DNA of 64,000 nt from Acidobacteriota bacterium (lineage in GTDB: Bacteria > Acidobacteriota > UBA6911 > RPQK01 > JAJDTT01). The position numbers and the translations under genes are program-made. Each line of letters starts with the position of its first letter. Position 1 is the first letter of the stretch. Location: contig OZ242374.1 of NCBI GenBank assembly GCA_965209055.1, forward strand, positions 4,928,001 to 4,992,000, read 5' to 3'. The notes under the pieces are model-generated. The model was not told the origin of the DNA. It worked only from the letters and a program-made list of their open reading frames with translations, and ran no database searches. Shown here piece by piece: positions 1 to 64,000 of this stretch.

Positions 1-208
1 TCCAGAAGGCCTTGGTGACGATGGTCAGGAGGATGAGCCACAGCAGGGCCCCTCCGTAGCGGGCGCCCGCCACCGGCTCGGTGAGGATCTCGCCGCTGCC
101 GATGGCCTCGGCCAGGAGCATGAGCATGGGCCCGATCCAGGCCAGGGCCGTGACGGTCTCTCCCGAGACCCGCATCACGCGCGGTTGTGTCGATCCCGTA
201 TCGGTCAT
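1..208 (-). CDS. Nramp-family divalent metal transporter-like membrane protein (5' part only, runs off window)
   Basis: Manual translation from ATG at 208: MTDTGSTQPRVMRVSGETVTALAWIGPMLMLLAEAIGSGEILTEPVAGARYGGALLWLILLTIVTKAFW. The GP..IGSGE..GARYG..LLW..K pattern is typical of Nramp-like N-termini. Not in the ORF track. Confidence 0.7.
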   Translation of the reverse strand, partial: MTDTGSTQPRVMRVSGETVTALAWIGPMLMLLAEAIGSGEILTEPVAGARYGGALLWLILLTIVTKAFW

Positions 209-217
209 GGGTTCGGC

Positions 218-1741
218 CTATTCCGTCCAGAATGCATAGAGGCTCGCCTGACGCATGTGGAAGCGGATCCGGACCTGCTTTCCTTCCAGCGCGGCCCAAT
301 TGGGAGTCCCCTTCCACTTGAGCTCGCCCTTCAGGTGATCTCCTTTGACCGGGATGCTCTTGTCCAGCGAGAAAGTGTCGGTGGGACCCAGGATCTCCGC
401 CCGGATCTGGCCGCCGGAGGCGTCGGCGTTCACGAACAACCTTCGGCCCTCCAAGTTCAGGCGGACAGTCGTGAGAGTCCCCTCCTGGTGGCCGGCGTCC
501 ATGGAAACGAAGCCGTCCAGGCGCAGCTTGGCCAGCAGGATGGCCCCGTTGTCCGGGACCGACACGTAGCGCCGCCGTCCGTCCACGAGAGGACCGATGT
601 TGTCCGGCTGAAATCGCCGCCGCATCCCGCTGTAGTAGAGCCACAACTCACCGTCCCGCACGATGGGACGCGTCGGCGGAACGATGGTGCCGGTGTCGTA
701 GCGGCCCAACCCGTCGTAGGAGAGGGGGATGAAGATGGCCCGTCCCGCCACCCTCTGCCATTCCCTCAGGTCCCGCGTGGAGACCATCTCCACCATGTGG
801 AACCCATCCTGGTTGCCGATGGGCGTGGGGCCGGTCTGATGAAATTTCATGGGCAGGCCCAGGTACATGCCCTCGTAGGGGAAGACGGGCATGTTGTAGA
901 TGTCCACGTTGTAGTGGGAGGGCTGGTTGATGGCCATGGGGACCCAGCGGGGATCGGACACGCGCTCGGCGATCCGCTGCCGGCCCACGACCTGGTCCTC
1001 GCCGTCCGCGTGGAAGATGAGCCTGGGCTCGGTCCAGTTTGCGAAATCCTTGCTCACGGCGAGGTAGACCGACCTTCCGTAAGGTGCGGCGTGCTTGACG
1101 GTGGAGAGGAACTGCTTGCCCAGCTCGTCGTAGATCATCTGCGATTCGTCGGCGCTGGGGACGGCGGAGACCTCCAGAGGGGTCCAGTGAAGGCCATCCG
1201 GCGATACCGCCGGCTGCCGCTTCCCAATTCCGAACATGCCCTTGTAGCGCCGTTCCGGCACGTCGTGGGGATCGTAGACGACGTGATAGAGGAACTGTTC
1301 GCTGCGGTCATGCTGGGCCACCAGGTTGTTGGCCTTGGACCCGTCCCATTCGACCAGGTTCAGCACCGGCTTGTCCCAGCGGAGTCCATCCCTGGAGACG
1401 GCGATGAGGGAGGTATGCTGCTCCTTCGTCCCCTTCCCCTTCTTGGCGAAGGCCATGTAGTAGAACTTCCACAGCTTCTCATCCGGGACCCAAAAAGGGG
1501 CCGTGCGCGCCTGCACCACGAAGTTCTCCCAGGGATGCACGGGCCGGATCATGGGGTCCGGGTGCTTCGTGGGCTGGTGCAGAGTGCGCTTGACATTGAC
1601 CAGCTTCCCGATGATGTGGTCGTCGACGAAGAGCTGCTTGTGCTCGGGAGTCACCTGCGGGATGTATTGGGCCGGCAGCAGGGTCCAGCTTCCTTGAACG
1701 ACTGCGAAAACGACCAGGACGACGATTACGATCCGGTTCAT
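218..1741 (-). CDS. Secreted five-bladed beta-propeller glycoside hydrolase-like protein (GH32/GH43-like clan)
   Basis: Signal peptide MNRIVIVVLVVFAVVQG after a GAAGGAAGG RBS. Motifs QLFVDD, SRDGLRW, SPDGLHW, SKDFANW and LRLDGFVS, plus a C-terminal beta-sandwich. Start trimmed from ORF 218..1897. Confidence 0.7.
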   Translation of the reverse strand: MNRIVIVVLVVFAVVQGSWTLLPAQYIPQVTPEHKQLFVDDHIIGKLVNVKRTLHQPTKHPDPMIRPVHPWENFVVQARTAPFWVPDEKLWKFYYMAFAKKGKGTKEQHTSLIAVSRDGLRWDKPVLNLVEWDGSKANNLVAQHDRSEQFLYHVVYDPHDVPERRYKGMFGIGKRQPAVSPDGLHWTPLEVSAVPSADESQMIYDELGKQFLSTVKHAAPYGRSVYLAVSKDFANWTEPRLIFHADGEDQVVGRQRIAERVSDPRWVPMAINQPSHYNVDIYNMPVFPYEGMYLGLPMKFHQTGPTPIGNQDGFHMVEMVSTRDLREWQRVAGRAIFIPLSYDGLGRYDTGTIVPPTRPIVRDGELWLYYSGMRRRFQPDNIGPLVDGRRRYVSVPDNGAILLAKLRLDGFVSMDAGHQEGTLTTVRLNLEGRRLFVNADASGGQIRAEILGPTDTFSLDKSIPVKGDHLKGELKWKGTPNWAALEGKQVRIRFHMRQASLYAFWTE

Positions 1742-1903
1742 GTGCCTTCCTTCCGATATCGGTTCCTCTATCTCAACCTTTTGATGGGAACGGCATCCGT
1801 TCCGGCTCCCGGGGCCGGACCGAGGCCGCCGCAAGGTTACGCTTGAGGCAATCCCCGCCGCAACCTTTAGAAGTTCAAAGCCGGACGGCGCGGACACCCT
1901 GAT

Positions 1904-2851
1904 TCAGACCAGGACGACCTTTCCTCCCGGCTTGAGGATCAGGACGTCAGTGGCCGGCAACCGATAGTTGCGCGCCGCCAGAGCCGTGACAAACTCCGCC
2001 GGGTGCCCTCCCTGCGACCTCACCGGAGGGGACGTGAATCCGTAGTGGCAGGGGATGACCACCTTGGGCTGCAGGATCTGTGTCAAGAGGGCCGCGAACC
2101 CCACGCCCAGGTTGGTGTCGTTGATGGGAAGCAGCAGGTAGTCCACCTCGAGGTTGCAGTTCTCGGCCTTGTGAGGGTGGTCGAAGCGGCCGTCGCCCGG
2201 ATGGTAGATGTTGCCGTAGCGGGTCTCGAGAAGGAAGCCGCAGGCGCCCTCTGAATTTCCATGCCGGGCGTATTGAATCCGGACGGTGAAACCCTCGCCG
2301 CGGATGCGGTCCCCATGGGCCACAGCCTGCAACTGCTCTTTGGGAACTCCCTCTTCGATCAACATGGGGTGGCACGACGGCGGCGCCAGAATCCGGGGAT
2401 TGTGACGGGAGAGAGCCTTGACCGACCGGGGCTCGCAGTGGTCGGTGTGATCGTGGGTCACGAGGACGTAGTCGGCCCGCTTCACTTCCGAGCCGGAGAG
2501 CGGGTAGTGCTCGGTCTCAAGGTACAGGCTGTCGGGATCGTAGAAACGGACCTCCGGAGGAAGGCGATCCGCCTGCCGGCGCGCCTTCCGCAACTCGGCA
2601 TAGAGAGGATTGCCGCTCTGGAGGATCGGGTCCAGGAAGATGATCACCTCCCCCAGCCGGACCACGAATCCCACGTTCACGAGGGTCCAGATGGCGTCGT
2701 AGCCGCCGGCGCCGAACACCTCTCCCGCGATCTTGCGCGGCTGCGGGAGCGCGAGTCGACCCGTTTTCTTCCCCTGCGCCTGAGGAACACCGCTCGAGGC
2801 GGCCGCCACTCCGGCCGTCAGACCGGTCTCGATAAAGCTTCTTCGATTCAT
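1904..2851 (-). CDS. Tat-exported metallo-beta-lactamase-fold hydrolase (UlaG-like)
   Basis: MNRRSFI Tat motif; THDHTDH metal-binding motif; YHPGD and IPCHY motifs. Confidence 0.85.
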   Translation of the reverse strand: MNRRSFIETGLTAGVAAASSGVPQAQGKKTGRLALPQPRKIAGEVFGAGGYDAIWTLVNVGFVVRLGEVIIFLDPILQSGNPLYAELRKARRQADRLPPEVRFYDPDSLYLETEHYPLSGSEVKRADYVLVTHDHTDHCEPRSVKALSRHNPRILAPPSCHPMLIEEGVPKEQLQAVAHGDRIRGEGFTVRIQYARHGNSEGACGFLLETRYGNIYHPGDGRFDHPHKAENCNLEVDYLLLPINDTNLGVGFAALLTQILQPKVVIPCHYGFTSPPVRSQGGHPAEFVTALAARNYRLPATDVLILKPGGKVVLV

Positions 2852-3068
2852 GAAAACAACTCCCGGAAGACTCGACCTATGCTCTGGCAGTCCAAACGAC
2901 AGTGCCGGCGAGAACACCCCAGCCGGTTGGATCTGGGAGCTCCTTGAAGATTTTCGCACTGCTGCTGATGCTACCCAAGAATTCAACATTTTAAACATTT
3001 CACTGTTTCTATACGATTATCTACGTCCTTTACCTCGGGAAGAGCTGCCGTCGCCGGCATACGTGATC

Positions 3069-5306
3069 ATGAAAGTTCAAAGTCAGTCTCCAGAGGTGCT
3101 TCGGCGCAAGTTGCAGATTGACGAGAGACGTCTGAAGCAGGACCTGAGACTGGCGATACGTGACGTCTACGATGCAATCGTCGAGTTGGTGACGAACGCC
3201 GACGATCGATACCAAGTGCTACGGGAAAAAGGCCGGATCGAGATCGAACTGGGACGCCGTGGCAGGGGACAGACTTCAATCCTGCGTGTTCGCGACTTCG
3301 CGGACGGCATGACGAGAGACCAGATGGACAGAAAACTCGGGCGTGTCGGCGGCCGGGTTTCCGGCTTGGAATCGGGTCATGCCGTGCGCGGAACCAATTC
3401 GCGGGGAGCGAAGGATGTTGCGGCGCTCGGCCGGGTCACTTTTGAATCGATTGCTCGCGAGGACGGCCAGCTTCACAGATGCAGTATAAACAATCTCGAT
3501 TTTGAACTGGCGAAGTCCCGAAGGATAACGCGCGACGACAGAAAGCGTCTCGGCATACACACTGGCTCCGGCACCGTTGTTACGATCGAGATCGAACCCA
3601 AACACAATATACCGGTACGAAAGACACTCACCCGTCAGGTCGCGCGCCTGGTCAGGCTCCGCGATATCATCCGGCAAAAAACTACATCGATTGTAATCCG
3701 GGACCCTAAGACCGGCGGGACGCACCCCCTCAAGTTACCCATGCCGAAGGGCAAGGAGCGAGTCGCCAAGACCTTTACGGTGCCAGGCTATCCGGGGAAG
3801 CATGCCAAGATCACCATATTTCGGACATACAAAAGGTTTGAACGGGGGAATGACCGCTTTCGACTCGGAGGAATCCTGGTCAAATCCAGGCATGCGATCC
3901 ATGAGGCTACGCTTTTCGAGCGGTCTCTTGAATTCGATTCCAATGCACACTGGTTTCATGGTCACCTCAAATGCGCCGCAATAGACGACTTGTGGAACGA
4001 ATACGATGACCGCGAGGAGCGAAATAAATCCCACGCTAAAGACAATCCCCTTCCAATCCTCGATCCGTCGCGAAAATCGGGTCTGACCCGGGACCATCCC
4101 TTCGTCTCGGCACTCTACGGGCAGGCCCTCCATTTTCTGCGTCCTCTGGTCGAAGAAGAGCGGAAACGGGAGCAACGTCAACGGTCTCGAGTGGAAAGCC
4201 AAAAAACCCGTAGGCGATTGGACGATTTGGGCAAGTTGGTGAATCGGTTCTGGGAAGAATTTTCGGACGAGGAAGGGCCAGATACGGCTCGTGATCCTCG
4301 GCACACGGAGCGAGGAAGCCGTTTCCAACTCACGGGATATTCGTTGAGCCCGCCTTTCGCCCAGATTGTGAAAGGCCACTCGCGCACGTGCTGGCTGACG
4401 GTGCGCCAGCAGGCGTTCCCCGAGATCACTGCCGGTGACCAAGTCAAGGTCGATTGTCTGACTGCGGAGTTGACGGCCAACAAGGTCCATGTACCTTTGA
4501 CTCCTCATCCGTCACAGAAGGGTGTCTTGCGCGCCGTATGGTTGGTAAAAGGCGTCAAAGAAACTGCAGCGACCGGTTTGCGTGCCAGTGTCCGTACGAT
4601 CGTCGCCGAATCTACTATTGCCATACTTGCTTCCGAGGCAGACAAGTACCGGGAAGTCACTACACTGCAGTTCGAGCGAAAGCGGTATCGGATCCGCGGA
4701 GGCTCCGGTAAGCGGGTCAAGCTGTTTGCGCCAATTGCACTGATCGAATCGGCCGGGCGCCATTTCGATCTGGAGTACGACGAATTCGACTACCAGATCG
4801 CCGGGTCAAGAGAGCTGTTCCCCAGGCCAAAACTGGGGATCGCGGTGGGGGAGCTCAGAGTGAAACCCCGTCACGAAAGGGTCGCTCCGGCGAAGATGGT
4901 CGCACGCCTCGGAGGACAAGAAGCGGACGCCGAAATACTTGCGCTTCCTCCCCGAGGTTCCGGTATCACTATCAGGCTGGAAGACGTCGACTACGAAACG
5001 CATCGATACAGGTGGAACAGCAATGTACTCGAGATTGCAGCCAGGCATCCCTCGCTTGCACGATATCTGGGCAAGAAATCTGAACATTTCCCGGGGCAGG
5101 ACGAGCGTCATTTTCGGGTCCTCCTAGCTGAAATTGTCGCAGAAGCGACATGTTCAAGGAGGCTGACCCAGAACATCGCGGCGAACCCGATTGACTACGA
5201 GAATTCCAACTGGCAGGAATTCCACCACAAGTTTTCGGCATATATGTCGGATTTCTTACCCAGAGCTCATGCACTGATGGTACCGGACACACGACCTCTC
5301 GATTGA
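3069..5306 (+). CDS. GHKL (Hsp90/MORC-like) ATPase domain protein
   Basis: GHKL boxes ELVTNADD (N), RDFADGMT (G1), GTNSRGAKD (G2) and GTVVTI (G3); mid coiled-coil; C-terminal LEIAARHP motif. Start chosen at ATG 3069. Confidence 0.75.
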   Translation: MKVQSQSPEVLRRKLQIDERRLKQDLRLAIRDVYDAIVELVTNADDRYQVLREKGRIEIELGRRGRGQTSILRVRDFADGMTRDQMDRKLGRVGGRVSGLESGHAVRGTNSRGAKDVAALGRVTFESIAREDGQLHRCSINNLDFELAKSRRITRDDRKRLGIHTGSGTVVTIEIEPKHNIPVRKTLTRQVARLVRLRDIIRQKTTSIVIRDPKTGGTHPLKLPMPKGKERVAKTFTVPGYPGKHAKITIFRTYKRFERGNDRFRLGGILVKSRHAIHEATLFERSLEFDSNAHWFHGHLKCAAIDDLWNEYDDREERNKSHAKDNPLPILDPSRKSGLTRDHPFVSALYGQALHFLRPLVEEERKREQRQRSRVESQKTRRRLDDLGKLVNRFWEEFSDEEGPDTARDPRHTERGSRFQLTGYSLSPPFAQIVKGHSRTCWLTVRQQAFPEITAGDQVKVDCLTAELTANKVHVPLTPHPSQKGVLRAVWLVKGVKETAATGLRASVRTIVAESTIAILASEADKYREVTTLQFERKRYRIRGGSGKRVKLFAPIALIESAGRHFDLEYDEFDYQIAGSRELFPRPKLGIAVGELRVKPRHERVAPAKMVARLGGQEADAEILALPPRGSGITIRLEDVDYETHRYRWNSNVLEIAARHPSLARYLGKKSEHFPGQDERHFRVLLAEIVAEATCSRRLTQNIAANPIDYENSNWQEFHHKFSAYMSDFLPRAHALMVPDTRPLD

Positions 5307-5438
5307 CGCCCCCGTCTGCTGCGGAATCTACCGACAAGAGACACTAAGTGTCCGAGAGAGGGGTCGGCAGAAATCTCTCCTGAGGGAAGACTTGTACGGT
5401 GAACGGCACGACCCTAGACTCATCCACGGAGCCTTTTC

Positions 5439-6914
5439 GTGAAGGTCGCAATCGCCGCATTATTGCAAGAGACGAATACTTTTTCCCCTCAAGCCACGGT
5501 CCGGGGCCACTTCCTGATGACCCCCGGACGCGAGTTGATCGAAAGCCACCAAACGGAAAACAGTGAGTTGCATGGATTCGTGGATGCGCTGACCCGGGCC
5601 GGGGCGCGAATCGCGCCCATTCTGGGTGGATGGGCCGTCAGTTACGGCAGGATCAGGGCCGGCGATTTCCACTCGCTGCTGGATGAACTCAAGGAGGGAA
5701 TCAGAAAGGCAGGGCCCCTGGACGGATTGCTCCTGGCGCTGCACGGCGCCTGGGCCGGCGAGGGAATCGACAGTTGCGACGGCGCTGTCCTGCGGGAGGC
5801 CAGAGAGCTGCTGGGGCCCTCGGTTCCCATCGTCGCCACCTTGGATCTCCACGCCAACCTGACCCGCGCCATGCGGGAGAACGCCGATGCCCTGGTGGGC
5901 TATCAGACCTGTCCCCACGTGGACCTTTACGACACCGGACGGCGGGCGGGCGACCTGATGATCTCCCTTCTCCGGCGCGAGGTCCGCCCCACCATGCACG
6001 CCGTGAAGATCCCCATGGTGGTCCAGGCGGAAAACATGCTCACGGACCGGGGCGAATTCCGCCGGATTTACGACCGTGTCCGGTCCTTGCAGGGCCGTGG
6101 CACAACCATCTCCGCTTCAGTATTTGCAGTCCAACCCTGGATGGACGTGGAGGAGTTGGGTTGGGCCTCGCTGGTCATCACCGACGGCGATCCGGCACGG
6201 GCCAAATCTCAGGCCGATGAACTGGCCCGCTTCATCTGGTCCGTCCGGGAGTCGTTCGTCGTTGCCCTCCCCACGGTGGAGGAAGCCTTGGAGCAGGCTC
6301 TTTCCGTACGCGGGGGTCCGGTGGTGCTTGGTGAGGGTGCGGACGGAACCATGGGGGGCGCGCCCGGCGACGGGACCAGCATTCTGGCCGGCATCCTGAG
6401 CAAGGGAATCAATGTGCCGACGGCGGCCGTGGTCGTCGATCCCTTCGCGGTCGAGGAGGCGATCCGGGCGGGAGTCGGGAATACCGTCACCCTGCGGGCC
6501 GGGGGAAGGTTGGATCCCGACTACGCCTCGCCCGTTCGCGTCACGGGCAAGGTCAAGCTCATTTCCGACGGCGAGTTCCGCTACAAGGGCCGCGTTTACA
6601 CGGGCCGCAAGGTCGAGATGGGGAGGGCCGTCGTGTTGTCCATCGGACGCATCCGCCTGCTGATCTCCCAGCGGCCCGTTCCCACGACCGATCCGGAGCT
6701 GTATCGAAGCCACGGGATCGAACCGCGCGACATGAAGCTGGTGCTGGTCAAGTCGCCTTTGGGGATGCGTACCGAGTACGAACCCATCGCTCGTTCCATC
6801 ATCGTCGTGAACAGCCCGGGATGCTGCAGCCCCGACTTGACCACGCTCCCGTTCGTGAGGATGCCCCGGCCCATATTTCCCTTCGACGAGTTCGACTATT
6901 CGCCTGACGAATAA
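5439..6914 (+). CDS. M81 family metallopeptidase (MlrC-like)
   Basis: QETNTFSP, LHGA, TLDLHAN, PHVD and LVKS motifs characteristic of MlrC/M81. Confidence 0.9.
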   Translation: MKVAIAALLQETNTFSPQATVRGHFLMTPGRELIESHQTENSELHGFVDALTRAGARIAPILGGWAVSYGRIRAGDFHSLLDELKEGIRKAGPLDGLLLALHGAWAGEGIDSCDGAVLREARELLGPSVPIVATLDLHANLTRAMRENADALVGYQTCPHVDLYDTGRRAGDLMISLLRREVRPTMHAVKIPMVVQAENMLTDRGEFRRIYDRVRSLQGRGTTISASVFAVQPWMDVEELGWASLVITDGDPARAKSQADELARFIWSVRESFVVALPTVEEALEQALSVRGGPVVLGEGADGTMGGAPGDGTSILAGILSKGINVPTAAVVVDPFAVEEAIRAGVGNTVTLRAGGRLDPDYASPVRVTGKVKLISDGEFRYKGRVYTGRKVEMGRAVVLSIGRIRLLISQRPVPTTDPELYRSHGIEPRDMKLVLVKSPLGMRTEYEPIARSIIVVNSPGCCSPDLTTLPFVRMPRPIFPFDEFDYSPDE

Positions 6915-6934
6915 AAAGTGGAGATTGTCCGATC

Positions 6935-7621
6935 ATGTGCGGCCGTTTCACTCAGATGATGTCCTGGAGTCAGGTCCACGAGCTGTACCGCCACAAGGAA
7001 CCGGTGGCGCCATTGACTATGACGGCCCGATACAACGGCGCGCCGACCCAGGATTTTGCGGCCTGCAGGCTCGACGAGGCCGGACGGCGCACGGTCGTGA
7101 AACTGCGTTGGGGACTGGTGCCGTCCTGGGCCAAGGACGTCCGGATCGGTTTCCGGCTGATCAACGCGCGGTCGGAGACGGTCCACTCCAAGCCGTCGTT
7201 CGCCTCCGCCTTCCGTTCCCGCCGTTGCCTGGTGCCGGCGAACGGGTGGTTCGAGTGGCGAAAGGAAGGCCGCAGCAAGCAACCCTATTTCCTGGCCCTG
7301 GCCAACGGTTCTCCCCTGTCGTTTGCCGGGCTGTGGGAGCGCTGGAGCGGCCCCGCGGATGCTCGGGAGACGTTCACCATCATTACGACGGGAGCTTTTC
7401 CGGATCTTGCCGGCATCCATCATCGCCAACCCGCCATCGTCGACCCCGCGCGATTCGACGACTGGCTCAATCCGGCATCTTCAGTATCGAGCCTCCTCGA
7501 TCTGGTGCGAGAGCCCTGTACCGGCCCCTACGAGAAGCGCCCCGTCAGCACCCTGGTGAACAACGTCCGGAACAACCATCCGGATATCCTCCACTCGGCT
7601 CCGGAGCGGCGTCTGTTCTGA
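6935..7621 (+). CDS. SOS response-associated peptidase (SRAP/HMCES, YedK-like)
   Basis: N-terminal MCGRF catalytic Cys; RYNxAPTQ, WGLVPSW, INARSET and RCLVPANGWFEW motifs. Confidence 0.95.
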   Translation: MCGRFTQMMSWSQVHELYRHKEPVAPLTMTARYNGAPTQDFAACRLDEAGRRTVVKLRWGLVPSWAKDVRIGFRLINARSETVHSKPSFASAFRSRRCLVPANGWFEWRKEGRSKQPYFLALANGSPLSFAGLWERWSGPADARETFTIITTGAFPDLAGIHHRQPAIVDPARFDDWLNPASSVSSLLDLVREPCTGPYEKRPVSTLVNNVRNNHPDILHSAPERRLF

Positions 7622-7700
7622 AAAGTCGAGGAAAGTGAATAGAGTGAAATCAAGCGTGTCGTTTGCGTCTCCGGCACCCCACCGGCGAGAGGACATATCC

Positions 7701-10700
7701 ATGAAAACCGAGTTTCCTCGCTCTTCCCTGCTCTGCGGGTTGGTCCTGCTGGCCGCTTCGGCTCTGCTGTACCGGCTATTGCAGATTGACGAAACGCCGG
7801 GCGACTCCACGTTGACGGTGGCCGAAGGGTTCGAGGTGGAGCTCGTCGCCGGGCCGCCGCTGGTGGAACGTCCCATATCCATCGATTTCGACGAGCAGGG
7901 GCGCCTCTACGTGACCGAGTCCTCCGGTTCCAACGACCCGGTCGAGCAACAGCTTGAGCGGAAACCGCACCGCGTCAAGCGGCTGGAAGACACCGACGGC
8001 GACGGCCGCTTCGACCGGAGCACGCCGTTCGCCGACGGCATGATGATTCCCCAGGGCGCCCTCTGGTTCGACGGCTCGCTCTACGTGGCGGCGCCTCCCA
8101 GCATCTGGAAGCTGACGGACACCGACGGCGACGGCATCGCCGACCGGCGGGAGGAATGGTTCGCGGGCAAGACCCTCACCGGTTGCGCCAACGATCTCCA
8201 TGGTCCCTACCTGGGACCGGACGGTTGGATCTACTGGACCAAGGGCGCCTTCGCCGAGCAGACCTACGAACGGCCGGACGGTCCTCCCCTGGTCACCCGC
8301 GCCGCCCATGTCTTCCGGCGGCGGCCCTCAGATCCCTGGATCGAGCCGGTCCTGTCCGGAGGGATGGACAACCCCGTGGATGTGGTCTTCACGCCCCGGG
8401 GGGAACGGCTGTTGGCGTCCACTTTCGTCCAGCATCCGAAACTGGGCCGCCGCGACGGCATCATTCACGCCGTCCATGGCAGCGTTTACGGAAAACCGCA
8501 CGACGTCCTCAACGGCCACGCCAGGACCGGGGACCTGCTGCCGGCCATGCTGCACCTGGGCCCGGCCGCTCCCTGCGCCCAGACCATCTATGCCTCACGG
8601 GTCTTCGGCAGCGAATACCAGGGCAACCTGTTTGCCTGCCTCTTCAACCTGAACAAGGTGACGCGGCACGTTCTGGAGCCCAGCGGCGCGACCTTCAAGA
8701 CCCGGGACTCGGACTTCCTGGTCTCAGGCGATCGGGACTTCCATCCCACCGACGTACTGGAGGACGCCGACGGCAGCCTGCTGGTGGCCGATACGGGAGG
8801 CTGGTACAAGCTTTGCTGCCCCACGTCCCAGCTCCACAAGCCGGATGTCCTGGGCGGGATCTACCGGATCCGGCGCAAGGGCGCGCCGGGGCCGGCGGAT
8901 CCCAGGGGCCTGAGCATCGACTGGGACAACGCCGGCGGCGCCCGACTGACGGCATTCCTGGATGATCGGCGCCCCGCCGTACGGAACCGGGCCATGGCGG
9001 CGCTGGCCAAGACGGGAAGTCCGGCGGTGGAGGCGCTGAGGCGGGCGCTTGCCACCTCCGATTCCGTCGAGGCGCGCCGAAACGCCGTTTGGACACTGAC
9101 CCGCATCCCTCACCAGGAGGCCCGCGCCGCCGTTCGGCCGGCGCTCTCCGACGCGGACGAGAGCGTGCGGCAGGCCGCCCTTCATTCGGTCAGCGTCTGG
9201 CGGGACGCCGGCAGCGGACCCAGGGTGCTGGAGCTTCTGGAGCAGGGTTCCGCATCCATTCGGAGGGTGGCCGCCGAGGCGTTGGGACGCATCGGCGACC
9301 GCCGCGCCGTCCCCGGCCTGCTGACTCGGACCGCGTCGAAGAACGACCGGATCCTGGAGCACTCCCTGATCTATGCACTGATCGAGATTGCCGATCCCGA
9401 CGGCACCGCTGCCGGGCTGCGCGCCGCTTCCGCCCATACCCGGCGCGCCGCGCTCATCGCCCTGGACCAGATGCCCGCGGGAGGACTGACGCCGGAGTCC
9501 GTCACTCCGCTGCTGGCGTCCGGGGATCCGATCCTCAAGCAGACGGCCGCCTGGATCGCCGGGGGCCATCCGGAGTGGGGAGACGCGTTGGCCCGGTATT
9601 TTCGCCGGCGTCTGGCCCGTCGCAGTCCGGGCTCCGAGGAGAGGGCGGAATTGACCCGGCAACTGGCCAGGTTCGCAGAAAACGGCACCATCCAAAGTTT
9701 GCTGGCATCGACCGTTGCCGGCGCCGGTTCCATCGAGTCCCGCCAGACGGCGTTGCGGGCCATGGCCGGCAGCACCCTCAAGGAGACGCCGTCCGCATGG
9801 GTCGACGGATTCGTCGCGGTCCTGACGCGAGGAGACCCAGCCCTGATCCGGGAGGCGGTGGCCACCCTCCGCAGCCTGCCGAACCCTGGGGACGAGGACG
9901 CCGGGCGTCTGCGGACGGCGCTGCTCCTCGCCGGGCGCGACTCGACTCTTGAACCCGAGTTGCGGGTGAATGCGTTGGCGGCCATACCGGGAGAATTGGA
10001 CGAACTTGCCCCCGATCTCTTTGAAATGTTGCAGGAGAACCTCGGATCCGCGGCGGCGGTGAACGTCCGCACCGGCGCGGCCGGAGTCCTGGGCAGGTCC
10101 CGGCCGAACCGCGATCAGCTGCTGAAATTGACCGAGACGGTCCGGACCGCCGGCCCCCTGGTGCTCTCACCGCTGCTTGGAGCCTATCGCGACGGCGGAG
10201 ACGAAGATCTCGGCCGGCGGCTGATGGCGGCCGTCCGGGACTCAAAAGGGCTGAACGGACTGCGGGCCGACGTCATGAAGCAGACCCTGGCCAACTTTCC
10301 GCCTCCCGTGCAACGACAGGGGGAGCAACTCCTGGCCTCCCTGGCAATGGATCCGGTCCAGCAGAAAACACGTCTGGAGGCTCTGCTGGCGGCCTTGGAC
10401 GAAGGGGATATTCGCCGGGGTCAGGCCGTCTTCAACAGCAACAGCACCGCCTGCTCCTCGTGCCACGCCATCGGCTACCAGGGGGGCCGGTCCGGGCCCG
10501 ATCTCACCCGGATCGGCGACGTTCGATCCAGGCGCGATCTGCTGGAGTCCATCCTGTTTCCCAGCGCCAGCTTCGTCCGCGGCTACGAGCCGGTGGTGGT
10601 GGTGACCGAATCGGGAGAGATCCACCAGGGAGTCGTCACCCGGGACGGGCAGGAGGAGGTCCGGTTGGTGACCGGACCGGACACCGAGGTGCGGGTCGCC

Positions 10701-10832
10701 CGGTCGGAGATTCGCGAGATCCGCCCCGGCAACGTCTCCGTCATGCCCTCAGGCCTGGAGGAACAGGTGAGCCGGGAGGAGCTGGCCAGCCTGCTGGCCT
10801 TTCTGAGCAACGCCCGGCGGCGTCCTCGTTGA
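7701..10832 (+). CDS. PVC-type membrane-bound dehydrogenase-domain protein with HEAT repeats and c-type heme
   Basis: Beta-propeller with DTDGDG repeats, HEAT-like repeats, CSSCH heme motif, GPDLT and terminal SVMP motif. Confidence 0.85.
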   Translation: MKTEFPRSSLLCGLVLLAASALLYRLLQIDETPGDSTLTVAEGFEVELVAGPPLVERPISIDFDEQGRLYVTESSGSNDPVEQQLERKPHRVKRLEDTDGDGRFDRSTPFADGMMIPQGALWFDGSLYVAAPPSIWKLTDTDGDGIADRREEWFAGKTLTGCANDLHGPYLGPDGWIYWTKGAFAEQTYERPDGPPLVTRAAHVFRRRPSDPWIEPVLSGGMDNPVDVVFTPRGERLLASTFVQHPKLGRRDGIIHAVHGSVYGKPHDVLNGHARTGDLLPAMLHLGPAAPCAQTIYASRVFGSEYQGNLFACLFNLNKVTRHVLEPSGATFKTRDSDFLVSGDRDFHPTDVLEDADGSLLVADTGGWYKLCCPTSQLHKPDVLGGIYRIRRKGAPGPADPRGLSIDWDNAGGARLTAFLDDRRPAVRNRAMAALAKTGSPAVEALRRALATSDSVEARRNAVWTLTRIPHQEARAAVRPALSDADESVRQAALHSVSVWRDAGSGPRVLELLEQGSASIRRVAAEALGRIGDRRAVPGLLTRTASKNDRILEHSLIYALIEIADPDGTAAGLRAASAHTRRAALIALDQMPAGGLTPESVTPLLASGDPILKQTAAWIAGGHPEWGDALARYFRRRLARRSPGSEERAELTRQLARFAENGTIQSLLASTVAGAGSIESRQTALRAMAGSTLKETPSAWVDGFVAVLTRGDPALIREAVATLRSLPNPGDEDAGRLRTALLLAGRDSTLEPELRVNALAAIPGELDELAPDLFEMLQENLGSAAAVNVRTGAAGVLGRSRPNRDQLLKLTETVRTAGPLVLSPLLGAYRDGGDEDLGRRLMAAVRDSKGLNGLRADVMKQTLANFPPPVQRQGEQLLASLAMDPVQQKTRLEALLAALDEGDIRRGQAVFNSNSTACSSCHAIGYQGGRSGPDLTRIGDVRSRRDLLESILFPSASFVRGYEPVVVVTESGEIHQGVVTRDGQEEVRLVTGPDTEVRVARSEIREIRPGNVSVMPSGLEEQVSREELASLLAFLSNARRRPR

Positions 10833-10871
10833 GATGACGACCCGCACGCCGGATCGGGGAAGAGGAACGGG

Positions 10872-12350
10872 CTATTCGGACCTCAGCCACTTGTCGATCT
10901 GGTTCCCAGCCTGGTCGATGATCGTTTCCAGAGCACCCTTGGCCAGGACGGCGATGGTGTCCGGGTAACGCCCCGATCCGTAGGCGGCGGCCGGCGGTAA
11001 ATAGTTGGCCCGGGCGCCGTTGGCCAGGGAAGCCACCATGATGGGCACTCCCGGAAACCGCTCCCGCAAAGAAGTTTGCAACAACTGGTAGGGCTCCCCT
11101 TCCACGGCCAGCCAGAAAGCGTCCCCGAGGCTCCAGAGCCAGATCGAACAGGCCATGCTCTCTCCCGAAGGGAGGAATTCAAGCCGTTGCAGCCGGCGGG
11201 TCTGCTGCTCGGCCAAAGCCCGGAAATCGGCGGCTCGGGTTTGATCTCCGCCAGCGCGGGCCTGCGCTTCCTCGGCTTGGCACCGTTCCAGCTCGGATTC
11301 GACCTGAGCCCTGGTGAGCGAAGTCCCGCGGTACGGGAGGTCGATGGCCCAGCGCCTCATCTTCCACCGGCGGCTTCGTCCCACCTCCCCGCGGGAAAAC
11401 CGGGTCCAGGACCAGGTTCCCAGGGTGGCGCCGGACTCCCGGGGCCCGGTGTATCGAAAGCACCGGTTGGGAGGCGGCAGATCACACAGGGCCGAGAGGG
11501 CGGCGTAGCCGAGCTGGCGTCCGTTCCGGTCCGCCACTTCCGGGTCCCCCACGAATCCCTCCTTGGGTCCCAGGTCCCCGGAGGCGCCCTGGAGGAAGAG
11601 GCAGGGCGCGCCGGTCTCCCGCTGGACGACCTCCCGCATGGCGCCTGGAAAGTCGGGGCTGATGAGCGTGTTCTGCCAGGCCAGAGTCGTGGGATGGCAC
11701 GCGTAGTTGACGATGGACGCCAACGGCTCATCCCGTTCGCCGGTGACCCGAGCGACCAGGAGAGCGTCGTCCGACGGCCCTTCGGGATTGTACCCGCACA
11801 CGTATTGCTGCAACCGTTCGTCCCACAGATCCCGGTTCCGGGCCAACGAGCAGCGGCCGAAGCCGTATCTGATGGTGGCCGTCTGCCGCCGCGACCTGGC
11901 CGTCGAGATCAGATCGCCCACCGAGGCCGCGACCCGCTCCAGATAGCCGCGGATCAGCTCTCCGCCCGGCAGGGACTCTCGCTCCATGCCCATCAGGCCG
12001 GCGGCATGAGTATGGGAGAACACCACCAACAGGGAGTCGCGGCCGACCCCGGAGAGCCGGCTCGCCCTTTCCAGCAGCAGGTCCATCTCGGCGGGCCACA
12101 ACAGAACGTGGTCCAACAGGATCAGGATCTGCTCGGACGCCGAAGGAGGCCCTCCCTCCTCAAGTGACCCGAACGCGAGAGCCGATGCCGTCAGGGGACG
12201 ATGCACGCCGGTGGAGCGGTCGTGGCTGGCGGCGCCCCACATTCGGTGATAGATGCCGACGGGCGGAGTGATATCCGCCTGTGCCAGACCGAAGCGGCAA
12301 CGGCTCTGAAACGTCTCTACAGACCGCGGATTGTCCATATTGCCTCTCAT
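10872..12350 (-). CDS. Neutral/alkaline ceramidase-like hydrolase
   Basis: DITPP, SHTHA, NYACHPT, ISPDFPG and FLQGASGD motifs. Confidence 0.7.
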   Translation of the reverse strand: MRGNMDNPRSVETFQSRCRFGLAQADITPPVGIYHRMWGAASHDRSTGVHRPLTASALAFGSLEEGGPPSASEQILILLDHVLLWPAEMDLLLERASRLSGVGRDSLLVVFSHTHAAGLMGMERESLPGGELIRGYLERVAASVGDLISTARSRRQTATIRYGFGRCSLARNRDLWDERLQQYVCGYNPEGPSDDALLVARVTGERDEPLASIVNYACHPTTLAWQNTLISPDFPGAMREVVQRETGAPCLFLQGASGDLGPKEGFVGDPEVADRNGRQLGYAALSALCDLPPPNRCFRYTGPRESGATLGTWSWTRFSRGEVGRSRRWKMRRWAIDLPYRGTSLTRAQVESELERCQAEEAQARAGGDQTRAADFRALAEQQTRRLQRLEFLPSGESMACSIWLWSLGDAFWLAVEGEPYQLLQTSLRERFPGVPIMVASLANGARANYLPPAAAYGSGRYPDTIAVLAKGALETIIDQAGNQIDKWLRSE

Positions 12351-12424
12351 CCGGACGGCAACCGGCCTCCACCACGCACCGATTGGCTGTGTGAATCCGG
12401 TTTCGCGAAGACCCTTGCAGGCCG

Positions 12425-13636
12425 TCAGGTTGCCGGGTCGAGTTGGGGAACCTCCATCTGCTCACCGTTGCGCAGGGCGGACTGGTGGGAAACGATTCCC
12501 GGCACGGTCATGGCCAGCGACTCGTAGACGTCGATGGCCGGCTCCCGGTCCTCCACCAGCGCATTGACGAACTCCGCCGTGAGGAAGGTGTGGCTGCTGC
12601 CGTGACCGCTCTCGTGCCGCATCGCCGGCGGCAACCGGCCGGTGTTCCAGTACTCGGGCAGGGTCACTTCCTTCGGCTTGCTGTTCCGCCCGTCCCAAAT
12701 GACGCGATGGATGCCCTCCCGGGTCATGTAGAAGGTTCCCTTTTCGCCGAACCAGTTGGCTCGCTCGCCCCCCGCGGCGATGTGCCAGAACATGTTGCAG
12801 CGTACGATGTGGCCCTGATCCGTCTGCATCCAGGCGCCGGCGTTGGAGAACGGGTTCCGGTACGGATTGGCCTTGAACATGGCCATCTCTTCCGGATCCC
12901 CCCATCCCAGAGCCGAGGTCCTGACGATACGCTCACCCGTGACTCCCACGATGTAGCCCAGAGCATGGGTCGGATAGTGCATGGGAGGAAACCCCTGCCG
13001 CCAGCTCACGGAACCGTCGGGATCGTAGTAGTTGGACTTCGGATTGTTGATGATGTCTTCGCGATAGACATCGTGATAGTACTCGACTTCGCTGTAGAAC
13101 AACTCTCCGAATCCGCCCTTCTGAAAAAGCTCTCGGGCGTAGATGCAGGCCGTGTTGTAGTAACTGGTCTCGGCCATCATGTATCGGAGACCCGTCTTTT
13201 CCTTCAGCTCCTTGAGCTCGTACGCCTCTTCCATGGTGAAGCAGGCCGGTACCGCGGCGATCACATGGAGTCCTCTCTCGAAACACATTCTCGTGTGCTT
13301 CACATGGTCGAGAGCCCCGCTGAAGACCGCCACGGCGTCCAGGTCGTTCGTCTTCTCCTGCAGCATTTCCTCCATGGAGTCGTAGACGTTGTCGCAACCG
13401 TAGACTTCCTGGAGCCTCTTCCGGCGCTTCGGGTAGAGGTCGGTCACGGCTTCGACCACACACCGCGGATGCTCGTGCCAGTAGAAGTTGCAACCGAACC
13501 CGCCTCCAACGATCCCGATGCGGATCTTCTTATCCGACGTGTTCGATCCGTGGCCCACGTATCCCGGAGTCGCCGAGACGGCCTTGGCGGCCACGCCCAT
13601 GGCAGCCGTGGTCAGGAACTCACGCCTGGATGCCAT
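12425..13636 (-). CDS. Tat-exported Gfo/Idh/MocA family oxidoreductase
   Basis: SRREFL Tat signal; IGIVGGGFG nucleotide-binding loop; family-typical C-terminus. Confidence 0.85.
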   Translation of the reverse strand: MASRREFLTTAAMGVAAKAVSATPGYVGHGSNTSDKKIRIGIVGGGFGCNFYWHEHPRCVVEAVTDLYPKRRKRLQEVYGCDNVYDSMEEMLQEKTNDLDAVAVFSGALDHVKHTRMCFERGLHVIAAVPACFTMEEAYELKELKEKTGLRYMMAETSYYNTACIYARELFQKGGFGELFYSEVEYYHDVYREDIINNPKSNYYDPDGSVSWRQGFPPMHYPTHALGYIVGVTGERIVRTSALGWGDPEEMAMFKANPYRNPFSNAGAWMQTDQGHIVRCNMFWHIAAGGERANWFGEKGTFYMTREGIHRVIWDGRNSKPKEVTLPEYWNTGRLPPAMRHESGHGSSHTFLTAEFVNALVEDREPAIDVYESLAMTVPGIVSHQSALRNGEQMEVPQLDPAT

Positions 13637-14516
13637 CTTCTTTTTCTCCGCGGCAGGATGACCCCTTTTTCGGGGCGGATCGGAGAATCCACTGCGCTCG
13701 CTTGACCACCGGCAGGTCCACCATCCTCCCGTCGACGGCCATCGTCCCCTCCTCCGGGGCCGCTTTGAAAGCCGCCACCACCCGGCGTGCAGACTCGACC
13801 TCCTGATCCGTCGGACGGAAAACGTGATGGACGGCTTCGATCTGAGCCGGATGGATCAGAAGCTTTCCCGTGAACCCGAGTTCCCGCGCCGCTTGAGTCT
13901 CCCGGGCCAAGCCGTCCGGATCCCGAAAATCGACGTAGACCTTGTCCACCACCTCCAGCTTGGCACTGGCCGCGGCCACCACCAGCGCGGAGCGTGCATA
14001 GGCCAATAGACCTCCCTGGCGAAACGAGAACAGGCCCAGATCGACGGCAAAGTCCTCGGCCCCAAACATGAGCGCCGCCAGTCTGGGAGAAGATACGGCG
14101 ATGGCCGGCGCCTGAATCAGACCCACGGCGCTCTCGATCATCGCCGCCAGCCGAACACTTCCAGGCGCCATGCCTGCCTGAGGCTCCAGTTCCGTCAGCG
14201 AACGATCGACGGTCCGCACGTCCTCCGGACAGTCCACCTTGGGGAGCACCAGCCCCTCCAGACCGGGCCGGACCACCGCGCGCAGATCGCCGTCCACGGC
14301 TCCATGGCCGGCGGCGTGGATCCGAACGAACCGGCGAGGTCCCTCCCGCGCCGCACTCAAGGCCGCGGCCACCTTCGTTCGGGCCGCCTCCATCTCATTC
14401 GGCGGGACGGCGTCCTCAAGATCGTATATCAATGCATCCGAACCCCGGCCAGGCGATTTATCGATCATTTTCTGCCGATGGCCAGGGACAAAGAGCCAGG
14501 ACCGAATCATCTCCAT
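13620..14516 (-). CDS. CitE/HpcH-HpaI aldolase-citrate lyase beta family CoA ester lyase
   Basis: RSWLFVPG, DLEDAV, LPKV, IESA, FGAEDF and GFTGKLLIHP motifs. Confidence 0.9.
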   Translation of the reverse strand: MEMIRSWLFVPGHRQKMIDKSPGRGSDALIYDLEDAVPPNEMEAARTKVAAALSAAREGPRRFVRIHAAGHGAVDGDLRAVVRPGLEGLVLPKVDCPEDVRTVDRSLTELEPQAGMAPGSVRLAAMIESAVGLIQAPAIAVSSPRLAALMFGAEDFAVDLGLFSFRQGGLLAYARSALVVAAASAKLEVVDKVYVDFRDPDGLARETQAARELGFTGKLLIHPAQIEAVHHVFRPTDQEVESARRVVAAFKAAPEEGTMAVDGRMVDLPVVKRAQWILRSAPKKGSSCRGEKEDGIQA

Positions 14517-14578
14517 CGGCCAATTATCTACTCTTGATTTGATTTGACAATAACAAGCCCGGAAGATGGGCGCCGGAC

Positions 14579-15733
14579 ATGACAACGAACAGGGGGCTAC
14601 AGGTTCGCCGTTCGCTGGCCCGGGCGGGCCGCATCGTGGTCAAGGTGGGTTCCGGAGTCCTGGTGGACTCCCGGCAGCGCCTGGACACGAAGCGAATCGG
14701 CAGCCTCGTGGACAGTATGGCCCGCCTCCTGGCGGAAGGGCGCCAGTTGGTGCTGGTCACGTCGGGAGCGGTGGCGGCCGGGGCTCCGGTCATGGGGTTG
14801 ACCGGTTCGGCCAAGACCATCCCCCAGTTGCAGGCCTGCGCCGCCGTCGGTCAGAACCTCCTCATGTCCGTCTACGAACGCCTCTTCTCGCGGCTGGGCC
14901 GGCACACGGCGCAGGTCCTTCTGACGCGGGACGACATGCACAATCGGGAACGTTATCTCAACGCCAGAAACACACTGGAGACGCTGCTCGCGTCTGCAAT
15001 CCTCCCCGTGGTCAACGAGAACGACACGGTGGCCGTCAACGAGATCAAGTTCGGCGACAACGACCAGCTTTCGGCGCAGGTCGCGGTCCTGGTTCAAGCC
15101 GACCTGCTGCTGATTCTTTCCACGGTGGGCGGGTTCTACGAGCAGATCCGGGAGGGCGCCCCGGAGGATGGACGACTGATCTCCACGGTGGAGCAGATCA
15201 CCGATTGGCATTTCAGCCATACGCGCGACACCCGGAATTCGGCGTCCGTTACCCGCGGCGGGATGCGCTCCAAGCTGCTGTCGATCCGCAAGGCGGCCGA
15301 GTCGGGAATTCCCTCGTTGCTGGTCAGCGGCCTGGACGCGCGAATCCTGGAGACGGCCCTGGAGGGTCGGGAGGTGGGCACCCTCTTCCTTCCGTTCAAG
15401 GAGCGGCTTTCGGCCCGGAAGCACTGGATCCTGCATTCGCTCCAGCCACAGGGGCGCCTGATCGTGGACCGGGGCGCCGCGCGGGCGCTGACTCAACAGG
15501 GCAAGAGCCTCCTTTCCATCGGCATCACCGCGGTGGAAGGCACGTTCCACTCGGGAAACCCGGTCCGGGTCATGGGACCCGACGGCCGGGAGATCGCCCG
15601 GGGTCTGAGCTACTACAGTTCCAGGGAGGTGGCGGCGATTCGGGGCTGCAAGAGCGAAGAGATCCGCGCACAACTCGGCTACAGCTACTACGACGAGGTG
15701 ATCCATAGAGACAACCTGGTGCTGGTAAAATGA
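14579..15733 (+). CDS. proB: Glutamate 5-kinase
   Basis: IVVKVGS, VTSGAV, NENDTV, FGDND and GGMRSKL motifs, C-terminal PUA domain; directly upstream of proA. Confidence 0.97.
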   Translation: MTTNRGLQVRRSLARAGRIVVKVGSGVLVDSRQRLDTKRIGSLVDSMARLLAEGRQLVLVTSGAVAAGAPVMGLTGSAKTIPQLQACAAVGQNLLMSVYERLFSRLGRHTAQVLLTRDDMHNRERYLNARNTLETLLASAILPVVNENDTVAVNEIKFGDNDQLSAQVAVLVQADLLLILSTVGGFYEQIREGAPEDGRLISTVEQITDWHFSHTRDTRNSASVTRGGMRSKLLSIRKAAESGIPSLLVSGLDARILETALEGREVGTLFLPFKERLSARKHWILHSLQPQGRLIVDRGAARALTQQGKSLLSIGITAVEGTFHSGNPVRVMGPDGREIARGLSYYSSREVAAIRGCKSEEIRAQLGYSYYDEVIHRDNLVLVK

Positions 15734-15758
15734 CCGTCCCCTGATTTGCGGGAGAAGA

Positions 15759-17036
15759 ATGATGACCACAACCGTGACCTCACTGGAAAACGAGATCGTC
15801 CAGCTCTCCAGGCGGGCCAAGTCGGCTTCCCGCCGGCTGGCCGGACTGTCCGCGGACGCCAAGAACGCACTGCTGGAAGACCTGGCCCGTCGGCTGTCGC
15901 AGCCCGACGCCCGCGCGACGTTGCTGGCGGCCAACGCCCGCGACCTGGAAGCGGGCGCCCGAAAGGGTCTCACCGGCGCGCTGCTGGATCGGCTGAAACT
16001 GGACTCCAAGCGGATGGACTCCATGATCCGGGGCCTGCGGGAGGTGGCCCGGCTGCCCGACCCCGTGGGCGTCGACCGCCAGAGGTGGACCCGGCCCAAC
16101 GGGCTTCAGGTTGCCAAGCGGACCATCCCCCTGGGAGTGATCGGCATCATCTACGAGGCAAGGCCCAACGTCACCATCGACGCCTTCTCCCTCTGCTTCA
16201 AGGCCGGAAACGCCACCGTCCTCAAGGGAGGCTCCGAGGCCATTCATTCGAACCGGGCCCTGGTGGACCTGGTGGCCAGGACGCTGGCGCCGGCCGGCCT
16301 CTCGGATGCGTGCCGGCTGCTGGACACCACTGACCGCAACGCCATCGCCATCATGGTCCGCCAGGAGGAGTTCATCGACCTGATCATTCCCCGGGGAGGC
16401 GAGGGATTGATCCGCTTCGTTGCGGCAACGAGCCGCATCCCCGTCATCAAGCACTACAAGGGAGTGTGCAACATCTATGTGGATGAGGAAGCCGATCTCG
16501 AAAAGGCCCTGACCATCGCCGAGAACGCCAAGATCTCCCGGCCCGCCGTTTGCAATGCCGTGGAGAACCTCCTGATCCACGAAAAGGCCGCCGCCCGGTT
16601 CCTCCCCCGATTTGCCCGGCGGATGGACCAGGCGGGGGTCGAGCTGCGGGGAGATGACCGGACCTGCAAGATCCTCCCCGGAGCCACGCCGGCGACGGAC
16701 GAGGACTACCACGAGGAGTTCCTGGACCTGATCCTGGCCGTGCGGGTCGTCTCAAACCTGGACGAGGCCGTCGCCCACATCGAAACCTACGGTTCCGACC
16801 ACACCGAATCCATCGTCACCGAAAATCAGGCCACGGGCGAGGCGTTCCTGAACCGGGTCAACTCCTCGGTGGTCCTGGTCAACGCCTCCACCCGCTTTTC
16901 CGACGGAGGAGAGCTGGGCCTGGGCGCCGAGATCGGAATCAGCACCACCCGGCTGCACGCTTACGGACCCATGGGGCTGGAAAGCCTGGTGACGGAGAAA
17001 TTCGTCATCGTGGGGGACGGACAGATCCGCGTGTGA
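15759..17036 (+). CDS. proA: Glutamate-5-semialdehyde dehydrogenase
   Basis: PLGVIGIIYEARPNVT, LKGGSEA, IPRGG, CNAVE, NASTRFSDG and GAEIGIST motifs. Confidence 0.97.
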   Translation: MMTTTVTSLENEIVQLSRRAKSASRRLAGLSADAKNALLEDLARRLSQPDARATLLAANARDLEAGARKGLTGALLDRLKLDSKRMDSMIRGLREVARLPDPVGVDRQRWTRPNGLQVAKRTIPLGVIGIIYEARPNVTIDAFSLCFKAGNATVLKGGSEAIHSNRALVDLVARTLAPAGLSDACRLLDTTDRNAIAIMVRQEEFIDLIIPRGGEGLIRFVAATSRIPVIKHYKGVCNIYVDEEADLEKALTIAENAKISRPAVCNAVENLLIHEKAAARFLPRFARRMDQAGVELRGDDRTCKILPGATPATDEDYHEEFLDLILAVRVVSNLDEAVAHIETYGSDHTESIVTENQATGEAFLNRVNSSVVLVNASTRFSDGGELGLGAEIGISTTRLHAYGPMGLESLVTEKFVIVGDGQIRV

Positions 17037-17037
17037 A

Positions 17038-18045
17038 TCACTCCTCCGGCAGCCGGACCTTCGCCAGGTAGATGTTGCTCTTCCCTTCGTGCGACGAGTA
17101 GTAGCTGATCCAGAGCAGTCCCTGGTGCCAGACCATTCCGGGATAGCTGGTGTCCCCGCCGCTGGGCAGGGTCAGGACCGGCTCGAAGCTGTTCCGGGTC
17201 ATGCGGGCCAGGATCGTCGTGGGATCTCCGGTATAGGCGCGGCTTCCCGCCCAGAGCCGGCCGTCGGGCAGGCGAATGAAATTGGGCCCACCCAACCGGT
17301 GCCCCGTGTCGTGCCACGTCCACTTCCGATAGGGAGGATGGCTGGTGCCGATCCAACCCGTGGCGTTGCGCCGCAACAGGATCATCATTTCGTCCCCGGG
17401 AAGGAAGCGGATGGTGGCCTCGTTGGGCCACGGAGGAATGTTTCTGAATACCGTGATCCAGTTCCACTCGATGCCGTCCGGGCTCGAGTAGAGGATCACT
17501 CGGCGGGTGTTCTTCCCGTCTCCCATCTTGGAGACGCTGTAGGCGGTGCCCTTGTGCCAGGTGATGCGCCAGAGCCAGTGCTCTTCGGCCAGGACACGCC
17601 GTGGAGGCGTCCACTCGTAGCCGTCCGGGGAGAACGCGACGCGGGGCACCCGGGTCTGGAACGAATCATCCCTGTAAATGCTGCCGCCGGCGACCAGCAT
17701 GAGGCGATCATCGGGCGTCCGGGAGAGCTTGGGATCCCTCAGGTCCACCCCCGCCGTCTCCAGGAGGGCAGCCGATTCCCAGCTCTCACCATCCGATGAG
17801 GTGATGACCCGGATCCGTCCGTCCTGACCGGCGGCATGCCGTTCGCCCTCCCGAAAGGTGCAGAACCACCTTTCGCGGAAACGGATCAGGTCGGTGAAGG
17901 CGTTGTGAAGACCCCGGTCCCAGATCTTCTCCACCGATACGATCCGGGGATCTTCCGCCCGGACCGCCGGGAAGCACAGGACCATCACGGCGATCGGGAA
18001 CCAGAGGCGTCGTCCTCGCATGGACTTCATCGTTCGTGTCCTCAC
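17038..18045 (-). CDS. Secreted sialidase/BNR-repeat beta-propeller protein
   Basis: Signal peptide; HNAFTDL; Asp-box-like SSDGESW, SPDGYEW and SPDGIEW; GDTSYPG. Confidence 0.7.
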   Translation of the reverse strand: MRTRTMKSMRGRRLWFPIAVMVLCFPAVRAEDPRIVSVEKIWDRGLHNAFTDLIRFRERWFCTFREGERHAAGQDGRIRVITSSDGESWESAALLETAGVDLRDPKLSRTPDDRLMLVAGGSIYRDDSFQTRVPRVAFSPDGYEWTPPRRVLAEEHWLWRITWHKGTAYSVSKMGDGKNTRRVILYSSPDGIEWNWITVFRNIPPWPNEATIRFLPGDEMMILLRRNATGWIGTSHPPYRKWTWHDTGHRLGGPNFIRLPDGRLWAGSRAYTGDPTTILARMTRNSFEPVLTLPSGGDTSYPGMVWHQGLLWISYYSSHEGKSNIYLAKVRLPEE

Positions 18046-18051
18046 CGGAGA

Positions 18052-19239
18052 TCAAAGCGCGGCGATCTTCTCCACCAGGGGCCAGAAACCGAGTTGCTCC
18101 ACGGCGTGGCTGCGGTAGATCCCCGACGCTTCGGCGCCGCTGCCGTAGGCGCGGCGAGCGGCCTCCGTCAGGAGATCGGGGTCCTGAAAGCTCCCGACAT
18201 GGTAGCAGGAGAACTCGGCCACCACGGGACAGCGGCCCGCGACCCTCTTGACCGCGGCGGCCACCTGCCGCTCCACCCGACGCACGTCGGAAGTGGTGCG
18301 GAACCAGAGATGGAGCTCATCCACCAGGTTCTGGTCCACCCAGGTCGGCCAATCCTGAAACACCTTCACGTACTCGTCCATCTCCCGCGCCACCAGGGCG
18401 ACCGTCATGGGCGCCGATGGATCCTTTTCCCGCAAGGCTTCCCGCAACTCCCGGATGGCGACCGTGGTGTAGTCGGCCCGGAACTGGACCCAGGAGGGGT
18501 CGTCGTTGGGCAGCTCCATGGGATCCCGGCGGGATTTCTGCCGGTAGAACCGGGTCATGGGTTCTTCGTAACCGTCGGTTCCGACGCCGTTCTCGTCCTG
18601 GTTGAGACTGACGAACTCCACCTGGAATCCGTGCCCGCCGGTGCGCTCCAGCATGGCCAGGTAGTTGTGCTTCTCGTGCTCCCGGACCTCGGGGACGGCA
18701 AGGCTCAGGGTGCGCCTTTGTCCCGGCTGAATCTCATCACGGCGACTCCGGTCGCGAGCCCAGTACCCGGGGTGTGCCCGGGCGAAATCGCTCAGGCTGG
18801 GAGACGACCGGGGATGGGACCAGATGGGTTGGTGGCGCTCCAGCTTCTTCTTCATTTCGGGAGAACCGGGCGGCGCACTCAGGTAGTGAACCGACCAGGC
18901 ATAGTTGACTCGCCGGGAGCCATGGGAATTGAAGGCCAGGTAGGGATGCACCTTTATGCCCTTCTTCCGCCCCTCCTCCACCAGAACGCGAGACCCGCTC
19001 CAAGGGATCAGGTCGGTCACTCCGTGATCCGAACACTTGCCGACGAATTGGGCCACTTTCGGATCATCGGCGGGCCCGGCCGGATTGATCAGGCCTCCCT
19101 TGTCACACCAAAGGAGAAAACGGCGCCGCGTCCCTTCCCCCCGAACCTTCCGCCGCCCGGCTCCGGCGGAAGCGATGACGGACGGAGGAACTGCCAGGGC
19201 GCCTCCCAGGAAATGACGCCGGTTCAATCTGCTATTCAT
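18052..19239 (-). CDS. Tat-exported hypothetical protein, possible TIM-barrel glycoside hydrolase-like (DUF187-like)
   Basis: NRRHFL Tat motif; LAVPEVR, WVQFRAD and QDWPTW resemble the GHL10/DUF187 pattern. Confidence 0.5.
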   Translation of the reverse strand: MNSRLNRRHFLGGALAVPPSVIASAGAGRRKVRGEGTRRRFLLWCDKGGLINPAGPADDPKVAQFVGKCSDHGVTDLIPWSGSRVLVEEGRKKGIKVHPYLAFNSHGSRRVNYAWSVHYLSAPPGSPEMKKKLERHQPIWSHPRSSPSLSDFARAHPGYWARDRSRRDEIQPGQRRTLSLAVPEVREHEKHNYLAMLERTGGHGFQVEFVSLNQDENGVGTDGYEEPMTRFYRQKSRRDPMELPNDDPSWVQFRADYTTVAIRELREALREKDPSAPMTVALVAREMDEYVKVFQDWPTWVDQNLVDELHLWFRTTSDVRRVERQVAAAVKRVAGRCPVVAEFSCYHVGSFQDPDLLTEAARRAYGSGAEASGIYRSHAVEQLGFWPLVEKIAAL

Positions 19240-19451
19240 GCGCTAACTCCCCCTGTCAGCCTACCATCGATTCCGGGCAAGATGAATTTCAATGCATATT
19301 CGGATGATCGCCTGCGTTGCGCAAACATCCTTTACCTCCCGCCCGGACCGCTCGAGTCTCGCACCGAACTCCGCACCATGTCGTTATCGTACAAAACCTT
19401 TACCGAAAGTCCGCTCCAGAAATCACACGTGCATCCTCACATTTGTTTTAG

Positions 19452-20640
19452 GGAAGGTCTGAACAAGTCGATTCAAGGGACGTGAGAGCCGTTATTGTTT
19501 CGGCTTTGCGGTGTCCAAACCTTCATTATGAGGAGTACCACCCTGGCAAGGCTCTGGGTGCCCCCATTCTCAGACTGATTCCCCGAATCTCGACGCACCT
19601 CTCCCGCGCCCGGATCAGGCGTTCACGCCAGAGCGCTCGGCGATCATCAGATTGGCGAACCCCACCAGCAAATAGATCCGTTGGGTGTTTTTCGCCAGCC
19701 CCCGGTAGCGCACCTTCGCGTAGCCGAAATGCCGTTTCAGGTACCCGAATACATGTTCTGCCTTGGCCCGAACCGACGCTTTGCGCCGCTCGGCCAACGC
19801 CGCCTCACTCTCCGGTGGCAGCCGCCAACGCTTCCCCGGCTTCATCATCACCTGCCAATCCACCGGCCGATCTCGATTCTCCGACCGCTTTCCCACTCCC
19901 TGGTATCCCGAATCCCCCCAAACTTGAGACTCCGAGCCGTGCAGCAACTCACCGGCTCGCGTCACGTCATGCTCGTTAGCCGGCGCCGTCACCACCGTGT
20001 GCGCCACCCCCGTCTGGGCGTCCACCCCCAGGTGGGCCTTCATTCCGAAATACCACTGTTTTCCCTTCTTCGTCTGATGCATCTCCGGGTCCCGCGCCCC
20101 CTCCCTGTTCTTGGTCGAGGAAGGCGCCGCCAGGATACTCGCGTCCACGATCGTCCCCCGGCTCAGCCGCAGGCCTTGCCGCTGCAGGTGAGAACCGATC
20201 TCCTCGAACAGCGCCTCCCCCAGACCATGCTCCTCCAGCCGATGACGGAATTTCAGAATCGTCGTCTCGTCCGGCAGCGGCCCCGTGAGCTTCAGGCCCA
20301 CGAACCGCCGCACCGACTCCACCTCATAGAGCAGATCCTCCATCCCCGGATCGCTCAGGTTGTAAAACAGCTGCACGCAGTGGATCCGAAGCATCGTCGA
20401 GAGCGGGTAGGGACGCCGTCCCCGTCCCGCTTTCGGGTAAACGGGCCGAATCCGGGCTTCCAACTGCTCCCATGGAATCAACCGGTCCATCCGGGCCAGA
20501 AATCTCTCCCGACGGGTCACCCGCTTCTTGCCGTCGTATTCCAGATCTGCGAACGTTCGTTGCGACATCATCTATCCTCCATGCAGTGATGATGGAAGAA
20601 TTATCGTGCAGAACGCTGACTCGACTTAATCAGACCTTCC
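19452..20640 (-). mobile_element. IS5-family (IS5 subgroup) insertion sequence, 1189 bp, complete
   Basis: TIRs GGAAGGTCTGAACAAGTCGA (19452-19471) and TCGACTTAATCAGACCTTCC (20621-20640) match 18/20. TTAG target duplication at 19448-19451 and 20641-20644. Confidence 0.95.
19615..20571 (-). CDS. IS5 family DDE transposase
   Basis: LSDPGMED, PDETTILKFR, IVDAS, DPEMHQTKKGKQWYFGMKAH, GDSGYQG and RAKAEH motifs. Confidence 0.97.
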   Translation of the reverse strand: MMSQRTFADLEYDGKKRVTRRERFLARMDRLIPWEQLEARIRPVYPKAGRGRRPYPLSTMLRIHCVQLFYNLSDPGMEDLLYEVESVRRFVGLKLTGPLPDETTILKFRHRLEEHGLGEALFEEIGSHLQRQGLRLSRGTIVDASILAAPSSTKNREGARDPEMHQTKKGKQWYFGMKAHLGVDAQTGVAHTVVTAPANEHDVTRAGELLHGSESQVWGDSGYQGVGKRSENRDRPVDWQVMMKPGKRWRLPPESEAALAERRKASVRAKAEHVFGYLKRHFGYAKVRYRGLAKNTQRIYLLVGFANLMIAERSGVNA

Positions 20641-20800
20641 TTAGATCATAAGGGTTCCAAACAGAAGAACCGAAGTGACAGAAATTCAACTTTCGCCATT
20701 AAATTTGTGGATTTGATCTGCCGATTGATGGATAATAGTCACTGTAATACTGTCGGGTTTTTGGTTAGTTGGTTCAAACAATAGAGGAAAGGATCGGAAA

Positions 20801-21325
20801 ATGGCTAAGAGGAGACGTCGAAAGAGAGCAGAATTGCAAAGGATTCAGAGAGGTCTGGCCCGTGCCGTCGAGAAAGCAGGCGCCGCCAGTGTGAGTCAAC
20901 TCATCGCCAAGAACGGATCCAAGCTGGGTCTCAAGTCGACTCCCAACGACAAGAATCTGGTCAAGCGGCTGTTGAATGCCGTCGACGGAGTCGAGATGGA
21001 AAAACGGGGCCGCGAACTCTTCTTCGTGTCCCAGGTGGAGGCGCCACCGGCCGTCGCCGCCGATGCCCCGGCAGCCCCCGAACCGGCTCCCGAGCCCGAG
21101 GCGGAAGCCGCTCCGGAGGCTCCGGCAGCTCCCGAACCCGAGCCTGAGCCGGAACCGGAGCCCGAACCGGAACCCGAAGCGGCGGCTCCCGAGGCGGAGA
21201 CGCCTGCTCTGGCTCCCGAACTCCAGGCCCTGCGTGCCTATGCCCGACAGTTGGAAGAATTCTCCGGTGCGCTGAACAACCAGGTCAGTACGCTGGTGAG
21301 GATGATCGAAAAGTTGGGTTCCTGA
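20801..21325 (+). CDS. Hypothetical protein: basic N-terminus, Pro/Glu/Ala-rich linker, C-terminal coiled coil
   Basis: Clean ORF with GAGGAAAGGA RBS after an AT-rich intergenic region; PEPEPE repeats. Confidence 0.75.
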   Translation: MAKRRRRKRAELQRIQRGLARAVEKAGAASVSQLIAKNGSKLGLKSTPNDKNLVKRLLNAVDGVEMEKRGRELFFVSQVEAPPAVAADAPAAPEPAPEPEAEAAPEAPAAPEPEPEPEPEPEPEPEAAAPEAETPALAPELQALRAYARQLEEFSGALNNQVSTLVRMIEKLGS

Positions 21326-21499
21326 CCCCTCGCCACCGGACGCATGAAGAATCAGGACTGAACTGCGTGCCGGTCCGTATCAATCGGCATCCGGGCGACC
21401 GTTGCGGTTGCCCGGGCGCCCCACCCCGTCGATCGTTTCTCTGTTCTTCGTCCCGAGTTCGCGCCGAGGACGACATTCCTGCGCCCTCGCCGCAGACGG

Positions 21500-23395
21500 T
21501 CAACGATCCCAGGGATGGTGCAATGTCGGGGCGTTGGCGTACCGGTCCATCCCGAAGGCCATCCGCGCCCCGCAGCCGGGCTCCAGCCGGACCGTGACGC
21601 AGGAGCCGTTCAACTCCATCCTCGATTCGCCCCTTGCCACCCCCGTGAACCGGTGCTCCCCGTATCCGCCCGCCTGCACCACGACGGTGCGCGGGGCGAC
21701 GGGATTCAAATTGACCAGGGTGACGGTCACCGAATCGGCGCTCATTTTCTGGATCAACGCGCCCACGTCCGGTGGGACCCCCGAACGGCGCCGGCCCGGA
21801 TCGAAGTATCTCAGTCGGAAGTTCACGCTCCAGATGACACTGGGAAGATAGGCCCCGGTCATCAGGCTGGCCAGATTCCGGCTGGAGGACGGGTTCAGAT
21901 GCATGAACCAGTCGGGCAGCCGGGTGTCGGGCGTCGTGGGGTCGTCCCGGATCGCCTGCACCCGGTTCCGGACCCGCTCCAGGTCCTTCCTCAAGATCCG
22001 GGCCGGGTAGTCCGGCTCAACCCCTTCCAGGAATCCGATCCACCCGGTCTTGGGAATGGGTTCCAGGTCGGCCCGGTCCATGCCCCACAGGTAGAGTTCG
22101 GTCCAGCGATCCAGGTTCAATTCTTTGGTCCACGCGTACCATTCCGGTTGCCCCGTGTAGGTGTGCCCCCGCGGGTCGCCGTACATCTTGGGGATGACCG
22201 TCCTGCCGTCGACCACCTTCTTCCGGCTGTGGAAGTGCATGAGATGTTGTCTCATAACCGCCAGATAGCCCGGGTCGCCGGTGAGGAGGAAAGCGTTTCC
22301 AAATCCGTCCCAGGTCCCGATGAAGATGGTTCCCCGGTGCTTCACGTACCCCACTTCGGCGTCGAAGTTGGTGAAATTCCAACCATAGAGCCCCTTCCAC
22401 CACTGCCCCGACGCGCCGCCCGGCTTTCCGTCCAGGCCCACCTTGGTGGGGATGAAGCCGTTGTTCGCGCGCGTCCGCTCCTTCCAGGCATCCACGTATT
22501 CCAGGAGCCAGCGCCGGTATTTCTCCCGGCCCGTCAGCATGAAGGCGTTCAACGCCAGGTTGGTGGCGGAGAGGTTCAGGTGGCTGTCCCCCACGCTGTC
22601 CTTGTAGTCCTGGCAGTGGGCCAGCATCTTGGGATAGTGGGCCGCGAAGTCCAACATCCGCGCCAGTCCGGCCGAGCTGTGCAGGAAATGGAATCGGCCG
22701 CGAACGGGGTCCCCCACCCAATCGTAGACCGTGGGCTCCCTCAGCATGGGTCCCCTGCTGCCGGTCCAGGTGCTCCGGATCAGCTTGCGCACCGGGTCGT
22801 AGTTGGGGGCGGACGGGTCCTCGTTCATGTAGAGGCCGGCGAAGCGGGCCATCCGCTTTCGGTAGAGGGAGTTGTTGGGCTCCGAAAGCCCCAGGGACAT
22901 GAAGGGCTGCATCCCTTCCCGGGTGTGCGCCCAGTCGGACATGGTGATGAATTCCTGAAAATAGGCCCCGTCCCGGGCCAGATCGGTCTTCACCGTTCTC
23001 AGTTCGCCGTATTGGAGCCAGTGACCCTCTTGCGCTCTCTTGTAGTCCTCCAACACCGAATCGCCGGCTCCGAGGGAGTGCAGAAGAGGCCAGTCGCTGA
23101 AGGTCTCGATGGCGTCGTCAGGCCCGTCGATCACTCCCCAGCGAGGCACGTGCAGGAGGTATCCGCGGTCGTCCAGAGCGTGTTGGGCCAGGACCCGGCA
23201 GGCCAGGCTGTTGGCGTCCAGGAGCCGGCGCTGCAGGAGGGCCCACTCGGGCGGCTCCATTGGCGTGTCCACGACCAGGACCAGCTCCCGCGCCTGGATC
23301 ACGGAGCAATCCAACCCCAGCAGAAGAAGGCAGATTCCGGCCGGCGCGGCCCTCCGCGCGGCTCGAATCGCTTCAGACACGGTCGACCAGATCAT
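21500..23395 (-). CDS. Conserved hypothetical secreted protein (possible alpha/alpha-toroid enzyme)
   Basis: Long ORF with host-like codon usage, signal-like N-terminus and GAAAGGA RBS. Function not recognised. Confidence 0.6.
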   Translation of the reverse strand: MIWSTVSEAIRAARRAAPAGICLLLLGLDCSVIQARELVLVVDTPMEPPEWALLQRRLLDANSLACRVLAQHALDDRGYLLHVPRWGVIDGPDDAIETFSDWPLLHSLGAGDSVLEDYKRAQEGHWLQYGELRTVKTDLARDGAYFQEFITMSDWAHTREGMQPFMSLGLSEPNNSLYRKRMARFAGLYMNEDPSAPNYDPVRKLIRSTWTGSRGPMLREPTVYDWVGDPVRGRFHFLHSSAGLARMLDFAAHYPKMLAHCQDYKDSVGDSHLNLSATNLALNAFMLTGREKYRRWLLEYVDAWKERTRANNGFIPTKVGLDGKPGGASGQWWKGLYGWNFTNFDAEVGYVKHRGTIFIGTWDGFGNAFLLTGDPGYLAVMRQHLMHFHSRKKVVDGRTVIPKMYGDPRGHTYTGQPEWYAWTKELNLDRWTELYLWGMDRADLEPIPKTGWIGFLEGVEPDYPARILRKDLERVRNRVQAIRDDPTTPDTRLPDWFMHLNPSSSRNLASLMTGAYLPSVIWSVNFRLRYFDPGRRRSGVPPDVGALIQKMSADSVTVTLVNLNPVAPRTVVVQAGGYGEHRFTGVARGESRMELNGSCVTVRLEPGCGARMAFGMDRYANAPTLHHPWDR

Positions 23396-23489
23396 TCCTC
23401 GTTCCTTTCCTGAAACCGGGTCATCCATCCCGACGCGGCAGCGGCCGCAAACCTGATGAGCCATATCAACCCTGATACACTCTCCCGCC

Positions 23490-24605
23490 ATGAAACGAAG
23501 AGCATTCCTCCGCAGGGCCGCCGCCGGAACAATTCTCTCACCCTGGATCGTGGGCCGCGGGGCCCGGTCCGCCACCGTCGAACCCCTCCGGGTGGGGGTG
23601 CTCACTCAGGAAAACGGGCCCCATCTGAGCGCCTACCTCCGATCCCTGGCGCAAATCGACGGCATTGAATCCATCGGCCTTTCCGATGAAAGCGGGACGA
23701 CGTTCGCAAGTGCGCGAGATGCCCTGGGCGCGAAGGTGACCACCTTTCGGGACCACGACCGGATGCTGCGGGAGTTCCGGCCCCGCGCGGCCGTCATCAG
23801 CCTGGCCGCCCACAAGGCTCCACCCGTGATCCGCAAGACCCTGGAGGCCGGCTGCCACATCCTGGCCGAAAAACCCTCCTGCACCCGGGCCGAAGACTTC
23901 GAGCCCCTGGTCCGGCTCGCCGAGACCAGGAAGCTGACGCTCACGCTGGCCTTCTACCTGCGGGCGAATCCGGGAGCCGTCAAGGCCCGGGAACTGGTGC
24001 GTTCCGGTTTCATCGGCAAACCCTACGCGGCGCATCTGCTGGTGGTGGCGGATCAGACCCGTCTCACCCGCCCGGCGTTCCACCGTTCCTGGCTCGCCTC
24101 GCGAGACACGGCCGGCGGAGGAAACCTGATCTGGCTGGGAATCCACTACGTGGACCTGCTCCAGCATCTGACGCAGGACCGCATCGAACGGGTCTCCGCC
24201 ATGACCCGCAACGTGGGGGGCCAGCCCATCGACGTCGAGGACGCGGTGGGGGTCACCTTCCAGTCCCGGAAGGGGATGGTGGGAACGTACCACGGCGGTT
24301 ACTATCTCGATCGGGGTTACCACCTTGGACTGACCCTCTGGGGCTCCAAGGGATGGCTCCGCTTCGACGAGGACAACTCGCCTCTGGAGTGGTACTCGAC
24401 TCATCCCGATGCTCCCAAAGGGGTCCAGTCGTTTCCCTTTGCCTACGAGGTCGGGCCCTACCACGGTATCGTGGAGGCGGTTCTGGACGCGGCCCGGGGC
24501 ACGGGCCCGCCGCCGGCCACCGGCGAGGAGTGCCTTCACGTCCTGAAATCCATCTTCAGCGCCTACGAGGCGGCCCGGACCGGACGGGCTCAAGACGTCC
24601 TCTGA
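23490..24605 (+). CDS. Tat-exported Gfo/Idh/MocA family oxidoreductase
   Basis: MKRRAFL Tat signal; LAEKP, GGGNLIWLGIHYVD and DVED motifs. Confidence 0.9.
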   Translation: MKRRAFLRRAAAGTILSPWIVGRGARSATVEPLRVGVLTQENGPHLSAYLRSLAQIDGIESIGLSDESGTTFASARDALGAKVTTFRDHDRMLREFRPRAAVISLAAHKAPPVIRKTLEAGCHILAEKPSCTRAEDFEPLVRLAETRKLTLTLAFYLRANPGAVKARELVRSGFIGKPYAAHLLVVADQTRLTRPAFHRSWLASRDTAGGGNLIWLGIHYVDLLQHLTQDRIERVSAMTRNVGGQPIDVEDAVGVTFQSRKGMVGTYHGGYYLDRGYHLGLTLWGSKGWLRFDEDNSPLEWYSTHPDAPKGVQSFPFAYEVGPYHGIVEAVLDAARGTGPPPATGEECLHVLKSIFSAYEAARTGRAQDVL

Positions 24606-24614
24606 CGGGGCGGA

Positions 24615-25355
24615 TCACGACTCCTTCAGGAAGTCGTGCACGATCTCCGCGAAGCCTTCGGTGTAGTCGGTTTCCATGTAGTACGCGCCCAAGTACTCCC
24701 GGGGAGCGAAGTCGGTCAGATCGTAGATGGGTGAGGGATCGAACTGCACGACCCCGTCGCCGGCCCGGCAGACGTGGACGGTCACGTCCGAGGAGCACTT
24801 GGCCCCGTCGATGACCTGGAGAACGTCGAATCCCTTGCCGTCCACCCTGGGAATCGCCTTCAAGCGCCAGGACGGCGCCATTGCGGGCAGGCTCTCCGGG
24901 TCGGCCGCGCGGTGCATCGTGGAGCGGATCGCCAGGATCGAGGCGCCGGCCAGCCGAGTGTCCGTGTACATGACCCGCTCGTCCATTCCCACCCGAATGT
25001 CGGAATAGACCTTGGGCGTGCCGTAGATTTCCCGCCCCGCCGGGATGCTGGACTTGGAGTTGAGAAACGCGATGGGCGCAAAGTAGCCCGGCTGTCCCCG
25101 GTAGCTGCACTTGACGGTGAGCACACTCTCCAGAAACCCCCCGTAGTTGGCCGTCCAGGTCGCGTCGATGCCGATGGCGGCACAGTTGCCGTCCGGGTCG
25201 GGCTCGAAACACCAGGGGAGGACCCGGTCCAACGCCCCCGGGTCCGCCCGAAAGCAGACGATTTGGATGCGGACGTTCCGGTAACGGGCCGGAAGCGGAG
25301 GATAATAGGGAGAAAAGGCCGGCATGTTGGCGATCTGATCCCTTGGAATGGTCAT
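24615..25355 (-). CDS. Acetoacetate decarboxylase family protein
   Basis: GREIYGTPK Schiff-base lysine motif; MPAFSPYYP N-terminus. Confidence 0.85.
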   Translation of the reverse strand: MTIPRDQIANMPAFSPYYPPLPARYRNVRIQIVCFRADPGALDRVLPWCFEPDPDGNCAAIGIDATWTANYGGFLESVLTVKCSYRGQPGYFAPIAFLNSKSSIPAGREIYGTPKVYSDIRVGMDERVMYTDTRLAGASILAIRSTMHRAADPESLPAMAPSWRLKAIPRVDGKGFDVLQVIDGAKCSSDVTVHVCRAGDGVVQFDPSPIYDLTDFAPREYLGAYYMETDYTEGFAEIVHDFLKES

Positions 25356-25371
25356 GGCTGATCTTCCTTTT

Positions 25372-26379
25372 TCAGTCCGTGGCGCGATTTCCGAAACACC
25401 CGGGGTTGGCGACATGTTCGGGACGCCGTCCCTGGAGTACGTCCAGGATGCCTTGGGCGGCCATCAGGGAGGCGCGTTCCAAAGCGCTGTCCGTCAAGCC
25501 GGAGATGTGAGGGGTCAACAACGTATTGGGCGTTCGGCAGAGGGGATGGTCCGCCGGCAGAGGTTCCTCCTCGAAGACGTCCAGGGCCGCCCCGGCCAGG
25601 CGGCCCTCCCGCAGCGCCCGGGCCAGGGCCGCCTCGTCGATGACGGGTCCTCTGGAGGTGTTCACCAGCCGGCAGCCGGGCTTCATCAGCTTCAGGCGTT
25701 CCTGGTTGATGAGATGGCGCGTCGCACCACTCAGCGGAACGTGAAGGCTGATGAAGTCGGCCCAGGCCAGAAGAGCCTCCAGCGACTCCTCGAAAACGGC
25801 CGCGCCCATCGCCGAACCGGGTGGCAGGAACGGGTCGTAGGCGCGAACCTGCATGCCGAATCCACCGGAGGCGATCCCGGCCACGCGGCTGCCGATGCGG
25901 CCCAGGCCGATCAGGCCCAGGTTTTTCCCGGCAAGCTCCACCCCCTGGTATCGATTGCGGTCCTCCATGGTTCCGGAGCGGATGGCGTGGCTGGAGGGAT
26001 AGATCTGCCGGGAGAGAGCCAACATCAGCGCCATGGCGTGTTCGGCCACGGTCCGGCCGTTGGAACCGGGCGTGAACACGACGGGAAGGCCTCTGGAGGT
26101 GGCCGCCTCGCAGTCGATGTTGTCCGTACCGACCCCATGCTTGCCGATCACCTTGAGGCGGGGTGCGTTTCGAATATCTTCGGCGTCTACCTGAAAGAGG
26201 CGCACCAGGGCCGCGTCGGCTTCCCGGAAGGCGGCCCGATGAGGTGCTGACCCTTCGGCGTCCGGCTCCGGCGGCACGGTGATCCCTTCTTCCCAAGGGG
26301 TCCGGCAATGGCAGTGCCGGCGCAGCAACTCCACCCCGGGGGAAGCGATGGGTTCGGGGATGAAGACGGTGGGTTTCAT
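25372..26379 (-). CDS. D-2-hydroxyacid dehydrogenase (SerA-like, no ACT domain)
   Basis: GVGTDNID, VAEH, GLIGLGRIG, SLHVPL, NTSRG, LDVFEEEP and TPHI motifs. Confidence 0.9.
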   Translation of the reverse strand: MKPTVFIPEPIASPGVELLRRHCHCRTPWEEGITVPPEPDAEGSAPHRAAFREADAALVRLFQVDAEDIRNAPRLKVIGKHGVGTDNIDCEAATSRGLPVVFTPGSNGRTVAEHAMALMLALSRQIYPSSHAIRSGTMEDRNRYQGVELAGKNLGLIGLGRIGSRVAGIASGGFGMQVRAYDPFLPPGSAMGAAVFEESLEALLAWADFISLHVPLSGATRHLINQERLKLMKPGCRLVNTSRGPVIDEAALARALREGRLAGAALDVFEEEPLPADHPLCRTPNTLLTPHISGLTDSALERASLMAAQGILDVLQGRRPEHVANPGCFGNRATD

Positions 26380-27185
26380 TCTTTTCTGGGGGGAGTCGCC
26401 GAAACGCCCTGCAATCCCCCGTTCACCTGGAACACCTGCCCGGTGATCCAGGACGCTTCGGACCCGCACAGGAAGGCGACCATGGAAGCGACGTCCCGGG
26501 GCTCGCCCCAGCGGCCCAAGGGGATGGATCGGCGGACCCGCTCGACCATCTCGTCCCGGCTGATTCCCAGGGTCCGGCTACGCTGGGCCATGGTCCTGCG
26601 GTTGAAGTCGGTGTAGACCGGACCGGGGCTCACGGCATTGACCCGGACACCATAGGCGGCCAATTCCGTGGCGAGGGTCCGGGTCAGGCTGGCGACGCCC
26701 GCCTTGGCCGCGTTGTAGGCGGCGACCAGAGCCGCAGGGCTGTGGGCATTGATGGAGGCCAGGTTCACCATGCTTCCCGACTCCCGCCGCCGCATGATCC
26801 GGCCTGCGGCCCGGCAACAGAAAAAGGTTCCCGTCAGATTCACCTCCAGGATGCGCCGCCACTCTTCGTCATCCAACTCCACCGTCGGGGTCACCTTCTG
26901 GCCCAGACCGGCGCTGTTGACCAGGATGTCCAATCTCCCCCGGCTCCGGAACGTCTCCTCGAAGACGGCGCTCACCGCCGGGGAGTCGGTCACGTCCAGA
27001 GGGGACGACTCGGCCTGGAATCCGTCCCGCACCAGAACGTCGGCGACTCCGCGGACCTTCTCTTCCTGGAGGTCGCAGAGCAAAACGGAGGCCCCATCCT
27101 GCGCCAGCCGACCGGCGATGGCCAACCCCAGACCTTGGGCGGCTCCCGTCACTACCGCGACCTTGTTTTCAAGGGACATGCTCAT
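26376..27185 (-). CDS. SDR family NAD(P)-dependent oxidoreductase
   Basis: TGAAQGLG, NSAG, YNAAK catalytic motif and VNAVSPG. Confidence 0.92.
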   Translation of the reverse strand: MSMSLENKVAVVTGAAQGLGLAIAGRLAQDGASVLLCDLQEEKVRGVADVLVRDGFQAESSPLDVTDSPAVSAVFEETFRSRGRLDILVNSAGLGQKVTPTVELDDEEWRRILEVNLTGTFFCCRAAGRIMRRRESGSMVNLASINAHSPAALVAAYNAAKAGVASLTRTLATELAAYGVRVNAVSPGPVYTDFNRRTMAQRSRTLGISRDEMVERVRRSIPLGRWGEPRDVASMVAFLCGSEASWITGQVFQVNGGLQGVSATPPRKE

Positions 27186-27422
27186 CTCCGCGTCAGGATA
27201 GTAACAGTCCGGGTCCGACCCCGTCACGGCATCCGAACCCTCCCTGATCTCACTCGACAGCGGCGTTTAGCCGCCCCAATCGGGGCGTCCGCGACCGGAG
27301 TCGTTCGGGGCTCTCCTTCCTCTCTCTGTACGTCTTTCCTCTTTTCTCTTTCCTTCCGCTTGCATAAACTGGCGCTTCATGGTTTCCGGCGGACTCGCCG
27401 CCGAACGAAAAGGAGATGAGTC

Positions 27423-27809
27423 ATGATCACATCATTGGAACATGTGGCTATCGTGGCCGATGACCCTCGAGCGCTGGCCGACTGGTACTGCACGAACCTG
27501 GGGTGCGAGATCGCCGTAGCCGACGAGGCGTACTCCACCTATTTCGTGGCCGTTCCCGGAACCGGAGTCCTGGAGATTCTTCCCTCCAGCGACCGTCCCC
27601 GCTTCGAAGCCGAAGGAGACGACGCCGGCATTCGCCACCTGGCCTTCACTGTCGTCGACTTCGAGGATGCCTGCCGGCACATCAAGGAGCGGGGCATCGA
27701 GCTCCTGCAACCCATCTCCGTGAGCGCCACGGGAACGAAGCTGGCCTTTTTCCCCGATCTCGAAGGCAACATCCTTCAATTCGTCTATCGCCCGAAACCG
27801 TTGAGGTAA
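27423..27809 (+). CDS. VOC/glyoxalase family protein
   Basis: EHVAI, RHLAF and FFPDLEGNILQF motifs; AAGGAG RBS. Confidence 0.88.
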   Translation: MITSLEHVAIVADDPRALADWYCTNLGCEIAVADEAYSTYFVAVPGTGVLEILPSSDRPRFEAEGDDAGIRHLAFTVVDFEDACRHIKERGIELLQPISVSATGTKLAFFPDLEGNILQFVYRPKPLR

Positions 27810-27844
27810 GGCAAAAACAGCCGCTTGCCCGCAGTGCCTGCGGG

Positions 27845-28753
27845 CTAACCCAGGATCTCCCGGAGAGCAGGTTCCAGATCGGGGAAGCGAAAGCGGTAGC
27901 CACTCTCCTGAATCCGGCCGGGCAGCACCTTCTTGCTGGAGAGCAGCTCGGTGGCAAACCCGCCCAGAACCAGTTTCAGAGCGAACCCGGGAGTCGGCAG
28001 GAACGCGGGACGGGAGAGAACCCTTCCCAGCGCTTTGGCGAAGTCCTTTTGCCGAACGGGGTTCGAGGACGTCGCGTTGAAGGGACCCGAGAGGTTTTTG
28101 TCGGCCAGCACATGCTGAACCATGCCGATCAGATCCTCCCGGTGAATCCAGGACCACCACTGGCGGCCCGAACCCAGGGGGCCTCCCAGTCCCAGCCGCG
28201 CCGGCAGCAGCATGGCGTCCAGGGCGCCTCCGCCCGCCGCCAGGACAACGCCGATTCGGAGATGGACCACGCGGACGCCCGCCACCGACGCGCGAGCACC
28301 CTCTCTCTCCCATTGGCCACAGATTTCGCCCAGGAAGTCACTCGCTGCCGGCATCGACTCCGTCAACTCCGTCTCTCCCTGGTCGCCGTAGTAGCCGATG
28401 GCGCTGGCCGAAACCAGCGTTCGCGGCCGTCCCTCCACCTGCCGCATGGCGTCGACCAGATTCCCGGTGGACCAGACCCGGCTCTCGCGGATGGCCTGCC
28501 GTTTGCGGGCGGTCCAGCGGCCGACGACGCTCTCGCCCGCCAAGTGGATGACGGCGTCCACCTGCTCCAGGCTCTCCAACGGTGGACCCTCCTCCACCGG
28601 CCGCCATGCGAAAACCCGGGAAAGACTGGGGACGGCTTTCCGGGCCGCGTCCGGACGGCGTGACAGCGCCGTCACCCGGCAACCCGACTCGGACAACACT
28701 TCGCAGAGCCTGCGCCCGACGAATCCGGTGGCTCCGGTAACGAGAACTCTCAT
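27845..28753 (-). CDS. TIGR01777-type NAD-dependent epimerase (YfcH-like)
   Basis: VTGATGFVG, HLAGE, SASAIGYYG, GSGRQWWSWIH and GYRFRFP motifs. Confidence 0.92.
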   Translation of the reverse strand: MRVLVTGATGFVGRRLCEVLSESGCRVTALSRRPDAARKAVPSLSRVFAWRPVEEGPPLESLEQVDAVIHLAGESVVGRWTARKRQAIRESRVWSTGNLVDAMRQVEGRPRTLVSASAIGYYGDQGETELTESMPAASDFLGEICGQWEREGARASVAGVRVVHLRIGVVLAAGGGALDAMLLPARLGLGGPLGSGRQWWSWIHREDLIGMVQHVLADKNLSGPFNATSSNPVRQKDFAKALGRVLSRPAFLPTPGFALKLVLGGFATELLSSKKVLPGRIQESGYRFRFPDLEPALREILG

Positions 28754-28907
28754 TTGACCTTCTCCTCTCCCGGGGACTCCCCACGGGGCCGGTCGTGAAC
28801 AATCCGAAAGGGGCCTCCACCGGACCCCGGGATCACTCCCTCCGGCTCAGTCTACACCTTGGAATGGACGCGGGTTCCAACTATTGGGAATCCCGGCAGG
28901 GCGGGCA

Positions 28908-28966
28908 TAACAGCCCGTGGCAAAAGTCGTCACGGCATTCGACCGTCCCTGCATCCCGGCGGACTG
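28908..28966. repeat. Left half of a split palindromic MITE-like element, ending in the attL-like core CCCGGCGGACTG (28955-28966)
   Basis: TAACAGCCCGTGGCAAAAGTC (28908-28928) is a 19/21 inverted match to 40832-40852. GACCGTCCCTGC pairs with GCAGGAACGGTC near 40807-40818. Confidence 0.8.
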
Positions 28967-29486
28967 ATTCCAGAAATTCCATAAACTACTTAACTTAAAA
29001 GAGTTACGAATACTTCTCCGACTCTCTTCCCCCCATTATTTCCACCTGATCGAATCGGATGCCATTGGCCCTTCGTGGCCGTAAACGGACGTAACCGTTC
29101 GGTCAGGCCGTGGGGATCGACTTCCTGAGCCGAGCCTGCGGCCTCGCGCTCAATGGGGGCAAGCACCTGACGAAGCGCCACTCTTCCACCTCCAATGGGA
29201 TGGAGGCACAGAGCGGATAATGTGCCCCATGGTGTCAAAACGATGCGGTCGAATCGCGTGCCGTGCAAGGATTTTGCAGCCGACGATCACCTGCCGTTTT
29301 CCTTTCCCAGGGAGGTCCTACAGCCGCGAAGAGTGCGTCAAGCCCGACAGCACCTCAAACTCCTCCAACACGGTCCGCCTCGCTTTTTACTGTCTGTCCG
29401 ACGGACAGCCATGTTTCCACAGGGTGTGCTCGACCGGCACACGCAGATGCGCCCGCACATTCTCCGCCAAGAGCAGCCGGAGATCG

Positions 29487-29612
29487 ATCTGCTTCCTCAG
29501 TCTTGAGTTTGAGAATGTGGGTTGCTTTGCGCAGAAACAAGTACGGGACCTTCTCGACCCGAACAACCTCCCAGCCCGGTGGACCTTGCTAGTAGGCGAC
29601 AATGGAGTTGAG
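29487..29612 (+). pseudogene. N-terminal remnant of an AAA/ABC-type ATPase
   Basis: ICFLSLEFENVGCFAQKQVRDLLDPNNLPARWTLLVGDNGV breaks exactly where the Walker A GKT should follow. Confidence 0.55.
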
Positions 29613-29898
29613 AGCCATTGGCCGCCGCTTCAAGCGGCACTCTGGGAGCCGTTTTTGAGGGCGTCCGCAGGGTTGGCTTGGAGCACTGTAAGGTGCCCAA
29701 GCAGCATACCGCAAGTAATACGTTGGGGCTGTCGAGGGGCTCCGCCCCCTCGACCCGGCGGACGCGTCGAGCGGATGCGTCGGTTGCTGGCGAGGTACCG
29801 GACCGTTGTGGTGGTGATGGCGGCGGCGGGGTACTAACGGCTGAAGTTTTTGAGACAGGCCATGTCGATAGCTGGCCCAGCTCGACCGGGAAGGGAGA

Positions 29899-29980
29899 AT
29901 GATGGATCAAGCCATCCACAACGAGATCGTCGCCATCATCCGCAGCATCGATGCCAACCTCGGCTCGCGTTCATATATAA
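29899..29980 (+). pseudogene. Short remnant resembling an HsdM N-terminus
   Basis: After a GGGAG RBS the sequence reads MMDQAIHNEIVAIIRSI, similar to the MDxxxHNKIVSFIWSIA starts of type I methyltransferases, then terminates. Confidence 0.4.
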
Positions 29981-30032
29981 TACCGGACAGTCGGACGCTT
30001 TCAGCAGACGCCAAAAAAAGTGAGTCCCCGCG

Positions 30033-33000
30033 ATGGCGATGATCACACCCGAACGCGATCTTGAGGAGTCCCTTGTCACGAAGCTACGGGACCTCAAGTA
30101 CGAATATCGCCCCAACATCCGCGATCGAGCAACGCTTGAAGCAAACTTCAGGAAAAAGTTCGAAGCCCTGAATCGTGTCACACTCACCGACGGGGAGTTC
30201 CAGCGACTCCTCGATGAGATCGTCACACCCGATGTGTACGAAGCCGCACGCTCACTCAGGAACCGGGAAGCGTTCATCCGCGACGACGGCACGCCGCTCA
30301 ACTACACCCTCGTCAACATAAGGGACTGGTGCAAAAACCACTTCGAAGTCGTCAATCAGCTCCGCATCAATACGGACAACAGCCATCACCGCTACGACGT
30401 CATGCTCCTGATCAACGGCGTGCCCGTCGTTCAGATCGAACTAAAGACGCTTGGGATCAGCCCCCGGCGGGCGATGGAGCAGATCGTTGACTACAAGAAC
30501 GATCCCGGTAACGGATACACCAAGACGCTTCTCTGCTTCGTCCAACTCTTCATCGTCAGCAACCGCACCGACACGTGGTACTTCGCCAACAACAATGGGC
30601 GCCACTTCGCCTTCGACGCGGACGAGCGGTTCCTTCCGATCTACCAGTGCGCGGCCGAGGACAACACGAAGATCACCCACCTCGACGATTTCGCCGATCG
30701 ATTTCTCGCCAAGTGCACGCTTGGCCAGACGATCAGCAAGTACATGGTCCTCATCGCGAGTGAACAGAAGCTCCTGATGATGCGCCCGTACCAGATCTAC
30801 GCCGTCAAGGCCATCGTCGACTGCATCGACCAGAACTGTGGCAACGGATATATCTGGCACACGACCGGCTCGGGCAAGACGCTCACCTCCTTCAAGGCCG
30901 CGACACTCCTCAAGACCAACGACAGCATCCTGAAGTGCCTGTTCGTCGTCGATCGCAAGGACCTCGACCGCCAGACCCGCGAGGAGTTCAACCGGTTCCA
31001 GGAAAACTGCGTCGAGGAAAACACCAACACCGCAGCACTCGTCCGTCGCCTTCTGTCCGACGACTACGCGGACAAGGTCATCGTCACGACCATCCAAAAG
31101 CTCGGGCTCGCACTGGACGAGAACAGAAAGCACACCAAGCAGAGCATCGCTCGGGGGCGGTTAACGTTCAAGCAACGGCTCGAACAGCTTCGAGACAAAC
31201 GGATGGTCTTCATCTTCGACGAGTGCCACCGCTCGCAATTCGGCGAGAACCACAAGGCCATCAAAGAGTTCTTCCCGAACTCCCAGCTCTTTGGCTTCAC
31301 TGGAACGCCGATCTTTGAGGACAACGCGACCGTCACGCAGATCGAGGGAGATGTCGCCACCCTTCGAACCACCAAGGACCTCTTCCACAAAGAGCTCCAC
31401 GCCTACACCATCACACACGCGATCGAGGATCGGAACGTCCTCCGCTTCCACGTCGATTACTACAAGCCAAAGGACGCCTCCGCCCTCAAGCCGGATCAGA
31501 CCCTCACGAAGCAGGCGGTCGCCCAGGCCATCCTCGACAAGCACGATGCCGCGACCGGAAACCGACGCTTCAACGCGCTGCTGGCCACCGCCTCGATCAA
31601 CGACGCGATCGAGTACTACAGGGTCTTCAAGCAGCTTCAGGCCCAACGCTTGGCCAGCGAACCCGAGTTTGTCCCCCTCAAGGTCGCCGCCGTCTTCTCG
31701 CCGCCAGCGGAAGGAAACAAGGATGTCCAACAGATCCAGGAGGACCTCCCCCAGGAGAAAGAGGACAACCGGCATAACCCCGAGAGCAAGAAGACCGCGC
31801 TCAAGGCCATCATCGCCGACTACAACCAGCAGTACGGCACGAACCACGACATCACTAACTTCGACCTCTATTACCAGGACATCCAGCAGCGCATCAAGGA
31901 CCAGCAGTTCCCTAACCGCGACCTGCCCCGCAAGGGCCAGGAGAAGGTCGACATCACGATCGTCGTGGACATGCTCCTCACCGGCTTCGACGCCAAGTAT
32001 CTCAACACACTCTACGTCGAAAAGAACCTCAAGCACCACGGTCTGATCCAGGCCTTCTCCCGCACCAACCGCGTCCTCAACGCGACCAAGCCCTATGGCC
32101 ACATCCTCGACTTCCGCCAGCAGCAAGACAGCGTCGACGACGCCATCTCTCTCTTCTCCGGTGCGCAGGCTGACCGGGCCCACGAGGTCTGGCTAGTCGA
32201 CAAGGCTCCCGTCGCCATCGACAATTTCAGGAAGGCCGTCGCCGACCTCGGCGAGTTCATGCAGTCGCAGGGTCTCGAAGCCAAGCCCGATCAGGTGAAC
32301 AACCTGAGGGGCGACGATGCTCGGGCTCAGTTCATCAAGCGGTTTAGGGAGGTCCAGCGCCTCCAGACCCAGCTCGACCAGTACACCGACCTCACCGACG
32401 AGCAGCAGAAGCAGATCGAGCAAGCTCTCCCGAAGGACGATCTCCGGGCGTTCCGCGGCGTCTATCTCGAAACCGCCCGGCGCCTGAAGGACCAGCAGGG
32501 CACGCTCGGAAAGGACGGCGAGCCAGCCAACCCCGAGGTTGCCCAGCTCGACTTCGAGTTCGTCCTGTTCGCTTCCGCACTCATCGACTACGACTACATC
32601 ATGAAGCTGATCGCCAAGTACTCGGGCCAGGACCCGAAGAGGATCAGGATCAGTCGCGAGCAGCTCATCGGCCTTATCCAGTCCGACGCCAAGTTCCTCG
32701 ACGAGCGGGAAGAGATCACCGACTACGTCCGCTCACTCAAGGAGGGTGAGAGCCTTGACGAGACCGCAGTCCGCGCCGGCTACGAGCAGTTCAAGGCCGA
32801 GAAGCAGGCCAAGGAGATCGAAGGCCTCGCCCAGGTCCACGGTCTGACGACCGAGTCGCTCTCGGGCTTCGTCGACACCATCCTCCAGCGCATGATCTTC
32901 GACGGCGAGCAGCTCACCGACCTGATGGAGCCGCTCGGCCTGGGCTGGCGTGAACGTCGCGAGCGGGAACTCTCCCTCATGGACGACCTCGTCCCGTTCC

Positions 33001-33068
33001 TGAACAAGCGGGCCCACGACCGGGATATCTCGGGACTCAACGCCTACGAGCAGGGGGGCGCGCGATGA
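30033..33068 (+). CDS. hsdR: Type I restriction endonuclease subunit R
   Basis: Nuclease motif RYDVMLLINGVPVVQIELK; helicase motifs HTTGSGKT, DECHRS, FTGTP, DMLLTGFD and QAFSRTNR. Confidence 0.97.
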   Translation: MAMITPERDLEESLVTKLRDLKYEYRPNIRDRATLEANFRKKFEALNRVTLTDGEFQRLLDEIVTPDVYEAARSLRNREAFIRDDGTPLNYTLVNIRDWCKNHFEVVNQLRINTDNSHHRYDVMLLINGVPVVQIELKTLGISPRRAMEQIVDYKNDPGNGYTKTLLCFVQLFIVSNRTDTWYFANNNGRHFAFDADERFLPIYQCAAEDNTKITHLDDFADRFLAKCTLGQTISKYMVLIASEQKLLMMRPYQIYAVKAIVDCIDQNCGNGYIWHTTGSGKTLTSFKAATLLKTNDSILKCLFVVDRKDLDRQTREEFNRFQENCVEENTNTAALVRRLLSDDYADKVIVTTIQKLGLALDENRKHTKQSIARGRLTFKQRLEQLRDKRMVFIFDECHRSQFGENHKAIKEFFPNSQLFGFTGTPIFEDNATVTQIEGDVATLRTTKDLFHKELHAYTITHAIEDRNVLRFHVDYYKPKDASALKPDQTLTKQAVAQAILDKHDAATGNRRFNALLATASINDAIEYYRVFKQLQAQRLASEPEFVPLKVAAVFSPPAEGNKDVQQIQEDLPQEKEDNRHNPESKKTALKAIIADYNQQYGTNHDITNFDLYYQDIQQRIKDQQFPNRDLPRKGQEKVDITIVVDMLLTGFDAKYLNTLYVEKNLKHHGLIQAFSRTNRVLNATKPYGHILDFRQQQDSVDDAISLFSGAQADRAHEVWLVDKAPVAIDNFRKAVADLGEFMQSQGLEAKPDQVNNLRGDDARAQFIKRFREVQRLQTQLDQYTDLTDEQQKQIEQALPKDDLRAFRGVYLETARRLKDQQGTLGKDGEPANPEVAQLDFEFVLFASALIDYDYIMKLIAKYSGQDPKRIRISREQLIGLIQSDAKFLDEREEITDYVRSLKEGESLDETAVRAGYEQFKAEKQAKEIEGLAQVHGLTTESLSGFVDTILQRMIFDGEQLTDLMEPLGLGWRERRERELSLMDDLVPFLNKRAHDRDISGLNAYEQGGAR

Positions 33069-34402
33069 CAGCTGATAGGCCATCGCACCTTATGCCGAGA
33101 CTGCGGTTTCCCGATTTTAAAGACGACCCGTCCTGGTTGGCCCCGCAACTTGCTGAACTATATGACTTTAAGCGCACAAACACGTTGTCGAGAAACAAAC
33201 TCAACTACGTAACCGGGACAATCAGGAACATTCATTACGGCGACATTCACACCAAGTTCAAGCCTCTGTTCCGAGTGGTTGAAGAGGATGTGCCGTACAT
33301 AAATCCAGATGTATCGGCTAATGCAATCAATGATGACGCATTCTGTGAGGAAGGCGACATTGTGCTTGCTGACGCTTCAGAAGACCTCGACGACGTCGGT
33401 AAGGCAATCGAAATTGTTTCGCTAGGCGGAGAACGCCTCGTCGCTGGGACGCACACCATTCTCGCGACGCGGCGAGGAAGCGTTCCTGTCCTTGGATTTG
33501 GCGGCCAATTATTCCAATCTGCTTCTGTTCGCGCAGGGGTAAGAAAAGAAGCTCAAGGCGCGAAGGTCTACGGCATATCGGCGAAGCGCATTTCGGATGT
33601 TCCGATCCCAGTACCTCCGACGAAGGACGAGCAGCAGAAGATCGCCGACTGCCTCGGCTCGCTGGACGACCTGATCGCTGCGGAGGGCCGGAAGCTAGAA
33701 GCCCTGCGGCAGCACAAACAAGGGCTGTTGCAGCAGCTCTTCCCCGAGCCTGGCGAAACCCAGCCGCTTCTCCGATTCACAGAGTTTCGCGACGCCCCTG
33801 ACTGGGAGCAGACTGCGCTGGGCACGCGCTTGGATCGTCCACCCGAATACGGCGTAAATGCACCGGCGGTGCCGTTCTCCGAGGACCTGCCAGCATACAT
33901 CCGCATCACCGACATCGACGACAATGGTTGGTTTGTTCCGGCTCCACGTGTATCAGTCGATATCGAACCCAGCGAAGATCAGTTCCTTCATCCGGGAGAC
34001 ATCGTGCTTGCGCGGACCGGGGCCAGCGTTGGCAAATCATACCGCTATCGTGTGGAAGACGGGCGCCTGGTCTTTGCTGGCTTTCTGATTCGGGTGAGAC
34101 CTAACCTGGACCGGCTCGTTCCAGAGTTTCTATCCGCATACCTCTCGACCTGGAGCTACTGGGATTGGGTGCGTCTCACGTCTGAACGTAGCGGACAACC
34201 GGGAATCAATGGGAGCGAATACGCATCAATGCCGCTTACTATGCCGACCCACGCTGCCAGCGCGTCCGAACAGCGCAAGATTGGCGACTGTGTCGCCGTA
34301 CTTGACGAGGGCATTGCTGAACAACGGCAAAAGCTGCGGGCGTTGAAATGTCACAAGAACGGTATGTTGCAACAGTTGTTCCCTACTCCGAGGGCGATAT
34401 GA
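33065..34402 (+). CDS. hsdS: Type I restriction-modification specificity subunit S
   Basis: Two TRDs, each preceded by PRLRF/PLLRF and followed by EQQKIADCL..KQGLLQQLFP or EQRKIGDC..KNGMLQQLFP. Confidence 0.95.
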   Translation: MTADRPSHLMPRLRFPDFKDDPSWLAPQLAELYDFKRTNTLSRNKLNYVTGTIRNIHYGDIHTKFKPLFRVVEEDVPYINPDVSANAINDDAFCEEGDIVLADASEDLDDVGKAIEIVSLGGERLVAGTHTILATRRGSVPVLGFGGQLFQSASVRAGVRKEAQGAKVYGISAKRISDVPIPVPPTKDEQQKIADCLGSLDDLIAAEGRKLEALRQHKQGLLQQLFPEPGETQPLLRFTEFRDAPDWEQTALGTRLDRPPEYGVNAPAVPFSEDLPAYIRITDIDDNGWFVPAPRVSVDIEPSEDQFLHPGDIVLARTGASVGKSYRYRVEDGRLVFAGFLIRVRPNLDRLVPEFLSAYLSTWSYWDWVRLTSERSGQPGINGSEYASMPLTMPTHAASASEQRKIGDCVAVLDEGIAEQRQKLRALKCHKNGMLQQLFPTPRAI

Positions 34403-35484
34403 CGACCATCGAAGACATCGCCATCAGACTGCGCGACGGCGCTGCTAACGTTCAACTGCTCTACGCCTTCAACTCGGTGGGCAAGACGCGGCTGTCGGTC
34501 GCGTACAAAAACGCAACAAAAGACGCCGAAGGTAGGCACGCGGGCATCTACTACAACGCATACAGCGAGGATCTCTTCGTCTGGAACAATGACATCGAGA
34601 ACAGTGAGGCCAACATTCGACTCACCGTCCTCCCGAGCAGTCTCAGCAGGCTTCACGCCGATCTTAACGAACTCGACATCCACGCGAAGCTGAAACCTTA
34701 TAGACCGAGCTTCGACTTCCGCTTCGTCACGCACCGAGATGCGGAGAAGGGAATCGAGTCGATTTCATTTTTCCCCGCGGGTACGCAGCCCGGAGACGTT
34801 CCGGCGATGAAGATCTCCCGTGGCGAGGAGCGAGTGTTTGTCTGGTGCTTCTTTCTAGCGATGATGGAAGTGGAAGGTTGGGCGGATAGGCAGCCTCGCC
34901 ATATATTCATCGACGATCCGGTCTCAAGCCTCGACGACCACAATATCTTCGTGACCGCATCGACGCTGTACGACTTAATCAAGAAGCACTACGGCGACCG
35001 GAAGATCATCATTGCCACCCATCATGTCGGGATGTTCTCCATCCTGTGCGATTGGTTGAAGAAGGGCGAGAAGAGCGACAAGTACAAGCCGAAGACAAAG
35101 GCGAGCATTCTGAGCGTTAAACGCGGTGAGGTTTCGCTGGAGACCCACCGGAGCGACGTGTTCCTCTATCACCTCCGAGTCCTTCAGTTGCTGGATCAAG
35201 CTCGGCAAGAGAAGAATGTTCGTGCATACCACTTCGCCCTTCTCCGTCAGCTGCTAGAGAGCGTGTCGTCGTTCCTTGGTGTCGGTCGGATCAGCTATGC
35301 ATTCAAACGCATCGGCTTCGAGGATGCGGATGAGATCGCCCGCATCGTAAACACCCTCGCCCACAAGAATGTCTACTACTTCGAATCCGACCTCCTCGTA
35401 CCGGACAGCTTGGCGCTGTTTGAGGAGATTTATGCGAAGCTGAAGACGCGGTACGCGTTCGTCACCCATGCCAGCAAACCATGA
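34399..35484 (+). CDS. prrC: PrrC-type anticodon nuclease (ABC ATPase plus HEPN)
   Basis: YAFNSVGKTRLS Walker A, YYNAYSEDLF, KISRGEE PrrC box, FIDDPVSSLD Walker B, THH, and HEPN-like LRQLLE..RIVNTLAH. Translationally coupled within the hsd operon. Confidence 0.85.
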   Translation: MTTIEDIAIRLRDGAANVQLLYAFNSVGKTRLSVAYKNATKDAEGRHAGIYYNAYSEDLFVWNNDIENSEANIRLTVLPSSLSRLHADLNELDIHAKLKPYRPSFDFRFVTHRDAEKGIESISFFPAGTQPGDVPAMKISRGEERVFVWCFFLAMMEVEGWADRQPRHIFIDDPVSSLDDHNIFVTASTLYDLIKKHYGDRKIIIATHHVGMFSILCDWLKKGEKSDKYKPKTKASILSVKRGEVSLETHRSDVFLYHLRVLQLLDQARQEKNVRAYHFALLRQLLESVSSFLGVGRISYAFKRIGFEDADEIARIVNTLAHKNVYYFESDLLVPDSLALFEEIYAKLKTRYAFVTHASKP

Positions 35485-37109
35485 CAGAGGACAACCAGAA
35501 ACAGCTTGGCAAAACGCTCTGGTCCATCGCCGACCAGCTACGCGGGGCGATGAACGCAGACGACTTCCGCGACTACATGCTCGCGTTCCTATTCCTCCGC
35601 TACCTCTCGGACAACTACGAGCGGGCCGCGAAGAAGGAACTCGGGCGCGACTACCCCGACCCGAACGCCATCGCCAACGGCGGGCGGTCCTCCCTGTCTG
35701 ACTGGTACCAGCAGAACCCCGAAGACGTGTCGGCATTCGAGAAGCAGATGCGTCTCAAGGCGCACTATGTCATTCGCCCCGAGCACCTCTGGACTAGCAT
35801 CTTCCACATGGCCCGTACTCAGGAGAGCGATCTGCTCAACACCCTCCAGGCAGGCTTCAAATACATCGAGAACGAGTCATTCCAGAGCACGTTCTCGGGC
35901 CTGTTCTCGGAGATCAATCTCGGCTCCGACAAGCTTGGCAAGACCTACAGAGACCGGAACGCGAAGCTCTGCACGATCATCACCAGGATAGCCGAGGGCC
36001 TCTCGGAGTTCTCCACCGACAGCGACACCCTGGGCGACGCCTATGAGTACCTGATCGGGCAGTTCGCTGCTGGATCGGGCAAGAAGGCCGGGGAGTTCTA
36101 CACGCCGCAGCGGATCTCGGACATCCTCTCCGCGATCGTCGCGCTAGACGGCCAGGAGCCGAAGACCGGCAAGCGGAAACATCTCGCCAGCGTGATGGAC
36201 TTCGCCTGTGGCTCGGCCTCGCTGCTGCTCAATGTGCGCAAGCGCATGGGGCGGCACGGCATCGGCAAGATCTACGGACAGGAGAAGAACATCACCTCCT
36301 ACAACCTCGCGCGGATGAACATGCTGCTGCACGGGGTGAAGGACTCAGAGTTCGATATCTATCACGGTGACACGCTGACCAACGACTGGGACTTTCTCCG
36401 CGAGACGAACCCGGCCAAGAAGCCCCACTTCGACGCCGTGGTTGCCAACCCGCCGTTCAGCTACCGCTGGAACCCGAACGAGGCGTTAGTCGAGGACGTG
36501 CGCTTCAAAAACTACAGACTGGCCCCGAAGTCGGCGGCGGACTTCTCGTTCCTCCTGCACGGCTTTCACTACCTAAAGGATGATGGTGTGATGGCGATCA
36601 TCCTGCCGCACGGCGTGCTGTTCCGTGGCGGCGCGGAGGGGAAGATTCGCCGCAAGCTCCTTGACGACGGGCACATCGACACCGTCATCGGGCTGCCGGC
36701 GAATCTATTCTACTCGACCGGCATCCCGGTCTGCATCCTCGTCCTGAAGAAGTGCAAGAAGCCCGATGATGTCCTGTTCATCAACGCATCCGAGCATTTC
36801 GAGAAGGGCAAACGACAAAACTACTTGTCCGACGAGCATATCGAGAAGATCATCGACACCTACCAGCAGCGTCGGGAGCTCATCGAGCGGTACGCCAGAC
36901 GCGTGGGGATGGACGAGATTGAGGCCAACGACTACAACCTGAACATCTCGCGCTATGTCAGCACGGCCAAGCAGGAGGTCGCGATCAATCTGTCGGCCAC
37001 GCACAAGGAGTTGGTCGAAGTCGAGAATCTGATTCAGGAGACAACGGCGAAGCACAACACGTTTCTGAAGGAACTTGGGCTATCCCCATTGCCAGCGCCC
37101 AATAAGTAA
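35481..37109 (+). CDS. hsdM: Type I restriction-modification DNA methyltransferase subunit M
   Basis: LWSIADQLRG, GEFYTP, DFACGS, NPPF and ILPHGVLFRGG motifs. Confidence 0.97.
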   Translation: MTEDNQKQLGKTLWSIADQLRGAMNADDFRDYMLAFLFLRYLSDNYERAAKKELGRDYPDPNAIANGGRSSLSDWYQQNPEDVSAFEKQMRLKAHYVIRPEHLWTSIFHMARTQESDLLNTLQAGFKYIENESFQSTFSGLFSEINLGSDKLGKTYRDRNAKLCTIITRIAEGLSEFSTDSDTLGDAYEYLIGQFAAGSGKKAGEFYTPQRISDILSAIVALDGQEPKTGKRKHLASVMDFACGSASLLLNVRKRMGRHGIGKIYGQEKNITSYNLARMNMLLHGVKDSEFDIYHGDTLTNDWDFLRETNPAKKPHFDAVVANPPFSYRWNPNEALVEDVRFKNYRLAPKSAADFSFLLHGFHYLKDDGVMAIILPHGVLFRGGAEGKIRRKLLDDGHIDTVIGLPANLFYSTGIPVCILVLKKCKKPDDVLFINASEHFEKGKRQNYLSDEHIEKIIDTYQQRRELIERYARRVGMDEIEANDYNLNISRYVSTAKQEVAINLSATHKELVEVENLIQETTAKHNTFLKELGLSPLPAPNK

Positions 37110-38041
37110 TCGAAGCGATCCCTCCGGCTATGGCTGGCGCTGCATGCACGCGGCGCTGAGGGATCGAGGCTGGATCATGAAGCACATGAAGATCAAACGC
37201 CTGATGGCGACTGTACGAGCAGACCATCGAGCGGGCGGAGGCCGCTGAAGCGCGTGCGGAGGAGTTGAAGTGGACGGAGATGGCCGCCCACAGCGCGGAG
37301 GGTTCGTTAATGAGAACGGAAGATCACCGTTTACAGGGACATTTTGAGCGGCGTGGATTCGTCGAGTTTCAGACGTCTCGAGATTCCTCGGTGAAAACGC
37401 GGCAGCAATCAAAGGTCCACGATCGAAAGCTCGTGATGGAGGGAGACGATTATGGCGTGATGCTCGGCGGTCAATTTGTGTCGCTGACATGTGGTCGCCA
37501 TTCTTGGATTGAAATGCCCAAGCTCGTAATCTAGTACCCAACTTGGACTCCTGTCCGGTTCCTTCCTCATTGGATCGCCCGATTCAGGAACTTATTGGGC
37601 AAGACTTGGCCGTTCAGGTGCTGGATTGGCGATGATAGCTTCGCGCGAGCGTTCCAGGTGCACCATAGACGGCCTGCACCGCGCGCTCCCACTTCAAACA
37701 AGACCACCATTCCGATCGTAACGACGATATTTTCTTCTCCGGGACCGAATTCGGCCGAACTCTCCTGGACAACACTGGCCCTCTGAGCGCGTCTCTTTTT
37801 TCGGACTCTGACGAATTCGGTTCCAGAGGAGATTCCGGCGCCAACACCGAGCACTTTGGCCTCGATCACCGCATACAGTATCGGCTCGTGAACCGCGATC
37901 CGATCCGGGATTGTCCCCAGGCCTGGGAAGGGGATCCTATCCGGTGCGCCAGACCACGGCCGCCGATCCAGCCGGAACGAGAACCACAATTCTCCACTTC
38001 ATAGGACGATTCTTATACCTTCCCGTAGGGATATTTTGGAA

Positions 38042-38132
38042 GGGAGCGACCCCCCCAGGGGGTGTTGCGCAGATGTAAGTTGCGCCACACCCCCGCGCCC
38101 GCACCGGGCAGCAAAAAGGGGGGGTCGCTCCC
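38042..38132. repeat. Nested inverted repeat (15-bp outer stem, 14-bp inner stem)
   Basis: GGGAGCGACCCCCCC (38042-38056) and GGGGGGGTCGCTCCC (38118-38132) match perfectly; inner GGGGGTGTTGCGCA / TGCGCCACACCCCC match 13/14. Confidence 0.85.
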
Positions 38133-38311
38133 GTCCACCTCCGATTTCCCCGTGCGGGCGCGGCGAAGCCGGGAATGTGGCCGTAACGGCATGAGCGACA
38201 AAGAGTTCGGGGAAATCGCGTGTGTAAGTGAAATCGCTCCCCTGTTGTAAGTCGCCCCCGTTGTCTCACTTACACTCCCGGATCGACACCGGGAAGCCCT
38301 TTCACCTCCCC

Positions 38312-38563
38312 ATGAACACTGTCGGTCCGCAGGTGACGCAGCAGTCGCAGGCGCCGGAGGCGCTGGGCCTTTACCGGCGGCTGTTCCCGTGCCGCCACCA
38401 TGCCGGCCATGCCCAGGGACGGAGCCGTTACTTCCTCCGCAAGCTCCCCCTGGCCCTAGAGGAGGAGCAGGTCATCCGCCGCATCGGGCAGGCCGTCCGG
38501 ACCAACGACCGGGAGTGCCTCGCCCGCTACGGTGGCTTTGTGAAAGCCATGGACCACCGCTAG
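38312..38563 (+). CDS. Small hypothetical protein (83 aa)
   Basis: ATG-started ORF with GC3-rich codons (MNTVGPQ..LYRRLFP..RYFLRKLPLALEEEQVIRRIGQAVR) inside the hairpin module. No clear RBS. Confidence 0.45.
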   Translation: MNTVGPQVTQQSQAPEALGLYRRLFPCRHHAGHAQGRSRYFLRKLPLALEEEQVIRRIGQAVRTNDRECLARYGGFVKAMDHR

Positions 38564-38975
38564 GCGCTACCGGAGCGGGCCATCGCCCCCATCCCCCAAA
38601 ACCGCATCCGCATCGACCGGGGCCGGACCTGGCTCTCGGTCCGGATTCCAGCGGAACCGGGGGGAGGGTTGTGGAGCGCCTCTGGGGCCGCGCGCGCCCG
38701 GTCCCGGGTGGACACTGTGGACGTCGTGGAACCACGGGCTGCGAAGAGCACGGAAAGTCCCATTGAGGGCAGTGCGGCGGTCCGCTCCCGGGCCGTGTTC
38801 CACCTCCGGGGGGCCGGTCCGGCGAAGTCCCAGGATGTGAAACACACATGGGGGGGTGTGTTCCACTCTCGGAGCGGCGAGTTTCACAAGCCCCCTTTCC
38901 GCCATCCTGTTGAGCCCCTTCGGGTTGTCCCCGTCCTTCCGGAGGAGGCGCGCCCGGACGGGGAGTCCGGGGAGG

Positions 38976-39085
38976 AGAAGTGAGCGACCCCCCTGTTTTC
39001 GTGCCTCGCACGTCACGCAAGCGCTGCCCGTGTTCCACTCCGTTGGACACCGGCGCGGCATGCTCGGGGGGGGTCGCTCACTTCT
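38976..39085. repeat. 18-bp perfect inverted repeat homologous to the 38042 stem
   Basis: AGAAGTGAGCGACCCCCC (38976-38993) and GGGGGGTCGCTCACTTCT (39068-39085). Confidence 0.85.
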
Positions 39086-39350
39086 TCATTGATCCCTGCG
39101 GGAAGGCCTCTGCGAAGATGGGGAAAGGAGAATTCCAGTCTGTCGTGAGAGAATGCCCCGCATGGGAGAGGACAACGTCCAACGGCCTATCCCGAACCCT
39201 TGGCCCGGTCTCACCAAGCCAACACAGGCGAAATGGCGGGCTTGTTTTTTCGGGAATTCTCGAAGACTGCGCCTGAGTGAGTTTCAGGCGGCGAATCGGC
39301 GGGCTATGGCTTCGCGCAGGCCTTCAATCTGCCGCTCTACGCACGGCGGA

Positions 39351-40574
39351 TCAACGGAGCCGGACGGCCGCCGGGTCTCGACTCTCGCCAGCCAGGTAGT
39401 CCGACCAGTCGTCCATGAGCCGGCGCCGGCGCTCGAACAGGTCCGTGCGCCGGTAGGCCGCCTCGATCGGGTTGCGCACCTTGTGCGCCAAAGCCGCCTC
39501 CGCCACCTCGCGCGGATGATCCGTCTCCTCCGCCGCCCAGTCCCGGAAACTCGACCGGAACCCGTGCGGTACCGCCGCGATCCTCAACCTCCGGAGCAGC
39601 TCCGCCATCGCCGTGTTCCCGACTGGCTTTCCGCCCACGCTCGGAAACACGAGGGGTCCGATGCCACCGAGGGCCCGCGCCTCCTCCAGGATCTCCAACG
39701 CTCGCCGGGACAACGGGACCCGGTGCTCCCGATTCCCCTTCGTACGCCGGGCCGGGATGGTCCACACCCCCTCCTCCCGGTCGATCTCCGTCCACGCGGC
39801 CCTGCGGACCTCGCCGGAGCGTGTCGCCGTCAACACCAGAAACTCGAAGGCCAGCTTCAACACCGGCCGTGCGTTGGCCCCCTGCACCGACTGGAGCGCG
39901 GCCGCCACCTTCCGGTGGGGCAACGCCCGCATGTGACGCACCACCTTTCCCTGCGCACCGAGCACCGGGCCGATCCGGTCACAGGGGTTGTCGGGCCGAA
40001 GATCCATCGCCACGGCCCACTTCAGGACCGCGCGGATGCGCTGGCGCAGCTTCCGGGCGGTGGAGGCCTTCTCGTGCCAGATCGGAGCGAGAATTCCGAT
40101 CACGTCGGCGCTCGTCACTTCCGCAATCGGCATCTCACCGATGCGGGGGAAGGCGTGGTGCTCCAGGCTCCCCAGCCAGAGCCGCGCATGCCGGGCGGAG
40201 CGCCAGCCCGGTCGCAACTGCTTCCAGACCGTCCGGGTGGCGTCAGCGAAGGTGGGCATCGCCACGGACTCCCGCTTCCCGGCCCGGGGGTCGCCTCCCT
40301 CACGGGCCAGCTTGCGGTTGGCGAACGCCTTCTCGCGCGCTTCCTTGAGCGAGACGAGGGGGAATCCACCGAGTCCGAGCTCGGCTCGGCGGCCACGGAT
40401 GGTGAGGCGTTGAATCCAGCCCCGACTGCCCGTGGGCCGGACGTCGAGATAAAGCCCCTGGCCGTCGCAGTAGCGTCCGGCCTGGTTCACGTTGCGGACG
40501 AAGACCGGGGTCAGGGCGTTGAGGGGATGCCGGCCGCGCGGCTTGCGTTTCGGGGGACGTTTCACAAGCGTCAT
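39351..40574 (-). CDS. P4-like tyrosine integrase with arm-binding domain
   Basis: N-terminal GRYCDGQGLYLDV..W..R..GLG.FP.VSLKEAR arm-binding domain. Catalytic residues in TATRSGE, TK, HGFR, LAH and AAY are all present. Confidence 0.95.
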   Translation of the reverse strand: MTLVKRPPKRKPRGRHPLNALTPVFVRNVNQAGRYCDGQGLYLDVRPTGSRGWIQRLTIRGRRAELGLGGFPLVSLKEAREKAFANRKLAREGGDPRAGKRESVAMPTFADATRTVWKQLRPGWRSARHARLWLGSLEHHAFPRIGEMPIAEVTSADVIGILAPIWHEKASTARKLRQRIRAVLKWAVAMDLRPDNPCDRIGPVLGAQGKVVRHMRALPHRKVAAALQSVQGANARPVLKLAFEFLVLTATRSGEVRRAAWTEIDREEGVWTIPARRTKGNREHRVPLSRRALEILEEARALGGIGPLVFPSVGGKPVGNTAMAELLRRLRIAAVPHGFRSSFRDWAAEETDHPREVAEAALAHKVRNPIEAAYRRTDLFERRRRLMDDWSDYLAGESRDPAAVRLR

Positions 40575-40735
40575 ACCCACCACTATACCCCCACAATATC
40601 GTGGATGCAAGAGGATGGAGCGGATCGTTATGGGACACTGGAGAACGTCAGAAATCCTGATAAATCAATGAAAAACAGACACTTATGCAAAATATTGGAC
40701 ATATCTGGACGCTATGCCCATCCAACAAACTACAG

Positions 40736-40852
40736 CCCGGCGGACTGCGTTGCGATTCGGGCACATACTCCCGGTATGCACCCGAATCGCGCCTTGTCCG
40801 GCGGGCGCAGGAACGGTCTCGGTGCTCGCGGGACTTTCGCCACGGACTGTTA
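40736..40852. repeat. Right half of the split palindromic MITE-like element, starting with the attR-like core
   Basis: CCCGGCGGACTG, then hairpin GCGATTCGGG-cacatactcccggtatgca-CCCGAATCGC, then terminal GACTTTCGCCACGGACTGTTA (40832-40852). Confidence 0.8.
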
Positions 40853-40978
40853 AACATCGCCGGGGCACGGGAAGTTCTCCGGGGACGGCAATGGTCGCCG
40901 ATCCGCGCCCTATGGTACGCTCGGCTGCCTGCGGTCCGGGATCGGCTTCGGTTGGCCACCACCTGCTCCTGACGAGTC

Positions 40979-43243
40979 ATGAACCCGATTCAAGCTCCCG
41001 TCACCAAGGATCTGGTTCTGGTCGGCGGCGGTCACAGCCACGTGGGAGTCCTGAAGGGCTTCGGCGCAAAGCCCATGCCGGGCGTTCGCCTGACCCTCGT
41101 CACCCGGGACGTCCACACCCCGTACTCCGGCATGCTTCCGGGCCTGATCGCCGGTCACTACGAATACGACGAGACGCACATCGACCTGGGGCCTCTCTCC
41201 CAGTTTGCGGGCGCCCGCCTCTACCATGATGAGGCCGTCGGCCTGGACCTGGATTCCAAAAGGATTCTGTGCCGGTCCCGGCCGCCCGTGCCCTACGATC
41301 TGATCTCCATCAATATCGGCTCCACTCCCACTCTCGACCCGGTTCCGGGAGCCGCCGAATCGGTGGTTCCGGTCAAGCCCATCGGCAACTTTCTCCACCG
41401 CTGGACCGAGGTCAGGCAACGCGTCCTGGCCAGACCCGGAAGAACCCGCATCGGCGTGGTCGGAGCCGGAGCCGGCGGCGTCGAGCTCCTGTTGTCGGTC
41501 CGCCATGCGCTGGAGACATTGCGCCGGGAATCGGGCCGGCCCCTCCGGCCTCCGGAGTTCCATCTTTTCTTCGAGTCCGGCACCATCCTTCCCACCCACA
41601 ATCAGTGGGTCCGGTCCAAGTTTCAGCGCGTGCTCAGCCGTCGTGGCATCCGGCTCCACCCGGGATTGAGGGTCGTCCGGGTCCGGGGCCGAACCCTGGC
41701 GTTGGAGGACGGGTCCAGCCATGAACTGGATGAGATTCTATGGGTCACACAGGCTTCGGCCCCCGATTGGCTGCGGGAGTCGAAGCTGGAGGTGGACTCC
41801 CGGGGATTCGTGAAAGTCGAAGCCACCCTGGAGTCGACCTCCCATCCGGGAGTCTTCGCCGCGGGAGACGTGGCCGCCGTGGCTTCCCATCCCCGGGAGA
41901 AGGCGGGGGTCTTCGCCGTCCGCCAGGGCAAGCCGCTCGAACGGAATCTCCGGCGGTCCCTGGAGGGACTTCCTCCGAAACCGTTTCATCCCCAGCGGAA
42001 ATTCCTGAGCCTGATCAGCACCGGGGACCGGCGGGCCGTGGCCTCCCGAGGCTCCTGGTCCATGGAGGGGCGTTGGGTCTGGCATTGGAAGGACCGGATC
42101 GACCGGCGATTCATGGCGCGCTTCAACGATCTCCCGGAGATTCAAGCCGCGCCGGCCGTTTCCCCTGGGAGAGGGACCATGAAGACGCCGGCGGCCCCGG
42201 CTGGGGCTCGCCTGATGCGTTGCCGGGGATGCGGATCCAAGGTGGGGGCCGCCGTCCTGGAACGGGTGCTGGGCCGGATCGATCCGGGAAACCTCCCGGA
42301 TGTGGTGCTGGGACTGGAGGCCGGAGAGGACGCGGCTGCGCTGTCGGTCCCGCCGGGACAGACGCTGCTCCAGTCGGTCGACATGTTTCCGGCGATCGTC
42401 GACGATCCTTTTGTCTTCGGCCAGATTGCCGCCAACCACTGTCTGAGCGACATCTTCGCCATGGGCGGCCGGCCCCGGACTGCACTGGCCATCGCTACGC
42501 TGGTCCTGGCTTCCGAAGGCAAAATGGAAGTGACATTGGAGGAGTTGCTGCAAGGCGCGAGACGGGTCCTGCACCGGGCCGGAGCCGAGTTGGTGGGAGG
42601 CCACACCCTGGAGGGCCCCGAGTTGGCCTTGGGATTGGCCGTCTCGGGCCTCGCCGATTCCGGCCGGCTCCTGCGCAAAGGGGCGATGGCGCCCGGAGAC
42701 CGCCTCATCCTGACCAAGCCCCTGGGGACCGGCGCCCTTTTTGCCGCTCAAATGCGGCTGAAGGCCAAGGGCCGCTGGATTCAGGGAGCTCAGGAGTCCA
42801 TGCTGCGGTCCAATCAGCAAGCCGCAGAGAGCTTTCTCCGGCACGCGGTCCATGCCTGCACCGATGTGAGTGGATTCGGTCTCCTGGGGCACCTGTTCGA
42901 AATGGTCCGGGATTCGAACGTCCAGGTCAGGATCTCACTGCCCGCCGTCCCCCTTCTGGAAGGGGCCATCGAGACCGCCGGCGCCGGAATCCACAGCTCG
43001 CTCCATCCTCAAAACCTCCGATTGCAGCAAACGGTTCGGAACCCTAGACTGGCGTCGACAGCACCGGCCTTCCCGCTGTTGTGCGATCCCCAGACCGCGG
43101 GAGGATTGTTGGCCAGCGTGCCTGGCCAACGCGCGGAAACCTGTGTCGAAGAGCTGCGGGCGGGGGGCGACCCCGAGGCAGCTATCATTGGCGCCGTGGA
43201 AGCGAAGGAGGGTGGGCGCGAACCCATCATCATCGACCTCTGA
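40979..43243 (+). CDS. selD: Selenide, water dikinase fused to an N-terminal FAD/NAD oxidoreductase domain
   Basis: N-terminal VLVGGGHSH..YSGMLPG..FAAGD; C-terminal MRCRGCGSKVG, LSDIFAMGG, GGHT, LTKPLGTG, TDVSGFGLLGHL and DPQTAGGLL. Confidence 0.92.
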   Translation: MNPIQAPVTKDLVLVGGGHSHVGVLKGFGAKPMPGVRLTLVTRDVHTPYSGMLPGLIAGHYEYDETHIDLGPLSQFAGARLYHDEAVGLDLDSKRILCRSRPPVPYDLISINIGSTPTLDPVPGAAESVVPVKPIGNFLHRWTEVRQRVLARPGRTRIGVVGAGAGGVELLLSVRHALETLRRESGRPLRPPEFHLFFESGTILPTHNQWVRSKFQRVLSRRGIRLHPGLRVVRVRGRTLALEDGSSHELDEILWVTQASAPDWLRESKLEVDSRGFVKVEATLESTSHPGVFAAGDVAAVASHPREKAGVFAVRQGKPLERNLRRSLEGLPPKPFHPQRKFLSLISTGDRRAVASRGSWSMEGRWVWHWKDRIDRRFMARFNDLPEIQAAPAVSPGRGTMKTPAAPAGARLMRCRGCGSKVGAAVLERVLGRIDPGNLPDVVLGLEAGEDAAALSVPPGQTLLQSVDMFPAIVDDPFVFGQIAANHCLSDIFAMGGRPRTALAIATLVLASEGKMEVTLEELLQGARRVLHRAGAELVGGHTLEGPELALGLAVSGLADSGRLLRKGAMAPGDRLILTKPLGTGALFAAQMRLKAKGRWIQGAQESMLRSNQQAAESFLRHAVHACTDVSGFGLLGHLFEMVRDSNVQVRISLPAVPLLEGAIETAGAGIHSSLHPQNLRLQQTVRNPRLASTAPAFPLLCDPQTAGGLLASVPGQRAETCVEELRAGGDPEAAIIGAVEAKEGGREPIIIDL

Positions 43244-43287
43244 ACGGCCCCGGCAGCCGTAAACCTCATCCTGGAGAAGCAAGAAAG

Positions 43288-43758
43288 ATGATCGAAATCG
43301 GAAAACCAGCCCCTGACTTCAGCCTCAAGAACCAAGCGGACCAGGACGTCCGCCTCAGTGACTTCGACGGCCAGTGGGTCGTCCTCTACTTCTATCCCAG
43401 GGACAACACGCCCGGCTGCACCGTCGAGGCCTGTGAATTCACCGAAGGCGTGGAGGAATTCGCGGCACTCGATGCCGTGGTCCTGGGTTGCAGCCCCGAC
43501 ACCACCCGCAAGCATCGCAATTTCATCGACAAGTTCGACCTGAAGATTTCCCTCCTTTCGGATCCCGATCACGAGGTCATGGAGGAATACCAGGCCTGGG
43601 GCGAAAAGAAGATGTACGGCAGGACATTCATGGGCGTGAAACGCTCCACCGTGATCATCGATCCGTCCGGCAACGTGGCTCACCACTGGCGCAGTGTCAG
43701 AGCCAAGGGACACGCCGGGAAGGTGCGGGACAAGCTGGAGACTCTGAGATCCGCCTGA
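43288..43758 (+). CDS. bcp: Thioredoxin-dependent peroxiredoxin (BCP)
   Basis: LYFYPRDNTPGCTVEAC; KKMYG..GVKRST. Confidence 0.93.
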   Translation: MIEIGKPAPDFSLKNQADQDVRLSDFDGQWVVLYFYPRDNTPGCTVEACEFTEGVEEFAALDAVVLGCSPDTTRKHRNFIDKFDLKISLLSDPDHEVMEEYQAWGEKKMYGRTFMGVKRSTVIIDPSGNVAHHWRSVRAKGHAGKVRDKLETLRSA

Positions 43759-43939
43759 GGCCTCGCCGAGGCCCTGGATTCGCCTCGACGGACGACTCCG
43801 GAATCCGACCAACTGGGAGCTCCCCCACCGGCCCGGTCCGGCGGACGGGAGCGGGAGCGGCGATTTCCTAACCGCCGAACTCGAGAGTGACAACTTTGGC
43901 GACGATGACTGGGCGATTGGAAATCGTCCCCCCTTTTTC

Positions 43940-44530
43940 TCAGAGGGAGCGAGCCGCCTCGTATCGGCTGATCTTGTCCTCGTGGCGGAGGGTGAGTCCG
44001 ATCTCGTCGAGCCCCTCCAACAGGCAGTGCCGGCGGAACGGCTCCACCGGGAACTCCAGTCTCAGACCCAGGCCATCCCGGAGGGTGCAGCTCTCCAGGT
44101 CCACCGTCAGGGTGTAGTCCGGGTTTTCCCGGACGCGCCGGAAGAGGTCCCTCACCTGCCGCCCGGGGAGCCTGATGGGCAGCATCCCGTTCTTGAAGCA
44201 GTTGTTGTAGAAGATGTCGGCGAACGAGGGCGCGATTACGGTCCGGAATCCGTAGTCCAGCAACGCCCAGGGGGCATGTTCCCGGGAGGACCCGCAGCCG
44301 AAATTGCTGCCCGTCAACAACACGGTGGCGCCACGGAAATGGGACTGATTCAACTCGAAACGGGGGTCGAGGCTCCCGTCTTCGAGGAACCTCCAGTCAT
44401 GGAAGAGAAACCGGCCGAACCCGCTTCGCTCGATCCGCTTCAGGAACTGCTTGGGAATGATCTGGTCGGTATCCACGTTGGCCCGATCCAGGGTGGCCAC
44501 CTTGCCCGTTTCCCGCCGGTAGGGTTCCAT
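43940..44530 (-). CDS. leuD: 3-isopropylmalate dehydratase small subunit
   Basis: [28 protein letters not shown] and SFADIFYNN motifs. Confidence 0.97.
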
Positions 44531-44540
44531 AGCGATTGCC

Positions 44541-45941
44541 TCAGAGCCAGTCTCGAATATCCACGAACCTTCCCTGGATCGCCGCCGCCGCCGCCATGGC
44601 GGGACTCACCAAGTGGGTCCGTCCGCCTTTCCCCTGACGGCCCTCGAAATTCCGGTTAGAGGTGGAAGCGCAGCGCTGTCCGGGCTGAAGGACGTCGGGG
44701 TTCATGCCCAGGCACATGCTGCAACCCGACTCCCGCCAGTCGAACCCTGCCTCGATGAAGATCCGATCCAGTCCTTCCGCTTCGGCCTGTCCCTTCACTC
44801 GCTGGGAACCGGGAACCACCATGGCATAGACCTGCTCGTCCACCTTCCGTCCCCGGGCGATGCGGGCGGCGCTGCGCAGGTCCTCGATTCGGGAATTGGT
44901 GCAGGATCCGATGAAAACCCGGTCCACGCGAACTCTCTGCACCGGAGTTCCCGGATCCAGATCCATGTAGTCCAGGGCTCTCCGTCCCGACTCCCGGTCC
45001 GCTTCTTCGTCAAAGGCTTCCGGATCGGGAACCACGCCCGTCACATCCACCACCATTGCAGGATTGGTTCCCCAACTCACCTGGGGCGCCAGGGAATCCA
45101 CGTCCAGGTCCACGTCCCGGTGGAATTCGGCCTGGGGATCGCTGGGGAGGAGCCGCCACCGGTCCACCGCCTCCTGGTAGTCCCTTCCCCGTGGGACGAA
45201 TGGGCGTCCCTCCAGATACTCGTAGGTGGTTTCGTCGGGCGCTACCATTCCGGCCCGGGCCCCCGCCTCAATGGACATGTTGCACAGCGTCATCCGCTCC
45301 TCCATGGAGAAGCCTTCGACCGCCGGCCCGGCGTACTCGATGACATGTCCCACTGCGCCATCCGTCCCCATGGTGCGAATCATGTAGAGAATCACGTCCT
45401 TGGCGGTCACGCCGGCAGAGAGCCTGCCGGAAAAGTGGACCCGCATGGTCCGCGGCCGGCTCTGGATCAGACACTGGGTGGCCAGTACGTGCTCCACCTC
45501 GCTGGTGCCGATTCCGAAGGCCAAGGCTCCGAAGGCGCCATGGGTCGACGTGTGGCTGTCGCCGCAAACCATGGTCAGCCCCGGACGAGTCAGGCCCAGC
45601 TCCGGCCCGATCACGTGCACGATGCCCTGATTCCGGCTGTCCAGATCGTAGAGGGTGACCCCGAACTCCCGGCAATTCCGGCGAAGCGTCTCCACCTGCT
45701 TTCTGGCGATGAGGTCGGCAATGGGCAACTTCTGATCGACGGTGGGGATGTTGTGATCCACCGTTGCCGTCGTCAGGCCGGGACGCCTGACCCCTCGTCC
45801 CGCCTGACGCAGGCCTTCGAAGGCCTGGGGCGAAGTGACCTCGTGCACCAGGTGGCGATCGATGTAGAGGAGGTCCGGCCGCCCGGATTCCTGGTGAACC
45901 ACGTGATCGTCCCAAATCTTCGCGAAGAGGGTCTTGGGCAT
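44541..45941 (-). CDS. leuC: 3-isopropylmalate dehydratase large subunit
   Basis: [39 protein letters not shown] and [12 protein letters not shown] motifs. Confidence 0.97.
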
Positions 45942-46052
45942 GTCTATGAGTTGTTCCCCTGGCTGGTTGAGGACTGCTCAGCCGGGCAGTCCAAGATGGT
46001 GCTCCGCCGGCCCCGGATGGGTGCCGCAAAGGGGCCGGCCCGCCGGGACCCG

Positions 46053-47600
46053 TCAGGCCGAGGCGCTGCGCGGCGCCTCCCTCTCCAACCTGCCGGCTTC
46101 GTACAGAGCCTTGTTGACGGCGTTCAGATAAGCGCGGGCGCTGGCATCGATGACATCGACGCTGGCGGCCTTCCCCGTGTATCCGATTCCGCCGAACCTG
46201 GTTCGAACAAAGACTTCACCCAGGGCGTCCTTGCCCCGGCTCACGGCGCTGACGTTGTAATCCAGCAGCCGGCCGGAGATCCCCGTAATCTGGTCGATGG
46301 CCTTGTAGATGGCATCGATGGGGCCGTCGCCGTGGGCGGTGGCGACGAACTCGTCGTCACCCTGCTGGAGCTGGACCACAGCCGATGCCAGTTGCTGGTT
46401 CCCGCCCTGCGCATGAACGTACTTGAGCTTGTAGGTGTCCGGAATCGTCTTGATTCCGTCCTGGATGATGGTGATCAGATCTTCGTCGAAGATCTCCTTC
46501 TTCTGATCCGCCAACTTGGTAAAAAAGAAATAGGCTCGGTGCAATTCGTCGCGGGAGAGTTCGTAGCCCAGATCCTGGTACTTCCGAAGGAGGGCGTGGC
46601 GTCCGCTGTGCTTGCCCAGCACCAGCGAACTGCTCTTGAGACCCACCGACTGGGGAGTCATGATCTCGTAGGTCTGGGCATTCTTGAGCATCCCGTCCTG
46701 GTGGATTCCCGCCTCGTGCGCGAAGGCGTTCTTGCCCACGATGGCCTTGTTGGCCTGGACGAAGCTTCCGGTCAAGTTCACCACCATGCGGCTCGCCGCG
46801 TAGAGCTCCTCCGAAACGATGTCGGTGTAGAAGGGCAGGATGCTGCCGCGGGTCCGCAGCATCATGACGATCTCTTCCAGTGAGGCGTTCCCCGCCCGTT
46901 CGCCGATGCCGTTGATGGTGCATTCCACCTGGCGGCAACCGCGCTCCAACGCGGTCAGCGTATTGGCCACGGCCAGCCCCAGATCGTTGTGGCAGTGGGT
47001 GCTGAAAATCGCGTGCTCATGGTGGGAGAGGCGGGAGCGGAGGATCTGGATCAAAGCCCCGTACTCACCGGGAACGGAATAGCCCACCGTGTCGGGGATG
47101 TTGACCGTCGTGGCGCCCGCTTCCAGGACAGCGTCGAACACCTCCACCAGGTAGTCGATGTCGCTCCTGGTGGCGTCCTCGGCGGAGAACTCAACGTCCT
47201 CACAAAGGTCCCGGGCAATCTTGACGGCCTCCACCGAGGCCTCCAGCACTTCGGTCCGGGATCTTCTGAGCTTGTGTTTCAGGTGGATGTCCGAAGTGGC
47301 GATGAAGGTGTGAATCCGGGGTTTGTACGCTCGCTGCAGGGCCTCCCAGGCCCGCTCGATGTCCATTCGATTGGCCCGGCAGAGACCGGCGATGGTGGGC
47401 TCCCGCACCTCGGCGGCAATGGCCTGCACCGCCTCGAAGTCTCCCTGGGAAGCGATGGGGAACCCGGCCTCGATGATGTCCACGTTCAGCCGTTCCAGCT
47501 GACGGGCCATCTTCAGCTTTTCCTGAAGGTTCATGGAGCATCCGGGAGACTGCTCGCCGTCACGCAACGTGGTGTCGAAGATGTAGATTTTTTCCGACAT
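46053..47600 (-). CDS. leuA: 2-isopropylmalate synthase
   Basis: [35 protein letters not shown] and LGKHSGRH motifs; regulatory domain present. Confidence 0.97.
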
Positions 47601-47643
47601 GGGCCCCTTCCCAGAGTTGGACTCAACCGAAAAATAGCCTTAA

Positions 47644-47673
47644 ACAGTAGCAGGACTGATCCTTCCAGGTCAA
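47644..47673 (-). promoter_or_regulatory. Putative sigma70 promoter for leuA
   Basis: Minus strand TTGACC-N18-TACTGT with an extended -10 TG, about 45 bp upstream of the leuA ATG. Confidence 0.5.
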
Positions 47674-47697
47674 TTTTCGCCGCCGGAGGGAGCGCCT

Positions 47698-48813
47698 TCA
47701 GATCACCCGCTGCACGAACCAGAACCCCCCCAGACCCAGCATCAGGGCGGATGCCAGATTGATGGCGACCGGGTGCCAGCGCCGCCGGCTCAGGTAGAGG
47801 ACCGCGGGAAAAAGGAGGAGAAGGATCGCGAGTTGTCCCACCTCCACGCCCAGATTGAACGAGAGGAGGGAGACGGCCAGCCCTGACCTGGGAAGCTGCA
47901 TCTCCCGCAGCACATTGGAAAACCCGAATCCGTGAATCAGTCCGAAGAAGAAGGTGATGACCCAGCGGTACTGCACCTCCCGCACGAACATGTTCTCGAG
48001 AGCGACATAGCAGATGCTCAATGCAATGGCCGCCTCCACGAACCGGGTGGGCAGGATGACCAGGTCCAGTGTGGCCAGAATCAGCGTCAGGCTGTGGGCA
48101 ATCGTGAACGAGGAAACGACACCGACCAGAGACTTCAGGGTGCCTCCCAGAATGATCAGCCCCAACAGAAAAGCCAGATGATCGTAACCGGTGAGGATGT
48201 GCTCCACTCCCAGAACCAGGAAACGGCCCGCCCGGCGGACGAGACCGGCCCATCCCGTCAGCACCTCGATCCTCTCCACCGGCCGGCCGACATCAAGAAC
48301 GTACTGGGTGAGCTCCCCGCCCATGTTGACCTGGCAGAAGGTCTGGTGGCGGTCGTCGGTGAGCTTGTGGAAGGCGGATTCCAGTTGAAGTTCCCCCGGT
48401 GTTTCCTGAAATCGATGGTCCAGGGACAATTCCAACTCCCCCGAGTCCAGGATCCGGAAGTTTTTCACACGGGTGTCTGCCGTCTGCTCTCCGCTCAGCA
48501 TTCGGAAAGTCTCAAGGAGCCGGGACTGGATGTCCTCACGCCGCGCGGAAACCTCCTCATACTCGAGAACCCCGTCGCGGTTCGCATCCAATTCGGGAAG
48601 AAAGTTCAGGTCCAGAATCGAAATACGAATCGTGGACCGCACCTGGGCCGGCTCCACCTGAATCGACCAGTAACCCACCGAGCCCTGGTGTGCGTGAAGC
48701 TGAGACGAGGAAACAACCAGCCAGGCCAGGCAACCCCACCAGCTCAATGCGAGGGGGGACGCACGGATCAACGGGGATTTCCGAGGACAGGCCGCCGAGC
48801 CGGAAGTCGTCAT
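47698..48813 (-). CDS. HupE/UreJ family membrane protein
   Basis: GVEHILTGYDHLAFL, FTIAHSLTL, FGLIHGFGF and FNLGVEVGQ motifs. Confidence 0.9.
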   Translation of the reverse strand: MTTSGSAACPRKSPLIRASPLALSWWGCLAWLVVSSSQLHAHQGSVGYWSIQVEPAQVRSTIRISILDLNFLPELDANRDGVLEYEEVSARREDIQSRLLETFRMLSGEQTADTRVKNFRILDSGELELSLDHRFQETPGELQLESAFHKLTDDRHQTFCQVNMGGELTQYVLDVGRPVERIEVLTGWAGLVRRAGRFLVLGVEHILTGYDHLAFLLGLIILGGTLKSLVGVVSSFTIAHSLTLILATLDLVILPTRFVEAAIALSICYVALENMFVREVQYRWVITFFFGLIHGFGFSNVLREMQLPRSGLAVSLLSFNLGVEVGQLAILLLLFPAVLYLSRRRWHPVAINLASALMLGLGGFWFVQRVI

Positions 48814-49898
48814 CAGGGACGATGGACCCCCGCCCGCTGCAGTTCCTCCTCAACCAATTTCTTGATGCTTTCGTAGGGTTTGGAACCCTTCAGCACCCGG
48901 CCGTTGATGTAAACCGCCGGCGTCCCTGAGACTCCGGCCGCCATTCCGTCCTCCAGATCCTGCTGGACGGTGGCCGCATACTTGCCCGACTCCAGACACT
49001 GGTTGAATGCCTCCGGATCCAGATTCAGTTTCTTGGCTTTGGTCGTCAAGTCCCTGGGCCCCAACTTCTTGATGTCGCCGAAGAGAGCGTCGTGCATCTC
49101 CCAGAACCGGCCCTGATCGAATGCGCACAGGGAAGCCTCCGCCGCCTTCTGAGCGTGCGCATGGATACTTCTCAGGGGAAACTGCCGGAAGACCACCCGG
49201 ACCTTCCCTGGATACTCGCCGGCGATCTTTTTCACGACGGGGGCGAGACGCGCGCAGTAGGGGCACTGAAAGTCGGAAAACTCCACCAGGGTGACCGGCG
49301 CGTCCATCGGTCCCAAAGACGGACTGCTAAGCGTCCGGATCTCCACCCGGTTCGGCTCCAGCAACGACTCGACCTGGCTCGCTGCCTTGAGACGGTCCAC
49401 AAATGCTTGATAGCGCTTCTGGTACCGCTGCCGACTCAGATATCTCCGAATCTCTCCGGACATCTCCTCGAGGGACTTTTTCAGCTTCTTCCGGTTGCTC
49501 TGGTAAAAACCGGCCACCTCCTGATCGGTGGCCGGCTTCATGCCGACGCTCACTTCCAGACGCAGCAACTCCTGCACCGGGAGCGACCGCCGCTTGGCTT
49601 CCTGCTCCAACAGTTTCAGGCCCACCAGCCGATCCAGATTCGACTCGACCGTGTCGTGGACCTTCTGTTTGTGCTTCGCCTCGTACTGTAGACGGGTCAA
49701 GCGGAGTTGCTTCAGGTCGGAGGCAGCGGCCTGGCGGACTTCGTCCTCCGTAACGGCCACTCCGTTGACCCGGGCCAGCACACGGCCCTTTTCCGGCTGG
49801 GCACCCATCGATACCCCAAGGCAACCGGCCAACGCCGTGGCCGCCAGAATAAGAAGGACTCCACCCCGGCGGGTGGTCCGGTGTGATGCGTACTTCAT
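48813..49898 (-). CDS. DsbA-family thioredoxin-fold protein with SurA-like N-terminal domain
   Basis: EFSDFQCPYC, FPL..H and GVSGTP motifs; signal peptide. Confidence 0.9.
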   Translation of the reverse strand: MKYASHRTTRRGGVLLILAATALAGCLGVSMGAQPEKGRVLARVNGVAVTEDEVRQAAASDLKQLRLTRLQYEAKHKQKVHDTVESNLDRLVGLKLLEQEAKRRSLPVQELLRLEVSVGMKPATDQEVAGFYQSNRKKLKKSLEEMSGEIRRYLSRQRYQKRYQAFVDRLKAASQVESLLEPNRVEIRTLSSPSLGPMDAPVTLVEFSDFQCPYCARLAPVVKKIAGEYPGKVRVVFRQFPLRSIHAHAQKAAEASLCAFDQGRFWEMHDALFGDIKKLGPRDLTTKAKKLNLDPEAFNQCLESGKYAATVQQDLEDGMAAGVSGTPAVYINGRVLKGSKPYESIKKLVEEELQRAGVHRP

Positions 49899-50023
49899 GA
49901 AGCCTCCCGGCCCTGAATGAGTTCCGGCTCAGTCTACTACGACTGGGAGCCGAGGCGCGAAGGATCAGTGGAGGTCGACTGGAACGTCTCTCCGTTGCCG
50001 CTTGTCCGTCTCGGTTTGAACCA

Positions 50024-51268
50024 CTACAGCCGTGTGACCCGCACCCGCAGGAGGAGGCAGTACGCGGCGACTCCTCCCATCAGTACGCTTCCCACCAAAA
50101 GGGCGAAGGGTGCGGAGACCCGGGAGGCCAGCAGTCCTGCCACCAGATTTCCGACTGGCATCCCTCCCCTCATGGCCAGATTGAAGATGCTCAGGACTCG
50201 CCCGCGCATCTCTTCCGTCGTGGCTTCCTGGACCAGCGTCATGACGGAGGCAAAGAGCACCATCAGGCAGACTCGGCAGAGGAAGAGAAGCAGCAGCCCC
50301 AGGTAGAGGTTCGTGGAGACGGCGAACAGGGCCAATAGCAGGGCCAGGACGACCTGGACCTGAATGCTGAACCGGCCTCTGCGGGTCATCCATCCCAGGT
50401 TGGCCGAAATCAGTGCCCCCACCACCGCTCCAATGCCCGAGCAGGTCATCATCCCGGCATACCCCTCGGGCCCCATGCCGTAGATGTCCCGCGCGTAGAC
50501 CGGCAGGAGCATCGTCATGGGAAGGGCGCTGAAAGTCAGGACGAAACCCAGAAAACTCAGTTGCCAGAGCGCCTTGCGGGCCCGTACGAAACGGAGGCCG
50601 TTCCGGATCCCTTCCCAGACCGTCTCCTTCCTGGCGGCGGGCCGGAAACTGCTCTTTATGAGGTAGAGGCTGCAGATCACCGCCACAAAGGAGAGCCCGT
50701 TGAGTCCGAAACAGGCGACAGCGCCATAGGAGGTCATGATCAACCCGGCCAGGACCGGTCCGATGACCAGAGCGAGATTGAACTGGATCGAATTCAGCGC
50801 AACCGCGTTGGCCATGTCCCGGCGTTTCACCAGGCCGGGAATCAGAGCGGCAAAGGCCGGAGCACCGAACGCCTGGGCGGTCCCCACCACCGTCACCAGG
50901 ACCAGGAAATGCCACAGCTCGACCTCGCCGGCGAAGACCAGAAGCGTCAGGATGAACGCCGAGACCATCTGGCCGTACTGGGAGAAGAGCAGAAGCTTTC
51001 TGCGGTCCACCCGATCGGCGGCGGCTCCTCCCACAAGGGCCAGCAGGACGATGGGCATTTGAGACAGAAAACCGATCAAACCCAGATAGAAGGGGGAGTT
51101 GGTCAGGGTGAGGACCAGCCAGGACTGGGCCGTCGTCTGCATCCAGGTCCCGATGGCGGAGGTGCAGGCGCCGGTCCACATCAAGCGGAAATCGCGGTAC
51201 CGGAAGGCCTGAAAGGTTCGCAGAAAAACGCCGGCCCGGGATGGAGGAGCCGATTCCGAGTCTCCCAT
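50024..51268 (-). CDS. MFS transporter (MFS_3/DHA3-like)
   Basis: About 12 hydrophobic segments; GTWMQ, GGAAADRVDRRK and EMRGRV motifs. Confidence 0.9.
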   Translation of the reverse strand: MGDSESAPPSRAGVFLRTFQAFRYRDFRLMWTGACTSAIGTWMQTTAQSWLVLTLTNSPFYLGLIGFLSQMPIVLLALVGGAAADRVDRRKLLLFSQYGQMVSAFILTLLVFAGEVELWHFLVLVTVVGTAQAFGAPAFAALIPGLVKRRDMANAVALNSIQFNLALVIGPVLAGLIMTSYGAVACFGLNGLSFVAVICSLYLIKSSFRPAARKETVWEGIRNGLRFVRARKALWQLSFLGFVLTFSALPMTMLLPVYARDIYGMGPEGYAGMMTCSGIGAVVGALISANLGWMTRRGRFSIQVQVVLALLLALFAVSTNLYLGLLLLFLCRVCLMVLFASVMTLVQEATTEEMRGRVLSIFNLAMRGGMPVGNLVAGLLASRVSAPFALLVGSVLMGGVAAYCLLLRVRVTRL

Positions 51269-51326
51269 GGCGCCGGTATTATGGCTTTCCCGTGCCGCAC
51301 ACGGCAACGGCGGACGGCGCAGCCTC

Positions 51327-52427
51327 TCACGGGCTGAAGAGAAACTCCACCACGTCTCCGTCCTGTATCTCGTAATCCCTGCCCTCGGTGCGGATCAGGC
51401 CCTTCTGGTGCATCTCTTTCCAGTCCCCGGTCCGGCAGAGCTCCGGGCCGGACACAACCTGGGCACGGATGAATCCTTGTTCCATGTCGGTGTGGATCTT
51501 TCCGGCCGCCCGGACGGCCGGTGTGCCCCGGGGAATCTCCCAGGCCCGGAGCTTTTTTCGGGCGATGGTGTAGAAGGTCACCAGATCCAGGATTTGGAAC
51601 CCCCGTCTGATCAGCCGTTCCGGACCCGGGGCCGGCAGGTCCAGTTCGTTCAGGAACTCCTCCCTGTCCTCGGGATCCAACTGCTGAAGTTCATGATCCA
51701 GGGATGCCGAGACCACCAGAACCGGGTTCGGGCCGGCGGGAGCCACCTCCGCCCTGAGCGACCGGACGCAGGGCTGGTCCTCGCCGAGCGAATAGTCCTC
51801 CTCGGCGACGTTGGCCACATAGACGACAGGCTTGCCCGTCAACAGCCCGAGTCCTTTGAGGCGCCGCTGTGCCTGCGGGTCCAGGTCCAGCGACCTGAGG
51901 GGAACCCCCTCTTCCAGGCATCGTTGGAAAAGAAGAAACTGCTCCTTCTCCCGGGCATGGGTCCGGGGATCGGTCCTCCACGTGTTTTGCTGCTTGGAGA
52001 CGATCCGGCCAAGGACCTCCAAGTCGGCCAACATCAGTTCCGTTTCCACGACCGACACGTCCCGGGCGGGGTCCACCCGATCCAGGACATGGACGATATC
52101 CGGCTCCGGGAAACAGCGCACCAAGTGGACGAGAGCGTCGACCTGCCGGATATGACCGAGGAACTGGTTCCCCAGGCCCTCGCCCCGGCTGGCGCCCCGC
52201 ACCAGGCCGGCGATGTCGATGCACTGCACGAAACAGGGCGTGCACTCGCTGGGCGCCAGCAACCGCTCCAAGTCCCGGAGCCGCGGGTCCGGGACCGGCA
52301 CCTGGCCCACATTCTGGTCGATGGTGGCGAAGGGATAGTTGGATACGCCCGCCGCGCCCGAGGTCAGCGCGTTGAAGAGGGTGGACTTGCCCACGTTGGG
52401 CAGGCCGACGATCCCCAGCGAGAGCAT
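51327..52427 (-). CDS. ychF: Redox-regulated ATPase YchF (Obg family)
   Basis: GIVGLPNVGKSTLFNALT, NYPF, DIAGLV, GEGLGNQFL and C-terminal TGS domain. Confidence 0.95.
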   Translation of the reverse strand: MLSLGIVGLPNVGKSTLFNALTSGAAGVSNYPFATIDQNVGQVPVPDPRLRDLERLLAPSECTPCFVQCIDIAGLVRGASRGEGLGNQFLGHIRQVDALVHLVRCFPEPDIVHVLDRVDPARDVSVVETELMLADLEVLGRIVSKQQNTWRTDPRTHAREKEQFLLFQRCLEEGVPLRSLDLDPQAQRRLKGLGLLTGKPVVYVANVAEEDYSLGEDQPCVRSLRAEVAPAGPNPVLVVSASLDHELQQLDPEDREEFLNELDLPAPGPERLIRRGFQILDLVTFYTIARKKLRAWEIPRGTPAVRAAGKIHTDMEQGFIRAQVVSGPELCRTGDWKEMHQKGLIRTEGRDYEIQDGDVVEFLFSP

Positions 52428-52461
52428 TGGATCATTTTAGAGGAATGAGGAAAGAGGAGCG

Positions 52462-55089
52462 TCACGGCGCTTTTCCCAAGGACAACAGATTGGCCCAGAG
52501 CCGGAAGGCGCCCGGCACACCGGCGGGGAGTTGCCTGAAAAACCCCAGGCCGGTATAGGCATAGGTCCCCTTCCCGTAGCGGGCCACGACCAGGGCTCCA
52601 CGCTTGGCCTCGGGGTTGTAAGGGAAGGGGTCCCGCAACTCGAGCAACGGTCGATAGGCCGGGTCCCATTCCCCCAAAAAGTAGAGACCCCGTTCCTGGA
52701 CCCATCCCTCCCAATCGGCATCGGTGATGGTGTTCGGCCAGGTCAGCGCAGGATGATCGGGCTCCAGGACTCGCACCGGCGACGTCTCGTCCGTGACCCG
52801 ATCGTGGGGACGGTGAATGCGAGCCGGGTAGGGACCGTACTGCTCCCGGTTGAATTCGTACTTGTTGTACTGGACCAGCAAATGCCCGCCCTGGCGCACA
52901 TATTCCAGAAGCCGATGGTTGTTGGATCTCAGGTCGGCGCGGTTCAGATAGGCCCGGACACCGGTGGCGATGACGTCGAAACCGGACAGGTCTCCCTCGG
53001 CCAGATCCGAGGCGTCCAGGAAGTTGAGTTCCAATCCCAGATCCTCGATCGCGGCCGGGACCTGATCGCCGACTCCCATCACGTAGCCGACCCGGACCGG
53101 GGCCACCTTCACATCGAACGCCTGGACCAGCGACCGGGCCTGCCGATAGAGGTGCCGGGTCTCGACATGATGGTAGTCGATGGACCGGTAGCCCTGGGAG
53201 TAGGTCCTGCCTCCGACTCTCGCCCGGGCGTCGAGCCGGTAGCTGCCCGGTTCGAGATATTGCGGCGGCTCCACTTCAAATTTGACGGTAGCGGTCTCCC
53301 CCTCCCGCCGGAACGACAGATCGCGAGTCCGCGGTTGCACCCGCCAGCCCGCCGGAGCCAGCAACTCCACGACCGTATCGAGACTCCCGGGACTCTCGTT
53401 CTCTACGCGGACGTGAAAGATCTTCCCTTGCGTGGCGCCCGGAACGAAGATCCGGACCTCCGGCTCCAACTCGAGAGTCACATCCGGGACCACCTGGAGT
53501 TCCCGCCGCCTCTCGCCGCCGATCACCGGGTCGAACCAGCGGTACCGGACCGGAACCTCGGCGCTGGCTTCGACACCGTCCGAGACATACGTGACCTGGG
53601 CTTTCAAAGCTGACGGACTCACCGCCTCGACGCCGCTGAAACCTTCGCGGACCGAAAAAAGATCGATTTTCGAATCGGGCCGAAACCAGTACGGCTGCGT
53701 GTAGCCGGCTTCGGCCGGGACCGTGGCCCGGAACTCGCTGATGGGACCGGATCTTCCCAGGCTCCGGACGTTCCAATCTCCGGCGCCCGACAACTGAACC
53801 GAGCGCAGGCGTGCCGGACTCCCGGAACGGCTCAGAAAGCGGACCTGGACCAGCAGTTCTTCTCCCGGATTGACGCGGCCGTCCCGGCTCTGGCGGACCA
53901 GTGCGTCCAGGTAGATGAAGTGCCCCCGGCGGGCGGCCGCAAGAAAGTCCTGCTCCTTGGCTCGAAGCAGAAATCGAGCCTCGGCATTGCCGGTCCGGGC
54001 TGCCAATTCCCGGACCAGCGCCAAGCCATGCATGACTCCCGCAGCCGCCTGATCGAGATGAGACTCGGCGTAGTCGTCCCGGATCTGCCCGATCAGACGT
54101 TGGAGTTTCTCCAGGCCGCCGGCCAACTCCCGATCATGCCGGGCCACTCTCATCAATGAGATATCGAGGCCGCCGAAGAAGCCGGTTCCGTCACCCAGAT
54201 CCGTATCGCCCTCGATCAGACGGAAGTAAGCCGTACGCGATCCTGGCTCGGGCAGGACGTTCATCCCTTGGCAGCGATGGCTGCTCCGGGCCCGGGCTCC
54301 AAACTCGGCGTACGATTCTCCCAGCAGCGGATCATATTCGCCCACTTCGATGGCGGCCGTCCGGCTCGATGCGGAACTTCCATCACCCCAAGCCCACCCC
54401 ACACCCGGCGACTGATACAGGCGGGATGGCTGCCAGGTCCGAAGGCCTTCCTCAAGCTGTTCCGGGAAACGAGAGGCGTCCGAGGCCAACTCGAAGGCCT
54501 GCGCCGCCAGACGCCCCGACGCCTGGTGGTGTTGTCCCCCACCCGCGCCATGGGGGTTGAGGGTCAGGATCACGTCCGGCCGGAACTCCCGGATCACCCG
54601 GACCACGTCCCGCAGCACCTCCTCGCCCCAGCGTTGCAAGGTTTCCTCGACGCTGAAGGAGTAGCCAAATTCATAGGCCCGGGTGAAGTACGGGCGAGCG
54701 CCGTCGAAACGATGCACCCGCATGAGTTCCTGGGTCCTGAGCACTCCCAGAGCTTCGAACAGTTCCGGTCCGATCTCGTTCTGTCCTCCGTCTCCCCGGG
54801 TCAGGCTCAAAAGCGCGGTACGGATCCCGAGCCCCCGGCTCACCTTGGCCAGGACGGCGTTGTGTTCGTCGTCGGGGTGGGCCGTGATGTAAAGCAGAGA
54901 ACCCGTGGGCGGGAGACGCCGCAACGCCAAGCCGAAGCCGGTCAGCCCCTGGTCCTCTTCCAACTCCAGCGGAGTCGCGGCCAGTGGAATGGAGAACACT
55001 GACAGCAGGAAGAGCACCGCCGGGAAAAGCGTTCCGCTTCCGGATCGTGCTGTCTCGCAACGGTTGATTTCAAGTCTTTCGGGATCCAT
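52462..55089 (-). CDS. PIG-L/LmbE family deacetylase with Ig-like and glutamine-amidotransferase-like domains
   Basis: AHPDDE, LTRGDGGQN, GQHHQAS, SHRCQGM, WVQERGLYF and FFRQLPAGVPGA motifs. Confidence 0.88.
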   Translation of the reverse strand: MDPERLEINRCETARSGSGTLFPAVLFLLSVFSIPLAATPLELEEDQGLTGFGLALRRLPPTGSLLYITAHPDDEHNAVLAKVSRGLGIRTALLSLTRGDGGQNEIGPELFEALGVLRTQELMRVHRFDGARPYFTRAYEFGYSFSVEETLQRWGEEVLRDVVRVIREFRPDVILTLNPHGAGGGQHHQASGRLAAQAFELASDASRFPEQLEEGLRTWQPSRLYQSPGVGWAWGDGSSASSRTAAIEVGEYDPLLGESYAEFGARARSSHRCQGMNVLPEPGSRTAYFRLIEGDTDLGDGTGFFGGLDISLMRVARHDRELAGGLEKLQRLIGQIRDDYAESHLDQAAAGVMHGLALVRELAARTGNAEARFLLRAKEQDFLAAARRGHFIYLDALVRQSRDGRVNPGEELLVQVRFLSRSGSPARLRSVQLSGAGDWNVRSLGRSGPISEFRATVPAEAGYTQPYWFRPDSKIDLFSVREGFSGVEAVSPSALKAQVTYVSDGVEASAEVPVRYRWFDPVIGGERRRELQVVPDVTLELEPEVRIFVPGATQGKIFHVRVENESPGSLDTVVELLAPAGWRVQPRTRDLSFRREGETATVKFEVEPPQYLEPGSYRLDARARVGGRTYSQGYRSIDYHHVETRHLYRQARSLVQAFDVKVAPVRVGYVMGVGDQVPAAIEDLGLELNFLDASDLAEGDLSGFDVIATGVRAYLNRADLRSNNHRLLEYVRQGGHLLVQYNKYEFNREQYGPYPARIHRPHDRVTDETSPVRVLEPDHPALTWPNTITDADWEGWVQERGLYFLGEWDPAYRPLLELRDPFPYNPEAKRGALVVARYGKGTYAYTGLGFFRQLPAGVPGAFRLWANLLSLGKAP

Positions 55090-55193
55090 AGACCGAACTC
55101 TCCAGACTCGGATTCGAGGTATGTACGAAGCCGCGGTCGGCGCAGGCTGGCGCCAAACCTGTAGAATCATACCAGTCTCGGAACGGGGGCGGC

Positions 55194-56030
55194 ATGGGCG
55201 ACACCTATTGGGCAGCGGCGGTCCAGATGACCTCGGGAGAGGACAAGGAGCGCAATCTGGAGACCGCCGAGCGGCTGGTCCGGGAAGCTGCCGAGCGGGG
55301 TGCCCGGCTGGTGGCGTTGCCGGAACTCTTCAACTGCCTGGGCCGCAAGGAACAGGTGATCCGCGCCGCCGAGCCGGTCCCGGGTCCCACCAGCCGAAGG
55401 ATGGGTGATCTGGCGCGCCGTCTCCGGATCACTTTGTTGGCCGGCAGCCTCTGCGAGCGCGCCGAGGGCCGGGACCGGGTCTATAACACCAGTCTTCTTT
55501 TCGACGGCTCGGGATCCCTCCTGGCCCGTTACCGCAAGATCCACCTCTTCGACGTGGACCTGCCTGGAAGGGTGTCCTACCAGGAGTCGAGTTGGATGGC
55601 TCCCGGCCGCGACGTCGTCTCCGCCGAAACGGACCATGGCCGCCTGGGCCTTTCCATCTGCTACGATCTGCGCTTCCCGGAACTGTATCGGAGTCTCGTT
55701 GTCCGGGGCTGCCGGATCCTGCTGGTCCCGTCGGCCTTCTCGCTGCCCACGGGGCGGGATCACTGGGAGGTCCTTTTGCGCAGCCGCGCCATCGAGAATC
55801 AGGCCTACGTCATCGCGCCCAATCAGTGCGGCCGGCACACGCCTGCATTCGCCACCTGCGGACGTTCCGCCATCATCGATCCCTGGGGAGTTTCCCTGGC
55901 CGTGGCTCCCGACGGCGAAGGTGTGATCCTGGCCCGGCTGGATGCCCGGCGTCAGGAGACCATTCGCCGGGAACTCCCCGCCCTGAGCCACCGGAGACTT
56001 GACCCCGCCGGATCGACTAAGCGAATATGA
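55194..56030 (+). CDS. Carbon-nitrogen hydrolase (Nit1-like deaminated-glutathione amidase)
   Basis: LPE, YRKIHLFD, SICYDLRFPE and RAIEN, giving the Glu-Lys-Cys triad. Confidence 0.92.
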   Translation: MGDTYWAAAVQMTSGEDKERNLETAERLVREAAERGARLVALPELFNCLGRKEQVIRAAEPVPGPTSRRMGDLARRLRITLLAGSLCERAEGRDRVYNTSLLFDGSGSLLARYRKIHLFDVDLPGRVSYQESSWMAPGRDVVSAETDHGRLGLSICYDLRFPELYRSLVVRGCRILLVPSAFSLPTGRDHWEVLLRSRAIENQAYVIAPNQCGRHTPAFATCGRSAIIDPWGVSLAVAPDGEGVILARLDARRQETIRRELPALSHRRLDPAGSTKRI

Positions 56031-56120
56031 CATTCAGTTCATGCATTTTTTTGCCCGTTCGTTCTTGGGCAATAGTCCCTGCTGCATCGAGAACGGGGGT
56101 CCTTCAAAAAGGGGTAAATC

Positions 56121-57065
56121 ATGAAGAAATCAACGTGCCTGATCGTTAGCGCCGTCGCGGCGTTTCTCCTCACGGCGGTGGATCTGCCGGCCAGGAAGAT
56201 GAAGGCGGACCAACTGGTCGCCCTCCATCTGAAGTCCATCGGCGAGAACCTGGTCTGGAAGAACCGGGTGGCCCAGGGATTGGGCACCATGGACATCCGG
56301 GTCGGAGGCCAGGGCAAGCTGGGCGGGCCCGCCATGGTGTTGGCGGAAGCGGACAAGATCCGGACCAGCTTCAATTTCGGGCATACCCAATACCCACAGG
56401 AGACCCTCATCCGCAATGGGGACAAGGTGGACGTCGCCTACATCAGCCCGGGCGTCCGCTCTCAACTGGGGACGGCCCTCTGGAACAACTTTCCCCGGCT
56501 GGCTCAGGAGGGACTCTACGGAGGAGTCCTCTCCACCGACTGGGCGCTGCTGAACCTGAAGAAGAAGCGGGCCAAGGTCCGCTACCGGGGACTCAAGAAG
56601 TTCGAAGGGAAAGAGCTGCACGAACTGGAGTACAAGCCCAAGAAGGGGGTGGACTACCGCATCCGCCTCTACTTCGAACCTGAGACCTTCCGCCACGTTG
56701 CCAGCAGCTACCGGCTCTCGGTGCCGGGTGGAATGGGGCGAGGATTGGTGGACATTGCAGGCGACGGCCGCACTGGTGGAGGCGGCGGCGCGGGAGGTGC
56801 TACGGCTCCGGGAGGCGGAGGATTCTCGGGACCACAGTACAATACTCGTCCGGGTCCCACCGACGGGCCGTCGAACCAGAACCGGATCAACCTGTTCGAG
56901 ACCTTCTCGGACTTCAAGCAGGTCGATGGGCTGACCTTGCCGCATCTTTACCGGATCACCCTCAACGTCGACGCCCAATCCGGTTTCGTCGGACACTGGG
57001 AGATCAAGATCGAGCGCATGTCGCACAATCGTAAGATCGCCGCCAGGGCCTTCGACATCAAGTAG
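56121..57065 (+). CDS. Secreted hypothetical protein, paralogue 1 (possible LolA-like fold)
   Basis: Signal peptide; shares LYFEPET..HV, FS.FK.VDGLTLPH and QEGLY.G motifs with paralogues 2-4. Confidence 0.8.
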   Translation: MKKSTCLIVSAVAAFLLTAVDLPARKMKADQLVALHLKSIGENLVWKNRVAQGLGTMDIRVGGQGKLGGPAMVLAEADKIRTSFNFGHTQYPQETLIRNGDKVDVAYISPGVRSQLGTALWNNFPRLAQEGLYGGVLSTDWALLNLKKKRAKVRYRGLKKFEGKELHELEYKPKKGVDYRIRLYFEPETFRHVASSYRLSVPGGMGRGLVDIAGDGRTGGGGGAGGATAPGGGGFSGPQYNTRPGPTDGPSNQNRINLFETFSDFKQVDGLTLPHLYRITLNVDAQSGFVGHWEIKIERMSHNRKIAARAFDIK

Positions 57066-57101
57066 GCGCCTGCAACTTCACGGCAGAGTCGACGGCTGAA
57101 T

Positions 57102-58019
57102 TTGGGACGGGGAATGATGAGCTGCAACCTCCATCCATCGGAGAGAGAGAAATTTACACGACCGTGGAGAATCTTCGGTGCGTTCGCCGCTGGCGCGCTT
57201 CTCTTGGCGACTCCGTTTGTATCAGCCAAGAAGATGAAGGCCGATGAGCTCGTCGCTCTCCACCTGAAAGCCGTCGGTGAGAATCTGGCCCGGAAGAATC
57301 GTGTCGCTCAAGGATTGGGAACCCTGGTCATCCGGGTGGGAAACAGGGCCAGGATGGTCGGTCCGGCCATGCTCCTGGCAGAGGGAAACAAACTCCGGAC
57401 CGAAATCAAGTTCGGCCATCCGCAATACGTGGGGGAGACCCTCATCCGCAACGGGGAGGAGTTGGACATTCCCTACGTCAGTCCAGGCGAACGGTCCCGA
57501 CTGGGGAGCACGCTTTGGGACTTCTTCCCCCGTCTGGCCCAAGAGGGACTCTACGGGGGGATCCTCTCCACCGACTGGGCGCTATTGGACCTGGCGAAAA
57601 GACGCGCCAGGGTCCGGTACCAAGGACTCAAGAAGTTCGAGGGTCGGAGACTTCACAGGTTGGAGTACCGGCCGAAGAACGGCGTCGACTACCGGATTCG
57701 GATCTACTTCGAACCGGAGACCTTTCGTCATGTGGCGAGCAGATACCGGTTGACCTTGCCGCCCGGCATGGGGCGGGGACTCGTAGACATTCGTGGAGGC
57801 GCATTTGGAGCCGGGGCCGGCCCCGCAGACAAGATCCGCATAACCTTGACGGAGACCTTTTCGGAATTCAAGGAAGTCGATGGGTTGACCCTGCCACATC
57901 AGTACAGGATTGGCCTGAACGCCTCTGCGATCGGCGGTTTCGTGGGACATTGGGAGATCAAGTTCGATCGCATGTTGCACGATATGCGGATTGCCGCTCG
58001 AGCCTTCGCCATCAAGTAG
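57102..58019 (+). CDS. Secreted hypothetical protein, paralogue 2
   Basis: Colinear with paralogue 1 throughout; start codon uncertain. Confidence 0.75.
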   Translation: MGRGMMSCNLHPSEREKFTRPWRIFGAFAAGALLLATPFVSAKKMKADELVALHLKAVGENLARKNRVAQGLGTLVIRVGNRARMVGPAMLLAEGNKLRTEIKFGHPQYVGETLIRNGEELDIPYVSPGERSRLGSTLWDFFPRLAQEGLYGGILSTDWALLDLAKRRARVRYQGLKKFEGRRLHRLEYRPKNGVDYRIRIYFEPETFRHVASRYRLTLPPGMGRGLVDIRGGAFGAGAGPADKIRITLTETFSEFKEVDGLTLPHQYRIGLNASAIGGFVGHWEIKFDRMLHDMRIAARAFAIK

Positions 58020-58099
58020 TCGTTGGGTGTCGATTCAAGGAAGAGCGAAGTTTCAGGAAGTTCGGATTGGGTAACGGCCGTATGAGCACGAGGTAAATC

Positions 58100-59053
58100 A
58101 TGCGAAATTGGGGATTCCGGATCGCTATCTTCGCCCTGTTGCCGCCGTTCGCGGCTGTGGATGCAGCGGCCAAGAAATTGAAGAAGGAGGAGCTGATCGC
58201 CCTCCATTTACAAGCCATCGGCGAGAACACCTCCCGGAAGAATCGGGTTGCCCAGGGTTCGGGCACCATGGACATCCGAGTGGGTGGCCAGGGCAATCTG
58301 AACGGCCGGGCCATGTTTTTGGCGGAGGGAGACAAGCTTCGGACCGCGCTGATCTTCAACCATGTCCAATACCCTAAGGAAACCCTGATCCGAAACGGCG
58401 ACCAACTGGATATCGCCTACATCACTCCCGGTGTCCGATCCCAACTGGGAACGGTCATCTGGGAGAACTTTCCCCGGCTGGTGCAGGAAGGACTCTACGC
58501 GGGCGTCCTATCCACCGACTGGGCCCTGCTCAACCTGAAGAACAAGCGGGCCAAGATCCGCTACCGGGGACTCAAGACATTCGAGGGCCGGCGGCTTCAC
58601 GAAGTCGACTACAAGCCCAGGAAAAAGGTCCGCTACCGGGTCCGGCTCTACTTCGAACCGGAGACCTACCGCCACGTGGCCAGCAAGTATCGGATCGTCG
58701 TTCCCCGTAGCGCCATGCGTGGCCTGACCAACATTTCCAGTGGAGGCGGGGCCCCGGTGGGCGCCGGCGGAGGAATTACTCCCGGAAGCCGCACCGTATC
58801 CGACGGTCGGGGCAGCCTGTTGGGGCAGATCGGAGGCCCGGGAGCCGGGGACGATCCCACAACCCGCAGCACCGTGGAACTGACGGAGAGGTTCTCGGAG
58901 TTCAAGGAGGTCGACGGTCTGACCCTGCCGCACTACTACCAGATCACTCTTAACGTCGACGCCAACACCGGATTCGTGGGCCATTGGGCGATGAAACTCA
59001 AACGCATGTCGCACAATCGTCAGATCTCGCCAAAGGCCTTCGCCATCCCGTAG
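58100..59053 (+). CDS. Secreted hypothetical protein, paralogue 3
   Basis: Colinear with paralogue 1; GAGGTAAATCATG start context. Confidence 0.8.
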   Translation: MRNWGFRIAIFALLPPFAAVDAAAKKLKKEELIALHLQAIGENTSRKNRVAQGSGTMDIRVGGQGNLNGRAMFLAEGDKLRTALIFNHVQYPKETLIRNGDQLDIAYITPGVRSQLGTVIWENFPRLVQEGLYAGVLSTDWALLNLKNKRAKIRYRGLKTFEGRRLHEVDYKPRKKVRYRVRLYFEPETYRHVASKYRIVVPRSAMRGLTNISSGGGAPVGAGGGITPGSRTVSDGRGSLLGQIGGPGAGDDPTTRSTVELTERFSEFKEVDGLTLPHYYQITLNVDANTGFVGHWAMKLKRMSHNRQISPKAFAIP

Positions 59054-59075
59054 CCGGGCGCAGGGATCAGGACCG

Positions 59076-60167
59076 ATGCAAGGAATCGCCGCCGTTTCGC
59101 TGGGCCCCCGAAAGGAGATGGTTTTCCGGGAATTCCCTCTTCCCGACGTGGGTCCCGACGACATTCTGGTCCGCGTGCGCCGCTCCAACATCTGCGGGTC
59201 GGACCTGCACATCTGGCACGGGCATGGTCCCGAGTTCACCCAGGGGGAGGGCTTCGTCCCGGGACATGAAATGGTGGGAGATGTCTTTCGCCTCGGGCGC
59301 CGGGTGAAAACCGACGTGTTGGGGCAACCCCTCGAGGAGGGCGACCGCATCGCCTACACCTACTTCCTTCCCTGCGGAAACTGCGCGGCCTGCATGGACG
59401 GATCGCCCGCCTGCCCCAACCGGTCCGACCATTGGTTCCAGGATGCCGCCGAGGCCCCTCACTTCAGGGGAGCCTACGGCGAGTATTACTACCTGCGCCG
59501 GGGACAGACGGTCTGCAAGGTCCCGCCCGGATTGAGCAACTCGGAGGTCTCTCCGGTCAATTGCGCCCTCTGCCAGGTGCTCTACGGACTGGACCAGATC
59601 GGGGTCCGCCTGGGCGACACCATCGTCGTCCAGGGCGCGGGCGGACTGGGACTGTACGCCTGCTCCCTGGCCAAGGAGATGGGGGCCGGCCAGGTCGTCG
59701 TCTTCGACCGGTTGGAGAGCCGGCTGGAGCTGGCCCGCTCCTTCGGCGCCGACCTTACGGTCAACATCGAATCCGTGAACCGGAAGAACCGTCGAGAGAT
59801 GATCATGGACCTGACTCGGGGCCAGGGCGCCGACGTGGTGGCCGAGTTCGCCGGATCCCCCCTGCCGGTGGAGGAAGGCGTGCACCTGCTCCGCCAGTTC
59901 GGCCGCTATCTCTGGGTGGGAAACGTCGCGCCGGGAAGGACCGCCGCCCTGGACCCGGCCATCAGTGTCCGGTCCGGGCACACCATCCGCGGAGTCATTG
60001 CCTACGCTCCGTGGGTGCTCCCCCGGGCCCTGGATTTTCTGGCCCGCCGGGGACATGCCTATCCGTTCGAGAAGATCATCTCTCATACATTCCCCCTGAC
60101 GGAGATCAACGAGGCCTTCGCCCTGGCCGACGAAGGCAAGGCCATCCGCGTCTCGCTGACCTCCTGA
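59076..60167 (+). CDS. Zinc-dependent medium-chain alcohol dehydrogenase
   Basis: ICGSDLH, GHE, CGNCAAC..C and QGAGGLG motifs. Confidence 0.92.
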   Translation: MQGIAAVSLGPRKEMVFREFPLPDVGPDDILVRVRRSNICGSDLHIWHGHGPEFTQGEGFVPGHEMVGDVFRLGRRVKTDVLGQPLEEGDRIAYTYFLPCGNCAACMDGSPACPNRSDHWFQDAAEAPHFRGAYGEYYYLRRGQTVCKVPPGLSNSEVSPVNCALCQVLYGLDQIGVRLGDTIVVQGAGGLGLYACSLAKEMGAGQVVVFDRLESRLELARSFGADLTVNIESVNRKNRREMIMDLTRGQGADVVAEFAGSPLPVEEGVHLLRQFGRYLWVGNVAPGRTAALDPAISVRSGHTIRGVIAYAPWVLPRALDFLARRGHAYPFEKIISHTFPLTEINEAFALADEGKAIRVSLTS

Positions 60168-60321
60168 TTCGACACAACGGAGGCTGTCGCAAGCCGTGTT
60201 TTTCGACTTCGTACCCGCCAGCGGCTCGAATGTCACGCCGCTCGCCGAAGCTTCGACATGAACCCTTCCGGCTCAGCGCCCATCTATTGTGGATGATGGC
60301 CGAATGACAAGGAGGTGAATC

Positions 60322-61224
60322 ATGCGTAAGTGGGGACTCCGGATTGCTCTTTCCATCCTGTTGTTTCCGCTCGCGGAAGTGGACGGAACGGCCAAGAAAT
60401 TAGCGACGGACGAACTGATCGCCCGGCATCGAACGGCCATCGGCGAGAACCCCGTGCGGAAGAATCGGGTCGCACAGGGATTGGGGACATTGGACATCCG
60501 CGTCGGCGGCCTGGGCAAGCTGGGCGGTCCGGCCATGATTTTGGCTGAGGGAGACAAACTTCGGACCAGTTTCGGTTTCGGCCATATCCAGTATCCCAAG
60601 GAGACCATCATCCGCAACGGGGACAAGTTGGACATCGCCTACATCACTCCGGGCATCCGGTCCCAGTTGGGTACCGCCCTCTGGATCCACTTCCCCCGAT
60701 TGGCGCAGGAGGGTCTCTACGGAGGTGTCCTCACCACCGACTGGGCTCTGCTGGATCTCGACAAGAGGCGGGCCAAGGTCCGCTACCGGGGACTCAAGAA
60801 GTTCGAGGGCAGGAAACTTCATGAGCTGGAGTATCGGCCCAAGAAGGGAGTGGAATACAGAATCCGGCTCTACTTCGAGCCTGAAACCTACCGCCACGTG
60901 GCCAGCAGCTACCGCCTGACCATTCCGGCCGGCGTGGGGCGGGGTTCGATGATCGCACAACAAGGACCCGGTTTTGGCGCCGCCGACGGGCCCGCGGACA
61001 ACACGCGGATCCAGTTGATGGAGACCTTTTCGGAATTCAAGGAAGTCGACGGGTTGACCCTCCCGCATCACTACCGGATCACCCTCAACGAGTCTGCCGC
61101 CACCGGCGCGGACTCGGGCGCCGGCTTCGCCCCCCGTAACGGTTTCGCGGGGCACTGGGAAATCAAAATTGACCGCATTTCGCACAAGTACCGGATCACC
61201 CCCCAGGCCTTCGCCATCAAGTAA
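60322..61224 (+). CDS. Secreted hypothetical protein, paralogue 4
   Basis: Colinear with paralogues 1-3; AAGGAGGTGAATCATG start context. Confidence 0.8.
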   Translation: MRKWGLRIALSILLFPLAEVDGTAKKLATDELIARHRTAIGENPVRKNRVAQGLGTLDIRVGGLGKLGGPAMILAEGDKLRTSFGFGHIQYPKETIIRNGDKLDIAYITPGIRSQLGTALWIHFPRLAQEGLYGGVLTTDWALLDLDKRRAKVRYRGLKKFEGRKLHELEYRPKKGVEYRIRLYFEPETYRHVASSYRLTIPAGVGRGSMIAQQGPGFGAADGPADNTRIQLMETFSEFKEVDGLTLPHHYRITLNESAATGADSGAGFAPRNGFAGHWEIKIDRISHKYRITPQAFAIK

Positions 61225-61369
61225 ACACCTGGAATTGACTCGTCAGGGTGGAACGCGAGTAGCGGCCCCATTCGCCGGGCGAAGGCAAGGCCACCTGCGC
61301 CACACTGACACTGACGTGCTGAACCGAATCCCCGGGTATTGACGCAGGCCGCGTCTCAGACTTCGTTCT

Positions 61370-61406
61370 TCAGACTTCGTTCTTCCGGAACCATTCCAAC
61401 AGATGA
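61370..61406. repeat. 37-bp imperfect copy of the GMC oxidoreductase 3' end (63104-63140)
   Basis: TCAGACTTCGTTCTTCCGGAACCATTCCAACAGATGA vs TCAGACCTCGTTCCTGCGGAACCGTTCCAACAGATGA, 33/37 identical. Confidence 0.85.
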
Positions 61407-61546
61407 ACGAGGGGACAGTCTGTTTTCCCGGAACGAAGGGACAGTCTGTTTTCCCGGGCGCGCGAACGAGGGGGAACGAGGGGACAGTCTATTTTCCCGA
61501 CGGTCTATTTTCCCGACGGTCTATTTTCCCGACGGTCTATTTTCGC
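61405..61546 (+). repeat. Tandem array upstream of the RAYT gene
   Basis: Three 26-bp units GAACGARGGGACAGTCTRTTTTCCCG followed by three 16-bp units GACGGTCTATTTTCSC. Confidence 0.9.
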
Positions 61547-61662
61547 GACGGACAGACGGACGGAGTTTCCTTCGTCCTTCCCGGTTCTGGATCGTTGTTG
61601 TCATCAGGGGCGCGAATCGCCTCCACTGGGAGTCCGATCCCGAAACCCGGAGGACCACGACC

Positions 61663-62598
61663 ATGGCCCGAACTGCCCGACACAAGAGCTCAGAAGCCGC
61701 CTTCTATCACGTCACCAATCGAGTCGTCGGCCGGCCCGGCTGGTTCCCCTTCAGGAATCGCCAGTCCCGTCTCAAACTCCTGCACATGATGTTGTTCTAC
61801 GTGAACGCCTACCGCTGTCGCCTAGCCGCCTACCAGATCATGGACAATCACTTCCACCTCGTCGTCCATTTCGAGAAGTTCCGCTCCCTGTCCCCTAAGG
61901 AGTTGGAGGACCATGCCGGGCAGCTCTATGGACACCGGGTGGAAGAGTTCACTGGCGATTGGACCGACGCCCAATGGGAGTCCTTCAATCGGCGTCTGTT
62001 CGACCTGTCGAGACTGATGGCCGACCTGGACGGACAGTATGCCCGGTGGTTCAACGACACGCATGAGCGGCGAGGTCATCTCTGGGGCGATCGTTTCAAG
62101 AGTTCCGAACTGCTCGATGAACAGGCCGTCCAGGACGTCATACTCTACGTGGAGCTCAATCCGATCCGAGCCGGACTGGTCCAGCGGCCCGGGCAGTGGA
62201 AGTGGGGCTCGGCCTGCTGGCGGCTCAATGGCCAGGATCAAGAGCTGATTCCACTGGACGAGCTGTTTTCTGCGGATCCCGGAGAGGACGTGTACAGCAG
62301 TTACCGGGCGCGGCTGTACCATCGAGGCGCAGTTCCCACCCGGGAGAACCAGGCCGCCATCCCCGAATGGATCCTCCATCAGGAGGAGCGACGGGGATTC
62401 GCCCGCCCCGGCGGATTTCGCCGGCGTCTGCGTTTTCTGACTGACGGGCTGGCCGTGGGGCCGGCGGCGAAGGTGGCGCAACTGCTGGAGACCTATCGGC
62501 GGCAAGGTCGATATCGACGCCGCCGAAACCCCATCCCCCAACTGGGCGGAGCGCTGTATTCCCTGCGGGAGCAGCGCTCGAACGCCGTCGTCGCGTAA
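61663..62598 (+). CDS. REP-associated tyrosine transposase (RAYT / TnpA-Y1 HUH endonuclease)
   Basis: YHVTNR, MDNHFHL (HUH), RRGHLWGDRFKS, YVELNPIRAGLV (catalytic Tyr) and WKWGS motifs; GGAGG RBS before ATG 61663. Confidence 0.9.
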   Translation: MARTARHKSSEAAFYHVTNRVVGRPGWFPFRNRQSRLKLLHMMLFYVNAYRCRLAAYQIMDNHFHLVVHFEKFRSLSPKELEDHAGQLYGHRVEEFTGDWTDAQWESFNRRLFDLSRLMADLDGQYARWFNDTHERRGHLWGDRFKSSELLDEQAVQDVILYVELNPIRAGLVQRPGQWKWGSACWRLNGQDQELIPLDELFSADPGEDVYSSYRARLYHRGAVPTRENQAAIPEWILHQEERRGFARPGGFRRRLRFLTDGLAVGPAAKVAQLLETYRRQGRYRRRRNPIPQLGGALYSLREQRSNAVVA

Positions 62599-62944
62599 AC
62601 TCGACTGACCGTTGGCCGTCGACCGTCCCGCGGTGGCGCCGCACGTCCAGGACCACTGGATGCACTCAATAGCTCTATCCCCGGAACGAGGTTCTCGAGT
62701 CTGATCCCTTCCGGATCCTCCCCTTCCGGATGGTGCGTCGCGAGTCGGAGGTGCCCGAGGATCCATCGGCGCTGGACGACCGGCGCCAAGAGTGGGCCAA
62801 CTGTCCGAAACCGGACACATTGTCCCGGAATCGGACACTTCGTTGCGGCCTGAAGCAGGATCGGGTATTGACGGAGACTGGGATCAGTCTTCAGGTCAGG
62901 CAATTCCGGGATCTGAGCCAGCAGAACGACGTCGTCTCAGTTTT

Positions 62945-63075
62945 CGAAACTGTCCCTTTTCCGCCTTTTTCGAAACTGTCCCTTTTCTGCGCCTTCGAAA
63001 CTGTCCCTTTTCTGGGAGTTGTCTGCGAAACTGTCCCTTTTCTGCGAAACTGTCCCTTTTCTGGGAGTTGTCTGC
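62945..63075 (-). repeat. Tandem array downstream of the RAYT gene, inverted relative to the upstream array
   Basis: Five copies of CGAAACTGTCCCTTTTC (62945, 62971, 62996, 63026, 63045). Its reverse complement contains the same GGGACAGT core. Confidence 0.9.
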
Positions 63076-63103
63076 AGCAGAAGAACCCGGCGGGGTTCCG
63101 CTC

Positions 63104-64000
63104 TCAGACCTCGTTCCTGCGGAACCGTTCCAACAGATGATCGCAGGCCCGGACCGTGAGGGCCATCATGGTCAGGGTGGGATTCTGGCAACCGGCGCTC
63201 ACGAAACAGGAGCCATCGGTGACCAGGAGGTTGTCGATGTCGTGGCACTGGTTGTAGGGGTTCAGCACCGACTTGGCGGGGTCGTGGCCCATCCGGGCCG
63301 TCCCCACTTCGTGAATCGCCATGCCGGGCATGGCCGTCCGGGCATTGACCTTGATGTTGCGTGCCCCGGTCGACTCCAACATTTCGGCCGCCGTAGCGGC
63401 GGCGTCTTCCATCATGGCCATCTCGTTGGGACCATGGGTCATCTGGATCCTGAGGGCCGGGATCCCCCAGGCGTCCTTCTTCTCCGGGTCGATCTCGCAG
63501 TAGTTGTCCAGCCGGGCCAGGGATTCTCCGAACCCGCTCAGCCGGATCATGTAAAAGCCCTCCTTGACCGCCGCCTTGTAGGACGCTCCGAAGCCTTCGG
63601 CGTCGAACCGGAAGCTGGGTGAGCTGCCCCCCTGGAAACCGTAGCCCCGGATGAACCGGGGATGCCTCTTCTCTCCCGCCAGATTCCGGAACCGGATCAT
63701 GTAGATCCCGTTGGGACGCCGCGGATCCGACGCCCGTTTCCGGACCGGGAACTGGGGTAGCTCGCCCGCCGCTCCGGCACCCACCACGTGGTCCATGAGG
63801 TACTTCCCCAGGAGTCCGCTGGAATTGCCGAGACCCTCGGGGTGGTTCCGAGTCGCCGAGTTGAAGAGGATCCGGGTCGACTCCAGAGCCTGGGCGCACA
63901 GAATCACCGCCCGGCTCCGCACCTGGTAGGTCCGGCGCCGGTGACGGTGAACGTAGGTGACTCCCCGGGCCCGGTTGCTGGAGGGATCCATATCCACATG
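63104..64000 (-). CDS. GMC family oxidoreductase (3' part; start lies beyond the window)
   Basis: LCAQALESTRIL, GKYLMDH, HEVGTARMG, DGSCF and QNPTLTMMAL motifs. Confidence 0.93.
   Translation of the reverse strand, partial: HVDMDPSSNRARGVTYVHRHRRRTYQVRSRAVILCAQALESTRILFNSATRNHPEGLGNSSGLLGKYLMDHVVGAGAAGELPQFPVRKRASDPRRPNGIYMIRFRNLAGEKRHPRFIRGYGFQGGSSPSFRFDAEGFGASYKAAVKEGFYMIRLSGFGESLARLDNYCEIDPEKKDAWGIPALRIQMTHGPNEMAMMEDAAATAAEMLESTGARNIKVNARTAMPGMAIHEVGTARMGHDPAKSVLNPYNQCHDIDNLLVTDGSCFVSAGCQNPTLTMMALTVRACDHLLERFRRNEV

Follow-up and report, generated by a model that had tools for sequence, protein, structure and literature searches.

The segment at positions 28967-40747 of the window, by which we mean the whole 64-kb stretch of DNA analysed here, is very probably an integrative island that was placed in a pre-existing MITE of ~160 bp by its own P4-like tyrosine integrase. 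The pieces that lie outside the island are the two halves of this palindromic element. Genomic islands with P4-like integrases usually target tRNA or tmRNA genes or conserved gene ends. Here the target is an arm of the MITE, and neither the 3' part of a tRNA or tmRNA gene nor a conserved gene end; as an initial annotation of the sequence had maintained, tRNA and tmRNA genes are lacking from the whole window (0 genes with ARAGORN), in which no Rfam family reached its gathering score either. The same annotation proposed that the integrase targets a dispersed repeat instead of a tRNA, a proposal that is now supported by uninterrupted copies of the repeat and by homologous integrases within split copies, together with the lack of tRNA and tmRNA genes.

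The island and its genes

The sequence CCCGGCGGACTG, originally noted as an exact 12-bp direct repeat around a restriction-modification/PrrC/integrase island, has exactly two matches in the 64-kb window, at 28955..28966 and 40736..40747 (both on the plus strand), compared with a chance expectation of 0.02 matches on average; none of 100 dinucleotide shuffles of the window reached two. The 11.8 kb between these copies encode hsdR, hsdS, prrC, hsdM and a P4-like tyrosine integrase, and the island is flanked by an epimerase/DUF1731 gene (yfcH-like) and a Pyr_redox_2-AIRS fusion (selD-like). On the plus strand, the type I restriction subunit gene hsdR (30033..33068; HSDR_N, ResIII, T1R_D3-like and EcoR124_C domains; PADLOC REase_I, 1134 bits) is followed by the specificity subunit gene hsdS (33065..34402; Methylase_S; PADLOC Specificity_I, 7.9e-84), a prrC-like anticodon-nuclease gene (34348..35484; PADLOC PrrC, 1.5e-99; AAA_13) and the methyltransferase gene hsdM (35481..37109; HsdM_N, N6_Mtase at 4.2e-105; also detected by PADLOC). 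Residues 15-375 of the PrrC-like protein match positions 15-350 of the 372 in the PADLOC profile, and the embedding of prrC in an hsdR/hsdS/hsdM operon identifies the cargo as a type I restriction-modification system with PrrC. Open reading frames at 28990-29268, 29497-29919, 37567-37989 and 38567-39061 had no Pfam matches, two of the four also having none in NCBIfam, and no excisionase was recognised among the island genes with these two databases.

The integrase gene (39351..40610, minus strand) is an open frame without stops that encodes 419 amino acids from a TTG start, although the true start may be an ATG 12 codons in. The protein has the arm-binding, SAM-like and catalytic domains of P4-like integrases, represented by Arm-DNA-bind_3 (PF13356, 3.8e-17), Phage_int_M (PF22022, 9.1e-25) and Phage_integrase (PF00589, 3.1e-14), all above cut-off; its match to NF007246 (1.6e-42) lies below the cut-off of that model. 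The motifs TRSGE, HGFRSSFRDW and AAYRR, read by eye in the translation, may correspond to the tyrosine-recombinase catalytic set R-K-H-R-H/W-Y. Four integrase relatives were found in viral contigs, the best being 27% identical.

The palindromic repeat

The left part of the split MITE (28910..28966, plus strand) comprises a terminal inverted repeat and the left stem arm and, with the core, constitutes attL. It corresponds to positions 2-61 of the nhmmer profile and matches the equivalent part of uninterrupted copies at 100% identity across 57-59 nt. The right part (40748..40850, plus strand), with the central hairpin, the right stem arm and the other terminal inverted repeat, matches its counterparts in such copies at 95-99% identity across 102-106 nt. 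When 28908-28966 and 40748-40852 were queried separately against the source genome (E<=1e-3), they returned 35 and 26 matches, respectively, and at four genome positions (1074626-1074786, 1238360-1238521, 2985089-2985252 and 4320993-4321153) the two pieces abut with a single core. The palindrome that had been reconstructed by joining the outer pieces hence exists as a natural sequence. Its proposed architecture, a nested palindrome with the core inside a stem arm and a central hairpin, agrees with the predicted fold of one uninterrupted copy (L006, 161 nt), a single long hairpin (-56 kcal/mol, z = -7.8; 0/200 shuffles as good) in which the core is paired with the opposite arm and the central hairpin is present.

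TA dinucleotides stand at both outer edges, as first described (28908..28909 and 40851..40852, unstranded), and represent the left and right copies of a 2-bp target duplication. In a comparison of edge dinucleotides, a 2-bp duplication fits 13 of the 15 MITE copies examined (10 TA, 2 TG and 1 CA), versus 7 of 15 for a 4-bp, IS5-like duplication, which was dropped. The repeat is thus a non-coding element of 158-164 bp with matching terminal inverted repeats, a target-site duplication and many dispersed copies at unrelated loci. A search found it in all eight congeneric genomes and in none of 22 further genomes from the order.

Occupied and empty sites

The source genome contains five uninterrupted MITE copies with the exact core variant and at least six with a variant core. 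Occupancy is linked to the core: 6 of the 11 exact-core copies are occupied, and none of the copies (six full and three partial) with the variant core CACAGGCGCGGAC. In five congeners, exact 21-nt empty sites number 5, 26, 40, 44 and 106, with 0 for the reversed control, so that the uninterrupted copies expected of a dispersed target are found both here and in related genomes.

Four further MITE copies in the source genome are split at the identical position by islands with integrases 94-97% identical to that in the window, and the sixth occupied copy holds a degraded island remnant. Each of the five integrase genes (94-100% identity) lies ~125 nt from the core inside a split MITE. The islands resemble one another (80-96% identity) over ~2.8 kb on the side of the integrase and ~200 nt on the opposite side, and their cargo is unrelated. 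Close homologues of the integrase sit in split copies outside the source genome as well, once each in two other species, G007 and G004. The former has an 88% identical integrase, and the left MITE half, the left-end module of the island and the right half follow one another within 6.2 kb; in the latter, an 87% identical integrase abuts the right MITE half at the same core, the right half alone being observed. Three additional candidate split pairs in the source genome, I7 (5691039-5707644), I8 (1351851-1363333) and I9 (1002547-1018817), were dropped, because no similarity to the island ends was present at their inner ends.

I1 and I2, two of the five islands, belong to a segmental duplication (flank identities of 97.0% and 99.3% across 1.5 kb) and do not count as independent sites. 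At one junction of I2 there is a T inside the overlap, and both islands carry changes in a half-site; given these core changes, some island copies may now be immobile. I4 lies in reverse orientation with respect to the MITE and has the core CCCGCCGG in place of CCCGGCGG, the central base being flipped, and therefore the overlaps still match despite the inversion. The link between core variant and orientation extends to a contig of G008 (L074), where an island with the CCCGCCGG core is inserted in direct orientation in a MITE subfamily that has that base, a subfamily also represented by copy M12 of the source genome search.

In total, 16 integrase copies were found in the source genome, and two sister clades of integrases, with five and six copies, occupy two further families of palindromic repeats. 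The islands of these clades, B and C, share their ends with the MITE islands but have other flanks and lack MITE halves, from which it follows that the island stops at the core. In a quick tree, the integrases group by core type, with seven label changes, the minimum, versus a mean of 26.7 after shuffling; the branch uniting the MITE-targeting clade (A) has 60% support.

A single original integration followed by spread among MITE copies, through homologous recombination or gene conversion via the 59-nt and 105-nt halves, could in principle account for several occupied sites, since the halves are 93-100% identical between copies, enough for RecA-type exchange, and I1 and I2 show that whole occupied sites get duplicated. 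We consider this improbable: cargo varies among the five islands and their integrase proteins diverge by 3-6%, the inversion of I4 with its compensating core base is beyond homologous exchange, integrases of 87-88% identity are found at the same site in two other species, and the sister clades behave likewise at two unrelated repeat families. That the junctions were created by misjoining of metagenome repeats is barely credible, in spite of the nature of the source genome, a metagenome-assembled single contig with 7.4% 'contamination', and of the Logan short-read contigs examined, which stop inside the MITE and do not bridge the junctions. The junction is identical base for base at five loci of the assembly and reappears in two other species that were assembled independently, and the duplicated core that marks it would not be created by misassembly.

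One expectation of the initial annotation, the failure of which it had named as grounds for refutation, was not borne out. Between the yfcH-like gene and selD, none of the five congeners (85-87% nucleotide identity) shows an empty MITE; all have different DNA there. Nor does a contig from sequencing run X1, in which 2687 nt of different sequence replace MITE and island between a near-identical left flank (3 of 602 letters differ) and a right flank of ~96% identity (21 of 544). Since the MITE can itself move and the evidence from multiple loci does not depend on this one, we do not read the missing empty site as refuting the insertion of the island into the repeat.

Search for excision and mobilisation of the cargo

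A joint 28954->40736 was seen in all four sequencing runs, with sides of just 19-47 letters. It was rejected as evidence of excision, as the short sides and variant-core letters point to other MITE copies. No junction of an excised circle was present among the joints listed from the runs.

It had also been suggested that a MITE transposase might move the whole cargo, and an autonomous element sharing the MITE ends was looked for; no support was obtained. In its strongest form, this idea would make the MITE halves the proper ends of a 12-kb transposon, from which the 160-bp copies arose by internal deletion, and it is consistent with the intact terminal inverted repeats and TA edges around the island. 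It is nevertheless very improbable. The core is doubled in the long unit and single in the short copies, the signature of att recombination and not of deletion, and the homologous ends of the clade-B and clade-C islands occur without MITE halves. No pair of MITE ends within 6 kb encloses a transposase in the source genome, where a single 1.7-kb pair encloses nuo genes and DDE_3 transposases number 0; at the 4 of 43 IS630-like loci of congeners that were examined, these ends are absent. The only islands that share flanks, I1 and I2, do so by segmental duplication.

Model of integration

Under the integrase model, the island would have entered by conservative site-specific recombination, with its P4-like integrase as the presumed catalyst. 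The attB site would be the core, which is almost palindromic and belongs to the left stem arm of the MITE; two short half-sites in inverted orientation, CAT/CAG-Y and R-CTG, would enclose a 7-bp overlap, CCGGCGG. A crossover within these seven bases is inferred for the core copy at 28955..28966, because they are the sole block of identity between the inverted island I4 and its target. Strand exchange inside the overlap would duplicate the core at both junctions, the second copy (40736..40747) forming attR, and split the MITE into pieces of 59 nt and 105 nt; a short direct repeat at both junctions and a single copy in empty sites are indeed observed. Because the half-sites are almost symmetrical, the central base of the overlap, the only asymmetric one, would set the direction of insertion.

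The attP site would consist of the same core with ATTCC repeats in one arm and TGGAC repeats in the integrase-side arm, both presumably read by the N-terminal arm-binding domain of the integrase. The P' arm, between integrase start and core (40611..40735, plus strand), contains TGGAC-N5-TGGAC ~30 nt from the core and is conserved in all five clade-A islands; clades B and C have the same layout with other letters. On the opposite side, the P arm (28967..29300, plus strand), a conserved non-coding region at the left end, has ATTCC-N5-ATTCC adjoining the core and an open reading frame with no Pfam or NCBIfam match. A 23-bp repeat within this arm borders an invertible segment in sister islands; the arm is 76-96% identical in sister islands and the remnant and 81-85% in clade-B islands, and is also found at loci of other MAGs. 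The assignment of arm sites and cleavage positions is putative and derives from sequence pattern. Any MITE copy with the right core would be a potential landing pad, which would explain the several islands with different cargo within one chromosome; the system may be active today.

Structured repeats carried by the islands

A structured repeat of ~270 bp lies beside the integrase (38018..38285, plus strand), and clade-B integrases use its opening bases, CCTTCCCG.AGGGA, as their site. It has 63 BLAST matches in the source genome, 55 of the copies being at least 200 nt long, and adjoins integrase homologues in other MAGs. Changes on both sides affect 13-15 of its base pairs, and the region 37900-38400 has no Rfam match at E<=1. 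A second conserved non-coding module (38447..39110, minus strand) opens with a head and a long stem as in the 270-bp repeat, on the other strand. Substitutions in the 1.3 kb downstream of the integrase lack codon periodicity, the module has at least ten copies at 86-97%, and no Rfam match was found for 38250-39400 at E<=1.

Tentatively, a single integrase lineage may have re-tuned its near-palindromic core repeatedly, so that its clades colonise different repeat families and the islands carry new landing pads, an interpretation that we regard as possible, though less likely than not. The lineage would be common to sponge-associated Acidobacteriota and Gemmatimonadota, with clade A targeting the MITE, clade B the first bases of the ~270-bp element carried by islands, and clade C a G6-AC..GT-C6 hairpin that heads REP-like arrays. 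If true, islands would nest into one another as a self-extending platform, stocking the genome with defence systems and eukaryote-like proteins. On this reading, the 270-nt element, itself conserved, might also serve integration or transfer as a functional RNA or DNA cofactor.

Implications and comparison with known systems

P4-like integrases are single-site enzymes, and there is normally one slot per integrase family per genome. A target within a transposable repeat would lift this limit, since slots multiply whenever the MITE transposes; several islands of the same family can then co-exist, and the site is open in any genome reached by the MITE. This offers a concrete mechanism by which uncultured sponge symbionts could amass many defence systems, and it makes one kind of mobile DNA dependent on another. 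The near-symmetrical core with its one asymmetric base provides a natural experiment on how overlap sequence relates to the direction of integration by tyrosine recombinases, and integrases that are 82-88% identical and have different short cores could become orthogonal tools for multi-copy integration.

Like P4-like islands, the island has an integrase at one end reading outward, a duplicated short core and defence cargo; unlike them, it uses an arm of a dispersed 160-bp MITE, with many sites and five or six co-resident islands of the family. IS1397, ISPpu9/10 and IS621 target REP/BIME palindromes by means of DDE or DEDD transposases that move only themselves. Extragenic palindromes are the preferred targets in both cases, but the tyrosine integrases described here move cargo islands of 6-16 kb. 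In integron attC sites and XerCD pdif modules, tyrosine recombinases likewise act on multiple imperfect palindromes that border exchangeable gene modules; each MITE island, however, brings its own arm-binding integrase, the palindrome belongs to a transposable MITE and the data give no sign that an array or a host Xer system takes part.

Our literature search found no description of a tyrosine-integrase island in a MITE or REP; PMC6053426 concerns tRNA-Lys ICEs. The nearest precedents, PLE in VCR and the Nf1 prophage in dRS3, rely on other recombinases. The Nf1/MDA filamentous prophages of Neisseria target dRS3, with 200-700 copies per genome and sites that vary between genomes, according to PMC7058167. 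They too are mobile elements aimed at a short dispersed repeat, but they are filamentous phages and their 20-bp dRS3 repeat is not a MITE. Their recombinase is presumably Piv/IS110-like. The term used in PMC7058167 is 'integrase'. The PLE of Vibrio cholerae is a defence island that integrates site-specifically in the ~124-bp VCR, present in >100 copies; its flanking genes vary between integrants, its integrase has a serine-recombinase domain and transductants each received one PLE, as stated in PMC5481146. The island in the window does not display the large serine recombinase and phage-dependent life cycle of PLE-type satellites, its integrase being a tyrosine recombinase. Both are mobile defence islands placed site-specifically in a multicopy repeat, but VCRs are clustered in one superintegron array without target duplications, whereas the islands described here use a tyrosine integrase and dispersed MITEs, several of them residing together in one genome.

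The window island and its repeat

The 12-mer CCCGGCGGACTG occurs only twice within the window, at 28955-28966 and 40736-40747 (chance mean 0.02; two copies were reached in 0 of 100 dinucleotide shuffles), and the two copies bracket, as the initial annotation had proposed, an island of restriction-modification, PrrC and integrase genes. The island contains hsdR (30033-33068), hsdS (33065-34402), a PrrC-type gene (34348-35484; PADLOC PrrC, 1.5e-99) and hsdM (35481-37109), which is separated by about 2.2 kb without recognisable genes from a minus-strand integrase of 419 aa (39351-40610), in which Arm-DNA-bind_3, Phage_int_M and Phage_integrase domains are found; no excisionase was recognised. It lies between an epimerase/DUF1731 gene and a Pyr_redox_2-AIRS fusion (40979-43243), a 754-aa selD-type AIRS protein onto which an N-terminal pyridine-nucleotide-disulphide oxidoreductase domain is fused. 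The statement that no tRNA or tmRNA gene is visible here holds for the whole window, in which ARAGORN found neither and no Rfam family reached its gathering score.

The window spans 4928001-4992000 of its genome, G000, a single contig of 6.08 Mb. The outer pieces 28908-28966 and 40748-40852, used as separate queries against this genome, gave 35 and 26 matches, respectively. At four places the two pieces directly adjoin with a single copy of the core, a fifth uninterrupted copy of the same form lies at 4581594-4581728 (BLAST covered one of its ends only in part), and at least six more full copies carry a different left-arm stretch, with CACAGGCGCGGAC replacing CATCCCGGCGGAC. Uninterrupted copies of the joined repeat, which had been predicted, thus exist in both core forms, and one such copy folds as a single hairpin (-56 kcal/mol, z = -7.8), in line with the palindrome described. 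A 2-bp flanking duplication fits 13 of 15 copies (TA, n = 10; TG, n = 2; CA, n = 1), whereas a 4-bp target duplication fits just 7 of 15 and was rejected. The repeat was found in all eight same-genus genomes searched and in none of the 22 searched genomes of the order outside the genus. By definition it is a MITE, save for the missing full-length partner: the autonomous insertion sequence expected to share its ends was not found, as G000 has neither a transposase between paired MITE ends up to 6 kb apart nor a DDE_3 gene, and MITE ends are absent from the four loci examined among 43 IS630-like loci of congeners. The congeners G004, G005 and G006 each have 7-22 IS630-type DDE_3 transposase genes, which were not found in G000 or in G007, the genome that yet has the most MITE copies.

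Sister islands and the crossover

Searching G000 by tblastn recovered three sister groups of integrase, namely clade A (5 genes, 94-100% identity), clade B (5 genes, 82-88%) and clade C (6 genes, 60-64%), along with fragments and a few genes of about 31% identity. Each of the five clade-A genes stands some 125 nt away from the core of a MITE copy split at that point, as foreseen for homologues of the integrase. Their islands are I1 (67860-84046, 16 kb), I2 (571457-580347, 8.9 kb), I3 (2474461-2485454, 11 kb), I4 (3838517-3848529, 10 kb) and I5, the window's own (11.8 kb); in a sixth split copy (4556130-4560882), some 200 nt of the island left end remain and the integrase is missing. What the five islands have in common is limited to about 2.8 kb on the integrase side (92-95% identity) and roughly 200 nt at the opposite end. 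Their cargo comprises two leucine-rich-repeat proteins (1100 and 1230 aa) and a methyltransferase in I1, a PDDEXK protein with a PADLOC PDC-S26 match in I2, a type IIG enzyme and a PD-T4-6-type kinase in I3, matches to PDC-S14, PDC-S57 and PDC-S11 in I4, and type I restriction-modification with PrrC in I5. The leucine-rich-repeat genes (L001, 3951-7253 and 10358-14050) encode very large, eukaryote-like proteins, carried by the type of island that elsewhere carries defence genes. A segmental duplication, with flanks that match at 97.0% and 99.3% over 1.5 kb, contains both I1 and I2, which were therefore counted as one site; the duplication is large and inverted (66360-85546 versus 569957-581847), and the same MITE copy holds a different island in each segment.

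Every occupied MITE copy has the CATCCCGG form at its left junction, on the side of the chromosome; 6 of the 11 copies of this form are occupied, the remnant included, compared with 0 of 6 full and 0 of 3 partial copies of the variant form. I4 is inverted relative to its host MITE, and its core, in the island's own direction, reads CCCGCCGG, against CCCGGCGG in the other islands. Because of this difference, the 7-bp CCGGCGG is the sole uninterrupted identity between the I4 site and its target, which, judged from sequence comparison, places the putative crossover inside it. The nearly symmetrical half-sites would leave the choice of orientation to the central base, which sets the way in which the overlaps match, and this would explain the inversion of I4. 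In a contig of G008 (L074), the MITE that hosts a CCCGCCGG-core island in direct orientation belongs to a subfamily whose core carries that base and which is also seen as copy M12.

Other species, the yfcH-selD locus and excision

Among 30 related genomes searched for the integrase, the best matches, in G007 (88% identical) and G004 (87%), are both located in MITE copies, at the core used in G000, with the island inverted in G007 and direct in G004, which extends this insertion beyond G000; in G007 a stretch of 6.2 kb contains both MITE halves and the left-end module, the conserved non-coding island end opposite the integrase, in order. The count of exact 21-nt empty sites is 5 in G001, 26 in G004, 40 in G005, 44 in G006 and 106 in G007, and a reversed control gave 0.

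The joined empty repeat predicted between the yfcH-like gene and selD was not seen in relatives: the five congeners compared (85-87% identical) all lack the MITE at this locus, and four have another gene there. A contig of 8265 nt from one sequencing run matches 28300-28901 with 3 differences and 40857-41400 with 21, corresponding to about 99.5% and 96% identity with G000 in the left and right flanks. Since 2687 nt of other sequence take the place of MITE and island in this contig, a closely related strain exists without either at this locus.

Contigs of four runs were also compared with 28300-41400. All four contain a joint 28954->40736, with sides of 19-47 letters. It was rejected as a trace of excision because its sides are short and the variant core is present in some records, which points to other MITE copies as its origin; the proposed read search for the excised circle gave no such junction among the joints listed. 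The island junctions are not bridged by the short-read contigs listed.

Three clades and three repeats

A genome scan for integrase relatives returned 80 loci, and 124 of 172 candidate stretches encode one. Homologues 75-87% identical come from MAGs assigned to Acidobacteriota and Gemmatimonadota (Longimicrobiales, Palauibacter), of which several are closed chromosomes, and from single contigs labelled Gammaproteobacteria and Latescibacterota; the runs containing the window are mostly sponge metagenomes. The 17-kb contig L043, from a MAG labelled Gammaproteobacteria, carries an island left end that matches the clade-B end at G000 1608352-1608675 almost base for base, and this contig may be mis-binned or else reflect a very recent transfer across phyla. 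Junction cores differ between clades, and in a quick tree the integrases group by core type with 7 changes, the minimum, against a shuffled mean of 26.7; in this tree clade A is nested among Acidobacteriota clade-B integrases, the branch uniting it having 60% support.

Clade-B junctions read ..CCCTGCGGGAAGG.. on the integrase side, and at four places the left-end module adjoins a truncated copy of a repeat of about 270 bp, and the point of contact, slightly within the first bases of the repeat (CCTTCCCG.AGGGA), is constant. This repeat (63 BLAST matches in G000; 55 copies of at least 200 nt) has no Rfam match; a structure is supported by its alignment, in which both partners of 13-15 pairs have changed. 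Every clade has one copy next to the integrase (38018-38285 in the window), and the repeat also adjoins integrase homologues in MAGs of other phyla. Island B3 sits inside the copy carried by island B2, so the islands nest. The repeat has a conserved head hairpin and a 15-bp G/C stem; about 40 solo copies are often found just upstream of small ORFs, some zinc-ribbon-like (…IPDIH…RCPxCG…). The same head and stem recur at the start of a conserved non-coding module of about 660 nt (38447-39110, minus strand), of which at least 10 copies exist at 86-97% identity, some adjoining integrases just 31% identical to that of the window, and whose substitutions have no codon periodicity. The left-end modules (window 29090-29113; G000 571513-571970 and 3847952-3848409; L040; L052) contain a stretch of about 210-350 nt whose orientation differs between islands; it is bounded in clade-B islands by a 23-bp inverted repeat, GTAACCGTTCGGTCAAGCCGTGG, and looks like an invertible switch.

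Clade-C junctions fall inside the hairpin GGGGGGAC-TGCC-GTCCCCCC (left junctions at G000 183448, 463382 and 801791), unoccupied copies of which lie at 839188 and near 176682, 1172123 and 1415514. It heads arrays of a REP-like hairpin (136 + 113 pattern matches), GGCGG-N6-10-CCGCCGCTCC, whose 249 matches genome-wide in G000 are often in tandem (for example 349349, 453076 and 1797415). A second hairpin family, GGGGGAC-N-GTCCCC, has 192 matches in G000, both strands counted.

Comparison with known systems

The finding is real and its main reading is right: the integrase targets a dispersed non-autonomous repeat, as the empty copies, the sister islands and the insertions at the same core in other species attest. 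The broader pattern, of one integrase lineage whose three clades probably use three repeat families, one of them island-borne, is of more interest than the window's island alone. REP-targeting insertion sequences, integron attC sites and pdif modules are further systems for comparison. In the full-text literature searched, we found no account of a MITE or REP element that holds a tyrosine-integrase island. The Nf1 prophages, described as targeting dRS3 repeats (PMC7058167), provide a precedent for the general idea of a mobile element that uses a multi-copy repeat. Site-specific islands of this kind are already known; what is new is the combination of a P4-like tyrosine integrase with a transposable MITE.
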